Positions 1 through 45,862 of a stretch of DNA of 45,862 nt are shown here, piece after piece. The first letter of the stretch is position 1. Every line of letters begins with the position of its first letter. Below the pieces are notes generated by a model, which saw nothing but the letters and a program-made list of their open reading frames with translations, was not told the DNA's origin and ran no database searches. Both the position numbers and the translations under genes were made by a program. The stretch comes from an uncultured Candidatus Saccharibacteria bacterium (GTDB lineage: Bacteria > Patescibacteriota > Dojkabacteria > SC72 > JAFGCJ01): contig CAZDUZ010000003.1 in assembly GCA_964508755.1 (NCBI GenBank), positions 1 to 45,862 of the forward strand, in the 5' to 3' direction.

Positions 1-330
1 ATTAACAAGTTCTTCTTCTGCTACTTGCAAAGCTTCTTCTATGCTCAACTCCGGTACATAGCCTACCTCCCGTGCAAATTCTGCCTCAAAAAAACGGTCT
101 CTATTTACCGCCATATCAAGCGAAAAAAAGGATGCTAGATCAGCATCAATTGCTTTTCCTTCCTGTGGATCTGGATCCTTTGCTCCATTACCCTCTGCCC
201 CTGCCGATCTTAGAACTAACGCTGCATTGCGTTCTGCTGTTTCTTCTGATGTATCTTCAGACATGCATCCAGATCGTTCTTCAGCATCTCCTTCTATTAA
301 TTCTCTTCCTTCTTGATCCATAACAGTCAT
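1..330 (-). CDS. hypothetical protein, 5' part only (runs off the left edge)
   Basis: Hand translation of the minus strand from ATG at 330 gives 110 stop-free codons down to position 1 (MTVMDQEGRELIEGDAEERSG...ELSIEEALQVAEEELVN). Absent from the ORF track because there is no stop in the window. Acidic, no motif recognised. The overlapping + strand ORF 72..323 is leucine-rich and looks spurious. Confidence 0.35.
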   Translation of the reverse strand, partial: MTVMDQEGRELIEGDAEERSGCMSEDTSEETAERNAALVLRSAGAEGNGAKDPDPQEGKAIDADLASFFSLDMAVNRDRFFEAEFAREVGYVPELSIEEALQVAEEELVN

Positions 331-457
331 AGTAAAAGAAAAAGGAGAAGAAGACAAACCACAGATCCGATATAGTTACCAAGAAGGGAGCCCCTTCCGA
401 GACTCCCTTTCTACGCTCATACATTGATCGGAATAGATCAATGAGAAAGAACAGGCT

Positions 458-2095
<1,638 letters not shown>

Positions 2096-2121
2096 CTAAA
2101 TCAATAATAAATTAATAATAG

Positions 2122-2421
2122 TTACTTAACGACTGCAAGAATGTCATCTTCCTCGATGACAAGATAATCAATTTCATCAACGGTAACTTCGTCAGGTGAG
2201 TACTTTTTAAATAACACTGTATCCCCCACCTTTACAGAGAAATCAATCTTTTTACCTTCTTCATTTATCTTTCCAGTGCCCAACGCAACAATAACCCCCT
2301 GTTGAGGTTTCTCTTTCTCTGCGGTATCGGGAATGATAAGTCCGGAAGAAGTTACTTCTTCCTTCTCGAGCGGCTTTACAAGGACACGCCCGCATAATGG
2401 TTTTACCTTTATATCGGCCAT
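2122..2421 (-). CDS. groES: co-chaperonin GroES (Cpn10)
   Basis: 99 aa. KPLCGRVLVKPLEKEE...GLIIPDTAKEKPQQG pattern typical of Cpn10. Ends 29 nt upstream of groEL. Confidence 0.95.
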   Translation of the reverse strand: MADIKVKPLCGRVLVKPLEKEEVTSSGLIIPDTAEKEKPQQGVIVALGTGKINEEGKKIDFSVKVGDTVLFKKYSPDEVTVDEIDYLVIEEDDILAVVK

Positions 2422-2456
2422 ACGTTACAACGGATAACAAATTAAACGAGCAGGAT

Positions 2457-2483
2457 TTAGCATTCGATTTAACCGAGTGCTAG
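2457..2483 (-). promoter_or_regulatory. CIRCE operator (HrcA-binding inverted repeat)
   Basis: TTAGCATTC-N9-GAGTGCTAG versus consensus TTAGCACTC-N9-GAGTGCTAA. Sits 36-62 nt upstream of the groES start, immediately downstream of the promoter. Confidence 0.8.
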
Positions 2484-2489
2484 TTCGGG

Positions 2490-2518
2490 ATTATATGAAT
2501 GGAAAGAGTCGATGTCAA
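2490..2518 (-). promoter_or_regulatory. sigma70-type promoter of groES-groEL
   Basis: The minus strand reads TTGACA-N17-TATAAT (-35 at 2513..2518, -10 at 2490..2495). Both hexamers are perfect consensus and abut CIRCE. Confidence 0.7.
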
Positions 2519-2530
2519 CAGACAGAACGA

Positions 2531-3229
2531 TTATTGAGACACAGAGCCTTCTTCTGTATCCGACTCCTCATCTTCTTCTTTGAGAACCCCCACAATCCTC
2601 ATTCCACCCTCATCTAAATACAGCTTTTCCATCTTCCTTCCTGAATAGGTATCACCGGATACGAGAGACGTTGCATCTTTTACACCATCAGTAATTCCCT
2701 GACTCAAATAACCGAACGTTATACCCGCCAAAGAAAAGGGTCCGACTTTGACATCGTAAACGACGAAATCCACCGATCCTTCCGCTCTTTGCCATACATT
2801 TACCGTTATCCACCAGAGTTCCCAAAATTTAATGTACACCGTAAAAGAACGGTTATCACAGACAATACCGGCATCTTCATTATCAATATCCCAACCTTCT
2901 TTTAATGTATCCTCAATTAATACAGCTAACATATCACAGGTGAGGTTCATTGACTCGCGCTGTACTCTGCTCTGTTGAAAAGCTTTTAATCGCTTATTCA
3001 TTTCAGCTTTCACGGCTTTTCGGTTTGGAATTTCTTCTATTGCGGCCTGATTAATAATTGATTGGTTCTGCGACATCCAACTTTCATACCGCACGAGGAA
3101 AATGACCAGGGAAATGATCACCCCAATTGCAAACACAAAAAGAATAGATCCAAAAATAAAACTGCATCCACGAAAAACCGTTTTGAAAAAGATGGAAATC
3201 GAACGAAGTTTACTGCCCATGCTCAACAA
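2531..3229 (-). CDS. hypothetical membrane-anchored protein
   Basis: 232 aa. One N-terminal hydrophobic helix (FIFGSILFVFAIGVIISLVIFLV) and an acidic C-terminal tail. The ORF starts at TTG 3229; ATG at 3220 (MGSKLRS) is the more likely start. No family recognised. Confidence 0.5.
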   Translation of the reverse strand: MLSMGSKLRSISIFFKTVFRGCSFIFGSILFVFAIGVIISLVIFLVRYESWMSQNQSIINQAAIEEIPNRKAVKAEMNKRLKAFQQSRVQRESMNLTCDMLAVLIEDTLKEGWDIDNEDAGIVCDNRSFTVYIKFWELWWITVNVWQRAEGSVDFVVYDVKVGPFSLAGITFGYLSQGITDGVKDATSLVSGDTYSGRKMEKLYLDEGGMRIVGVLKEEDEESDTEEGSVSQ

Positions 3230-3286
3230 TTCTTAATATTACAATAATAACAGCACCTACTCCCCAATGATTCGCACCATGAACCC

Positions 3287-5143
3287 TTAATACCTGACGA
3301 TATCGGTCGGATCAAGAATTCCTCTAATTCTTTTTATACCCTTCTTCATCATCGTTGAAAAGATATCTGACTCTTTGATATCCATGACCTCACTAACTCC
3401 GATATAAGTTGCAATACCAGCTCCACCTACTAATAGAAAGAGTGAGATAATGGATATCACCGTGCTTGTGTCGATTTTAAAATTCCATAACTTATACAAA
3501 GAGTACATGATTGTAGTCATAACCCATACAGCAAAAAGTTTTTTGAGAGTAGGCTTCCAGAACCTTCTCCATGACAGAATTTTAATTCTCTTGTTTAAAA
3601 TAATGAGCAGAATGACAGCCTCGACAAGAAGCGCAATACCAGCACTAAGAGCTAAGCCACCCACGGCTGCAGGAGATGAATTTCGGGTAGTAAACCAGGT
3701 AATTGTTTCAGTCCAAAGCTCCCCGGAAAGCGCCGTGGTCCCATTCGCAATAGAAAAAATGAGAGGTCTCCAGTCATAGTAGTGACTAAAAAAGTTGGTA
3801 AATAAAATTGATCCGGCAATATTCACCCCAAGACTTATAAATGAAACTGCAACAGGAATCACTGTATCGTGCATCGCATAAAACGCCCTCACAACGAGAG
3901 CTAGTACAGAATGCATGAGGATAGCAATACCAAAGAGCGCAAGCACCCATGCGGTCATTACTGTATCTTCCCAGTCAAATGCACCCGCTCCAAGAACTAA
4001 ACGAACAATGGGAAGACGTAACACAACAAAGAACACTACCGCGGGCAGAACATAAAAAAGGATCTGCTGAAGTGAACGGGTAAATGTCTTTGCAAACTGC
4101 TCTAAGTCTCTCGATTGTCTATCATTTTCATCATTGAGAAGCGATAACTTTGATGATGCATTGTATTCCAACGACAAGGTTGGAAGAGCTGCCTGAGCAA
4201 TGGTGGTTCCCAGAAGCTGCACCGGCATAAGGTATAAGCTGCTCGCATATCTAAAAGCACTCAGGGCTCCGCTCCCAAGTCCAATACTAATAATGGTATT
4301 TACCAAAATACTAATCTGCTCCCCAATCAAACCAATAACACGGGGAAGCGCAAGACGTACAACACGCAATACGTCTGCATTGATAAAACTTCCCGTAAAG
4401 ATCAACTCAAGCTGTAATTTCTTTAGGAGCGGAATCTGAACGATTAAATGAAGAACCGATCCCAAAATTACTCCATACGCCAAACCTTCTACCCCCCACC
4501 CGAACAGTCCCGAAAAAAGAATGGCACCAATAATTATTCCGATGTTGTATAACAGCGGCGCAAGAGCTGGAAGGAAAAAACGCTTGTTAACCTGCAGACC
4601 CGCAGTAAGTATACTGCTCATCCCAAGAAGAATTGGCGAAAGAAGCATCATACGCATGAGACGAGCCATCAAATCCACATCCATTTGCGTAAATTCTCCA
4701 CCCTCAAAACCGAGCTCCCCTAACCCACCGCTCGAAACAAACTGCGCAGCTTGGGGTGCAAAGATAAAAGCTACAACACATAAAAGTACCATTACAACAA
4801 AGAATAATCGGAGGATGTCAGAAAACAGTTTCTTCAGAGTACCTTTTTCAAGGGCTTCCGCAAACGAAGGAATAAGCGCAGCGTTTACCGTACCTAAGAC
4901 GATAACATTGAAGATTATGTCAGGAACAGTAAAAGCCGCCCAAAATACATCAAGATCCTTCGACGCGCCAAATATGCGGGCAAATGCGTGTATCTTTGCA
5001 AAACCAACTATTTTGGTAAGGGCTACGAGCACCATCATGATAAAGGCAGCCGAAAGAATACCCTCCTGTCGGCCACCTATCAAGTTCTTCCCTTTTTCAA
5101 TACCTTTTTTCAGAACACTTACCAATCTTGAACACGTGATCAA
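3287..5143 (-). CDS. murJ: lipid II flippase MurJ/MviN family, with extended C-terminus
   Basis: 618 aa polytopic membrane protein. N-terminal block TKIVGFAKIHAFARIFGASKDLDVFWAAFTVPD matches the MurJ signature (SRxLGfxR...fG...DAfxxAfxxPn). TTG start. From memory it is roughly 90-100 aa longer than typical MurJ, with extra C-terminal hydrophobic segments. Confidence 0.85.
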   Translation of the reverse strand: MITCSRLVSVLKKGIEKGKNLIGGRQEGILSAAFIMMVLVALTKIVGFAKIHAFARIFGASKDLDVFWAAFTVPDIIFNVIVLGTVNAALIPSFAEALEKGTLKKLFSDILRLFFVVMVLLCVVAFIFAPQAAQFVSSGGLGELGFEGGEFTQMDVDLMARLMRMMLLSPILLGMSSILTAGLQVNKRFFLPALAPLLYNIGIIIGAILFSGLFGWGVEGLAYGVILGSVLHLIVQIPLLKKLQLELIFTGSFINADVLRVVRLALPRVIGLIGEQISILVNTIISIGLGSGALSAFRYASSLYLMPVQLLGTTIAQAALPTLSLEYNASSKLSLLNDENDRQSRDLEQFAKTFTRSLQQILFYVLPAVVFFVVLRLPIVRLVLGAGAFDWEDTVMTAWVLALFGIAILMHSVLALVVRAFYAMHDTVIPVAVSFISLGVNIAGSILFTNFFSHYYDWRPLIFSIANGTTALSGELWTETITWFTTRNSSPAAVGGLALSAGIALLVEAVILLIILNKRIKILSWRRFWKPTLKKLFAVWVMTTIMYSLYKLWNFKIDTSTVISIISLFLLVGGAGIATYIGVSEVMDIKESDIFSTMMKKGIKRIRGILDPTDIVRY

Positions 5144-5374
5144 ATGAAGCCGGATGTATCCGGAATAATGCAGAAATTCTGCTTAGCGACGCAATAGTAC
5201 CAAATTTTAACGTTTATTTCACGTTTTCAAAGGATACTTACGATGTACGAGAAGATATCCGGTACACCTCTCGAATGTAATCCACGCTCATATTAGTACA
5301 CATGAGGATCTTTTCCCAGAGTGGTGATGAAAATGTAGTTCAAATGTATCTTAGGTGTTTCTTAGGAGTCCGCC

Positions 5375-6175
5375 TTGAATCTGAAAACGGTCTTTTCGAT
5401 CCTACTCTCTTTCATGTACCCTCAGACTTGTATTTTTTGCGAAAAATACGGAAAAAGAGTGTGTCGTGACTGCATGAAAACACTATTAGCAAAAGCTCCT
5501 TCTGAGTGCATGGTATGCAGGAAACCTACCAATTGCTTTTCTACCCATGAAAAATGCAGACTTAATAATCCTATTCGTCAAGGCATTATCTGCTGGCAGT
5601 ACGATAAAAACGCAAAGCGAATGGTGAGAGAAATGAAAACAAGCCTAAATACCTCATTTATGCCATTGTTGGTAACCATGGCATTATTTATAAATTCTGA
5701 AATAATTCATCTTCTTACCGGAGGTAATTGTACACATATTATCCCCATTCCTACTTCGTCGGCACATCTGCGAAAAAGAGGATTCAATCAAGCGAATTTA
5801 ATTGCTCAAGAATTAGGAACAAGGTATAACGTACCTGTTACTAATATTATCCACAAAAGAAAAGAAGCCCAAAACCAGACAGGAAATAATAGAAAAAAGC
5901 GACTTACCCTATCACAAGATTCATTTTATTTATCACATACAGTTGCATTGCCTGAAATTACTAGCACGTTAGTTCTCATAGACGATATATGCACCACAGG
6001 AGCCACATTGAGAGCGTGCGCAACATTGCTTATGAATCACGGATTCAATGATATTCGAGCAATTACACTATTTCGGGGAAAATCGGTTAAGGGAAGACGG
6101 AATCCCACTAAAGATTGTATGAAAGAGATAATCATACGGGAAAAACGAAAATGGAAAGTAGAGAAATCAAAATAA
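5375..6175 (+). CDS. comF: ComF family protein (phosphoribosyltransferase domain)
   Basis: 266 aa. N-terminal Cys-rich zinc-finger-like segment (CIFCEKYGKRVCRDCM...CMVC) and C-terminal PRPP-binding motif LVLIDDICTTGATL. TTG start in the ORF track. Confidence 0.8.
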   Translation: MNLKTVFSILLSFMYPQTCIFCEKYGKRVCRDCMKTLLAKAPSECMVCRKPTNCFSTHEKCRLNNPIRQGIICWQYDKNAKRMVREMKTSLNTSFMPLLVTMALFINSEIIHLLTGGNCTHIIPIPTSSAHLRKRGFNQANLIAQELGTRYNVPVTNIIHKRKEAQNQTGNNRKKRLTLSQDSFYLSHTVALPEITSTLVLIDDICTTGATLRACATLLMNHGFNDIRAITLFRGKSVKGRRNPTKDCMKEIIIREKRKWKVEKSK

Positions 6176-6424
6176 TTAACTGCCACATCCGCAGCAACCC
6201 GAACAGTTTCCTCCGCAACTACCGCCTGAATCAGTGCTTGAAGATGAGGTATCAGAGCTTTCTTCAGAAGCGTTAGGAGATCCCGCTATTCGAGGAACTT
6301 CATACACTCTCGTCATTTCACAGCCACAATCATCGCATAAAGCCGTAAATTCGTCATATTCCTTTACTGACATTTCAAATTCTTTACTGCCTCCGCAGTC
6401 AGAGCATAAAAATTGGTATTTCAT
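6176..6424 (-). CDS. FmdB-family zinc-ribbon protein (CxxC_CxxC_SSSS type)
   Basis: MKYQFLCSDCG...CDDCGC zinc ribbon followed by a Ser-rich linker and a Cys/Gly tail (GGSCGGNCSGCCGCGS). ATG 6424 fits the family N-terminus better than the track start at 6445. Its stop codon abuts the comF stop (TAATTA). Confidence 0.75.
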   Translation of the reverse strand: MKYQFLCSDCGGSKEFEMSVKEYDEFTALCDDCGCEMTRVYEVPRIAGSPNASEESSDTSSSSTDSGGSCGGNCSGCCGCGS

Positions 6425-6467
6425 AAGCGGGAAGTATACGCCCAAAAATGAAATGTGTCATGTGTTA

Positions 6468-7343
6468 TCAAGCGGAAAGAAATGAGGATTGAATATTGGT
6501 TGGTTTAAAAGGAATTACTGAAAGGGGAAGGTGTAACTTCTTTGATAATGTTTGAGCAAGGTGATGAAGCTTATTCGCACGAGGAGACTGACAAGAATAC
6601 TGATTACCATAGGTATGGTTATATCTTTCAGCAAGACCGGGAAAAAGTTGCTGAAGTTTATGGTAGTAATATGAACGCTGACGGTCACGAAGAGTCATCC
6701 CTGTACTAAAAAGAACAAATTGGGCTCCGTGCTCTTTTGCTTTAATGAAAATATCCTCGACAGCTTGATCGCTATCCTCCAAGAACGGAAGCATTGGCAT
6801 GACTGTGATACCTGTGTATATTCCCTTTTGAGCAAAGGCACGCATAGTCTTCAAACGTGCTGATGGACGGGGAGCACCAGGTTCAATTTTCGATGCAAGA
6901 GCATCATCAGTAGTAGTAATCGTAAAATTGACACAGGCATATATTGAGGAAATCTGCTTAATTACTTCTAGATCATCTACTACTCGATCGCTTTTTGTCA
7001 GTAAGTGTAGAGGAAAATGGAAATCGGCAATGAATTTAAGCGCCTGACGGGTTAGATGGTATTTCTGCTCAGCGGGAGTATATGGATCACTCATAGCACC
7101 GGTTCCAATAGTCCCTACCCTCTTTTTTGAGTAAAGCTCCTTCCGAAGAACTTCAATTGCGTTTGTTTTCACAAGCACATCTGCAAAATTCTCAATACGA
7201 TAACACTCGCTTCGTGAATCACAGTAGATGCATTGATGTTCACATCCACGGTAAAGATTCATAGTATACAGGGTTCCGAACCAAGGATCAGGATTACCTT
7301 TACCACCGGAAAGAATTGTTTTGGCATTGGTTTCGATGTACAT
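6468..7343 (-). CDS. radical SAM protein (SplB/DNA-photolyase-like, COG1533-type)
   Basis: 291 aa. CxxxCxxC cluster motif CEHQCIYCDS near the N-terminus, with the length and layout of the stand-alone Rv2578c/SplB-like radical SAM group. Confidence 0.75.
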   Translation of the reverse strand: MYIETNAKTILSGGKGNPDPWFGTLYTMNLYRGCEHQCIYCDSRSECYRIENFADVLVKTNAIEVLRKELYSKKRVGTIGTGAMSDPYTPAEQKYHLTRQALKFIADFHFPLHLLTKSDRVVDDLEVIKQISSIYACVNFTITTTDDALASKIEPGAPRPSARLKTMRAFAQKGIYTGITVMPMLPFLEDSDQAVEDIFIKAKEHGAQFVLFSTGMTLRDRQRSYYYHKLQQLFPGLAERYNHTYGNQYSCQSPRANKLHHLAQTLSKKLHLPLSVIPFKPTNIQSSFLSA

Positions 7344-7355
7344 ACCTGTGCAATT

Positions 7356-8540
7356 CTATTCCATATTAATACCTGGATAGATAAGAGATACAATCTTTCG
7401 ACGAGACACAAGATCCAATGAAGCCTTCAGTTTCTCTCGATGCTGTTTATCACTCGGAAGAAAGTTTATCTCACCGACAGTAAACATTGCACCGAATTCT
7501 TTTGCTATTTTCTGCATTTCATCTACCTGCTGCTCGAACGTTAAAGGACTAGGTATGATTTTTCCCCTTTGTACTTCAGCAGAACCATGTTCTGGAACTT
7601 CTCGATAAGGATGAAAGCTAATTCTATCCACTAATTGAACAGAAACACCGTCTTGTTCCTGCAACCGCTTGACCTCGGTGAGAACTGAACGAATATACGT
7701 AGGATCATACAACGCAGTTCCTGCAATGGAAAGCTTAAGCAAAGGATGTGCCGTTTTTAGTTGTTTAGCAACCTTGTAATAGAAAGCAGCATACTCCAAT
7801 GGGTCTGACTTGGTAGCATGTTGTACTAAACCCTCAAATCGAGGAGCCGAATTTCTGGTAATATTTGTTTCATTTCCAAGTTCCAAATGTACGGTACTTC
7901 CTGTTAATTCTGCAACTTTCATACAAAGTCCGACATAACGATTCACTTGTTCATCTGTTTCTGGTACATCTGAACATTGCTGTAAATCAAGACGATGATC
8001 GTAAAATGGAACTACAAGGGTTATATCTGTACAATGTTCCCTTAGAAGTTCTAATTGTCTTATAAAGGAGGACGTAATACACACATCATATCCCCCAGCA
8101 ACGCCTTCTTTAATCGCATGAGCTGGAGATACTGGGGAAAATTCGCCTGCAGGATTAATTCGCACATGCTGCAAATTAGCACCAAAGGAAGAAATATACG
8201 AATTGAACTTTACAAGTTTTTCTTTTTCAGATTCCTTCCGACGATCGATTTCATCTTGAAAAACTCCTGATGCTATTGCGGAGTGAAGTTCATCAGATAG
8301 TTTACCATCCCGCTGAATGAGAAAGGTACAGAGTTCAATAAAAGAATAATCCATTCTCCCATCAACAATGAAGAATTGATCAAGGTTTAAACCGACATAC
8401 TCTGGGTCAGAAAGTACCAGTTCTCGTTCTTCTTCTACTAAACGTTCCCTATCTATGGCAGTAACATGCTCTAGAGTCTTGGTAGGATCTACTTCTGATT
8501 GAGGTAACTCAGTTTCCGAATTTTTCTTTGAACTGTCCAT
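7356..8540 (-). CDS. hypothetical protein with glycoside-hydrolase clan A (TIM barrel)-like catalytic motifs
   Basis: 394 aa, no signal peptide. Ordered motifs ELGNETN (Asn-Glu acid/base), SFHPY (His-x-Tyr) and FTVGEINF (Glu nucleophile) resemble GH5/GH39-type strands 4, 6 and 7. The coding call is solid; the function call is weak. Confidence 0.45.
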   Translation of the reverse strand: MDSSKKNSETELPQSEVDPTKTLEHVTAIDRERLVEEERELVLSDPEYVGLNLDQFFIVDGRMDYSFIELCTFLIQRDGKLSDELHSAIASGVFQDEIDRRKESEKEKLVKFNSYISSFGANLQHVRINPAGEFSPVSPAHAIKEGVAGGYDVCITSSFIRQLELLREHCTDITLVVPFYDHRLDLQQCSDVPETDEQVNRYVGLCMKVAELTGSTVHLELGNETNITRNSAPRFEGLVQHATKSDPLEYAAFYYKVAKQLKTAHPLLKLSIAGTALYDPTYIRSVLTEVKRLQEQDGVSVQLVDRISFHPYREVPEHGSAEVQRGKIIPSPLTFEQQVDEMQKIAKEFGAMFTVGEINFLPSDKQHREKLKASLDLVSRRKIVSLIYPGINME

Positions 8541-8636
8541 CGTTCAATGATAATCGATTGGTACGTAAAATTAAAATTGCCAAAGATATTGGTTCATATT
8601 TGCCTATCAATCGACTGCCCCCAATGATTTCTACAA

Positions 8637-9221
8637 CTACAGTGTTTTCTCCCCTGATTTGTATTCCATATACATATTTGGAATTTCTTTACCATTTGAA
8701 AGAATATCAGGTTTATAAGGATCGCTACATTCTACAAAACCGTGTTTTTTATAGAATGAAATCGCTGGGTAATTGTACTGTATCACACTGAGAGTCAGTC
8801 TTTTTTCAGGATGCCACGCTACTATTCTTTTCATCATCTCTGATCCGATACCCTTACCTCTGTATGGTTTCAAAATATACATCATTCCAAGGCGGACCGT
8901 TGTATCGTTTTCATGTGCAAGTGAAAAACCCACAATTTCTCCTTTGACGTCATAGACCAGAAGCCCGAAACTTCTGCGGAGCAAATCAAGTCTTCCTTCA
9001 CGCCAATGAGTTAGTATCTCTTCATCAGAACTATTACTAGCATTTTGATCATCCAGTATATCCTGTACCGTTATTCCGTTCTCCGGAGACACAAAATCAG
9101 TTACCCAAACAATATCTGATATTTCTAATACTCTTTTTACCGTTTCATCATATGTTAATTCATCAGAAAAGTTCCATGGTTCAATTCGGTAAGTCAGTTT
9201 TTCTGATTCCCCTGCGTTCAT
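8637..9221 (-). CDS. GNAT family N-acetyltransferase
   Basis: 194 aa. Motif A MMYILKPYRGKGIGSEMMKRIV (R-x-x-G-x-G) and C-terminal AISFYKKHGF. Confidence 0.8.
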   Translation of the reverse strand: MNAGESEKLTYRIEPWNFSDELTYDETVKRVLEISDIVWVTDFVSPENGITVQDILDDQNASNSSDEEILTHWREGRLDLLRRSFGLLVYDVKGEIVGFSLAHENDTTVRLGMMYILKPYRGKGIGSEMMKRIVAWHPEKRLTLSVIQYNYPAISFYKKHGFVECSDPYKPDILSNGKEIPNMYMEYKSGEKTL

Positions 9222-9266
9222 TGGAACTTATCAACAAAATAAACAAACCACATCTAAGCACGCAAG

Positions 9267-9284
9267 ACACGGAGAGGACAGGAT
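9267..9284. repeat. 18-bp direct repeat copy of the tRNA-Ser 3' end
   Basis: acacggagaggacaggat at 9267..9284 is identical to 9417..9434. That second copy is the last 15 nt of tRNA-Ser plus 3 nt of trailer. The flanking bases differ on both sides. Confidence 0.85.
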
Positions 9285-9419
9285 GACGCGGACTTTGTCC
9301 GCTAGCTACTCGCTCCGCTCGTAGAACGAACTTTGTTTGTGCTTCGCACAAACGTTTCTTATCTGGCGAACCTTGGTGTGTACAGCTATCCGCGCCTTCG
9401 GTGCGGACACCTGTACACA

Positions 9420-9509
9420 CGGAGAGGACAGGATTCGAACCTGCGGTACGGCTTAACGCCGTACGACGGTTTAGCAAACCGTTGCTTTCGACCACTCAGC
9501 CACCTCTCC
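9420..9509 (-). tRNA. tRNA-Ser (anticodon GCU), type II with long variable arm
   Basis: The 90-nt minus-strand sequence GGAGAGGTGGCTGAGTGGTCGAAAGCAACGGTTTGCTAAACCGTCGTACGGCGTTAAGCCGTACCGCAGGTTCGAATCCTGTCCTCTCCG folds as a cloverleaf. It has a 7-bp acceptor stem, anticodon stem ACGGT/ACCGT with loop TTGCTAA, a 6-bp variable arm (TACGGC/GCCGTA) and T-loop TTCGAAT. CCA is not encoded. Confidence 0.9.
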
Positions 9510-9714
9510 TATTACAAGAAGTACCACCGGAACTACAGCTAACAACCCAGAGCTTTTAAATCGTTAGTCACCAAACTCGCCCTATTATAAGCAAAAACCA
9601 AGGCCTACACAACGCAAAGAAGAAGGAGTGCTCATGAGAATGACGTATATGATTTAAGGAGTCGAGACGCAATATAATCCTTACATTCTAATCAAAGGTA
9701 ATCATATCGTCTTG

Positions 9715-9743
9715 TTGACAAAGAAAACCACTATTCATACAAT
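9715..9743 (+). promoter_or_regulatory. sigma70-type promoter of the ABC exporter gene
   Basis: TTGACA (9715..9720)-N17-TACAAT (9738..9743), 29 nt upstream of the ATG at 9772. Confidence 0.6.
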
Positions 9744-9771
9744 GAAACCGTAATTCGTAACTTTCCCTTTT

Positions 9772-11628
9772 ATGGCAAAGAAAAGTTCCAACTCATCCTC
9801 TGACTCTAACGAGATGGATAAAAGTTTCAAAACAATTGTGAAGAATGCCACATGGGCTTATAAAACGATGTTCCGTTTTTCAAAGCGGGATACTCTATTT
9901 TACATACTCTCATCCATCCTAGTTTCTGTAGTCCCAATTATCTCTGCGTACCTAGTCGCTCGACTGTTGGATGAGATTATTACTCTTGCTGCCTCAGATA
10001 TTTCCTCGGTATTTACTCTTGAGATCACGTCTCCATTTTTCTTAACCCTCATGGGAGTTGCTTTTACATCATTTCTGAATCAAGTCATGATACAGCTAAA
10101 GCAATATATGTCTGAACGATTTGACCACTATCACCTGGAGCTATTCGAAGTTGAAATGCTATCTAAGATATCGACACTGGATATTATTCAATTTGAAGAT
10201 CCCGAGACATCAAACAATATTCGTAAAGCTCGAGACAACACCTACAAGTTATTTTACTTTGTAAGTAATTCTTCTCAGGTATTGGTAGATACAGTAACTT
10301 TAGTCGTATCAGGAGTAATAGCCTTTACAGCCTCACCATTAATTACAATCACGGTTGTAGTGCTTTCAATTCCAAACAGCCTTGTTTTCGCACGATTCAT
10401 TAGAGTTATTTGGAACTATTACAACAGCAGAGTTGAAAAAAATAGAATATTCTGGTGGATAATATGGGCACTGTCTGAAGAACGAGCAATGCCCGAACAC
10501 AAAGTGACAGCTTCAAACAAATATATTTCTCAGTTCAGTTATAATCTTAGAAAAGAATTACAAGACGAAGATATTCACTATCGTACAGATCGATTTACGG
10601 GATCAATATTCACAGCGCTTATTAGTTCAACTCTCTACATACTAACCCCGTTAACACTTATTTCGAAGATACTTGCAGGATCAATGACGATTGGTCAGTT
10701 TACCTTTGTGCAAGGAAGATTTTTTGAGTTTTCCAGCACACTAAACAACATGTTGGGAAGAGTGCTTGAGATGTTTGACGCAGGTTCATACCTTACCTAT
10801 CTTCGTAGAATCTATGAAATGGAACCAGCAATAATTTGCGGTTCTGAACAAATATCTACAAATCAAGCCCCCACGATTGAATTTCGTAACGTTTCATTCA
10901 AGTATCCCAAAGCGAAGAAATACGCTCTTAAAAACGTAAATTTTTCCATACAACCAGGTGAAGACATTGCTATTGTTGGAGAAAATGGAGCTGGGAAAAC
11001 CACCCTTATCAAGTTAATTTTGCGATTCTATGAACCTACTGAAGGCGAAATCCTCATTAATGGAAAGCCAATCGAATCTTTCAACATTGACCAGTATCAT
11101 GAACTTTTCGGTGCCCTATTCCAGGAGTTTAATATTTACGAACCGTTCTCCGTTAAGGAAAATATCATGATTGGTGATTATCAAGCAAAAGAAGACACTA
11201 AGCGAATTAAGGATGCAGCAATACAAGCGGATGCGCATGAATTCATAGAAAAATTGGAATATAAGTATGACACCAAACTTGCCAAACAGTTCAGTGGAGG
11301 TACCAATCTCTCTACAGGACAGACACAAAAAGTGGCACTCGCACGTATGTTTTATCGAAATAGACCAATCCTTATTCTTGATGAACCTACAGCCTCAATA
11401 GATGCAGAAGCAGAATACCGTATATTCAAACGCATCTACGAATTTACGAATAATAAAACAGTAATAATTATCTCCCACCGGTTTTCAACCGTACGGAATG
11501 CGAAGAAGATATTCGTCCTTCATCAAGGAGAAATTGTCGAAAAGGGATCTCATGAGGAATTGATGAAAAAGAATGGTAAATACGCAAAAGCGTTTAACCT
11601 GCAAGCTAAAGGATATCAGGGGAATTAA
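9772..11628 (+). CDS. ABC transporter, fused permease/ATP-binding (type I exporter, MsbA-like)
   Basis: 618 aa. N-terminal half has multiple TM helices. The C-terminal NBD has Walker A GENGAGKTT, signature variant LSTGQTQK, Walker B ILILDEPT and H-loop IIISHR. No C39 peptidase domain. Confidence 0.9.
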   Translation: MAKKSSNSSSDSNEMDKSFKTIVKNATWAYKTMFRFSKRDTLFYILSSILVSVVPIISAYLVARLLDEIITLAASDISSVFTLEITSPFFLTLMGVAFTSFLNQVMIQLKQYMSERFDHYHLELFEVEMLSKISTLDIIQFEDPETSNNIRKARDNTYKLFYFVSNSSQVLVDTVTLVVSGVIAFTASPLITITVVVLSIPNSLVFARFIRVIWNYYNSRVEKNRIFWWIIWALSEERAMPEHKVTASNKYISQFSYNLRKELQDEDIHYRTDRFTGSIFTALISSTLYILTPLTLISKILAGSMTIGQFTFVQGRFFEFSSTLNNMLGRVLEMFDAGSYLTYLRRIYEMEPAIICGSEQISTNQAPTIEFRNVSFKYPKAKKYALKNVNFSIQPGEDIAIVGENGAGKTTLIKLILRFYEPTEGEILINGKPIESFNIDQYHELFGALFQEFNIYEPFSVKENIMIGDYQAKEDTKRIKDAAIQADAHEFIEKLEYKYDTKLAKQFSGGTNLSTGQTQKVALARMFYRNRPILILDEPTASIDAEAEYRIFKRIYEFTNNKTVIIISHRFSTVRNAKKIFVLHQGEIVEKGSHEELMKKNGKYAKAFNLQAKGYQGN

Positions 11629-11632
11629 ATTC

Positions 11633-11664
11633 GGGTCTGTCCCCCAACGGGTCTGTCCCAGACC
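11633..11664. repeat. GC-rich repeat: two direct copies of GGGTCTGTCCC plus a small hairpin
   Basis: GGGTCTGTCCC at 11633..11643 and 11649..11659. GGTCTG-TCC-CAGACC can form a hairpin. Begins 5 nt after the ABC gene stop. Confidence 0.8.
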
Positions 11665-11862
11665 AACTAAGTACTTGTTACTACCTTACGTTACTTCTTG
11701 TAGTGAGAGTAAGAATAGGTTTACTGAAAAAGGAAATACATCAAAAAGCCGCCCCTATAGAACACTTTTTCACAGGTAAAAAACATAATCATCAAGTACT
11801 GATAATCATAGTTAACCTTCTTCAATAAATCATTAGCACCAGAAGCATTATTCATCATCAAT

Positions 11863-11906
11863 CCTGGGTCTGTCCCATACTGGGACTGACCCAGGGTACC
11901 CAGGGT
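11863..11906. repeat. GC-rich palindromic repeat (15-nt arms, one central mismatch) plus a tandem 9-mer
   Basis: CCTGGGTCTGTCCCA-TAC-TGGGACTGACCCAGG (11863..11895), followed by ACCCAGGGT repeated twice (11889..11906). Same 11-mer family as 11633, 11649, 33508, 33524, 33654 and 33670. Confidence 0.8.
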
Positions 11907-12094
11907 AAAACATGCTATAATCAGCCATCTCTTCAGAAGGGCGTTTGATTTTTTCAAAGTAGCTCAGTGGCTTTTCGAAGACTAGAGCGTCTGAAGTTGT
12001 ATGATAGTATTCTATCGTACAGCTTTGGGCGCTTTTTTGTTGCTTTCGTAAGTTTCAGATGAAACAGAAATACGTTCCAAGATAAAATTAAATT

Positions 12095-12601
12095 ATGAGC
12101 ATTACCAACATGGCAAACGAACAGCAATACAAATTGAAAACGCTTTACGTTGGTACCCGAGGTGTTGATGAATACCGGGAAAGTATTTCAACCTACATAC
12201 AGCCAAATGATAAGATTCTGGAAATTGGCTGCGAATGGGGTACAACTTCGGACTACCTGTATGCGAAATGCAAGAATCTTATCGCAACTGATATCAGTGC
12301 TGACTGTATCGATAAAGCACGGCAAATGAGACCAAATATCAGATTTGAAACGCTTGATGTTTTCGATATTAAACGGGCTATGAGTTTCGACGTTCCATTC
12401 AACAAAATGTATATCGACGTTTCGGGTCTTTCGGGATACCGCTCACTTCTTGATGTCATTTCGCTTCTAGAAATGTACGCGAGTGTATTTCCGCTCGAAG
12501 TGATTGTTATAAAAAGCGGATCGCTTAAGAATTTTGCTAAGCGGTGTGTCGCATGGAAGCCTGCACAACGAGATTTAAAACAAAACAATGCTCATGACTA
12601 A
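12095..12601 (+). CDS. class I SAM-dependent methyltransferase (small)
   Basis: 168 aa. Motif I-like ILEIGCEWGTT, followed by an acidic strand-2 residue (LIATDIS). Confidence 0.65.
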   Translation: MSITNMANEQQYKLKTLYVGTRGVDEYRESISTYIQPNDKILEIGCEWGTTSDYLYAKCKNLIATDISADCIDKARQMRPNIRFETLDVFDIKRAMSFDVPFNKMYIDVSGLSGYRSLLDVISLLEMYASVFPLEVIVIKSGSLKNFAKRCVAWKPAQRDLKQNNAHD

Positions 12602-12609
12602 AAATAGTC

Positions 12610-13254
12610 CTACCTTTTAAATCCTGTAAACACCAGACAATAATTAGGAGCGTTTATTTGATGAAGTTTTGTTTCTTGCACATCAACGGCAGAAAATCGT
12701 TTTTTAATACACCCGACTACCCTATCCCGATCAATCAATGCTGTATTTTTATCTCCACTTATAACTTTATCTGAAAACAGCGATAAAAATGATTTAATAT
12801 GTCCTGGTTGAATATCTTTGATGATTAGACAGGAGCGTTCATCACAGAGTCCTACGAGTTCGTCAAAGAAGGTCTCACGATCCTGCGAAGGTATATGATG
12901 GAGCACATCAGAAACGATTACATAATCCACAGGAGCATATTCCTCCCTCTCTCGGTACGTTGACATCGTGTGACCTGCGTATAACTCTACACGAGAACGA
13001 TTCTTCTCACTTATCATCCTTCCAATTTGGGGCGACGGGTCAATCATTCTTACCGAAAGCTTTGGATATGCGGATAGAATCTTCTCAATTATTTCCCCAT
13101 CTCCTCCCCCAATGTCCGCTACAATCGCCCCATCTTTAAATTCAGGGAGCTCAGAAACAAAAGCGTCCACATCAAGAAAAAAACGTCTATACATTCTGCC
13201 AACGGTATCAAATCGCTTGCCTAAAACTTTACGAGCAACTTTACCAATAGTCAT
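12610..13254 (-). CDS. class I SAM-dependent methyltransferase
   Basis: 214 aa. Motif I VADIGGGDGEI, motif II-like VRMIDPS, post-I/III block DYVIVSDVLHHIP. Confidence 0.8.
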   Translation of the reverse strand: MTIGKVARKVLGKRFDTVGRMYRRFFLDVDAFVSELPEFKDGAIVADIGGGDGEIIEKILSAYPKLSVRMIDPSPQIGRMISEKNRSRVELYAGHTMSTYREREEYAPVDYVIVSDVLHHIPSQDRETFFDELVGLCDERSCLIIKDIQPGHIKSFLSLFSDKVISGDKNTALIDRDRVVGCIKKRFSAVDVQETKLHQINAPNYCLVFTGFKR

Positions 13255-13403
13255 GTATGCGAGAGATTATTTTAATTCTATAACCATGCTCAAAATTTCA
13301 GTATTATTTGAACGACACAGAGAGATTTCATAATATTCTCATTCCAGATGAAATGCAGTATACCACGCGTCCATTTTGTACATGATATTGATATAATGAT
13401 CGT

Positions 13404-14345
13404 ATGCAAACAACATCAATAAAATCAGATACCGATATCACGTTATTCAACCATCAGAATTCTCTTCATTTTGGTCCTGGAGGAGTACCTCTTTCAACCC
13501 GCATCATTTCCGACAATGGCAATAAGCTGGATCAACGCAATTCAGGTCTTCACCGTCTAGAAGAGATGAACCTTAATCTTATGGAAATTGAATTTGTGCA
13601 TGGTGTACGTATTTCGGAATTAGCGGCATCATCGCTCGGGAAAAAAGCTAAAGAAAAAGGCATAGACCTAACCGTTCATGGTCCCTACTACATCAACCTC
13701 GCATCTTCCGACCCTGCTATTTATCACGCAAGTATTGGTCGTGTCCAAAAGACAATCGAAGCAGCTCTGTGGATGGGAGCTAAATCACTGACCTTTCATG
13801 CTGGTTTTTATCAGAAACGAACGCAAGAAGAAACCACCAGCGTTATAGAAGAAGCTCTTTACAAATGCGTCACAGAATCTGAGTTTCTCACGATTGATCC
13901 CGAACAACGCCCCCTCATTTCAATTGAAACCACCGGTAAACCATCTCAATGGGGTTCACTAGATGAAATACTTGAAGTCGCGAAAACGCTAAATCAGAAG
14001 CTAAGCGCAAATATCTTTTCCGTTTGCGTTGATTTCGCCCACATATATGCACGATCAGGCGGCAATTGGAACTCACCTGAAGAATTTACTGAAATACTGA
14101 ACAAAGTACAAAAAATGCTTGGCGTAAAAGCTTTACATCGACTCCACATGCATGTTTCAGGAATCGAGTACACCCCGAAAGGCGAAAGAAAACACCTTAC
14201 TTTCGCAACATCGGAATTCAAGTACAAAGATCTCCTGAGAGCGTTGCATGAGAAACAAGTAAGCGGATGGCTCGTTTGTGAAAGTCCCATACTGGAAGAT
14301 GACGCAGTGCTGTTAAGGGACGAATACAATCGCATTTCTGAATAG
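13404..14345 (+). CDS. endonuclease IV-like AP endonuclease family 2 / xylose-isomerase-like TIM barrel protein
   Basis: 313 aa. Ordered blocks HGPYYINLAS, LTFHAGFY, IETTGK, VDFAHIYA, HMHVSG and LVCESP parallel the Nfo blocks HAPYLINLAS, VxHPG, ENTAG, CxDTCH and HLNDS. Confidence 0.65.
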   Translation: MQTTSIKSDTDITLFNHQNSLHFGPGGVPLSTRIISDNGNKLDQRNSGLHRLEEMNLNLMEIEFVHGVRISELAASSLGKKAKEKGIDLTVHGPYYINLASSDPAIYHASIGRVQKTIEAALWMGAKSLTFHAGFYQKRTQEETTSVIEEALYKCVTESEFLTIDPEQRPLISIETTGKPSQWGSLDEILEVAKTLNQKLSANIFSVCVDFAHIYARSGGNWNSPEEFTEILNKVQKMLGVKALHRLHMHVSGIEYTPKGERKHLTFATSEFKYKDLLRALHEKQVSGWLVCESPILEDDAVLLRDEYNRISE

Positions 14346-14500
14346 TTTCTCAGATTGATAGTATAAGAGAACATCATCTAGAAAGTTCTTGTCGTTTTCC
14401 ACATCTCACTTACGTTAATAATGCATGCTAATAATAATCGGCATTACTATTAGCGAGTGACAACCTCTCTTAGCTACAATGGATCAAGACCTTCATTCGA

Positions 14501-17500
14501 TTAACGAGTAACGGTAATGGTAGAAAGAACTGAATTTCCTCCGATATCCCCAAACTCCAAGAAGTATGCTTGTGCACTACCGGCGGAGAATTCCCCACCA
14601 TACGCTGCAACCACAGGATACTCAAAGACATATGTCTTACCACCCTCAACGGCATACTGAGTAAAAGTGACTCTATCAAGAGCAACGCTACCATATCGGT
14701 TAACCATATCCCGCTGTCCCCACTTCCACCAACGGCTGTAGAAGTCGTAATTGAAAGCTCCTAATTCGTAACGAATCGGTTCAAAGCCGGATGGGATAAC
14801 ATCTGTCACCACTAAATTCGATCCATCCCTGTCAGGAGTAACTTCTGTCCTTACCATAACAACATCACCTTTACTTACGCTCGTTAACTGTCGTTTAGTA
14901 TTGAAATCAATAACATGCCTCTTCACAGAAAATTCATTATCTTGAGATAACGTTTCGCTAGTAGAAGTTAACGTTGCAACGGCATATATCACTCCACCCC
15001 CCTCCAACTCTAGTTTCACCACGTTTTCACCGACCTTAAGGTATGACGAATTCACGACAAGACGAGTTGTTTCAGCAGAACCTTTTTCACCAGCGATTTC
15101 AACGTTTTTTACAAGATCACCATTAACAATTACACTGACGATTCCACTATCCTGTCGCTCATCAAGTCCGTCAAGACTTGCTTTTCCTAACGCCTGAAGA
15201 ACCGTTACTTTTTCATATGAATTGCTGCAACCAGATAGTCCTTCAGATACCAGCCAATTAATGGTTTTCTTATAAAGATCGTTCTCTGAAAACGGATACA
15301 GTGCATCCGCAACAATTGCCGTTACATATGATGTACTAAAACCTGAGGAAACAGTAGAGTTCGAATCATTCCAGCTGGCTCCTCTTTGAGATATTTGAGC
15401 TCGCTCAAACAATAGCGGGATTAATTCTCCGGCATCCCCAATACTTCCGAATTCTTCAAGAGTACGCATAAGATTTGCAATCATAATCGAAGAGAGTTCC
15501 TCATCCGAACCTATCTCAAGTAGTCTCTTTTTCATGACAAGCATTGTAGGGATAGAATTCCTACTATCAAGCAATGCCAACACATACATTGAGTAAACAC
15601 GTTGTTCAAGACTCAGGTCCTCTCGGACCATTCCCTCAAGCAACACCTGTTCAATTGCATCTATTCTATCTACGTTTACTTCAATTCCTGATTTTTTTGC
15701 TTCTGCTACTGCGTTGGCAGCGTAGATAGTCGCGTCATAATTAATCACATCATAATCAAACCATCCAAATCCACCGGTCTCCGATTGATTTTCAAAGAGG
15801 AGTTCAAGAAAGTTCTTAACCCTACTCTCGATCTCAAGCTCAGACAGTGACGGAGAGATTTCATCGTAATGTTTATAGAGGAAGGCGTTCTGGATAATCG
15901 CTCCTGAAAGATCGTAGGTTGATTTCACCGTAGGATCATAAGGGAATAGATCATCTTCTGACATGAAACCGCGCGAAAGCGTTACAACAAGATTACTTCT
16001 GTTCACTGATGCGCCACGCTCAACGCTGAATTCCATACCCTGCTCCTTTGCGCTTTCGTTCAATAGTACCGACTGTGAGGTACTTACCTCAAAACCATTG
16101 TTCAATACAGGGATATCAACTTCTAATGCATCCATTACTGTTCCGCCGACAATTAAAGCAGAGTCTAACGAAATTAATGTGCTCTCTCCTGATGGTGTTA
16201 TTGAAAGTGCGATCTCACCTCGTGAATCTTTGGTTTGGCGCACCGCGACATTGTACTGAGGTACCTCACACCCTTCACAGTTTACTGAGACAGTTCCTGA
16301 AAGGTCAGATGTAGAGTAATTTGCGATACCAATCTCAAGAACAAAGGTATCGCCGCTTCGAATAAATGCTGGTGGTTTTGTTTCTATTCGAACATCTTTA
16401 CTAACAATAAAATCAAGCATGCCCTTTCCGGCTTTCGTTTCTTCAGATATTGCATGTGCTCGTACCGTCCAGGTGGTAAGGTTATCTGGCAGTTTGAAAG
16501 AAACTGTTGCTTTTCCATCCTTATCGGTTTGTACCTTTCCGTTCCAGTAGGCGGTGTCTCGAAAATCCGTACGCGGTGCATTTTCACCACCCCCACCACC
16601 TCCACCGGAATTTCCCGAATACTCATAATCAAACGGAAAACCCATCTGATAGACTCGCTGCCTTACAATTGTATAAAAGGAATCATAGATATTCTTTTGA
16701 AGTGTTACATCTCCAGAATTCTTTTCATATATATCGATGAGTGCTTTATCAACTACCGACACAGCAACTTCAGCCTTAACTCCCTTACCGGAACTATCCG
16801 TGATATCAAAATACAGATTTGCATCTTCGCCTGGTTCAAATGAGGGTTTACTGGTGCGTACATTCACTTGTAGCCGACCTCTGTCTTCCTGAACAGTAAG
16901 CGGAATACAATTGCTTCGAAGGATGTTTGAGAGGTAAACATTTTGAGTTGTTATTCCATTTCCGGTCATTGATTGGTATTCATCGACCCCCCAGACACAG
17001 ACCTCGATATATGGTGACATTCCGGAACCGATCTCCTGCTGAATCTCAACAAAACCGGAGGTTAAATCAAGCATACGCCAGCTCATTACTTCGCCTCGGC
17101 GTACCAGATACACCCCATTTCCATCGAGGGTGGTTTTTACTGCAATGGTCGCTGTTTCTCCGGGTACATACGACTCTTTATCAGTATAGATCTTCAATTT
17201 ATCACTCGCATTGTTCCAGTCACTATAGACATACTCATCATCGGACGGAGGAGTGTAAACATAAAATACATATGCAAAACGTCTCATATACTGACTTGTA
17301 CCATGATAGAAATCAGCAGTGACCGTATACGAGCCATGTTTAAGATCGCTCATGGTAATCTCCGCCATACCCTGTGCATCAGTAGTAAGCTCTTTATCAT
17401 AGAGTACATCTGAATGTACCGTAGATGCACTATAAATCGGCTTATTAGCCTTCGTAACGGGATCATAATACGTCTGTCCACTTTCCTCCCATTCCGTCCA

Positions 17501-20044
17501 CGACCGTCTTACGCTGTATTTAACCCTCACTCCACCCTCTGGTTCGAGATCCCAGATCCGAGCGGTCTTAAATTGAATTTTATTTCCATCATCTTCCTGG
17601 ACCGATGTTTCTGATGCCTTCACAAATAATCCGTGAGTCGATTCCGCAACAGTTACTCTTTTCGAATCTAATTCCGTGTAATTTTCTTGAGACCATAAAG
17701 TTATTCGATACGTAACGAAACCGTTTTGGTAAGCATACAAGGAAAGAGGTATTTCTATCTCAGTATGTCCTTGCGGATCGAGCGTTACAATTTCATGTAA
17801 CACGGTATTCGTTGATCCCCACGGTAAACCCTGTAAGTCCTCAGAAGATTCAGCCCACGAGACCTCTGTGTTATGTATATTGTAAATCTGTACAACTGAA
17901 AGACCGACACTTTGCTCTGATGCCGGATCTCCTGAATAGTCTTTCCCGGTAATAGTAACTTTTAACTTTTCTCCAGCAAATGCTCGTGTTTTATCAACTG
18001 ATAGATTGTAAGAATACAAAGGCTTTTCATATTCAGAAACTACAATAGTACTGCCTCCCACAGATTTCCCATCAACATACACTGAAAGATTGTGCGTTCC
18101 CGTCGGAATATTTCCAGGTAACGAAATACTTCCCGATACAGTGCCAAAATCTTTTGAAACTTCGAATGTTTCCTCATAATACGGAAGCTGAGCAAGACCA
18201 TACCACCAGTATGATTTATCCCCAAGTCGTACCGTCACTACTCTTTTTTCTGGAATTGAATAGTTCATATCAATTTCTTTTCTAAGGATCGCGTTAAAAT
18301 TCAACGTATCTCCCGCTTTGTATAAAGGCCTATCCGTTAAAACGAATGCACGGTGGGTTAGATCCGTCCCATCATCAAAAACTTCACTTGAATACCATTC
18401 ATGCTTAATCTTTGAACCGCCAACGACATAGTTGCCTGCATAGGAAATAATTGCGAAATCAACATCTGAGCTGTTCATTCTGAAATATCCATTACTGTCA
18501 GTCTTACCAGAACCAATGGCCTGAGAAGTGCCTTTAAGGTCATAGTAAACCACATCCGCACCACCAACAGGCTTCTTCGTGTTCATATCAAACACCCACG
18601 TTTGAGCTGCACTTATGGACTCTGAGTACACCGCACCTAAGGGTGAAAATACCAGATACTTATAGATAGAACGTCCATAAGAGGAATTGTTTGCCTCTAG
18701 GAGGTATATACCATAACCGTCCAGATCAATTTCGAAAAAGTTTGCCTGCTGGGGAGTCAACGAGAATTCACGCACAGCCTCGCCGAGAGAAGACGGCTTC
18801 TCATTAAGACTCCATCGGTAATTACGCATAGAGGCAAGAAGGTCATCTTTATCAGCCTGATATAAAGTAAACGTAATTGGACCCGTCAGTTCATAGGACC
18901 GTATACCAATCCACGGCTCACGAGTGGTTGATATTATCGGAGAACTATCAGACCAGCTCATTGATGGATGAGGGAGGTACTTCTCATCACTTGTTTGATA
19001 CCCCACTTTGAAGCGAGAAGTAGCACCTGAGGAAATACCTTCACCTTTACTATTATTAAAACCTTCTCTAACGGTTACCTTGTATTCTGTTCCCGGAACA
19101 AGATTTGAGGAAGGAAGAAATATAATCTTTTTGTTATATTGCTCAAAACGCCCAGCAATAGCAGGTTCAACGGTAAAGTAATCCTGAAAGGTCACAATAT
19201 CAATATCTTTATGAGTAAATTCTACTTCTATCGAGGTATCGACAGGAGCAGTTGTCGAACCATCGCGTGGTGTAATTCCGGTAACCGCAAATACGGGTTC
19301 CGTCCAAAATACCCAGGCATAGTCCCTCGGCAACGAACTTCCATCATTAAACATCGTGCCTTTGCGAAGTGTGACCGTGTACTCGGTGTCAGGCTTCAAT
19401 TCTTCCAAGGGCTTTACTATCAGTGACTTTAAGTCGCTTGAAACCTCTATATCGGCTGGTACATCGGGAGATATAGATACTTTATTTACAAGACCGAGAG
19501 AGCGAAACGCCTCCCCACTCGCAACTGTAATAGTAAATATACCTTCCTCCGTAGCAACTCCATATTCACTTTCTGATGACTTAGCAAGAGAAATTACAGG
19601 GGTAGACTGTTCAGACATATTCCTCAAAATGGGTATATCAGTACCTCGAAAATACACAAGCCCAAAGGCGGTTGCTCCAAAAAGAACAATCATTAAGGTC
19701 ATCGATCCCGCCCCCATCGCTAACCACTGGCTTCGTGATCTACCTTTCAGGAATGCAAAGATCGATGAAAGTTTAAAACCAGAACGGTTTCTTTCTTTCT
19801 CAGAAATATTCCTCAGTCCCTCCGCTGTCGAGTGCGATCCTTGCGAATCTAGTCTTTGCGCCAATTTATAATCAATACGGGAAAGAAGCAGGTCACGATC
19901 AATATTGCTTTGCGTATGTTTTCTTGCTTTTTTAATACTTCGAAATAAGGATTTCACACGCATTTCAGCATGTTTGAACCCTTTCTCCCGAAGAAGGCCT
20001 TTTTGCAAGTTTTTATTAGAATGTTCTCTTTCAGTTCCTTTCAT
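14501..20044 (-). CDS. alpha-2-macroglobulin family protein, membrane-anchored, apparently thioester-less
   Basis: 1847 aa. Basic cytoplasmic N-terminus (aa 1-106), one TM helix (about aa 107-132) and Ig-like (SbsA/Big_5-type) repeats. Gly7 bait-like linker, then RTDFRDTAYWNGKVQTDKDGKATVSFKLPDNLTTWTVRAHA (A2M hallmark). Alpha-helical TED-like region (QSETGGFGWFD). No CxEQ thioester motif where expected (FPYDPTVKSTYDLSG). Confidence 0.85.
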   Translation of the reverse strand: MKGTEREHSNKNLQKGLLREKGFKHAEMRVKSLFRSIKKARKHTQSNIDRDLLLSRIDYKLAQRLDSQGSHSTAEGLRNISEKERNRSGFKLSSIFAFLKGRSRSQWLAMGAGSMTLMIVLFGATAFGLVYFRGTDIPILRNMSEQSTPVISLAKSSESEYGVATEEGIFTITVASGEAFRSLGLVNKVSISPDVPADIEVSSDLKSLIVKPLEELKPDTEYTVTLRKGTMFNDGSSLPRDYAWVFWTEPVFAVTGITPRDGSTTAPVDTSIEVEFTHKDIDIVTFQDYFTVEPAIAGRFEQYNKKIIFLPSSNLVPGTEYKVTVREGFNNSKGEGISSGATSRFKVGYQTSDEKYLPHPSMSWSDSSPIISTTREPWIGIRSYELTGPITFTLYQADKDDLLASMRNYRWSLNEKPSSLGEAVREFSLTPQQANFFEIDLDGYGIYLLEANNSSYGRSIYKYLVFSPLGAVYSESISAAQTWVFDMNTKKPVGGADVVYYDLKGTSQAIGSGKTDSNGYFRMNSSDVDFAIISYAGNYVVGGSKIKHEWYSSEVFDDGTDLTHRAFVLTDRPLYKAGDTLNFNAILRKEIDMNYSIPEKRVVTVRLGDKSYWWYGLAQLPYYEETFEVSKDFGTVSGSISLPGNIPTGTHNLSVYVDGKSVGGSTIVVSEYEKPLYSYNLSVDKTRAFAGEKLKVTITGKDYSGDPASEQSVGLSVVQIYNIHNTEVSWAESSEDLQGLPWGSTNTVLHEIVTLDPQGHTEIEIPLSLYAYQNGFVTYRITLWSQENYTELDSKRVTVAESTHGLFVKASETSVQEDDGNKIQFKTARIWDLEPEGGVRVKYSVRRSWTEWEESGQTYYDPVTKANKPIYSASTVHSDVLYDKELTTDAQGMAEITMSDLKHGSYTVTADFYHGTSQYMRRFAYVFYVYTPPSDDEYVYSDWNNASDKLKIYTDKESYVPGETATIAVKTTLDGNGVYLVRRGEVMSWRMLDLTSGFVEIQQEIGSGMSPYIEVCVWGVDEYQSMTGNGITTQNVYLSNILRSNCIPLTVQEDRGRLQVNVRTSKPSFEPGEDANLYFDITDSSGKGVKAEVAVSVVDKALIDIYEKNSGDVTLQKNIYDSFYTIVRQRVYQMGFPFDYEYSGNSGGGGGGGENAPRTDFRDTAYWNGKVQTDKDGKATVSFKLPDNLTTWTVRAHAISEETKAGKGMLDFIVSKDVRIETKPPAFIRSGDTFVLEIGIANYSTSDLSGTVSVNCEGCEVPQYNVAVRQTKDSRGEIALSITPSGESTLISLDSALIVGGTVMDALEVDIPVLNNGFEVSTSQSVLLNESAKEQGMEFSVERGASVNRSNLVVTLSRGFMSEDDLFPYDPTVKSTYDLSGAIIQNAFLYKHYDEISPSLSELEIESRVKNFLELLFENQSETGGFGWFDYDVINYDATIYAANAVAEAKKSGIEVNVDRIDAIEQVLLEGMVREDLSLEQRVYSMYVLALLDSRNSIPTMLVMKKRLLEIGSDEELSSIMIANLMRTLEEFGSIGDAGELIPLLFERAQISQRGASWNDSNSTVSSGFSTSYVTAIVADALYPFSENDLYKKTINWLVSEGLSGCSNSYEKVTVLQALGKASLDGLDERQDSGIVSVIVNGDLVKNVEIAGEKGSAETTRLVVNSSYLKVGENVVKLELEGGGVIYAVATLTSTSETLSQDNEFSVKRHVIDFNTKRQLTSVSKGDVVMVRTEVTPDRDGSNLVVTDVIPSGFEPIRYELGAFNYDFYSRWWKWGQRDMVNRYGSVALDRVTFTQYAVEGGKTYVFEYPVVAAYGGEFSAGSAQAYFLEFGDIGGNSVLSTITVTR

Positions 20045-20074
20045 ACATTGTGCAATACATTTGAAACAGTATCA

Positions 20075-20635
20075 TTACTCTTTCACTAATACTTTACGAA
20101 TTTTGTCTATACTTCGGTACAAAATCATTTTGCAAGCCCCTTCAGATTTTCCAATCATTTGAGCAATAACCGGAAACGAAAGGTCTTCTTCAAATCGAAG
20201 TCTAATGACCTCTTTTTCAACATCATCAAGAACATGGAAAGCCTTGTAAACAAAAGCGACATCACTATTTACCATCATCTTGTCTACAAATGAATCAAAA
20301 ACCATTTGAACTTCATCACTATCATCTTCAGTATCAAGCGATGATTCACTACGCCTCCCCTGCTTACGAAGGAAATCGATTGATAAATTTCGGGATACCG
20401 TATACAACCAGGAAAGTACGCCAGAATCCCCCCGAGTACTTATCTCGTCAATATGTTCATATAGTTTCAGGAAAACATCAGCGGTAAGATCCTGAGCTTC
20501 TTCACTCCGACCTATCTTTCGAAAGAGATACCAGTAGATCTTCTCACGGTATTTCAGGTAAAAACGTTGAAAAGCAAGCTCACGACGGGAGTCTTGTTTC
20601 GTTTTTTCTACTACACTACTAACATTCTGAGCCAC
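20075..20635 (-). CDS. ECF-type RNA polymerase sigma-70 family factor
   Basis: 186 aa. Region 2 (EEAQDLTADVFLKLYEHID...WLYTVSRNLSIDFLRK) and region 4 HTH (VIRLRFEEDLSFPVIAQMIGKSEGACKMILYRSIDKIRK). GTG start. Its stop is 30 nt upstream of the A2M-like gene start. Confidence 0.9.
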   Translation of the reverse strand: MAQNVSSVVEKTKQDSRRELAFQRFYLKYREKIYWYLFRKIGRSEEAQDLTADVFLKLYEHIDEISTRGDSGVLSWLYTVSRNLSIDFLRKQGRRSESSLDTEDDSDEVQMVFDSFVDKMMVNSDVAFVYKAFHVLDDVEKEVIRLRFEEDLSFPVIAQMIGKSEGACKMILYRSIDKIRKVLVKE

Positions 20636-21025
20636 AGGGGCAGTCGCTCAAATAATTTGCTCAAATTGTAATCCGCATTCATTCACTTTCGTTTACTTCT
20701 CCACACTCATCGTACTGCATTCTACCGTTATACTTCAATAAACGCAAAATGAAAAAAGGAGATAGAAGGCAGTCGGTTCTACAGCTACCTATACTACTTA
20801 TCAGTATACCTATAGGAACCAGCGAGACACATGGTCAAAAGGGACAGTGTCCGAATCCATCTCCTTTCACTTGTTGGGCAGTTTTGTCGATGAGGCAGTA
20901 CCGTATGTCAATCATCATACACGCTTGAGAAACAGGAATCAATAATCGAGAAACATAGCAGAGAAACAGCTTCAAGACAACGCTTTACTGTAGACTTCCC
21001 TAGTACACGCTCGTGTACCAGCACC

Positions 21026-21244
21026 CTACTGACTATCGGAGGAATCACCCTCCTCTTCATCGACGATAGCACCCTGCGGACAAATCTGCTTTACTTCTTC
21101 GAGGTTTAAACCTGAGTAGTCAGCATCAGTTTTCACTCTCACGGCAGTACCGTCTTCACTGTACTCAAATACTTGTGGGTATGCAGCAACACAACTTCCG
21201 CAGACAATGCATTTTGAAGGATCGACTGTAAGTTTTGAAGACAT
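21026..21244 (-). CDS. small single-cluster ferredoxin
   Basis: 72 aa. CIVCGSCVAAYP ... ICPQGAI (CxxCxxC...CP pattern) and an acidic tail. Confidence 0.85.
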   Translation of the reverse strand: MSSKLTVDPSKCIVCGSCVAAYPQVFEYSEDGTAVRVKTDADYSGLNLEEVKQICPQGAIVDEEEGDSSDSQ

Positions 21245-21309
21245 AGGGAAGGAATATTTTTTAGCTTATACTTTCATTATCATTATTCATAGACAGAAAG
21301 ATATTGCAA

Positions 21310-21338
21310 GTGACATATAACCTTTGAATTCATATAAT
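21310..21338 (+). promoter_or_regulatory. sigma70-type promoter of the 21370-23356 operon
   Basis: GTGACA (21310..21315)-N17-TATAAT (21333..21338), 32 nt upstream of ATG 21370. Confidence 0.55.
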
Positions 21339-21369
21339 CTCATGGAGAAATACTTAAGTTCACTTCCTC

Positions 21370-21822
21370 ATGTATATGGTTTTTATTCCCTCAAGAAAAG
21401 AAGATTTTGAGTATATTTCTCCTCTGCGAGAACAAACAATGCATGAATTGAACGAACTTGTAGGATATCAAAAATACAAAATTAATGAAGAGAAATTTAA
21501 AACTCGATTCTATGATTACTTAACCAATCCCCATTTACCTTACAAGTACTTCACACTTGCTACAGATACAGGAGAATTTGCAGGATTTGTAAATCTTCTG
21601 TTTACAAAAAACCTTGGTGAAATACTGCTCGCTCGTTTACGAAGCGAGTATGAAACAGAGGAAAATATGAACATCATGCTTATACAAAGCATAAACTTAT
21701 TCAAATCTGCAGGTATCCCTAAAGTTCTAACCGAAATACCTTTTACAGAAAATCTCTTTAAGAAATGCTTTCAACAGTTACAAGGGAAAATTGCCATTTA
21801 CATAGCAACTCTAGACTTATAA
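21370..21822 (+). CDS. hypothetical protein (possibly a degenerate GNAT-like fold)
   Basis: 150 aa. First gene of a tightly packed three-gene unit, with a 3-nt gap to the next ORF. The hydrophobic/charged pattern FAGFVNLLF...ILLARL is vaguely acetyltransferase-like, but the R/QxxGxG motif is absent. Confidence 0.45.
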   Translation: MYMVFIPSRKEDFEYISPLREQTMHELNELVGYQKYKINEEKFKTRFYDYLTNPHLPYKYFTLATDTGEFAGFVNLLFTKNLGEILLARLRSEYETEENMNIMLIQSINLFKSAGIPKVLTEIPFTENLFKKCFQQLQGKIAIYIATLDL

Positions 21823-21825
21823 TAC

Positions 21826-22023
21826 ATGTTGGCATACAATAGTCACAAGTTAATTTTTGTTGTTGCTTTGATGGCAGACATGATTAATTCGTTAAGTCCT
21901 GAAGGTCTCAACGCTATTGGTTGGCAAGAGTTTGTAGCAGGTTTGCAAACGATCGAACAGCTTACCGGAGAGTCAGGAATTAGTACAGGTACGACCACCT
22001 GCTGTGCAACAGGAACGTGCTAA
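21826..22023 (+). CDS. candidate RiPP (lanthipeptide-like) precursor peptide
   Basis: 65 aa from ATG 21826, or 50 aa from ATG 21871 (MADMINSLSPEG...). The leader-like part ends in QLTGESG. The C-terminal 14 residues ISTGTTTCCATGTC are 9/14 Ser/Thr/Cys. Its 3' end overlaps the next gene by 20 nt. Confidence 0.5.
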   Translation: MLAYNSHKLIFVVALMADMINSLSPEGLNAIGWQEFVAGLQTIEQLTGESGISTGTTTCCATGTC

Positions 22024-23356
22024 GAATCAGATTACCAACGACTTACTCATAAGCCCTTTAGCAGGGTACTTAAGTAACCTCCTACCTTCAACTTCTCTTT
22101 CAGCAGCATCAGTCCTTTCTGATTTTCTACTCCCTACTCTCGTTTACGAGTATTATCTCCAAAAGCAAAGAAGGTTCTCAACGTACATTACAACTCTTGA
22201 TTTTCACAAGTATTTCAATAAGTACCCAGGACTATCGTCACTTCTTAACTGTGCAATGAGTACCATTGCCGATGATGAAAAAGAACTCGATCTTTCATCT
22301 GGTGCAAAAATCATTGGAGATCTACACGAAGGAGGAATGACCAAGTACCTTGAAGGAATACATATAAAATATAGTAAAATAGTGCATTATGAGAGCTATA
22401 TCCGTGAAATCCTCGATCTTTTCAACAATTCTATATTAAGTAACTGTTTTCCATCGTTTCACGACAATGTAACATCAATTTCAAGGAAGTATATAGCAAC
22501 ACAAAATGAAACTGATAATCCTGAGGAAATCCAACGGTACTATTATAACCTAGGCTATACAATCCCCGTTGTAATGTTGTTTCGTGCAATAGATCTTTTT
22601 GCTCAAAATATGACCATCCACCTTCCATACCCGATCTATTTTGATTTTGAATGTCTATTTTCTTCATATACAGTAAGCAACCAAGATTACTACATACAAC
22701 ATTCCGGACTTCTCAGGCTATCTGAGCAATTTGATATAAGTGCAATTACTGGTGGAACCACTCCACTGTATACCTATCTATCACCTTACCTATCAGGTAC
22801 TGAACAAAAGCCTGTAATTAAATGGAAAGTTCCCTTATCAGAAAAATTTTCAAACATTCCTTTGTTAAACGGGGTACAGGTAAAACCTCGACGTTATATG
22901 CAGACTCTTATAAAAGGATACGATGAATCAGCAAAAAAAATCTTTTCAATTCCAAAAGATAAGCTTATCAACATTACACAGAATAATCCGCCAACGGTGA
23001 GAATCGTACTCAGGACAACTAAACAATATAAGGCCTTATTACAAGAATACTGTTTTCCTAATGTTTATACTGTAAATAACGATGCTGCTCAGTTCTTTAG
23101 AGATAGATTATCCAATTCCAAATTAATCTATAATATCCAAAACGCTGATAAACTTTTGGATTACGAAGCATACGTTCTGTCCAAAGGCCTCATACCCAAA
23201 TTTTACTCCAATATTACTTGCAACAAGATCTTCGGATCACCAGGAAAACAAGTCGCTGAGTTTCCAGAACCTCAGATTAGTATATGGAAAAAACATCTGC
23301 TTCACTTCCATGAATTCTTGGATGGACAGCGGAAAATTTTAATCCGGTCACTGTAA
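22004..23356 (+). CDS. LanM N-terminal dehydratase-like (DUF4135-type) protein, stand-alone, no LanC cyclase domain
   Basis: 450 aa, GTG start. Ordered blocks are IGDLHEGGMT (aa 104-113; LanM has GDxHxxGxxV), EIQRYYYNLGY...AIDLFAQNMTIH-LPYPIYFDFECLF (aa 175-219; LanM has fYxrxG...tDlHxENliaxgxxPvxiDlEtlf) and HSGLLRL..FDISAITGG (LanM has tGlLp...dxSglgg). Spacing between blocks is LanM-like. The YKPR lysine and the DxH histidine are not conserved (VHYES, DLF). Confidence 0.55.
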   Translation: MQQERAKNQITNDLLISPLAGYLSNLLPSTSLSAASVLSDFLLPTLVYEYYLQKQRRFSTYITTLDFHKYFNKYPGLSSLLNCAMSTIADDEKELDLSSGAKIIGDLHEGGMTKYLEGIHIKYSKIVHYESYIREILDLFNNSILSNCFPSFHDNVTSISRKYIATQNETDNPEEIQRYYYNLGYTIPVVMLFRAIDLFAQNMTIHLPYPIYFDFECLFSSYTVSNQDYYIQHSGLLRLSEQFDISAITGGTTPLYTYLSPYLSGTEQKPVIKWKVPLSEKFSNIPLLNGVQVKPRRYMQTLIKGYDESAKKIFSIPKDKLINITQNNPPTVRIVLRTTKQYKALLQEYCFPNVYTVNNDAAQFFRDRLSNSKLIYNIQNADKLLDYEAYVLSKGLIPKFYSNITCNKIFGSPGKQVAEFPEPQISIWKKHLLHFHEFLDGQRKILIRSL

Positions 23357-23377
23357 CCCTGATACTTACCCATCACC

Positions 23378-23959
23378 TCAAAACAAAGTACCCTGTGCAC
23401 TAAGATCTGCCTTTTGTTGAAATCCGTCTTTCCAGTTCACCGACGTCTCTTTAATAAACCCATTTCGATCGTAATACTTCAGTTTTCCCGTTTCCTGACC
23501 AAGCTTCCACACCTCATAGGTCAAACGTACATCTTCGAGACAGTATTTTTCGAGCTTGTCCAACTCCCCGTTTTCCCAGTACACTATTGCATCAGACCCC
23601 TTCCCTATTTTCCCCTCGCCAAAGTTCGCTTTAGCGAGATTATCAAGTTTTGGCCTAAAGCCGATTGCTTTCTTCATAGCAATCATTAAATCTATCGTTG
23701 GCAGGGTCCACGGATCAATCTTGAAGTAACGGGAAAGCACTCCATAGTCAAAGCTCCAGATATTGTACCCAATAACCGTATCCCCATTTTTCATCAAGTC
23801 CTCTAACGCTGGTAAATCCTTCTCCCAGTAACTCAGACTCTTGTCTGCTACAGAGTCATACGCACCAGCAAAGGAAATCTTAAGTCCGCTGAAATCAAGA
23901 ACCCCATCATCATTTACCGAGGTAAAAAAATTTTGGGTTTCGACATCTACAACAATCAC
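23378..23959 (-). CDS. DEDD-type 3'-5' exonuclease (RNase H-like fold)
   Basis: 193 aa. Exo I VVDVET, Exo II GYNIWSFDYGVL, Exo III YCLEDVRLT (DEDDy pattern). GTG start. Confidence 0.7.
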   Translation of the reverse strand: MIVVDVETQNFFTSVNDDGVLDFSGLKISFAGAYDSVADKSLSYWEKDLPALEDLMKNGDTVIGYNIWSFDYGVLSRYFKIDPWTLPTIDLMIAMKKAIGFRPKLDNLAKANFGEGKIGKGSDAIVYWENGELDKLEKYCLEDVRLTYEVWKLGQETGKLKYYDRNGFIKETSVNWKDGFQQKADLSAQGTLF

Positions 23960-23971
23960 GAGTAAGCCCTC

Positions 23972-24367
23972 CTAACAAAAGTCACAATTATCGTCGTCTT
24001 CCCCCCGTACCGCACGCCTTGCAGCCTCAAGCGAGAGCAATGCACATTTCAAACGAGGACTTTTTTCTTCCATTCCTAGAAGTTCCAGAATGAAGGAATT
24101 TGGAAGGGCATCAACTTGCTTGACGGTCATTCCTTTTAACTTTTCACTTAACATGGACATTCCCGCCATACTGACCGCACATCCGCTCCCCTTATATCCA
24201 ACCTCTGTTATCACTCCACTTTCGTCTTTTAGAAAGATGGTCACTTCATCTCCGCAGACTGAATTAGCAACTTGAGCTCGGTACGAGAAATCACTCAATT
24301 CCCCCTTATTACGAGGGTTTTTGAAGTGGTCTATGATCTTTTGTTTGTATAAATCAGATGATGCCAT
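23972..24367 (-). CDS. sufU: SUF system Fe-S scaffold/sulfur acceptor SufU (NifU/IscU-like)
   Basis: 131 aa. NPRNKGEL, VCGDEVTIF, GSGCAVSMA, RLKCALL. Directly downstream of sufS. Confidence 0.9.
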   Translation of the reverse strand: MASSDLYKQKIIDHFKNPRNKGELSDFSYRAQVANSVCGDEVTIFLKDESGVITEVGYKGSGCAVSMAGMSMLSEKLKGMTVKQVDALPNSFILELLGMEEKSPRLKCALLSLEAARRAVRGEDDDNCDFC

Positions 24368-24385
24368 ACGGTTGTGAAGAATTAC

Positions 24386-25621
24386 TTAAAAAGAATCGAA
24401 CATTTTTTTAGCTGAAGCAAGCGCGTCTACAGCTACATCAATATCTTCCTTTGTATTGTACACACCAAAACTAATACGGGTTGTGGCTGATGTCTTAAAC
24501 CGAATATGAAGCGGCATCGCACAGTGATGTCCTGCTCTGACTGCAACTCCTTGTTCATTAAGAAGACTTGATAGATCGTGAGGATGAACGCCTTCTACAA
24601 CAAACGACAGTGCCCCAAGACGAAATTCTGGATTTGTGGGACCAAGAATCGTAACTCCACCCAAAGCAGTAAGCCTCTCAATACCATAACCCATCAGTTC
24701 CTGTTCATGAGCAATGATCTGCTCCAATCCCACTTCTTCAATAAAATCCACCGCTTCCGAAAATACAGCGCCATCAGAAATATTTGGAGTGCCGGCTTCA
24801 AATGTCCACGGAAGCTCAGCTGTTTCAAAAGTATCCTTAGTAACACGCCGGATCATTCCTCCGCCTCCAAGAAACGGGTCCATTTCTTCCAAAAGTTCTT
24901 TCCTGCCATAAAAAATTCCTATCCCATCAGGTCCATACATTTTATGTGAGGAGAAAGAGAGAAAATCAGCACCCATTTTTCCAACATCCACGTGCTGGCG
25001 GCAAATACTTTGTGCAGCATCGACATGTACATATGCACCAACCTCGTGTGCGAGAGATGCAATTTCAGAAACGGGGTTAATGGTTCCCAAAACATTTGAA
25101 ATATGTGCAACAGTGACCAGCTTCACCCGCTTACCAAATTTCTTCAAGAGTCCTTTATACGATTCCAGATCCAATAGTCCTTCGTCAGTAACCGGAATCC
25201 ACTCAAGAACAATTCCCCGCTCTTTAACTAGTATTTGCCAGGGAACAATATTGCTGTGATGCTCCATCTCAGTCGTAATAACAACGTCACCCTTTCTCAA
25301 AAACTTCCTCCCCCATGAATAGGCAAGTAAATTAATAGATTCGGTTGTATTACGCGTAAATACAATTTCTTCTATTCCTGAGGCATGAATCAATTCTGCA
25401 GCACGAATATGAGAGTGTTCATACATCTCCGAAGCTTCAGTGCTCAACGTATGAATACCCCGATGGACATTTGCATTATGGTTTGAATAGAACTTTGAAA
25501 GTGCGTCAATTACTCTCTGTGTTTTTTGAGAGGTAGCAGAGCTATCAAGGTATACCAGACGTTTACCGTCAATTATTCTTGATAATATAGGGAATTGTGA
25601 AGAAACTGTAGTTACCGTCAC
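24386..25621 (-). CDS. sufS: cysteine desulfurase SufS (class V aminotransferase, group II)
   Basis: 411 aa. PLP-lysine motif SSHKMYGP and catalytic-Cys loop RAGHHCAMPL. GTG start. Confidence 0.93.
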   Translation of the reverse strand: MTVTTVSSQFPILSRIIDGKRLVYLDSSATSQKTQRVIDALSKFYSNHNANVHRGIHTLSTEASEMYEHSHIRAAELIHASGIEEIVFTRNTTESINLLAYSWGRKFLRKGDVVITTEMEHHSNIVPWQILVKERGIVLEWIPVTDEGLLDLESYKGLLKKFGKRVKLVTVAHISNVLGTINPVSEIASLAHEVGAYVHVDAAQSICRQHVDVGKMGADFLSFSSHKMYGPDGIGIFYGRKELLEEMDPFLGGGGMIRRVTKDTFETAELPWTFEAGTPNISDGAVFSEAVDFIEEVGLEQIIAHEQELMGYGIERLTALGGVTILGPTNPEFRLGALSFVVEGVHPHDLSSLLNEQGVAVRAGHHCAMPLHIRFKTSATTRISFGVYNTKEDIDVAVDALASAKKMFDSF

Positions 25622-25733
25622 TGCTAGGAGTTGAAAAACTTAGCCAGAACGCATTCCGATTATACACGTTCTAGGAAAGATCGGTCGAATGAATTACAGA
25701 CTTACCCTTTTTCAGATTATTCGATTATAAATC

Positions 25734-25762
25734 TTCACACATTATGGACTATAGGATATAAT
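25734..25762 (+). promoter_or_regulatory. sigma70-type promoter with no ORF behind it
   Basis: TTCACA (25734..25739)-N17-TATAAT (25757..25762). It points into the GC-rich structured segment at 25781..25854. Confidence 0.45.
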
Positions 25763-25780
25763 CTCTCCGTTCCTCCTCAT

Positions 25781-25854
25781 GAGGGTGTAACCCACCCTCG
25801 ATTCGGGTGGAAGAAGAAGGATGAGCAGCGCTGGCTCCCCGACTTTTTCCACCC
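25781..25854 (+). ncRNA. candidate structured RNA element (unclassified)
   Basis: Four mutually complementary GC-rich segments: GAGGGTG (25781..87), CCCACCCTC (25791..99), GGGTGGAA (25805..12) and TTCCACCC (25847..54). They allow 1:2, 2:3 and 3:4 pairings. An inner palindrome GAGCAGCGCTGGCTC is present. I recognised no known RNA family. Confidence 0.3.
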
Positions 25855-26037
25855 GTCTTAAAAACCTTCTTAACAACATTTTTCACTCACCCTACTCTTC
25901 GACAGATATTCCTTCAATTTCCTTTGAACTTCTACGCAGACCACCTCACGATTTAATGAATAATCAATAAAAGATCAAGAATACGATATAATTAGCACAT
26001 GTCGGACGACCTCTGTGAGGAAGGGTCTTCCGATAAT

Positions 26038-26113
26038 GGAAGGGGAAATGATAGAGAGTGCGACTCTGTGCCTGATCATTTCCCCTTCCGAAATCCCTTT
26101 TTTGCCTTTTTTT
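26038..26113 (+). terminator. terminator/attenuator-like hairpin in the glycosyltransferase leader
   Basis: Perfect 15-bp stem GGAAGGGGAAATGAT (26038..52) / ATCATTTCCCCTTCC (26075..89), followed after 8 nt by T6 (26098..103) and T7 (26107..113). An upstream GGAAGGG copy (about 26019..26025) could compete for the 3' arm. The gap before the T tract is atypical for an intrinsic terminator. Confidence 0.35.
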
Positions 26114-26166
26114 ACAATCTCTTACCTTGCCCCAGCAAAGAAGTTCTGTTATCCTCCCCTCAACCG

Positions 26167-26967
26167 ATGTTTTCAATCGTCATACCATCGAAAAACGAAG
26201 AAGAGCGTATTGGACGACTTCTGCAAAGCATTAAGGATCAAACCACTCAACCGACGGAAATCATTCTAGCCGACAAATCTTCCGACACCACCCGAGAAAT
26301 TGCTCGAGGTTTTGGAATCACCATTATTGACGGACAAGACGATGGAAGAATTGGAAGAGCACGAAATAACGGAGCGAAATGCGTGAAAACAGATATCACC
26401 ATGTTTATGGATGCAGACACAGAACTTCCTACCTGCACCTTTCTCGAAGACGCCCTTACCTGCTTTGATGCAATGGAACTTGATGTAGCTTCCTGCTATT
26501 ACCACCCCACGAATGCGAATTGGAAAACATTCCTCATTTTTAACTCAATCAATATATTAAAGAAACTTGATGGCATCATTAAGCTTGGAATAACAACAGG
26601 TGGTGGTTTTATCATGGTACGACAAAGCAAATTTAATGAAGTCAACGGATTTAATGAAAATATTAAGGTTTGCGAAGATATTGACATGGTATGGAGAATG
26701 GTTCGCAATGGAAGCAGGTATGGAGTGCTTCCCTTCTCTATTCTCGTCTCATCACGACGTTTTACCCGCAACTCTGTACCAACCATTTTACGAACAATAG
26801 TCGGAGGTATTGGGGCCGTCGGTTCAAATGTGTTGCAAATTCCATTTCTTGTGCAGTTTCGTGACTCTTTTGAACGTTTCTATGGTCAAACGGGCGGACC
26901 AGCTTCGCTTCTTTCACGGATCACCCTTAAAGACGAGTATCAAAAAGAAAAAGAACGCAAAAAGTAA
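26167..26967 (+). CDS. family 2 glycosyltransferase
   Basis: 266 aa from ATG 26167 (MFSIVIPSKNEEERIGRLLQSIKDQT...EIILADKSSD...FMDADTELP with a DxD). The 56-codon extension in the track ORF (from 25999) covers the leader hairpin and looks non-coding. Confidence 0.85.
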   Translation: MFSIVIPSKNEEERIGRLLQSIKDQTTQPTEIILADKSSDTTREIARGFGITIIDGQDDGRIGRARNNGAKCVKTDITMFMDADTELPTCTFLEDALTCFDAMELDVASCYYHPTNANWKTFLIFNSINILKKLDGIIKLGITTGGGFIMVRQSKFNEVNGFNENIKVCEDIDMVWRMVRNGSRYGVLPFSILVSSRRFTRNSVPTILRTIVGGIGAVGSNVLQIPFLVQFRDSFERFYGQTGGPASLLSRITLKDEYQKEKERKK

Positions 26968-26996
26968 TTCAGGTATTCATCTATCCTGCTCGTGCA

Positions 26997-27785
26997 CTAC
27001 CGAAGAAACCCTTCGAAATACATTTTTTCAGCCACATCCCTCGTAACCCCTCTCGATTCCAGATAAAGAAGCGCGTCCGCAGGAATTCGACCAACCGAAC
27101 ACCCGTGTACCGCTTCAATTTCTTTTCCATCAGCTTCAAGATGCGGTTCTAGTCGCACTATACCACCGTTTGTTGGCTGTAACACCTTCACATCGTATTC
27201 ACACGAACATCTAAGTGCACTTTTATACACTTTTCCAAACGTTTTACCCTCAATAATCCCGCTGTGCAAACAGACTAACTTTTCTTTGCACACAAATCTG
27301 CTTTCAGGATACTTCTGAAAAGACCTAATAATCAAAGTAACCGATTTACCTACCGTCCCCCTTACCAGAATGCCGAGTGACGCTTGAAAACCGAGATGAA
27401 CATCCAGTGAAACAGATCCTGCAAATGCTTCGCTCATTCTGATTTCCACGGTTCTTACGGTTTTCTCAGAAAGTGTGACGCTACCGCAATAAGTTGGAAT
27501 ATCTTGATCAGACAGTGGTGAGAACTCTCCACCAGTACCGCTCAATGCATCAAGTGGCGAGAATAAATAACAGCACCCTTCGGAGGCAGGATCTTCAATT
27601 TCATTTAACATCTTGTGCCAGCCGTCTTTTTGGGCAAAATATTTCACGTGGGGACAAAGTTTTAGGTTCTGTCCCATTCCTGAGCACGGAAACCACGAAG
27701 GAACAGAGAGAGAACCTTTAGAAGAAGTTCTTTTCTGTGGATTTTTTAACGATTTATCCAATGCCATCTTTAATTTCCATTTCAA
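26997..27785 (-). CDS. sufD: SufD-like Fe-S assembly protein (short form)
   Basis: 262 aa. The C-terminal block EAVHGCSVGRIPADALLYLESRGVTRDVAEKMYFEGFL matches the SufB/SufD C-terminal signature. Overlaps the sufB 3' end; ATG 27767 (MALDKS) is an alternative start. About 150 aa shorter than typical SufD as I recall it. Confidence 0.75.
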   Translation of the reverse strand: MKWKLKMALDKSLKNPQKRTSSKGSLSVPSWFPCSGMGQNLKLCPHVKYFAQKDGWHKMLNEIEDPASEGCCYLFSPLDALSGTGGEFSPLSDQDIPTYCGSVTLSEKTVRTVEIRMSEAFAGSVSLDVHLGFQASLGILVRGTVGKSVTLIIRSFQKYPESRFVCKEKLVCLHSGIIEGKTFGKVYKSALRCSCEYDVKVLQPTNGGIVRLEPHLEADGKEIEAVHGCSVGRIPADALLYLESRGVTRDVAEKMYFEGFLR

Positions 27786-29121
27786 TTAACCTATCGAATT
27801 CCACGGCATATTCAAATGGCAGTTCGTTTGCAAATGGTTTTACAAATCCACCGATAACCAGTCCACGCGCAGATTCCTCGTTAAGACCTCTTGATTGAGC
27901 GTATAACAGTTTCTCTTCATTAATTTTTAACACAGAAGATTCATGATTTACCTCCGATGAACTATTGTGAACTCGATATCGCGGATACGTCTCAGAGATA
28001 CTGTTATCATCAAGGTGAAGTGCAACACACGACACACTGCTTTTACAATTTTCTGCTGCGTCTGCGACATAGACTTCACTTCGAAAGCTTGATCTACCAT
28101 CTTTTTTCACTACTGACTTCGATTCAATACGCGCCTCTGTTTCTGAAGCAAGGTGAATTGCCTTACCTCCTGAATCAATTACTTGTCCATCAGAGGTAAA
28201 CGCCAAAGACAATAGCTGTCCTCGCGCTTTTGGACCGGCAAGGACCATTGAAGGATATTTCATTGTAACTCCACTCCCCACATTGCCATCCACCCATTCC
28301 ACGGTCCCTTCGGCTTCAACACGGGAGCTTTTGGTTACCAGGTTCATGACATTTTTACTCCAGTTTTGCATGGTCGAATATTTAACCCTTGCTCCTTTTT
28401 TCACAATAATTTCGACAACACCCGCGTGAAGCGAGACTTCCGAATACAACGGAGCCACACACCCTTCAATAAACTCAAGGGAACTACCTTCATCAGCAAT
28501 AATAAGTGTCCGTTCAAATTGACCTTGCGATGGAGTACCCATCTGAAAAAAGTTGTGTAATGGAGCCTCTAATAATACTCCCGGGGGTATGTATACGAAG
28601 CTTCCCCCACTCCATACAGCTGAGTTGAGAGCACTAAATTTATTATTTCCTACCGCTACTACGGTTCCAAAATGTTCACGCACAAGGTCCGGATAGTCAC
28701 GAACAGCACGGCTCATATCATCAAACACAATTCCATGTTCTATAAGATCAGCACGCATCGAGTGATAGATCATCTCACTCTCATACTGGGCTCCCAGACC
28801 AGCAAGAAATTGTCGCTCCCCCTCAGGAAGTCCGAGTGCATCATATTTTTTTCTAATTTCCTCGGGAACATCCGTCCAGGTTCGGGACAATGAAGTACCT
28901 GGCCTCACATAGTAATGTAACGCATCAAAGTTTATTGCAGAAAGCTTATCCACCGGACCCCATTTCGGCATTTTCATGAATTGAAACTGCTCATAAGCAG
29001 CGAGACGTTTTTCTCTCATCCACTCCGGCTCACCCTTACTATGAGAGATCTCCTCAACCGTTTTTTTTGATATACCTGTCGCAAGATCTTTATTCATATC
29101 CGTGCTTTTGTACCCGTTCAA
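27754..29121 (-). CDS. sufB: Fe-S cluster assembly protein SufB
   Basis: 455 aa. Typical SufB blocks (EPEWMREKRLAAYEQF, GGSFVYIPPGV, ADEGSSLEFIEGC, YSTMQNWS, ALHLDDNS, LLYAQSRGL). Confidence 0.95.
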   Translation of the reverse strand: MNGYKSTDMNKDLATGISKKTVEEISHSKGEPEWMREKRLAAYEQFQFMKMPKWGPVDKLSAINFDALHYYVRPGTSLSRTWTDVPEEIRKKYDALGLPEGERQFLAGLGAQYESEMIYHSMRADLIEHGIVFDDMSRAVRDYPDLVREHFGTVVAVGNNKFSALNSAVWSGGSFVYIPPGVLLEAPLHNFFQMGTPSQGQFERTLIIADEGSSLEFIEGCVAPLYSEVSLHAGVVEIIVKKGARVKYSTMQNWSKNVMNLVTKSSRVEAEGTVEWVDGNVGSGVTMKYPSMVLAGPKARGQLLSLAFTSDGQVIDSGGKAIHLASETEARIESKSVVKKDGRSSFRSEVYVADAAENCKSSVSCVALHLDDNSISETYPRYRVHNSSSEVNHESSVLKINEEKLLYAQSRGLNEESARGLVIGGFVKPFANELPFEYAVEFDRLIEMEIKDGIG

Positions 29122-29878
29122 TCAATTCATCTCCGCCATATTCTGCGATCGTTCCTTCTCTCATTATGCATACAGAGTCAAAATGAATGTCACCAAGTCT
29201 TCGAGCGTCATGCGAAATGATAAAAATTCCGGGGGCATTGTTTAAAAGTTTGAGAGAACGCGAGATCATTTTGACAGAATCAGCATCAAGGCCAGAATCC
29301 GGTTCATCCAAAATTATGTGTGAAGGTTGCAATACAATCATTTGCAATAATTCAAGTTTTTTCCGCTCACCTCCTGAAAACCCTTCATTGACACCACGAG
29401 ACAGCATTGATTCATTTATTCCGAGATCATCGGCAGCATTTTCTATTATTCCCCTCATTTCATCGACATCTAAATCCTTTCCCTCCTCTGGATAAAGAGC
29501 TTTGTATGAAGCGAAAAGAAACTCATAGCTGCTGACCCCGGGAAGTTCAACAGGATGCTGAAAAGACACAAAAATTCCTCTTCGGGAACGTTCATGAGGA
29601 GATAACTGGAGAAGGTCGATATTTTCCGAAGCAACTTCGCCAGAATTTGAATAAGTCCTCTCGAGCATCAGTTCACCGTCCACAACCTGATACTGAGAAT
29701 CACCCACAATTACCCGCACTAGCGATGTCTTTCCAGACCCATTGGGTCCCATCATGAGCGTGCACGTTGCTGGCCGTATCTCTAGGTTAATGTTCCGTAA
29801 TAATTCCAGATCCCCCCTCTTGGCTGAGAGATGTTTCAACGTTAGCATTTTTTGATTCTGCAATAGTAAATTTAGCAA
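29090..29878 (-). CDS. sufC: Fe-S cluster assembly ATPase SufC
   Basis: Walker A GPNGSGKTS, signature FSGGERKK, Walker B IILDEPDSGLD, H-loop IISH. The likely true start is ATG 29848 (MLTLKHLSA). Confidence 0.93.
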   Translation of the reverse strand: MLNLLLQNQKMLTLKHLSAKRGDLELLRNINLEIRPATCTLMMGPNGSGKTSLVRVIVGDSQYQVVDGELMLERTYSNSGEVASENIDLLQLSPHERSRRGIFVSFQHPVELPGVSSYEFLFASYKALYPEEGKDLDVDEMRGIIENAADDLGINESMLSRGVNEGFSGGERKKLELLQMIVLQPSHIILDEPDSGLDADSVKMISRSLKLLNNAPGIFIISHDARRLGDIHFDSVCIMREGTIAEYGGDELIERVQKHGYE

Positions 29879-30734
29879 GAACAGGAAAGTGATCTGACCA
29901 ATTAAGATCTAGCCGTTCGCAACGTTCTAGCCCCAACCCCTTTCCTCCATACCATACATAGTCTTCTTTCTGCCGGAATGATTTGTCAATCAAACCGAGA
30001 AAGGTTTCAATTATACCAAAACGGATTACTCCTTTTTGTTCGTAGTTTTCTGCCTCGATATTATCGAAATTATGGGTCCACCAAATGTTTTCAGACGCTT
30101 CTTTGATATTTTTTGAAAGGAGCCACCGACGAAGAGCACTGAATCGGCGGTACATTCGCAGAATAAGGTATGGCATCCATGAATTGAAGTCGCCCGCAAT
30201 GATTTGCATTGTATCAGGGTTTGCATGATGCTTTCCCCACAATTTAAACATATGATCAAGTTGAAGAATTCGCCTCACATCGCCTCCCCAAAAATCGAGA
30301 TGAACGTTATAAATAATTAGTTTTCTTCCTTCAATGGTAAAGAGCTCTGACATTATAACTTTGCGGATAGGAGGAAAATAGCGGTCTGCCCATTCCTCAG
30401 TCCTACTTCTCGCTGAGCGCGGCGCAAAATGCTTGTTAAATGGAAGACCTCGAGCAATCAACTTAGAGGTGCGATATAGGATTGCTGTTCCCATTGAAAA
30501 TTTCGAAGTTTGTACAGGCAGGTACACAATGCTCTTAAATTCTCCGTGCAATAAACTACCTAGCTGACTTACGATATCCTGGTTTTTTGCCGTAATATCA
30601 TTAAAATGCCTGGTAACCTCTTGCAAACAAAGAATATCAATATTTTTATCCCGAACAGTATCAGCTAGATTTTTTGTTGCTTCTTCTGTCCAGAAGTCAC
30701 CTCGAATATTGTAGGTCAGAACGGTTAGCTCCAC
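29787..30734 (-). CDS. endonuclease/exonuclease/phosphatase (EEP) family protein
   Basis: 315 aa. VLTYNIRG, DILCLQEV, AGDFNSW, WSDHFPVLAKF. Its 3' tail overlaps the sufC start region. Confidence 0.85.
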   Translation of the reverse strand: MELTVLTYNIRGDFWTEEATKNLADTVRDKNIDILCLQEVTRHFNDITAKNQDIVSQLGSLLHGEFKSIVYLPVQTSKFSMGTAILYRTSKLIARGLPFNKHFAPRSARSRTEEWADRYFPPIRKVIMSELFTIEGRKLIIYNVHLDFWGGDVRRILQLDHMFKLWGKHHANPDTMQIIAGDFNSWMPYLILRMYRRFSALRRWLLSKNIKEASENIWWTHNFDNIEAENYEQKGVIRFGIIETFLGLIDKSFRQKEDYVWYGGKGLGLERCERLDLNWSDHFPVLAKFTIAESKNANVETSLSQEGGSGIITEH

Positions 30735-30771
30735 AGAAACAGTGTATCATAAGGTTTGAGGAGCATACACA

Positions 30772-31695
30772 TTAGACACCGTAAGCAAGGATTGGACCTT
30801 TACGGGGAGGCTCTTTAGAAAAGGGTAATTCTGGCTGTTCAGGCTCACGCACATATGCACCTAGCGGTGTTCCAGCTAACATATCGTCCTGATATGCTTC
30901 AGTTAAGTAAACAAGAAATCCTCGTAGAGCTTCATCGTTCATTCCATGTTGGATAGCAAACGATGCAACTTTAATACACAGGGGCCAATCACCATATAGT
31001 GAGTCGAAATAATAAAGACCTTCGGCTAATACAGTTTTAATGATCTCATATCTTCTAGCAAGAGAAACAGGATTTTCATCCTCAATGTGAGACTGATTTC
31101 TATCCTGCAACATATTCCAGATTTGCGGATATGGAACATCATATGCGAGTGATGTCACAATCATTTCTTGAGGAATATGTAAAAGTTTGGCGAGTTCTGA
31201 GCAACTACATTGAGAAGCTTTCACATATTCCAGCAGTAAACGTCGGTAAATATAGTCACCATCTATACGCTCAGTATCCCTAGGATCGGGAATACCATAC
31301 TCAAGAAGAGCATCATAGATTACAGAGGCCACATCTGGTTCACCAGAACACACCACCTCCCTTACCACAACACTCCCAATACAATCTTCTCGATCACACC
31401 CTTGATTCCACTGACGAATTGCTTGAACAATTGCTCGGTTTGCTAACACTATATAGGAAGCGCCGGAACGTTCAACAGTTTCATTATCTTGTGCAACAAC
31501 CCAGATAACAGGTGAAGTATTACCTGAATCGTGAACGAGTGCTTGCACTATTTGATATACTTCACGATCAGGAAGAGGTTCTTCATTATCACCGATATCA
31601 AGATTGGAAAGAGATACTTCGTGTTGTTGGTCTCCTTCGCATAATTTTGGAATTTTTTCTTGTCCTACAGTAACCGTGGGTAAAGTTCTTTGCAC
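30772..31695 (-). CDS. hypothetical protein
   Basis: 307 aa, GTG start, no TM segment. Only a weak resemblance of SPVIWVV...SYIVLANRAIVQAIRQ to a ParB/Srx-fold N-terminal domain, not enough for a call. Confidence 0.45.
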   Translation of the reverse strand: MQRTLPTVTVGQEKIPKLCEGDQQHEVSLSNLDIGDNEEPLPDREVYQIVQALVHDSGNTSPVIWVVAQDNETVERSGASYIVLANRAIVQAIRQWNQGCDREDCIGSVVVREVVCSGEPDVASVIYDALLEYGIPDPRDTERIDGDYIYRRLLLEYVKASQCSCSELAKLLHIPQEMIVTSLAYDVPYPQIWNMLQDRNQSHIEDENPVSLARRYEIIKTVLAEGLYYFDSLYGDWPLCIKVASFAIQHGMNDEALRGFLVYLTEAYQDDMLAGTPLGAYVREPEQPELPFSKEPPRKGPILAYGV

Positions 31696-31769
31696 AAAGG
31701 TGAAAAAATATCTTATCTAGCGGGGCGTTTTAGAATTGTATCATAGCAATAAAGGTTTTCCAGAAATTA

Positions 31770-31806
31770 AAAGTGCTCTGAATTAAGTATGAACTCAGAG
31801 CACTTT
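31770..31806 (-). terminator. hairpin terminator candidate downstream of hsp20
   Basis: 12-bp perfect stem AAAGTGCTCTGA / TCAGAGCACTTT with a 13-nt loop. On the minus strand it is followed by the T-rich TAATTTCT. Starts 41 nt after the hsp20 stop. Confidence 0.5.
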
Positions 31807-31846
31807 CTTTCACAGGTCGTTATTCTATTTTTGCTTACCTGAAGCT

Positions 31847-32260
31847 CTACCCGACGTTAACACTGATCTTTTTAGGTTTAGCCTCTTCACTTTTGGGCAG
31901 AGTGACCGTCAATATTCCATCTTTAAAGGTAGCCTGAGCTTTATCAGCAGTAACATCCACCGGAAGGGTGCACGAGCGGGTAAACGAACGCTGGCTAATC
32001 TCTTTTCGATAGTACTTCCGGCTCTTTTCTTTCTCTTCAATGACATTTTGAGACTTGCCAACAACAGTTACTTTTCCAGATTCCACCGACACATCTATGT
32101 CTTCTTTTGTGAAACCAGGCGCAACAATTTTTACCACGACATTATCCCCTTCCTCATAGACATCCATACCCATATCGTTTCCACTCATCATATCCTCTTC
32201 ATCCCAATCCACCCATCGAGGCATTACATTCCACGGACTCCACACAGAAATATTTCTCAT
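31847..32260 (-). CDS. Hsp20/alpha-crystallin family small heat shock protein
   Basis: 137 aa. DVYEEGDNVVVKIVAPGFTKEDIDVSVESGKVTVVGK ... FTRSCTLPVDV...ATFKDGILTVTLPK. Confidence 0.9.
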   Translation of the reverse strand: MRNISVWSPWNVMPRWVDWDEEDMMSGNDMGMDVYEEGDNVVVKIVAPGFTKEDIDVSVESGKVTVVGKSQNVIEEKEKSRKYYRKEISQRSFTRSCTLPVDVTADKAQATFKDGILTVTLPKSEEAKPKKISVNVG

Positions 32261-32353
32261 AGTTGATAAACGTTGAAAAATTATTTAATTCCGGCAATCT
32301 TTACGGATGACTGTAGAAAGAATTGGCAGTCCAGTCTCCCGATTGCTAATTCA

Positions 32354-32381
32354 AGTATAGCATACGTTAAATAGTTGTCAA
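32354..32381 (-). promoter_or_regulatory. sigma70-type promoter of hsp20
   Basis: The minus strand reads TTGACA (32376..32381)-N16-TATACT (32354..32359), about 95 nt upstream of the hsp20 ATG. No CIRCE in the leader. Confidence 0.6.
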
Positions 32382-32440
32382 CAGTAGGAAAAGTAACACT
32401 TGTATCGTGACAGTGTATTCTCTAGGTTATGGCAGGATCC

Positions 32441-32884
32441 TTAATTACTCTTTGCTCGAACACGGGACAAAGCCTCACTCAACCTCCTTTGTCGGGCAAT
32501 ATCTGCTTCAAGTTCAGGGAGTTTTTTCCCAGAACGAATAGCTTTTTCCCGTTCTTGTGCACCGAAATCACCAGCCATTTGCATCATTTTTTCAGTTTCT
32601 TCAAGCGAACCCAGAATTGCACGAAAAGCATCCATCCATTCTCTCCTTTCCTCAGGATCATCACCAATATCTATACCGAGAAGATGTAACCCTAATCTTC
32701 TATCACCTATATCGCCCATACTTCTTGCAGCTTCCACCTGCACTTCAAAAGGTACAGAAACGGGAGGCACCTCTCTATCTTCTTGTTTCTTTCCATCTTC
32801 AAAGACAGATAGATCAACAACATCTTCTCCTGAGGCTTCAGGATTAAGGCTATTTATCTCGTGTGCCGAAGAAATATCAGACAT
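32441..32884 (-). CDS. hypothetical acidic protein
   Basis: 147 aa, clean ATG-initiated ORF, no family recognised. Confidence 0.45.
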   Translation of the reverse strand: MSDISSAHEINSLNPEASGEDVVDLSVFEDGKKQEDREVPPVSVPFEVQVEAARSMGDIGDRRLGLHLLGIDIGDDPEERREWMDAFRAILGSLEETEKMMQMAGDFGAQEREKAIRSGKKLPELEADIARQRRLSEALSRVRAKSN

Positions 32885-32968
32885 TGCATTACACCAACAA
32901 TTAAATTAAGCATAGATACAAGGTAACATCCTTTTAAAAGGCTTTCAATCCTGAGCTATAATGCAATA

Positions 32969-33463
32969 ATGAAAGAAATGAGCACTAAAAACAAATTACG
33001 AACGAATCGTTGGCTTGAAGAGAGAATGTATTTCTTGTGGGAAGAATACTTTTCAGATGTACCACGGAAAAATGTCGTTCTCATAAAATTTGGACGAGGA
33101 TCTTCATCGCAGTTGGGATCAATTAAATGGGCTGACAGTAGAACAAGAATCAAGACAATGATGAAGAAAAAATCAGTACAAGCATACGCTGAAGCTCAAG
33201 ATGATAAGCGGGTAACGGTAATTACAATAACAAAGAAATATAAGGACCCCACCGTTCCCGAGTATGTAGTAGACAGCACGATCGCTCACGAAATGGCTCA
33301 CTACACTCACGGTTTCAGCTCTCCCCTGCAACAAAAATATCGCCATCCCCACAAAGGCGGTGTTATTAGAAAAGAGTTGGATGCAAGAGGGTTGGGAAAT
33401 GTTCACCGCTTGGCAAGAAAATGGCTCAAGGATAATTGGCTTGCCATCTCAAGGAAGAAATAA
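32969..33463 (+). CDS. DUF45/YgjP-like (SprT-like) HExxH metal-dependent hydrolase
   Basis: 164 aa. KFGRGSSSQLGSIKW (family has rWGSCs..g.I), EYVVDSTIAHEMAHYTHG (family has YVvvHELaHl.h) and RLARKWLKDNW (family has WLk.n) follow the DUF45 block order. Confidence 0.55.
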   Translation: MKEMSTKNKLRTNRWLEERMYFLWEEYFSDVPRKNVVLIKFGRGSSSQLGSIKWADSRTRIKTMMKKKSVQAYAEAQDDKRVTVITITKKYKDPTVPEYVVDSTIAHEMAHYTHGFSSPLQQKYRHPHKGGVIRKELDARGLGNVHRLARKWLKDNWLAISRKK

Positions 33464-33506
33464 TGCTTAATCAAGGGTAAAAGAGGGTGCTTCAGGTTTC
33501 ACTTAA

Positions 33507-33535
33507 GGGGTCAGTCCCCGCCGGGGACTGACCCC
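33507..33535. repeat. GC-rich perfect palindrome (13-nt arms)
   Basis: GGGGTCAGTCCCC-GCC-GGGGACTGACCCC, 44 nt after the stop of the DUF45-like gene. Further flanked by AAGAGGG...CCCTCTT. Confidence 0.85.
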
Positions 33536-33652
33536 CTCTTCAATTACAAGAATACATTTACAAGTCCGTCTTATTTCAAGAATATTAAGTTTCTATTAAA
33601 ACGTAGAGGTTTGCAAAAATCGCTTATTCATAATGTAACTCTTGTATACCTA

Positions 33653-33681
33653 CGGGACTGTCCCATCCGGGGACAGTCCCG
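33653..33681. repeat. GC-rich perfect palindrome (12-nt arms), candidate operator
   Basis: CGGGACTGTCCC-ATCCG-GGGACAGTCCCG, 64 nt upstream of the XRE regulator start. Followed by TTAAAAAAA, so it is not a + strand intrinsic terminator. Confidence 0.8.
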
Positions 33682-33744
33682 TTAAAAAAACGAAACCTTC
33701 TTCTATATACCTTCCCTCCTCCGCCCTCATACTATTCGATATAT

Positions 33745-34299
33745 ATGAACCAAGAGATCATGGGGCGCAATATCAAGTATTACCGACAATCTATCGGTCT
33801 TACTCAAAAAGAACTGGCGGATATTATCGGAACTACATGGGAAATGGTTTCACGGTATGAAACAGGAAAGAGCTCACCTTACAGGCGAATAGAACAACTT
33901 GCAGATGCGCTTCATGTTCCGATAGAAAGAATTATTAACGACAACACTCTCACGGAATCGAGTACTCCCTATCGATTTAACAGTATACCTTTCATTAACA
34001 AGCCATTCATCGACTTAGTAAGAGCAATTACCGAGACGAAAGAATTTTATACAGCACCGGATTGGATTGCGCATTTCCCAGGAAAACCTTTTGCAATTAA
34101 TGTGGAGCTACTCGACCTAGAAACGAGTCATCTCGCTTCAAAAGGAGTCGTCTACGCCATTAGGGATAAGCCTTCTTCATTTGCCGATATTATCATTTAT
34201 CCCAAGGGTAATAGAGTTGCAGCTGTGCAATATGGATCAGCAGGAAGTATCCATAAAGTGCTTGCCACAGTGCTCGCGTTCGAGAAGAGGTTCCGTTAA
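33745..34299 (+). CDS. XRE-family helix-turn-helix transcriptional regulator with uncharacterised C-terminal domain
   Basis: 184 aa. N-terminal HTH_3 pattern IKYYRQSIGLTQKELADIIGTTWEMVSRYETGKSSP. The ~110-aa C-terminal domain lacks the S24 Ser/Lys motifs. Confidence 0.8.
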   Translation: MNQEIMGRNIKYYRQSIGLTQKELADIIGTTWEMVSRYETGKSSPYRRIEQLADALHVPIERIINDNTLTESSTPYRFNSIPFINKPFIDLVRAITETKEFYTAPDWIAHFPGKPFAINVELLDLETSHLASKGVVYAIRDKPSSFADIIIYPKGNRVAAVQYGSAGSIHKVLATVLAFEKRFR

Positions 34300-34334
34300 A
34301 AAAACCTCCCTAGTCCTAATTCAAAAGCAAGTAA

Positions 34335-35381
34335 TCAAACTTTGTCACCATTAGCATGTCCAACAAGACATTGTTCAAGTTTTTTCCGTACCATTTCTTC
34401 ATAGATTCCTATATGTCTACCAATAAATATGAGACCAGATTTACGGCAGGACGCTTCCCTTGAAATCCCAATATCAAGTCTTCCGCATACCCAATTTATG
34501 AGCCACCATTTTGAATCGTCGAAGAGTATAAACCCTTTAACCCGATAATATTCATCCGACAAATTACTGAGAATTTTCACAAGACAAGATTTATTTGCAT
34601 CACGAGGCATTTCAACAAAAAATGTTTCGATAGAATCGCTGTCTAAATGTCCTGCCGTCTGAGATATGGAAGTTCTACCTGAGGAATCATCTACTCCTGA
34701 CGCCTCATCAACTCTTGAAGCGTTATCGAATTTTTTTATTGAGTCAAAACTTCCCCACTCTTTTTGTATTCCACCAAACACAACTTCTAAAGGTATGCTA
34801 CCGTCGACCGTCCGAAATACGGGAATTCCTGGACGAAGGGCATAGACATCATCAAGTACTTTCTCGATGGTATTTTCATCTACAGTTCCTACCTTATTTA
34901 GCACGATTAAATCAGTAAATTTGTGTTGAAGGCGAGCAATAATCGATTTGTCTCTATATCCAAGAAAATGTTCGGCATCAATAACGGTGACGATAAGATC
35001 CCTGTTTACGCAGGGTATTCGGTCAATATTAACGGCAAGAATTGCAGGGTTTGCTGCTCCTGACGTTTCAAGAATGATTCGATCAGGATGTACCACAGAT
35101 ACAAGTTCAGTCAGTGACTCTTCTAATTCACCAATTAAAGTACAGCATACGCACCCATTCAACAGATCTTTCACCGTTATGTATTGTCCTTGATAAACAT
35201 CACTATCGACTGAAACTGAACCAATCTCATTTTTTACTATGGCAAGCCGCTCCCTGCCATTATTTTCGTGAAGAAGGTGGTTAATAAGGGTTGTTTTACC
35301 ACTTCCTAGGAAACCAGTTACGATTGTGAGCGGAACCACGGTTGCTGATTTTTCTTCCTTACGTGGGTGTAGAGAGAGCAT
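34335..35381 (-). CDS. COG0523 family G3E GTPase (CobW/ZigA/YeiR-like metallochaperone)
   Basis: 348 aa. P-loop GFLGSGKTTL, metal-binding GCVCCTL, ETSGAANP, LNKVG, CobW_C-like C-terminus. The linker is Ser/Asp-rich rather than His-rich. Confidence 0.88.
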   Translation of the reverse strand: MLSLHPRKEEKSATVVPLTIVTGFLGSGKTTLINHLLHENNGRERLAIVKNEIGSVSVDSDVYQGQYITVKDLLNGCVCCTLIGELEESLTELVSVVHPDRIILETSGAANPAILAVNIDRIPCVNRDLIVTVIDAEHFLGYRDKSIIARLQHKFTDLIVLNKVGTVDENTIEKVLDDVYALRPGIPVFRTVDGSIPLEVVFGGIQKEWGSFDSIKKFDNASRVDEASGVDDSSGRTSISQTAGHLDSDSIETFFVEMPRDANKSCLVKILSNLSDEYYRVKGFILFDDSKWWLINWVCGRLDIGISREASCRKSGLIFIGRHIGIYEEMVRKKLEQCLVGHANGDKV

Positions 35382-35397
35382 GGTAATTAAAATGTTA

Positions 35398-35766
35398 CTA
35401 TTCTTTCAGAAGTTTAAGTCCAACATTATGTTCTCTTAAATTTTTGAGTATTTCCTCATTGTCATCTCCTGCAATTCGATTCTTAGAAATGGTAAAACAG
35501 CCTTGGCATTGATGGATAACTAACTCTTCCCCATTTTTTCGGTAAGTTACCCCAATTGGCTTCATCATACCTCCACACTTTGATTTACGATCTCCTCTGA
35601 CGATATCCACATGGCGTGAAAACAGGCAGTTTGGGCAATGATTACGGTTATGGGTTCCGGGAGCGTCATAGGTTACAAATTCTCCACATCGTTTACAGGA
35701 AAAACCAAGTTTTGGTGAAAAGTTCTTTACCATTGTATTGTTAATAATGTGAGTCGTATCGTCCAC
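35398..35766 (-). CDS. RNHCP domain-containing protein
   Basis: 122 aa. Literal RNHCPNC motif within a Cys-rich region (CKRCGE...HNRNHCPNCLFSRHVD...KCGG...HQCQGC). Confidence 0.75.
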   Translation of the reverse strand: MDDTTHIINNTMVKNFSPKLGFSCKRCGEFVTYDAPGTHNRNHCPNCLFSRHVDIVRGDRKSKCGGMMKPIGVTYRKNGEELVIHQCQGCFTISKNRIAGDDNEEILKNLREHNVGLKLLKE

Positions 35767-35821
35767 CCACTAGTTTCAGAGCATCTCACCTCTTCATACG
35801 CTCACAGAAAGCTCCGTACCA

Positions 35822-36766
35822 TTACTTCGTAGGTATAGCAGACTCATCTTTCTTCTTATTGTTGGCTTTATCCTTACTACTTGGAAATGATCGAGATCCC
35901 ATACCCTTTCGGCCAACAAATCTTTTCGCCAAATCCCTGCCGAGAACAACAGGAGAAGAACCTTCGCGCAAGGGACCTACCACAGGCCTTTTTATCGGCA
36001 TACCCTCATTCACCTTGGCTGATTCCTTCATATTCTTTGAAGGAGTCTCGATCTTAAAAGGTATATTTGCAGTTCTTTTGAAAACACTGTTTTCACCCTT
36101 CCTAATCGGAGGCTCATCAATGGTAGAAGGTTTCCTGTTTTCAACATCGGAAGCTTCATTCTTCTGGTTTCGAACCCCAGAGCGATCGTTTCTCCCAAGT
36201 CTCAGAAAACCTGGCACCGGGGGTCGTTGAGGAACTACAGAGGTCCTTGTGCTTTTTTCTGTTTTAAACAGTAGTTCTTTTGAGTGTGATTCTATTGAAA
36301 TAAAGTCGTCAGCAATCTCTCTCAACGCCTTTGAACACGTTTTATCGAAAGCCACAACCTCAACAAGACAACCCAGCGACTGCTGCAAATATGACACTAC
36401 CGGTACATAATCTCCATCCCCACTCACCAGCACGATAGAGTCTACTTTATTACCTATTCGTATGGCATCCATTGCAATTCCTAAGTCCCAATCACCTTTT
36501 TTTGCTCCCCCGGGAAATACCTGCAGTTCTTTCTCTTTAACCTCAAATCCCGCGTCATGAACAGCGCTGAAGAAATCCCCTTCTCCATTCGTTACATCCG
36601 ACTTGATCACATACGCAATTGCACGAGTAAGCACTCGTCCTTCGAGCGCAATTCCCAGCAAATTCTTAAAGCTGATTCTTGCACCATATAAGTTCCGGGC
36701 AGAGTAATATAAATTTTGTACGTCTACTAAAACTGCAACCCTCTGGCTTTTATTCTTAACTATCAT
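35822..36766 (-). CDS. NYN domain (LabA/DUF88-like) protein with long basic disordered tail
   Basis: 314 aa. RVAVLVDVQNLYYSARNL ... GDWDLGIAMDAI ... IVLVSGDGDYVPVV. The C-terminal ~140 aa are low-complexity and Lys/Arg/Pro/Ser-rich. Confidence 0.8.
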   Translation of the reverse strand: MIVKNKSQRVAVLVDVQNLYYSARNLYGARISFKNLLGIALEGRVLTRAIAYVIKSDVTNGEGDFFSAVHDAGFEVKEKELQVFPGGAKKGDWDLGIAMDAIRIGNKVDSIVLVSGDGDYVPVVSYLQQSLGCLVEVVAFDKTCSKALREIADDFISIESHSKELLFKTEKSTRTSVVPQRPPVPGFLRLGRNDRSGVRNQKNEASDVENRKPSTIDEPPIRKGENSVFKRTANIPFKIETPSKNMKESAKVNEGMPIKRPVVGPLREGSSPVVLGRDLAKRFVGRKGMGSRSFPSSKDKANNKKKDESAIPTK

Positions 36767-36797
36767 CTTCTTTCCTTATAATAATAACGTTAATCAA

Positions 36798-36833
36798 TTT
36801 GAATATATTTGGTATTTTTTCCAAGTATTCAAA
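36798..36833. promoter_or_regulatory. inverted repeat in the divergent NYN / P-type ATPase intergenic region
   Basis: TTTGAATA-TA-TTTGG-TATTTTTT-CCAA-G-TATTCAAA. The outer 8-bp arms are perfect. It lies between two divergently transcribed genes, so it is a possible operator. Function unknown. Confidence 0.3.
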
Positions 36834-36913
36834 CTACAAACAAATTATAGCTTAATTCGTTACAAATGTTATGGCATTCTTACACCCCATCAGGTATAGT
36901 TTGATTACTGCCC

Positions 36914-39364
36914 ATGGAATTTCATAAAGATGGTTTAACTACAAACGAAGCATTAAAACGACTGCAGAAATTCGGACCGAATGTTTTGCTTACCCGAAGC
37001 GGAAACAGTTGGGGCACTATACTTCTTTCCCAATTTAAAAGCCCACTCATTTACATTTTACTAGTTGTAAGCTTTATTTCACTCCTCTATAACGATGTTC
37101 TTGATTTTTTCCTCATTATTTCGGTACTGATATTAAATGTCGCAATGGGTTTTGGTCAGGAATATGGAGCGACAAAATCATTCGAAACATTAAAGTCATT
37201 GGTTTCCCCACAAGCACTAGTTATTCGGAATGGAAAACGGATTAAAGTCGAGAGAAGCACCATCGTTCCAGGCGATACTGTTGTGCTAGGTCCAGGAGAT
37301 AAAATACCTGCAGATGGTATCCTTCGTGAAGGGACAGAACTACTCGTTCGAGAAGCCATTCTTACCGGAGAGGCTGAATCAGTTACTAAACTACCAGAAG
37401 AAGAAGCACGGCTCTTTATGGGAACCGATGTCCTCGCAGGTGAAGCCGTAATGAATGTGATTTCCACAGGACGGAACACAGAACTTGGCAAAATCGGCAG
37501 TGGTTTAACACAAACGGCTGAAGTAAAGACTCCACTGCAGCTATCTCTCGAAAATCTATCTAAGAAAATTGGTGTGGTAATAATCCTGCTCGCATTTGCC
37601 ATTTTTGTAATTGGTCTTCTTACCGGAAAAGACCCATTTGAGATGTTTCAGCTATCGATTATCCTTGCAATCGCGGGTGTTCCCGTTGGTCTTCCTATTG
37701 CTATTACCGTCATACTTTCCGTTGCAGCGAAAAAGATTTACAAAAAAAAAGGCTTGGTAAAACAACTGCTTTCGGTAGAAACATTGGGGTCGACGACCAT
37801 GCTTTGTTTAGACAAGACCGGCACTATTACAGAGGGTGTCATGAAAATAAAAGACTCCGACCTGTACCATCCAAGCAATGTGATTGCAGCGACGATTGTC
37901 GCTAATGAACAGCGAAGTGATATGGAGATTTCGATTTGGAGTAATCTCGAAACCCGATACCCGGCACAGTTTATTGCCCTGCAAAGCAACGTATCTAAAG
38001 TCAGTAAAATTGCTTTTTCAAGCGAGAAAAAATACTCAGTAACAGTAGGGAAAACAGGAAACAGACTTCGTACATTTATCATTGGAGCTCCTGATATTCT
38101 GCTCAAATTTTGCACACTTTCACCTGAGCAAAGAAAGACGTTAAAGGAGCAACTGCATCTCCACACAGAAAAAGGGTTACGGACGCTCGCATATATTTCC
38201 AAACAGGGCGCACACCTGAATGAAAAGCGCAAAGGGTACGAATGGGACGGTCTTTTTGCCATTGAGGATCCCCTACGAAAAGAAGTTCACGAAACGTTGG
38301 AAAAGGCTCGGGAAGCAGGTTTAGAGGTAAAAATTATCACGGGTGATCATCATCAAACGGCTCGAAAAGTTATTGACGCGATTGGACTTAATCTTGCCCC
38401 ACATGAAATTCTCACCGGAAGTGAGATTGAGGAGCTTTCAAGAAAAGAATTAGCTAAAAAAGTAGAACAGGTGCATCTATTTGCGCGCGTAACCCCCCAT
38501 CAAAAACTACTTCTCGTTGAAATACTGCAAGAACAAGGTCATGTAGTCGCTATGACTGGAGACGGAGTAAACGACGCACAAGCACTCAAAAGGGCGGATA
38601 TCGGGGTGGTAATGGGAAATTCCTCAGATATTGCAAAAGATGCCGGAGACCTTATTCTTCTTAACAATGACTTCAGAGTCATTATTAAAGCGATAGAACA
38701 AGGCCGGCTTATTTTTGCTAATCTTAAGAAGTCAGTGGCGTATGCTCTTTCAAATGGATTTGTGGAAATGATCATAATTGCAGGTTCTCTTTTTCTTGGC
38801 CTCCCCACCCCGCTTACCGTTGCTCAAATATTATGGATACGACTTATCTGTGACGGCCCTCCGGATGTCATGCTTGGTTTTGAACCAAAAGAAGCAGATT
38901 TAATGAAGAGAAAGATCAATAGAAATTTAGTAAAGAAGCGAAGTTTACTCGATTCCGTTAGTATCGAGCTTATAGCGGGTGTAAGCATTATCGTTGGTGT
39001 AGCTGCACTTCTCATATTTTCATATGTCTATAAGACAAGTGGCGACTTGCAGTTCGCTCAGACGATAACGTTTCTTTCCATTGCCGCGGTCGACTTAATC
39101 TACGTGTTTGCCTTTAAGAGTCTTCGCAATCCAGCGCTTACCTTTTCCTCGCTATTCAACAATCGTTTCATTCTTTTTGCCATGTTGTATGGTTTCACCC
39201 TTCTACTTGGAGCACTGTATGTTGAACCACTACGAAACGCCCTTGGCCTTGCACAGGTCTCCCCTCTCTTTCTCGTTATCGGAGTTTGGTTAGGACTTAT
39301 CGCAATTCTCTGGGTAGAGATTATTAAGTTTATATCGCGCAAAACAAGACCCGCTGACGTGTAA
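36914..39364 (+). CDS. P-type (HAD-IC) cation-transporting ATPase, type II-like
   Basis: 816 aa. Phosphorylation site DKTGTITEG, KIITGDH, hinge TGDGVNDAQALK, ten-helix-like hydrophobic profile. The TM4 motif reads PVGLP instead of PEGLP. Confidence 0.92.
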   Translation: MEFHKDGLTTNEALKRLQKFGPNVLLTRSGNSWGTILLSQFKSPLIYILLVVSFISLLYNDVLDFFLIISVLILNVAMGFGQEYGATKSFETLKSLVSPQALVIRNGKRIKVERSTIVPGDTVVLGPGDKIPADGILREGTELLVREAILTGEAESVTKLPEEEARLFMGTDVLAGEAVMNVISTGRNTELGKIGSGLTQTAEVKTPLQLSLENLSKKIGVVIILLAFAIFVIGLLTGKDPFEMFQLSIILAIAGVPVGLPIAITVILSVAAKKIYKKKGLVKQLLSVETLGSTTMLCLDKTGTITEGVMKIKDSDLYHPSNVIAATIVANEQRSDMEISIWSNLETRYPAQFIALQSNVSKVSKIAFSSEKKYSVTVGKTGNRLRTFIIGAPDILLKFCTLSPEQRKTLKEQLHLHTEKGLRTLAYISKQGAHLNEKRKGYEWDGLFAIEDPLRKEVHETLEKAREAGLEVKIITGDHHQTARKVIDAIGLNLAPHEILTGSEIEELSRKELAKKVEQVHLFARVTPHQKLLLVEILQEQGHVVAMTGDGVNDAQALKRADIGVVMGNSSDIAKDAGDLILLNNDFRVIIKAIEQGRLIFANLKKSVAYALSNGFVEMIIIAGSLFLGLPTPLTVAQILWIRLICDGPPDVMLGFEPKEADLMKRKINRNLVKKRSLLDSVSIELIAGVSIIVGVAALLIFSYVYKTSGDLQFAQTITFLSIAAVDLIYVFAFKSLRNPALTFSSLFNNRFILFAMLYGFTLLLGALYVEPLRNALGLAQVSPLFLVIGVWLGLIAILWVEIIKFISRKTRPADV

Positions 39365-39401
39365 GGATCTTCATACCACCTACTTTTGATATACTGAGGC
39401 C

Positions 39402-40154
39402 ATGACACTTAACACAATCCCGGATATTTCTCTTCAAATTGTTGAATACGACAATCCGCTGTTATTACACAAAAGGGTAATCGAACTCTCTTTTCCTGAA
39501 GAAAGTGAATCGCTGGCAATTAAAACGATCACACAAAATAGTAAAAAAGCATGTGCGTTCGCAGAGGTCGTCGATGTCAGCCAGCTAAAAATCAAATCAT
39601 CTCCGCAATGGAACAACTTAGGAAAACAATTATTCGTCCCGGCGGTATACAAACTTACCATACCTGCAGAAAAAATCCGCACCGCCACGGAGAATTCCTT
39701 TGAAGTCGTTCGTACAGAGACAATCGCTCCATTTCACAACCTTGTCTCCGATTTTATTAATCATTTACACACTATTGATCCACATTACTTTGCACCACCA
39801 CTCCCTGAGACAGTTCAAACATTCATTCGTTCAGTCGACGAATCAGTCACACTGGGTAATGGCTTTATTCTCATCGCCTCAAGAGATATGAAGGACGTTG
39901 GTTTTTTGTACGCTGTCAACGGAACTGAACATGGAAAAATTGAAGCGGTATTTCTACCAGAGATTCATCGAGAAAAAGGTGCGGGAAAAGCTCTTTTATC
40001 AGCATCTCGATTCAACTTCGTTGAAATGGGATGCACCCAGATTAAGACGTATGTTCCCGCTCAATGTCCTTCCCTCTTATTTTTTGAGAAATTAGGATTC
40101 GAGAAACAGGAAATACACTGGATACGAAATCTTAACCCTGAAGGTAAAGATTAG
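39402..40154 (+). CDS. GNAT-domain protein (C-terminal acetyltransferase fold)
   Basis: 250 aa. C-terminal motif A-like EIHREKGAGKALL and FFEKLGFEK. The N-terminal ~140 aa are unassigned. Confidence 0.6.
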   Translation: MTLNTIPDISLQIVEYDNPLLLHKRVIELSFPEESESLAIKTITQNSKKACAFAEVVDVSQLKIKSSPQWNNLGKQLFVPAVYKLTIPAEKIRTATENSFEVVRTETIAPFHNLVSDFINHLHTIDPHYFAPPLPETVQTFIRSVDESVTLGNGFILIASRDMKDVGFLYAVNGTEHGKIEAVFLPEIHREKGAGKALLSASRFNFVEMGCTQIKTYVPAQCPSLLFFEKLGFEKQEIHWIRNLNPEGKD

Positions 40155-40172
40155 CCTTCATCACCAAAACAT

Positions 40173-41600
40173 TCACTTTCCTCCTGACAACTTGCGATTT
40201 GACCGTTTCTCTTTCTTCCAACGGGTATGGATAGCACTTTCCTCAAGAATACGTCTCGTCTCGTCATCTGGACGTGACCCACTCATCCAAACTCGCGGTG
40301 GAACAGAGAGCATCTCTCGATCAAGATAATGAACAAGATCTGCAAGTTTTATCTTTTTTGCTGCCTCAACAAGATCAGAGAATAGATATATTTCCCTCCC
40401 CTCGAAGAGTTCCGTTGCTCGATGTTCAGCATATTCAGAATCATACCTGCTCGTGTGCGGAAAAATAAACGAGCTTATTGAGCTTTCAAACCACGGAAGG
40501 GCTTGAGGAGAGTTAAGAAAATGCGGGATATCCGTATAAAGTAAATCATAGACTCCTTGCAAAGCATCTGCCACCTTATGGCCCTCTACATCGCAACTAA
40601 ACCCATATGTTTCATAGGTAAACGCTCGAGATCGGCTATTGAATAAATCAAAACCGTAAACCAGACTTTTTTTCTCCCGTAAAATATCGAATGAAAGCTT
40701 ATTAAGTAAATCTCCCATAATCATGAAAAGCACTCGTTCAGGATAGTTATTTTTATTAGATATTTTTCTAAAATACGCCATCGACAGATACACACCCTCT
40801 TCATGATCATCGAAAAAGTAGTCGTAATCGTGAATATTCTCGATTTTTTCGGAGGGAGGCTCAAAACGCATATCAAGAGACGGCAGTGACTTTGAAATAT
40901 CTTCAAACCAAGCCAATTCTGCATCTTCTAGTGGTTTTCTCGACTGCAGTGAAAAAATCACTTGTTTATCACCGAACATTCGACTATGGTATCCGCTTAT
41001 TTGCTCAACCGTCATAGTGCTTACACTTTCCTGTGATCCAATTACACGATGGGTAAAGTGTGGTAGTTGCTTTCCGAGAATGAACTTATCATAAGCAAGA
41101 GAGCGATCCTTTTCGGGTTTGGGCTGCTGCATCATTTCAGAAAGAATTATTCCCTTCTCTTTTTCGAGATATTCTTCAAAAAGCGATGAAGGATATAACA
41201 AAATTGATCCTAATCGTTTTCGAAGCCGTTCAAAACCATTTTCATTTGAATAACCATATACATAAACATATTTTTTCCCTGTACTGGCATTTACCGATAA
41301 CAGCGGAAAGGTACGGCTGCCATACTCAAAGGTGTCAATATCTTCTTGAGTTTTGAAAATATGGCCGGGTTTAAAGAGCAGGTGCTCAATACAATGCACC
41401 GTTCCTTCAGGTACTGAAAGAAGCGGTTCAAAACTTGCTCCTGCTCGTATCACCGTTGAGAGAAAAACGTCGGTAGTCACTGGATTAAGTGAATGGAGAA
41501 GTTTAACTCCATTCTCAGTTTCGTAGACAATATTCGTAATGTTGTACCGCTGGTCAATCCAGCGTGTAAGTTCTTTCATAACAAGAGCTGATCTTATCAT
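40173..41600 (-). CDS. M16 (pitrilysin/insulinase) family zinc peptidase-like protein
   Basis: 475 aa. Inverted zinc motif HxxEH present as HCIEHLLF near aa 70. Two-lobe length is typical of M16. Confidence 0.72.
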   Translation of the reverse strand: MIRSALVMKELTRWIDQRYNITNIVYETENGVKLLHSLNPVTTDVFLSTVIRAGASFEPLLSVPEGTVHCIEHLLFKPGHIFKTQEDIDTFEYGSRTFPLLSVNASTGKKYVYVYGYSNENGFERLRKRLGSILLYPSSLFEEYLEKEKGIILSEMMQQPKPEKDRSLAYDKFILGKQLPHFTHRVIGSQESVSTMTVEQISGYHSRMFGDKQVIFSLQSRKPLEDAELAWFEDISKSLPSLDMRFEPPSEKIENIHDYDYFFDDHEEGVYLSMAYFRKISNKNNYPERVLFMIMGDLLNKLSFDILREKKSLVYGFDLFNSRSRAFTYETYGFSCDVEGHKVADALQGVYDLLYTDIPHFLNSPQALPWFESSISSFIFPHTSRYDSEYAEHRATELFEGREIYLFSDLVEAAKKIKLADLVHYLDREMLSVPPRVWMSGSRPDDETRRILEESAIHTRWKKEKRSNRKLSGGK

Positions 41601-41768
41601 AGCTGAAGCTCTTACAACACAGCGACAAGCAGTACACTTACCTGCACAAATGATCCCATAAGTAGCAAGATAACTCTTATCGTTACTCTTATTCTTTGCA
41701 GTCGTTCTGGCTCACCTTGACATTCCCGCTTTTTCGCCTAAAAATGAGAAAGAGTAAGTTTTCAGTCG

Positions 41769-42923
41769 ATGAAAATGTACCAGCGCTTAATTGCGGACAA
41801 AATCAGCAAGGACTGTTTCAAAGGAAAAGCAATAATTATTGTAGGCGCCCGCCAAACAGGAAAAACAACACTCATAAAAGATATTCAGCAACAGCTTCAA
41901 ACGAAGTCCGAAACTATTTATTTCAACGGTGATGATCCTGATGATGTCGGAATGCTAAACAAGAAAGGCCTTGAATACCTGAAAAGTCTGGTTTCTCCCT
42001 ATAACGCAATTTTTATCGATGAAGGACACAAAATCCCAACTATTGGAGACACCGTTAAGATGCTTGTCGACGAATTCAAGCAAACGTTGCAAGTTATCAT
42101 TACTGCCTCCTCTACCCTCAATCTCCTTGATAATACAAACGAACCCCTCACCGGAAGAAAATTTACCTATACCCTTCACCCCTTGAGTGTTGAGGAGCTG
42201 TTCCCTTCCCTTACCCCAGCCACATTAGAGCGCACGATTGAAAATCTCCTCCTGTACGGAACCTTTCCTGGAGTTGCTGCACAGCAATCACCTGAAGACA
42301 AACAGAGAGAGCTTAAAGAATTATCCTCCAGCTATCTTTACAAAGACATTCTTGAATTTCAGAAGGTAAAAGGCGCAGTCTCACTAAGAAACCTCATTAT
42401 CGCTTTAGCTTTGCGCATTGGTACTGAATTCTCGTATCTCGAGATGCAGGAAGTATCAGGACTTGACCGAGGAACGGTCGAACGGTATATCGAACTTATG
42501 GAGAAGAGTTTCATACTTTTCCGTGTGTATCCCTTTACTCCAGAAGGAACCAACGCGCTTTCAAAGAAAGTGAAAGTGTATTTTTGGGATCTGGGAATTC
42601 GAAACTCTCTCATTAACAACTTCAACGATCTTCATCTCAGAAACGACACTGAAAAATTATGGGAAAATTTTCTTATCGTAGAAAGGATGAAGCATAAAGC
42701 ATACAACGGAATTGAAACATTTGACTACTTTTGGAGGACCTATGATGGCGCAGAAATGCAGTTTGTCGAAGATAATTCTAAAGGTGTCACGGGATATGTG
42801 TTTTCTTTCGGTGGAAAGAAACTAAAAGAATCACCGCCAGCCAGTTGGTCTGCCCTTCAGGGTACCGGCTATATTCCAATATCCCGGCACAACGCAATCC
42901 CATTTATTTGCGGATCGATTTAA
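41769..42923 (+). CDS. AAA+ ATPase of the AAA_14/DUF4143 (COG1373) type
   Basis: 384 aa. Walker A GARQTGKTT, Walker B IFIDEGHKIP and C-terminal DUF4143-like region (YFWDLGIRN...YFWRT). Confidence 0.8.
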   Translation: MKMYQRLIADKISKDCFKGKAIIIVGARQTGKTTLIKDIQQQLQTKSETIYFNGDDPDDVGMLNKKGLEYLKSLVSPYNAIFIDEGHKIPTIGDTVKMLVDEFKQTLQVIITASSTLNLLDNTNEPLTGRKFTYTLHPLSVEELFPSLTPATLERTIENLLLYGTFPGVAAQQSPEDKQRELKELSSSYLYKDILEFQKVKGAVSLRNLIIALALRIGTEFSYLEMQEVSGLDRGTVERYIELMEKSFILFRVYPFTPEGTNALSKKVKVYFWDLGIRNSLINNFNDLHLRNDTEKLWENFLIVERMKHKAYNGIETFDYFWRTYDGAEMQFVEDNSKGVTGYVFSFGGKKLKESPPASWSALQGTGYIPISRHNAIPFICGSI

Positions 42924-43019
42924 GAAACTTAGCACTTCTACAGCTTTACACTGCATTTAGGATATTGTACTCTGGATCTAGAGTACATTCCGGCATAAGG
43001 TTACCGTTCCAGAGCAACA

Positions 43020-44264
43020 ATGAAAAGGATTTTTAACCCTCAATACTCAGCAGAAAAGATATTTCTTCCGATAATACTAGCGGTAATTGCCTTCCTTTCT
43101 ATTGGTTCCATTTGGGCCTTAGCATATAACCCCACATCCATAGATACGAGAAGTCGCGCTGTTGCTGAAGGATACGGGATGATCGTTCCTATCCGTCCAA
43201 ATACCACTGACATCTGTCGAAATCTTTCAAAATCAAGCGTTATCGAGGTAAAAGTTCCTCGCATTAATCCTCGCTCTATTCAAAGGACCGCGGATTATCA
43301 AGCACAGCTGATTTGCACTGCAAGAACGATTATTAGTTTGAGGCTTACTGCAGAACGAGCAGTAAAAAATAACATCCGCTGCGACTATCTCGGTTACTAT
43401 CCAGATAAAAATGCAGGAAGCCCTCTATCTGAAGCGAACAACTTAATACAATCTTTTGAGAGTGCGAAAAAAATAGCAGATCAATATGGCGCTAAATTAC
43501 TCGTTGCTCCCTCGGAGGAATCCATAGAAAATGCGAAAAAACAGAATCCCGACTTTTATTCTGAAGCCGCCGAGTATGCCAATGCATGGCTTATTCAAAC
43601 CATGTCCTACCAAGTAACAGAAGATGGTACAAAAACTTCAGTAAACGATTATTCAACCTCAGTAAAAGCTATTGCTGATGAGTTAAAAAGTAACAATGCT
43701 ACGATAGAAATCTGGGCTCATCTGAGTGTTACCGCAGGTACGGATGGCAGAAGAAATCCTTTTACGGGAGAAGAATTAATCTCTTATATTGAATCAGTTG
43801 AAAAGTTTACTACGGGAGTCAGAATATATGATTCACGCGACCCCAACAGACCGGATACCCTCCGCCAGATAGCGGAAGAAATTGAAGGTAAATCATTTGA
43901 CGGAGAAGATCCCTACGCATGTCAAAACAGTACAGAGTGCTCATGGTGCGGAAGCACCTGCGCACCGACAAACGCTTACCATTCCTGTCCCACGGATACA
44001 CCGCCTGCTGACACAAAATGCATCTGCAAAAATAACTCGTGTCAGACACAAAGAATTAGAATTCCTGTACCTCCTCCAGTCCCTGACCCGATTAAGCCCA
44101 AAGGCTGCGCCCTTGATTCGGAATGCGGTTGGTGCGGACGGTCGTGTTTAAAGGAAGGTGCCTTTAAATACTGTCCTGATGTCATGCCACCTGAAGGATC
44201 TGAGTGCCGTTGCATCGATCATGTCTGCACGATGACAGAGGGAGGAACGTCTCAGACCCAGTAA
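43020..44264 (+). CDS. membrane-anchored extracytoplasmic protein with two C-terminal 8-Cys modules
   Basis: 414 aa. N-terminal anchor IFLPIILAVIAFLSIGSIWALAY, central ~250-aa domain unassigned. Two tandem modules (aa 301-341 and 363-403) have identical Cys spacing and are separated by a Pro-rich linker. Confidence 0.6.
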   Translation: MKRIFNPQYSAEKIFLPIILAVIAFLSIGSIWALAYNPTSIDTRSRAVAEGYGMIVPIRPNTTDICRNLSKSSVIEVKVPRINPRSIQRTADYQAQLICTARTIISLRLTAERAVKNNIRCDYLGYYPDKNAGSPLSEANNLIQSFESAKKIADQYGAKLLVAPSEESIENAKKQNPDFYSEAAEYANAWLIQTMSYQVTEDGTKTSVNDYSTSVKAIADELKSNNATIEIWAHLSVTAGTDGRRNPFTGEELISYIESVEKFTTGVRIYDSRDPNRPDTLRQIAEEIEGKSFDGEDPYACQNSTECSWCGSTCAPTNAYHSCPTDTPPADTKCICKNNSCQTQRIRIPVPPPVPDPIKPKGCALDSECGWCGRSCLKEGAFKYCPDVMPPEGSECRCIDHVCTMTEGGTSQTQ

Positions 44265-44319
44265 CAAAGAGGCTTTATACTTTGCTCAAAAAATCCAGTT
44301 CTACTATACTCGTCACAGC

Positions 44320-45267
44320 ATGTTCTTACACGTCATACTTTACATTCTATCCTTTATAGCAATCTGGCTCGGTGCAGGATTGATAATCCAGTCAATCGAC
44401 AGGGTGGCAAAGAAACTTCATATGTCTTCTTTTGCCATTTCTTTTTTTCTTCTTGGACTTCTCACCTCCATTCCGGAGATCGGAATTGGATTGACCGCTA
44501 TTGCTCAAGACCGTCCCCAAATTTTTGTGGGAACGCTGTTGGGAGGATCAATAGTAATTTTCCTTTTTATTATTCCTTTTCTTGCAATTCTTGGTAACGG
44601 CATACGGCTTATGCACGGGTTAGAGTCACGCAACATCTTCCTTACACTCATGGTGATTGTTTTTCCAGGATTACTACTGATAGACAGAGGGTTATCAATT
44701 ATTGAAGGGTCTCTTCTCATACTCTCCTACTCCGTACTCTTGTATTCAATCCAAAGGAAAAAAGGAATTTTTGACAGAGAAAAGGTGAAAATTATTAAAC
44801 TTAATGTGTATTCTCTCGTCGATTTAGCGCGAGTCGCGCTCGGAATGGCGATTGTATTCCTCTCAAGTCAGTATATCGTGAATCAAACGATTCAGTTTTC
44901 AACTCTGTTTGGAATTCCTACCTTTTATCTTGGTCTCATCGTTCTATCGATGGGAACTAATTTACCAGAGCTTTCCATCGCTGTACGAGCTATTCTTTCA
45001 GGCAAAAAAGATGTTGCGTTTGGAGATTATCTCGGTTCTGCCGCAGCAAACACACTTCTCTTTGGAATCTTCACTTTTATGTCAGGAGGTGAAGTTGTGC
45101 CCGAAGATAGTTTTTTACAAACACTGCTATTCCTTATAGTAGGGCTGGGTTTATTCTTCTACTTTTCACGTTCCCAAAGAAATATTTCTCGTAGTGAAGG
45201 AATCGTGCTGATGTCGTTTTACGCACTGTTTATTCTGTTTGAAGTATTGAGAGGGATTGTTGACTAA
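44320..45267 (+). CDS. Ca2+/cation antiporter (CaCA, YrbG-like sodium:calcium exchanger family)
   Basis: 315 aa, about 10 TM segments. Two alpha-repeat motifs, GLLTSIPEIGIGL and SMGTNLPELSIAV (family has GTSLPEL). Confidence 0.85.
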   Translation: MFLHVILYILSFIAIWLGAGLIIQSIDRVAKKLHMSSFAISFFLLGLLTSIPEIGIGLTAIAQDRPQIFVGTLLGGSIVIFLFIIPFLAILGNGIRLMHGLESRNIFLTLMVIVFPGLLLIDRGLSIIEGSLLILSYSVLLYSIQRKKGIFDREKVKIIKLNVYSLVDLARVALGMAIVFLSSQYIVNQTIQFSTLFGIPTFYLGLIVLSMGTNLPELSIAVRAILSGKKDVAFGDYLGSAAANTLLFGIFTFMSGGEVVPEDSFLQTLLFLIVGLGLFFYFSRSQRNISRSEGIVLMSFYALFILFEVLRGIVD

Positions 45268-45317
45268 AGCGCTCATCGAGAAGGAAAACAATACAATTAA
45301 CTTAACTCAAAAATTTA

Positions 45318-45862
45318 ATGCTTTCTGACACGGAAATCGCATCGCATCTCAAGGAAAAGGAGCTTTCAATTGATCCTTTTAATCCTGCACATCTTGGTGC
45401 CGGAAGTTACCAGGTGCATCTTGGAAAGATCATTCTTGTCCCTGTTCCTACAGATCAACTGATTAACCCTCTCGATGTACAGACACAGCCTGCTTATACC
45501 AAAATCGATCTTACTCAAGAGCCATTTGTTCTGACACCCGGTATGTTTGTTCTCGGAAAAACAGTCGAGAAAATCCGGCTATCGTCTCAATTTTCGGCGA
45601 TCATTGACGGAAGCTCTACCCTCGCCCGCACCGGTCTTACCATACACCAATCAGCAACCTTTATTTCACCCGGTCAAGATCCGCACATTATTACCCTCGA
45701 GATAAAAAATGACGGCATTTGGAATATTCAGTTTACACTGGGAATGAAAATCGGAAAACTCATCTTTTTTAAGTATGAGAGTCCCAATACGGTAGAGCTT
45801 AAAGAAGCAAATCAGTACAACGGTCAAGACGAAACAATCGGTGCACTCTTTCCGGTGGTATA
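45318..45862 (+). CDS. dcd: dCTP deaminase family protein (Dcd/dUTPase fold), 3' end outside the window
   Basis: Hand translation from ATG 45318 gives MLSDTEIASHL...GSYQVHLG...IDGSSTLARTGLTIHQSATFISPGQDPHIITLEIKNDG...KIGKLIFF. This matches Dcd blocks (GrSSlaRlGl.vh.tA..idPG..G.itLEi.N). No stop before the window ends. Confidence 0.8.
   Translation, partial: MLSDTEIASHLKEKELSIDPFNPAHLGAGSYQVHLGKIILVPVPTDQLINPLDVQTQPAYTKIDLTQEPFVLTPGMFVLGKTVEKIRLSSQFSAIIDGSSTLARTGLTIHQSATFISPGQDPHIITLEIKNDGIWNIQFTLGMKIGKLIFFKYESPNTVELKEANQYNGQDETIGALFPVV

Follow-up and report, generated by a model that had tools for sequence, protein, structure and literature searches.

The closest described counterparts of the locus reported here are the class II lanthipeptide synthetases (LanM; Pfam DUF4135 + LANC_like, NCBIfam TIGR03897), represented by CylM (PDB 5DZT) and LicM2 (PDB 6ST5), with which it has in common a kinase-like dehydratase fold and domain, a Thr/Cys-rich precursor encoded beside the enzyme and, in some relatives, double-glycine-like leader ends. 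Class V lanthipeptides use LxmK/LxmX/LxmY, and a GNAT enzyme is also known from a RiPP pathway, microviridin MdnD being an N-acetylating tailoring enzyme. In CylM, mutation of D252, H254, R506 or T512 specifically blocks phosphate elimination, while replacement of K274 or H349 by Ala cuts dehydration to a small amount of product (PMC4550811). Dehydratase domains excised from LanM have been reported to be sufficient for dehydration (PMC10676384). A divergent DUF4135 dehydratase is also found in LanMbC/CcaM of the dehydrazoles (carnazolamide). CcaM makes dehydro-amino acids without lanthionine rings, so DUF4135 chemistry is in use outside the classical lanthipeptides; it is an enzyme of about 1015 aa whose activity depends on a fused class III-type cyclase domain devoid of zinc, and it acts together with YcaO enzymes and independently of a leader (PMC10676384). 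Split LanB enzymes have been mentioned as a further lanthipeptide route (PMC7268733). As searches for lanthipeptides have taken LanC domains as their anchor (PMC7268733) and the dehydrazole survey left out DUF4135 proteins of less than 500 aa (PMC10676384), a family of short stand-alone enzymes escapes both routes, and in the literature we found no published description of stand-alone DUF4135 proteins or of CPR lanthipeptides.

We analysed a 45.9-kb stretch of DNA (the window) that is syntenic with a diverged Dojkabacteria MAG carrying the cassette described below in the syntenic position. This synteny, together with the placement of family members exclusively among Patescibacteria, places the host in a reduced-genome lineage, as a preliminary description of the locus had considered. 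The cassette lies on the + strand, as do all of its features. A predicted sigma-70-like promoter, GTGACA-N17-TATAAT (21310..21338, score 11/12), was recovered as described previously 60 nt before a gene for a 150-aa GNAT-fold accessory protein (21370..21822; the database copy starts at 21376 and has 148 aa). There follow a precursor peptide ORF (21826..22023, 65 aa from the ATG at 21826, with alternative starts at 21871 and 21880 giving products of 50 and 47 aa) and a gene for a stand-alone LanM-type kinase/dehydratase of the DUF4135 family (22004..23356, 450 aa, GTG start). The peptide ORF and the 450-aa ORF overlap by 20 nt in different frames, the latter taking its GTG start from the invariant Cys-Ala codons within the peptide core; the three ORFs, their overlap and the GTG start were all found where they had first been placed. 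Promoter-type sites scoring at least 11/12 occur five times in the window against 1.4 expected from first-order Markov simulations, and at the corresponding -50..-67 position promoter-like sites are also present in six relatives, L031, L020, L011 and L018 scoring 11/12, L014 10/12 and L016 no more than 9/12. The three genes probably share one transcript from the single predicted promoter. No Rfam elements were found in the region, and an origin from a defence system or a phage was rejected, as searches with PADLOC and PHROGs gave no matches.

Profile comparison and structure prediction identify the product of the 450-aa ORF as a true DUF4135/LanM-dehydratase homologue, in line with its original reading, which lack of a significant match to DUF4135/LanM or of the fold was to have refuted. 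It matches Pfam PF13575 (DUF4135) with 89.6 bits (cutoff 29, E=3e-25) and CylM with E=5e-12 in HMMER; the match to TIGR03897 (LanM), at 87.3 bits, is under the curated cutoff of 304 and is confined to positions 213-489 of the 932 in the profile. In hhalign the protein aligned with the LanM dehydratase domain over residues 18-448 (probability 100, E=2e-47), so that its C-terminal residue 450 still falls inside the dehydratase-domain alignment. An AF2 model (pLDDT 92.5, pTM 0.91) retrieved CylM (E=1.9e-15) and LicM2 (E=6e-13) in Foldseek, with no other significant match. The resemblance goes beyond chance, given the strength of the DUF4135 match and the occurrence of the peptide core motif beside homologous enzymes in about 30 independent loci. 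The window enzyme is approximately 160 residues shorter than LanM at its N-terminus.

Relatives were collected by an exhaustive HMMER search, which yielded 358 proteins, the top clusters of which, about 65, are colinear and 420-480 aa long; word-index homology searches returned the query alone, or one relative when the family alignment served as the query. Loci were found with a degenerate DNA pattern for Y-x16-D-x3-[EQ]N-x7-P-x2-[FY]D-x-E. Every member of the roughly 65 short stand-alone clusters that could be placed belongs to the Patescibacteria. These colinear relatives rule out a truncated LanM, as they do the possibility that the three ORFs are pseudogene or frameshift pieces of one LanM, an idea further dismissed by the lack of any resemblance of either upstream ORF to LanM. 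The enzyme had been called a split or minimal LanM: minimal is apt, while split is not, there being no cyclase nearby and the 150-aa protein not being a LanM N-terminus.

All of the sequence blocks first noticed in the enzyme (GDLHEGG, YYYNLGY...DLFAQN...FDFECLF and SGLLRL..DISAITGG) are present, and with them the LanM set of P-loop Asp/His, catalytic Asp, Asn and Asp metal ligands and Arg/Thr elimination residues. The P-loop GDLHEGG (22316..22336) contains D106 and H108, corresponding to CylM D252 and H254, the segment DLFAQN ... FDFE (22592..22651) contains D197, N202 and D214, corresponding to D347, N352 and D364, and R333-x5-T339 within VRIVLRTT (23000..23020) corresponds to the elimination residues R506 and T512. 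Equivalents of CylM D252, H254, D347, N352, D364 and R506 occur in 43 of 43 aligned family members, and the T512 position is Thr in 39 and Ser in four. The family departs from LanM at K274 and H349, which are mostly replaced, and in an additional basic residue, invariant in the family, that follows the P-loop. The canonical Lys position is S124 in the window enzyme and is Lys in 13 members, being lost in 30 of 43; the DxH His position is F199, and His is missing from 34 of 43 (N25/H9/Y4/F2/I2/T1). Both replacements had been recognised from the outset; the Lys site, however, is not the VHYES to which it was then assigned, as HMMER pairs Y-K-P-K of CylM with Y123-S-K-I. By the family alignment the Lys/His replacements are a family trait rather than local decay. 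The only two deviating positions, K274 and H349, are those at which Ala mutants of CylM retain residual dehydration. With S124 and F199 in place of the canonical residues, activity of the window enzyme would need compensation, for example by K114 (22343..22345), the basic residue on the strand after the P-loop (K in 39 and R in four of 43), which is a candidate stand-in for the missing Lys.

The peptide has the layout of a RiPP precursor, a leader and a Ser/Thr/Cys core encoded beside a modifying-type enzyme. It ends in TTTCCATGTC; its final 14 residues, ISTGTTTCCATGTC (21979..22020), preceded by ...IEQLTGESG, form the core and contain seven Ser/Thr (six Thr and one Ser) rather than the six originally counted. 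The core follows the consensus T-T-(T/K)-C-C-A-T-G-T-C(S), with Cys59, Gly63 and Thr64 invariant across the family and a Cys adjacent to Thr in every member; its only occurrence in the window is in the precursor. L014 lacks the last Cys and several relatives carry just two Cys, a variability that counts against assigning one ring pattern. Upstream, the leader motif I-G-W-Q-E-F (21916..21933) follows the family pattern [TIL]-G-[LWYF]-x-[ED]-[LF] of the peptide alignment, and the leader ends in TGESG in the window, which differs from the GG/GA/GS cleavage motif of maturation by peptidase-containing exporters (PCAT, LanT), and in ELELIGG or EIELLGG in some relatives only. Of 15 genome loci, 14 have a small ORF directly 5′ of the enzyme, as does the Logan contig L036; the homologous small ORFs of relatives are 32-49 aa long. 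Conservation of the small ORF in relatives, proposed beforehand as a check, was found to be syntenic and accompanied by purifying selection, with pN/pS of about 0.1-0.25 (close pairs 0.07/0.64 and 0.16/0.64) and a predominance of synonymous codon changes within the conserved core block. Between the window and the syntenic MAG the core is identical while the enzymes are only 35 % identical. The MAG annotates the peptide as a 49-aa gene. Small ORFs of this family are sometimes overlooked by gene callers.

Far from the orphan that it had been taken for, the 150-aa protein is a conserved partner whose gene immediately precedes that for the precursor in 12 of 16 loci. Its model and family profile indicate that it is a GNAT fold with a degenerate acetyl-CoA loop. 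The AF2 model (pLDDT 91.2) gave 300 matches in the PDB at E<=1e-3, the matches listed all being GNATs (best TM 0.76), and in sequence the CPR family profile comes closest to RimI (E=4.5e-6). Six of 12 members have a weak Pfam GNAT match, and the window copy has none. Unlike GNAT N-acetyltransferases such as RimI, whose fold it shares, the window copy lacks the pyrophosphate loop: motif A, R/Q-x-x-G-x-G/A, reads ETEENM there, and each of the 12 aligned CPR members has it lost or deleted, the Saccharibacteria members showing an 8-residue deletion at the acetyl-CoA loop. The partner GNATs outside CPR look catalytically intact, retaining motif A and passing the Pfam cutoffs. A detached LanM N-terminal domain was rejected as an identity for the 150-aa protein (hhalign probability 0.1).

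In contrast to LanM, the window enzyme has no fused or nearby LanC cyclase. No LANC_like Pfam domain was found in the 450-aa protein, and a custom LanC HMM, which scored 111-321 bits on control LanMs, detected no LanC-like domain in the 45.9-kb window or the CPR loci (E>=0.17) and had no match in 40 metagenome loci; an Anaerococcus locus (L006), a true split LanM, was used as a positive control. A separate cyclase nearby was thus rejected across the window, the CPR loci and the 40 metagenome loci, and the lack of a LanC-like domain reported earlier holds by both Pfam and the custom HMM throughout the window. So does the reported lack of a C39-peptidase transporter, since Peptidase_C39 had no match in any window ORF or in related loci. 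The cassette itself encodes neither a protease for the leader nor an exporter of its own. An ABC exporter at 9772..11628, the nearest one, lies at a distance of 10 kb, has an ABC_tran domain only and shows only generic similarity to cassette-linked exporters.

We think it probable that the locus is a self-contained three-gene RiPP cassette, composed of a GNAT-like protein, a precursor and a stand-alone LanM-type kinase/dehydratase, acting by Thr phosphorylation and elimination with LanC-independent thioether formation. The enzyme would bind the precursor, probably through the leader motif, and phosphorylate Thr/Ser in the core T-T-T-C-C-A-T-G-T-C at the expense of ATP, after which the phosphate would be eliminated in the same active site to give dehydrobutyrine or dehydroalanine. 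Without LanC, the dehydro residues would next be attacked by thiols of nearby Cys, either spontaneously or aided by the GNAT-like protein, candidate rings being Thr(i)->Cys(i+3/4) on the N-terminal side of the invariant Cys, and T-G-T-C. As the GNAT-like protein of the CPR lineage lacks the acetyl-CoA-binding loop, it is likelier to be an adaptor or chaperone than an acetyltransferase. The pairing of enzyme and peptide as catalyst and substrate, the dehydration, the rings and the role of the GNAT-like protein are all inferred.

The replacement of the canonical Lys and of the DxH His in the window enzyme, and the absence of the cyclase that a lanthipeptide would lead one to expect, would also fit a divergent DUF4135 enzyme that phosphorylates Thr/Ser with no elimination, leaving a phosphopeptide or another group-transfer product. 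Phosphorylation-only chemistry, which the preliminary description had raised, sits poorly however with an enzyme that keeps all four CylM phosphate-elimination residues (D252, H254, R506 and T512), invariant or nearly so in the family, whereas the changed residues belong to the phosphorylation side. The Cys beside Thr in every core, needed for a thioether, would moreover be superfluous in a phosphopeptide, and we regard this explanation as unlikely. Somewhat more doubtful is acyl or acetyl transfer by the GNAT, at the N-terminus or on side chains of the core, as the main modification, with DUF4135 secondary or a scaffold and the CPR version a degenerating remnant of the more complete system of other phyla. 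It is the GNAT that is the most constant partner of stand-alone DUF4135 genes, those outside CPR included, where it keeps motif A and a Pfam match above cutoff, and RimI-type N-alpha-acetyltransferases are the nearest to the CPR family in sequence; the CPR members have nevertheless lost motif A while the DUF4135 catalytic set is strictly conserved, and a cassette that is retained in Saccharibacteria, Dojkabacteria and Peribacteria, and whose peptide is subject to purifying selection, does not look like one in decay.

The small ORF could itself be a cis-regulatory or translational-coupling leader, or an artefact of the enzyme 5′ region such as a frameshifted N-terminus or start-codon context. 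In seven loci the enzyme starts at a GTG within the Cys-Ala codons of this peptide motif, the Cys concerned is encoded by TGT in 14 of 15, and gene callers at times miss the ORF. Against this, the motif is equally conserved in seven loci in which the peptide stops before an ATG-initiated enzyme, and it persists both in loci whose peptide gene follows the enzyme gene (L054, L083) and in those with the GNAT gene between the two (L072, L067). Changes inside the motif are mostly synonymous and the enzymes of the family align colinearly from residue 20 or so onwards with no need of an upstream frame, making a leader or artefact highly improbable and leaving the modified precursor as the reading that we prefer.

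A cassette of this kind would differ from each of the other known routes. The fused cyclase domain, YcaO partners and leader independence of CcaM are all absent from the window system. Split LanB and class V pathways set a precedent in that dehydration and cyclisation can reside on separate polypeptides and a LanC homologue is not always required; they employ, however, LanB-type enzymes or a Ser/Thr kinase with a HopA1 lyase, with no DUF4135 and no GNAT-fold partner. From LanM the system is further set apart by its GNAT-fold partner and by a core nearly invariant across phyla. Antimicrobial lanthipeptides do not usually show such near-invariance between lineages so distant, which may reflect a different chemistry or function; its extent, from Saccharibacteria, Dojkabacteria and Peribacteria to unrelated bacteria, suggests a conserved target or function. 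A bolder reading, which we consider improbable, is that of a new LanC-independent lanthipeptide-type class in which a minimal DUF4135 enzyme is joined by a GNAT-fold protein that no longer binds acetyl-CoA and has been repurposed as cyclase or peptide chaperone, and the product is conserved rather than a variable antibiotic. Were this true, the product might for example serve as a signal, as a cofactor active on metals or thiols or in interaction with a host, and it would be common to ultrasmall episymbiotic Patescibacteria and, with an active GNAT and an ABC exporter, to other phyla.

Whatever its product, the cassette seems to represent a modified-peptide family with no earlier description and is a rare conserved specialised-metabolite locus in the Patescibacteria, a group that has otherwise been stripped of biosynthetic genes. 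If active, it would be the smallest known LanM-type modification system, an example of thioether/dehydro-peptide chemistry without a LanC cyclase and a natural experiment in the relocation of a catalytic Lys/His within a lipid-kinase-like fold. Its three short genes suit heterologous co-expression.

The neighbours that recur across loci are the GNAT-like and DUF4135 genes only, with varying flanks. Proteins of 279 and 287 aa encoded after long-form enzymes (L041, L039) were considered as GNAT equivalents and rejected, having no similarity to the GNAT-like family; they are also unlike each other. The stand-alone DUF4135 system extends beyond CPR: a search with the peptide motif only added 15 loci with stand-alone DUF4135 genes, among them longer forms from outside CPR accompanied by canonical GNATs and ABC exporters.

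The precursor peptide is the real, conserved centre of a three-gene cassette on the + strand (21370..23356). The cassette comprises ORFs for a GNAT-like protein of 150 aa (21370..21822), a peptide of 65 aa ending in ...IEQLTGESGISTGTTTCCATGTC (21826..22023) and a stand-alone DUF4135 enzyme of 450 aa with a GTG start (22004..23356), the last two overlapping by 20 nt in different frames. This layout agrees with the preliminary description in coordinates and sizes, although the last 14 residues of the peptide hold seven Ser/Thr rather than six. The proposed promoter was also found, as a -35/-10-like site (GTGACA-17-TATAAT, 21310..21338, + strand) scoring 11/12. Sites scoring as well occur five times in the window against 1.4 expected from Markov simulations, making them ~3.5-fold commoner. 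Six related loci have a promoter-like site at a matching distance (-50 to -67) from their homologous first gene, scoring 11/12 in L031, L020, L011 and L018, 10/12 in L014 but no more than 9/12 in L016; this shared position is more telling than the frequency of such sites in the window. The cassette is AT-richer than the window (GC 0.36 vs 0.41; 0.32 for the GNAT-like gene), and searches with PADLOC, PHROGs and Rfam gave no matches within it.

Related loci were sought with a degenerate DNA pattern matching the catalytic segment of the enzyme, run against a single genome for each GTDB species. Of the 35 loci obtained, 15 carry members of the enzyme family. All 15 belong to Patescibacteria (CPR) MAGs (Saccharibacteria, Dojkabacteria, Peribacteria and unclassified) and include a complete 1.09-Mb Dojkabacteria genome (L020, CP129477.1). 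An ORF of 32-49 aa lies directly upstream of or overlaps the enzyme gene in 14 of them, the remaining locus being cut off, and its C-terminal end reads T-T-(T/K)-C-C-A-T-G-T-C(S), as in the L011 peptide MINELTGLDELKVVENELAKVGLNSETTTCCATGTCS. In the peptide alignment one Cys, one Gly and one Thr are invariant and the leader carries the motif [TIL]-G-[LWYF]-x-[ED]-[LF]. The closest relative of the window is a Dojkabacteria MAG (L017/L037) sharing the order alpha-2-macroglobulin-like gene, ECF sigma factor, ferredoxin, cassette and exonuclease. Flanking proteins are 40-72% identical between the two while the cassette enzymes are only 35% identical, despite which the core TTTCCATGTC-stop is identical. 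The relative carries an NCBI-annotated 49 aa peptide with the same 20-nt overlap; the peptide of the Logan contig L036 (8453-8596), in matching arrangement, was not called as a gene, illustrating how easily such precursors are overlooked in annotation.

The GTG start of the enzyme is made by the invariant Cys-Ala codons of the core (TGT GCN; 22004-22006 in the window), an arrangement also present in L002, L009, L011, L017, L029 and L031. In the window, L002 and L011 no earlier start, or no other start at all, is possible. In the other seven loci the enzyme starts with an ATG 6-18 nt past the peptide stop. The Cys codon of this pair is TGT in all but one of the 15 loci. A more distant stand-alone DUF4135 protein of 466 aa (P0118, L043:889-2430), with no GDxH match, follows a differing 42 aa ORF ending in ...SVDGPSCSEESK; the CCATGTC core is not the partner of every short DUF4135 protein.

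The 450 aa protein is a genuine, very divergent LanM-type dehydratase domain, as its motifs had suggested. It matched Pfam DUF4135 at 89.6 bits (cutoff 29; E=3e-25; profile positions 118-377) and NCBIfam LanM at 87 bits, far under the cutoff of 304 and over profile positions 213-489 of 932 only. Profile-profile comparison with the dehydratase domains of 51 full-length LanMs gave probability 100 and E=2e-47 over residues 18-448, and the only solved structures related by sequence are CylM and LicM2. An AlphaFold2 model built from 43 family members (pLDDT 92.5, pTM 0.91) matched CylM (E=1.9e-15, TM 0.68) and LicM2 (E=6e-13) in a Foldseek search of the PDB, with nothing else below E=0.03. Exhaustive HMMER over 1.84 billion representatives identified 358 relatives, the top ~65 of which (E 7e-79 to 1e-12) are colinear proteins of 420-480 aa; full-length LanMs of 900-1100 aa enter only from E~1e-17. 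A truncated or decaying LanM is ruled out by these colinear relatives together with the conserved catalytic positions.

The 150 aa protein, previously regarded as an orphan, is a conserved GNAT-fold partner. Its gene lies ahead of the peptide in 12 of 16 loci, truncation or Ns affecting the rest, and apart from the enzyme gene no other neighbour recurs, the flanks being otherwise unrelated. Pfam GNAT families matched half of the members weakly and the window copy not at all; its model (pLDDT 91.2) matched ~300 GNAT structures, and the family profile matched RimI at E=4.5e-6. A detached LanM N-terminal domain was ruled out (hhalign probability 0.1).

Equivalents of CylM D252, H254, D347, N352, D364 and R506 are kept in 43 of 43 aligned members, and the T512 position is T39/S4. 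In CylM, D347, N352 and D364 are required for phosphorylation, while D252, H254, R506 and T512 serve phosphate elimination; among active-site mutants K274A and H349A alone retained a little dehydration (PMC4550811). The deviating positions in the window enzyme are exactly these two, K274 being replaced by S124 and H349 by F199, in keeping with the replaced Lys and His noted previously; HMMER, however, pairs Y-K-P-K of CylM with Y123-S-K-I and not with VHYES. The canonical Lys persists in 13 of 43 members, and the H349 position is N25/H9/Y4/F2/I2/T1. A family-specific basic residue, K114 (K39/R4), is first in the strand after the P-loop and might, by analogy with WNK kinases, stand in for the missing Lys.

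The best supported reading, and in our judgement a probable one, is that the enzyme would phosphorylate core Thr/Ser as LanM does and eliminate the phosphate to leave dehydro residues, to which Cys may add without LanC, spontaneously or aided by the GNAT-like protein. A Ser/Thr lies 3-4 residues before the invariant Cys in every member and T-G-T-C follows in most, fitting two small i->i+3/4 rings. Supporting precedent comes from excised LanM dehydratase domains, which are reported to suffice for dehydration, and from CcaM, a DUF4135 enzyme that forms no rings (PMC10676384). A system acting as a kinase only is unlikely, the elimination residues being retained. Acylation centred on the GNAT-like protein appears less probable again: the acetyl-CoA pyrophosphate loop of this protein (motif A, R/Q-x-x-G-x-G/A) reads ETEENM in the window, and Saccharibacteria members have it deleted. 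That the small ORF is a non-substrate leader or an artefact is very improbable; the conserved block varies synonymously (GCA/GCT/GCG/GCC, ACA/ACC/ACG/ACT, GGA/GGT/GGC, TGT/TGC) and close peptide pairs have pN/pS of 0.07/0.64 and 0.16/0.64, so that selection acts on the peptide rather than on a DNA or RNA element.

The predicted LanM-like dehydration resembles class II lanthipeptide dehydratases in mode of working, but the enzyme differs from LanM in lacking a cyclase domain, scoring far below cutoff and having two altered catalytic positions. Large surveys anchored on LanC (PMC7268733) or setting a minimum length of 500 aa for DUF4135 proteins (PMC10676384) would both miss the family, and we found no description of the system within the searchable literature. 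An HMM built from the C-termini of 51 LanMs, scoring 111-321 bits on control loci, detected no LanC domain in the window or CPR loci (E at least 0.17) or in 40 metagenome loci. Pfam scans of all larger window ORFs found neither LANC_like nor Peptidase_C39, consistent with the reported lack of a cyclase and a C39-peptidase transporter. An ABC exporter of 618 aa without a C39 domain (9772..11628) lies 10 kb upstream of the cassette, with 28% full-length identity, a generic similarity, to exporters of related cassettes elsewhere (e.g. L083). A three-gene row next to tRNA-Ser (6468-9221, - strand) encodes a radical-SAM protein (6468..7343), a 394 aa protein with no Pfam match (7356..8540) and a canonical GNAT (8637..9221), and could be a second modification locus. 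The alpha-2-macroglobulin-like protein (14501-20044, - strand; 40% identical and syntenic in L017) is, at 1847 aa, of unusual size for a reduced genome.

As an independent test we scanned a metagenome collection with the DNA pattern of the peptide motif alone (T-T-x-C-C-A-T-G-T-C), identifying 40 loci. In 15 of them the small ORF with the motif is next to a stand-alone DUF4135 ORF; the remaining 25 are apparently chance matches in high-GC frames or lie on very short contigs. The CPR short form accounts for three of the 15. The rest are a longer form (426-566 aa), and most of these, L077 and the L046 group excepted, retain the canonical Lys and DxH His. Longer-form loci with the core motif (CCATGTC/CASGTC) are L038, L039, L041, L046, L054, L067, L072, L077, L082 and L083. 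Among ~500 aa representatives looked up individually, the motif is ...SSSGCCATGTCGYWP in L038 (166-2189), ...ETSKCCATGTCENV... in the middle of an 85 aa peptide in L041 (548-3267) and ...GKDCASGTCDHG... in L039 (7773-12143), which lies in a 4.84-Mb chromosome with enterobacterial-type neighbour genes; in both L041 and L039 it is mid-peptide and followed by a C-terminal extension. Longer-form loci often have a partner GNAT, which exceeds Pfam cutoffs with motif A intact (RGQGLG, RGKGVG, RNRGIG), and C39-less ABC exporters are often adjacent. There thus seems to be a wider, undescribed peptide/DUF4135/GNAT system of which the window cassette looks like a reduced form; we infer this reductive direction of evolution.

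Proteins of 287 aa (L039:9505-10368) and 279 aa (L041:2428-3267), encoded directly after and overlapping the long-form DUF4135 genes, are possible alternative partners; neither has a Pfam or NCBIfam match or detectable similarity to the other or to the GNAT-like family. An Anaerococcus MAG (L006:4092-6401) carries a DUF4135-only ORF (4092..5417) and then a separate LanC-like ORF (5526..6401), a genuinely split LanM, although it could also reflect a frameshift. Downstream of the DUF4135 gene in L067 (573-4823) come genes for an ABC exporter and for an 871 aa penicillin-amidase-family protein (Ntn hydrolase), the latter conceivably a leader or tail protease.
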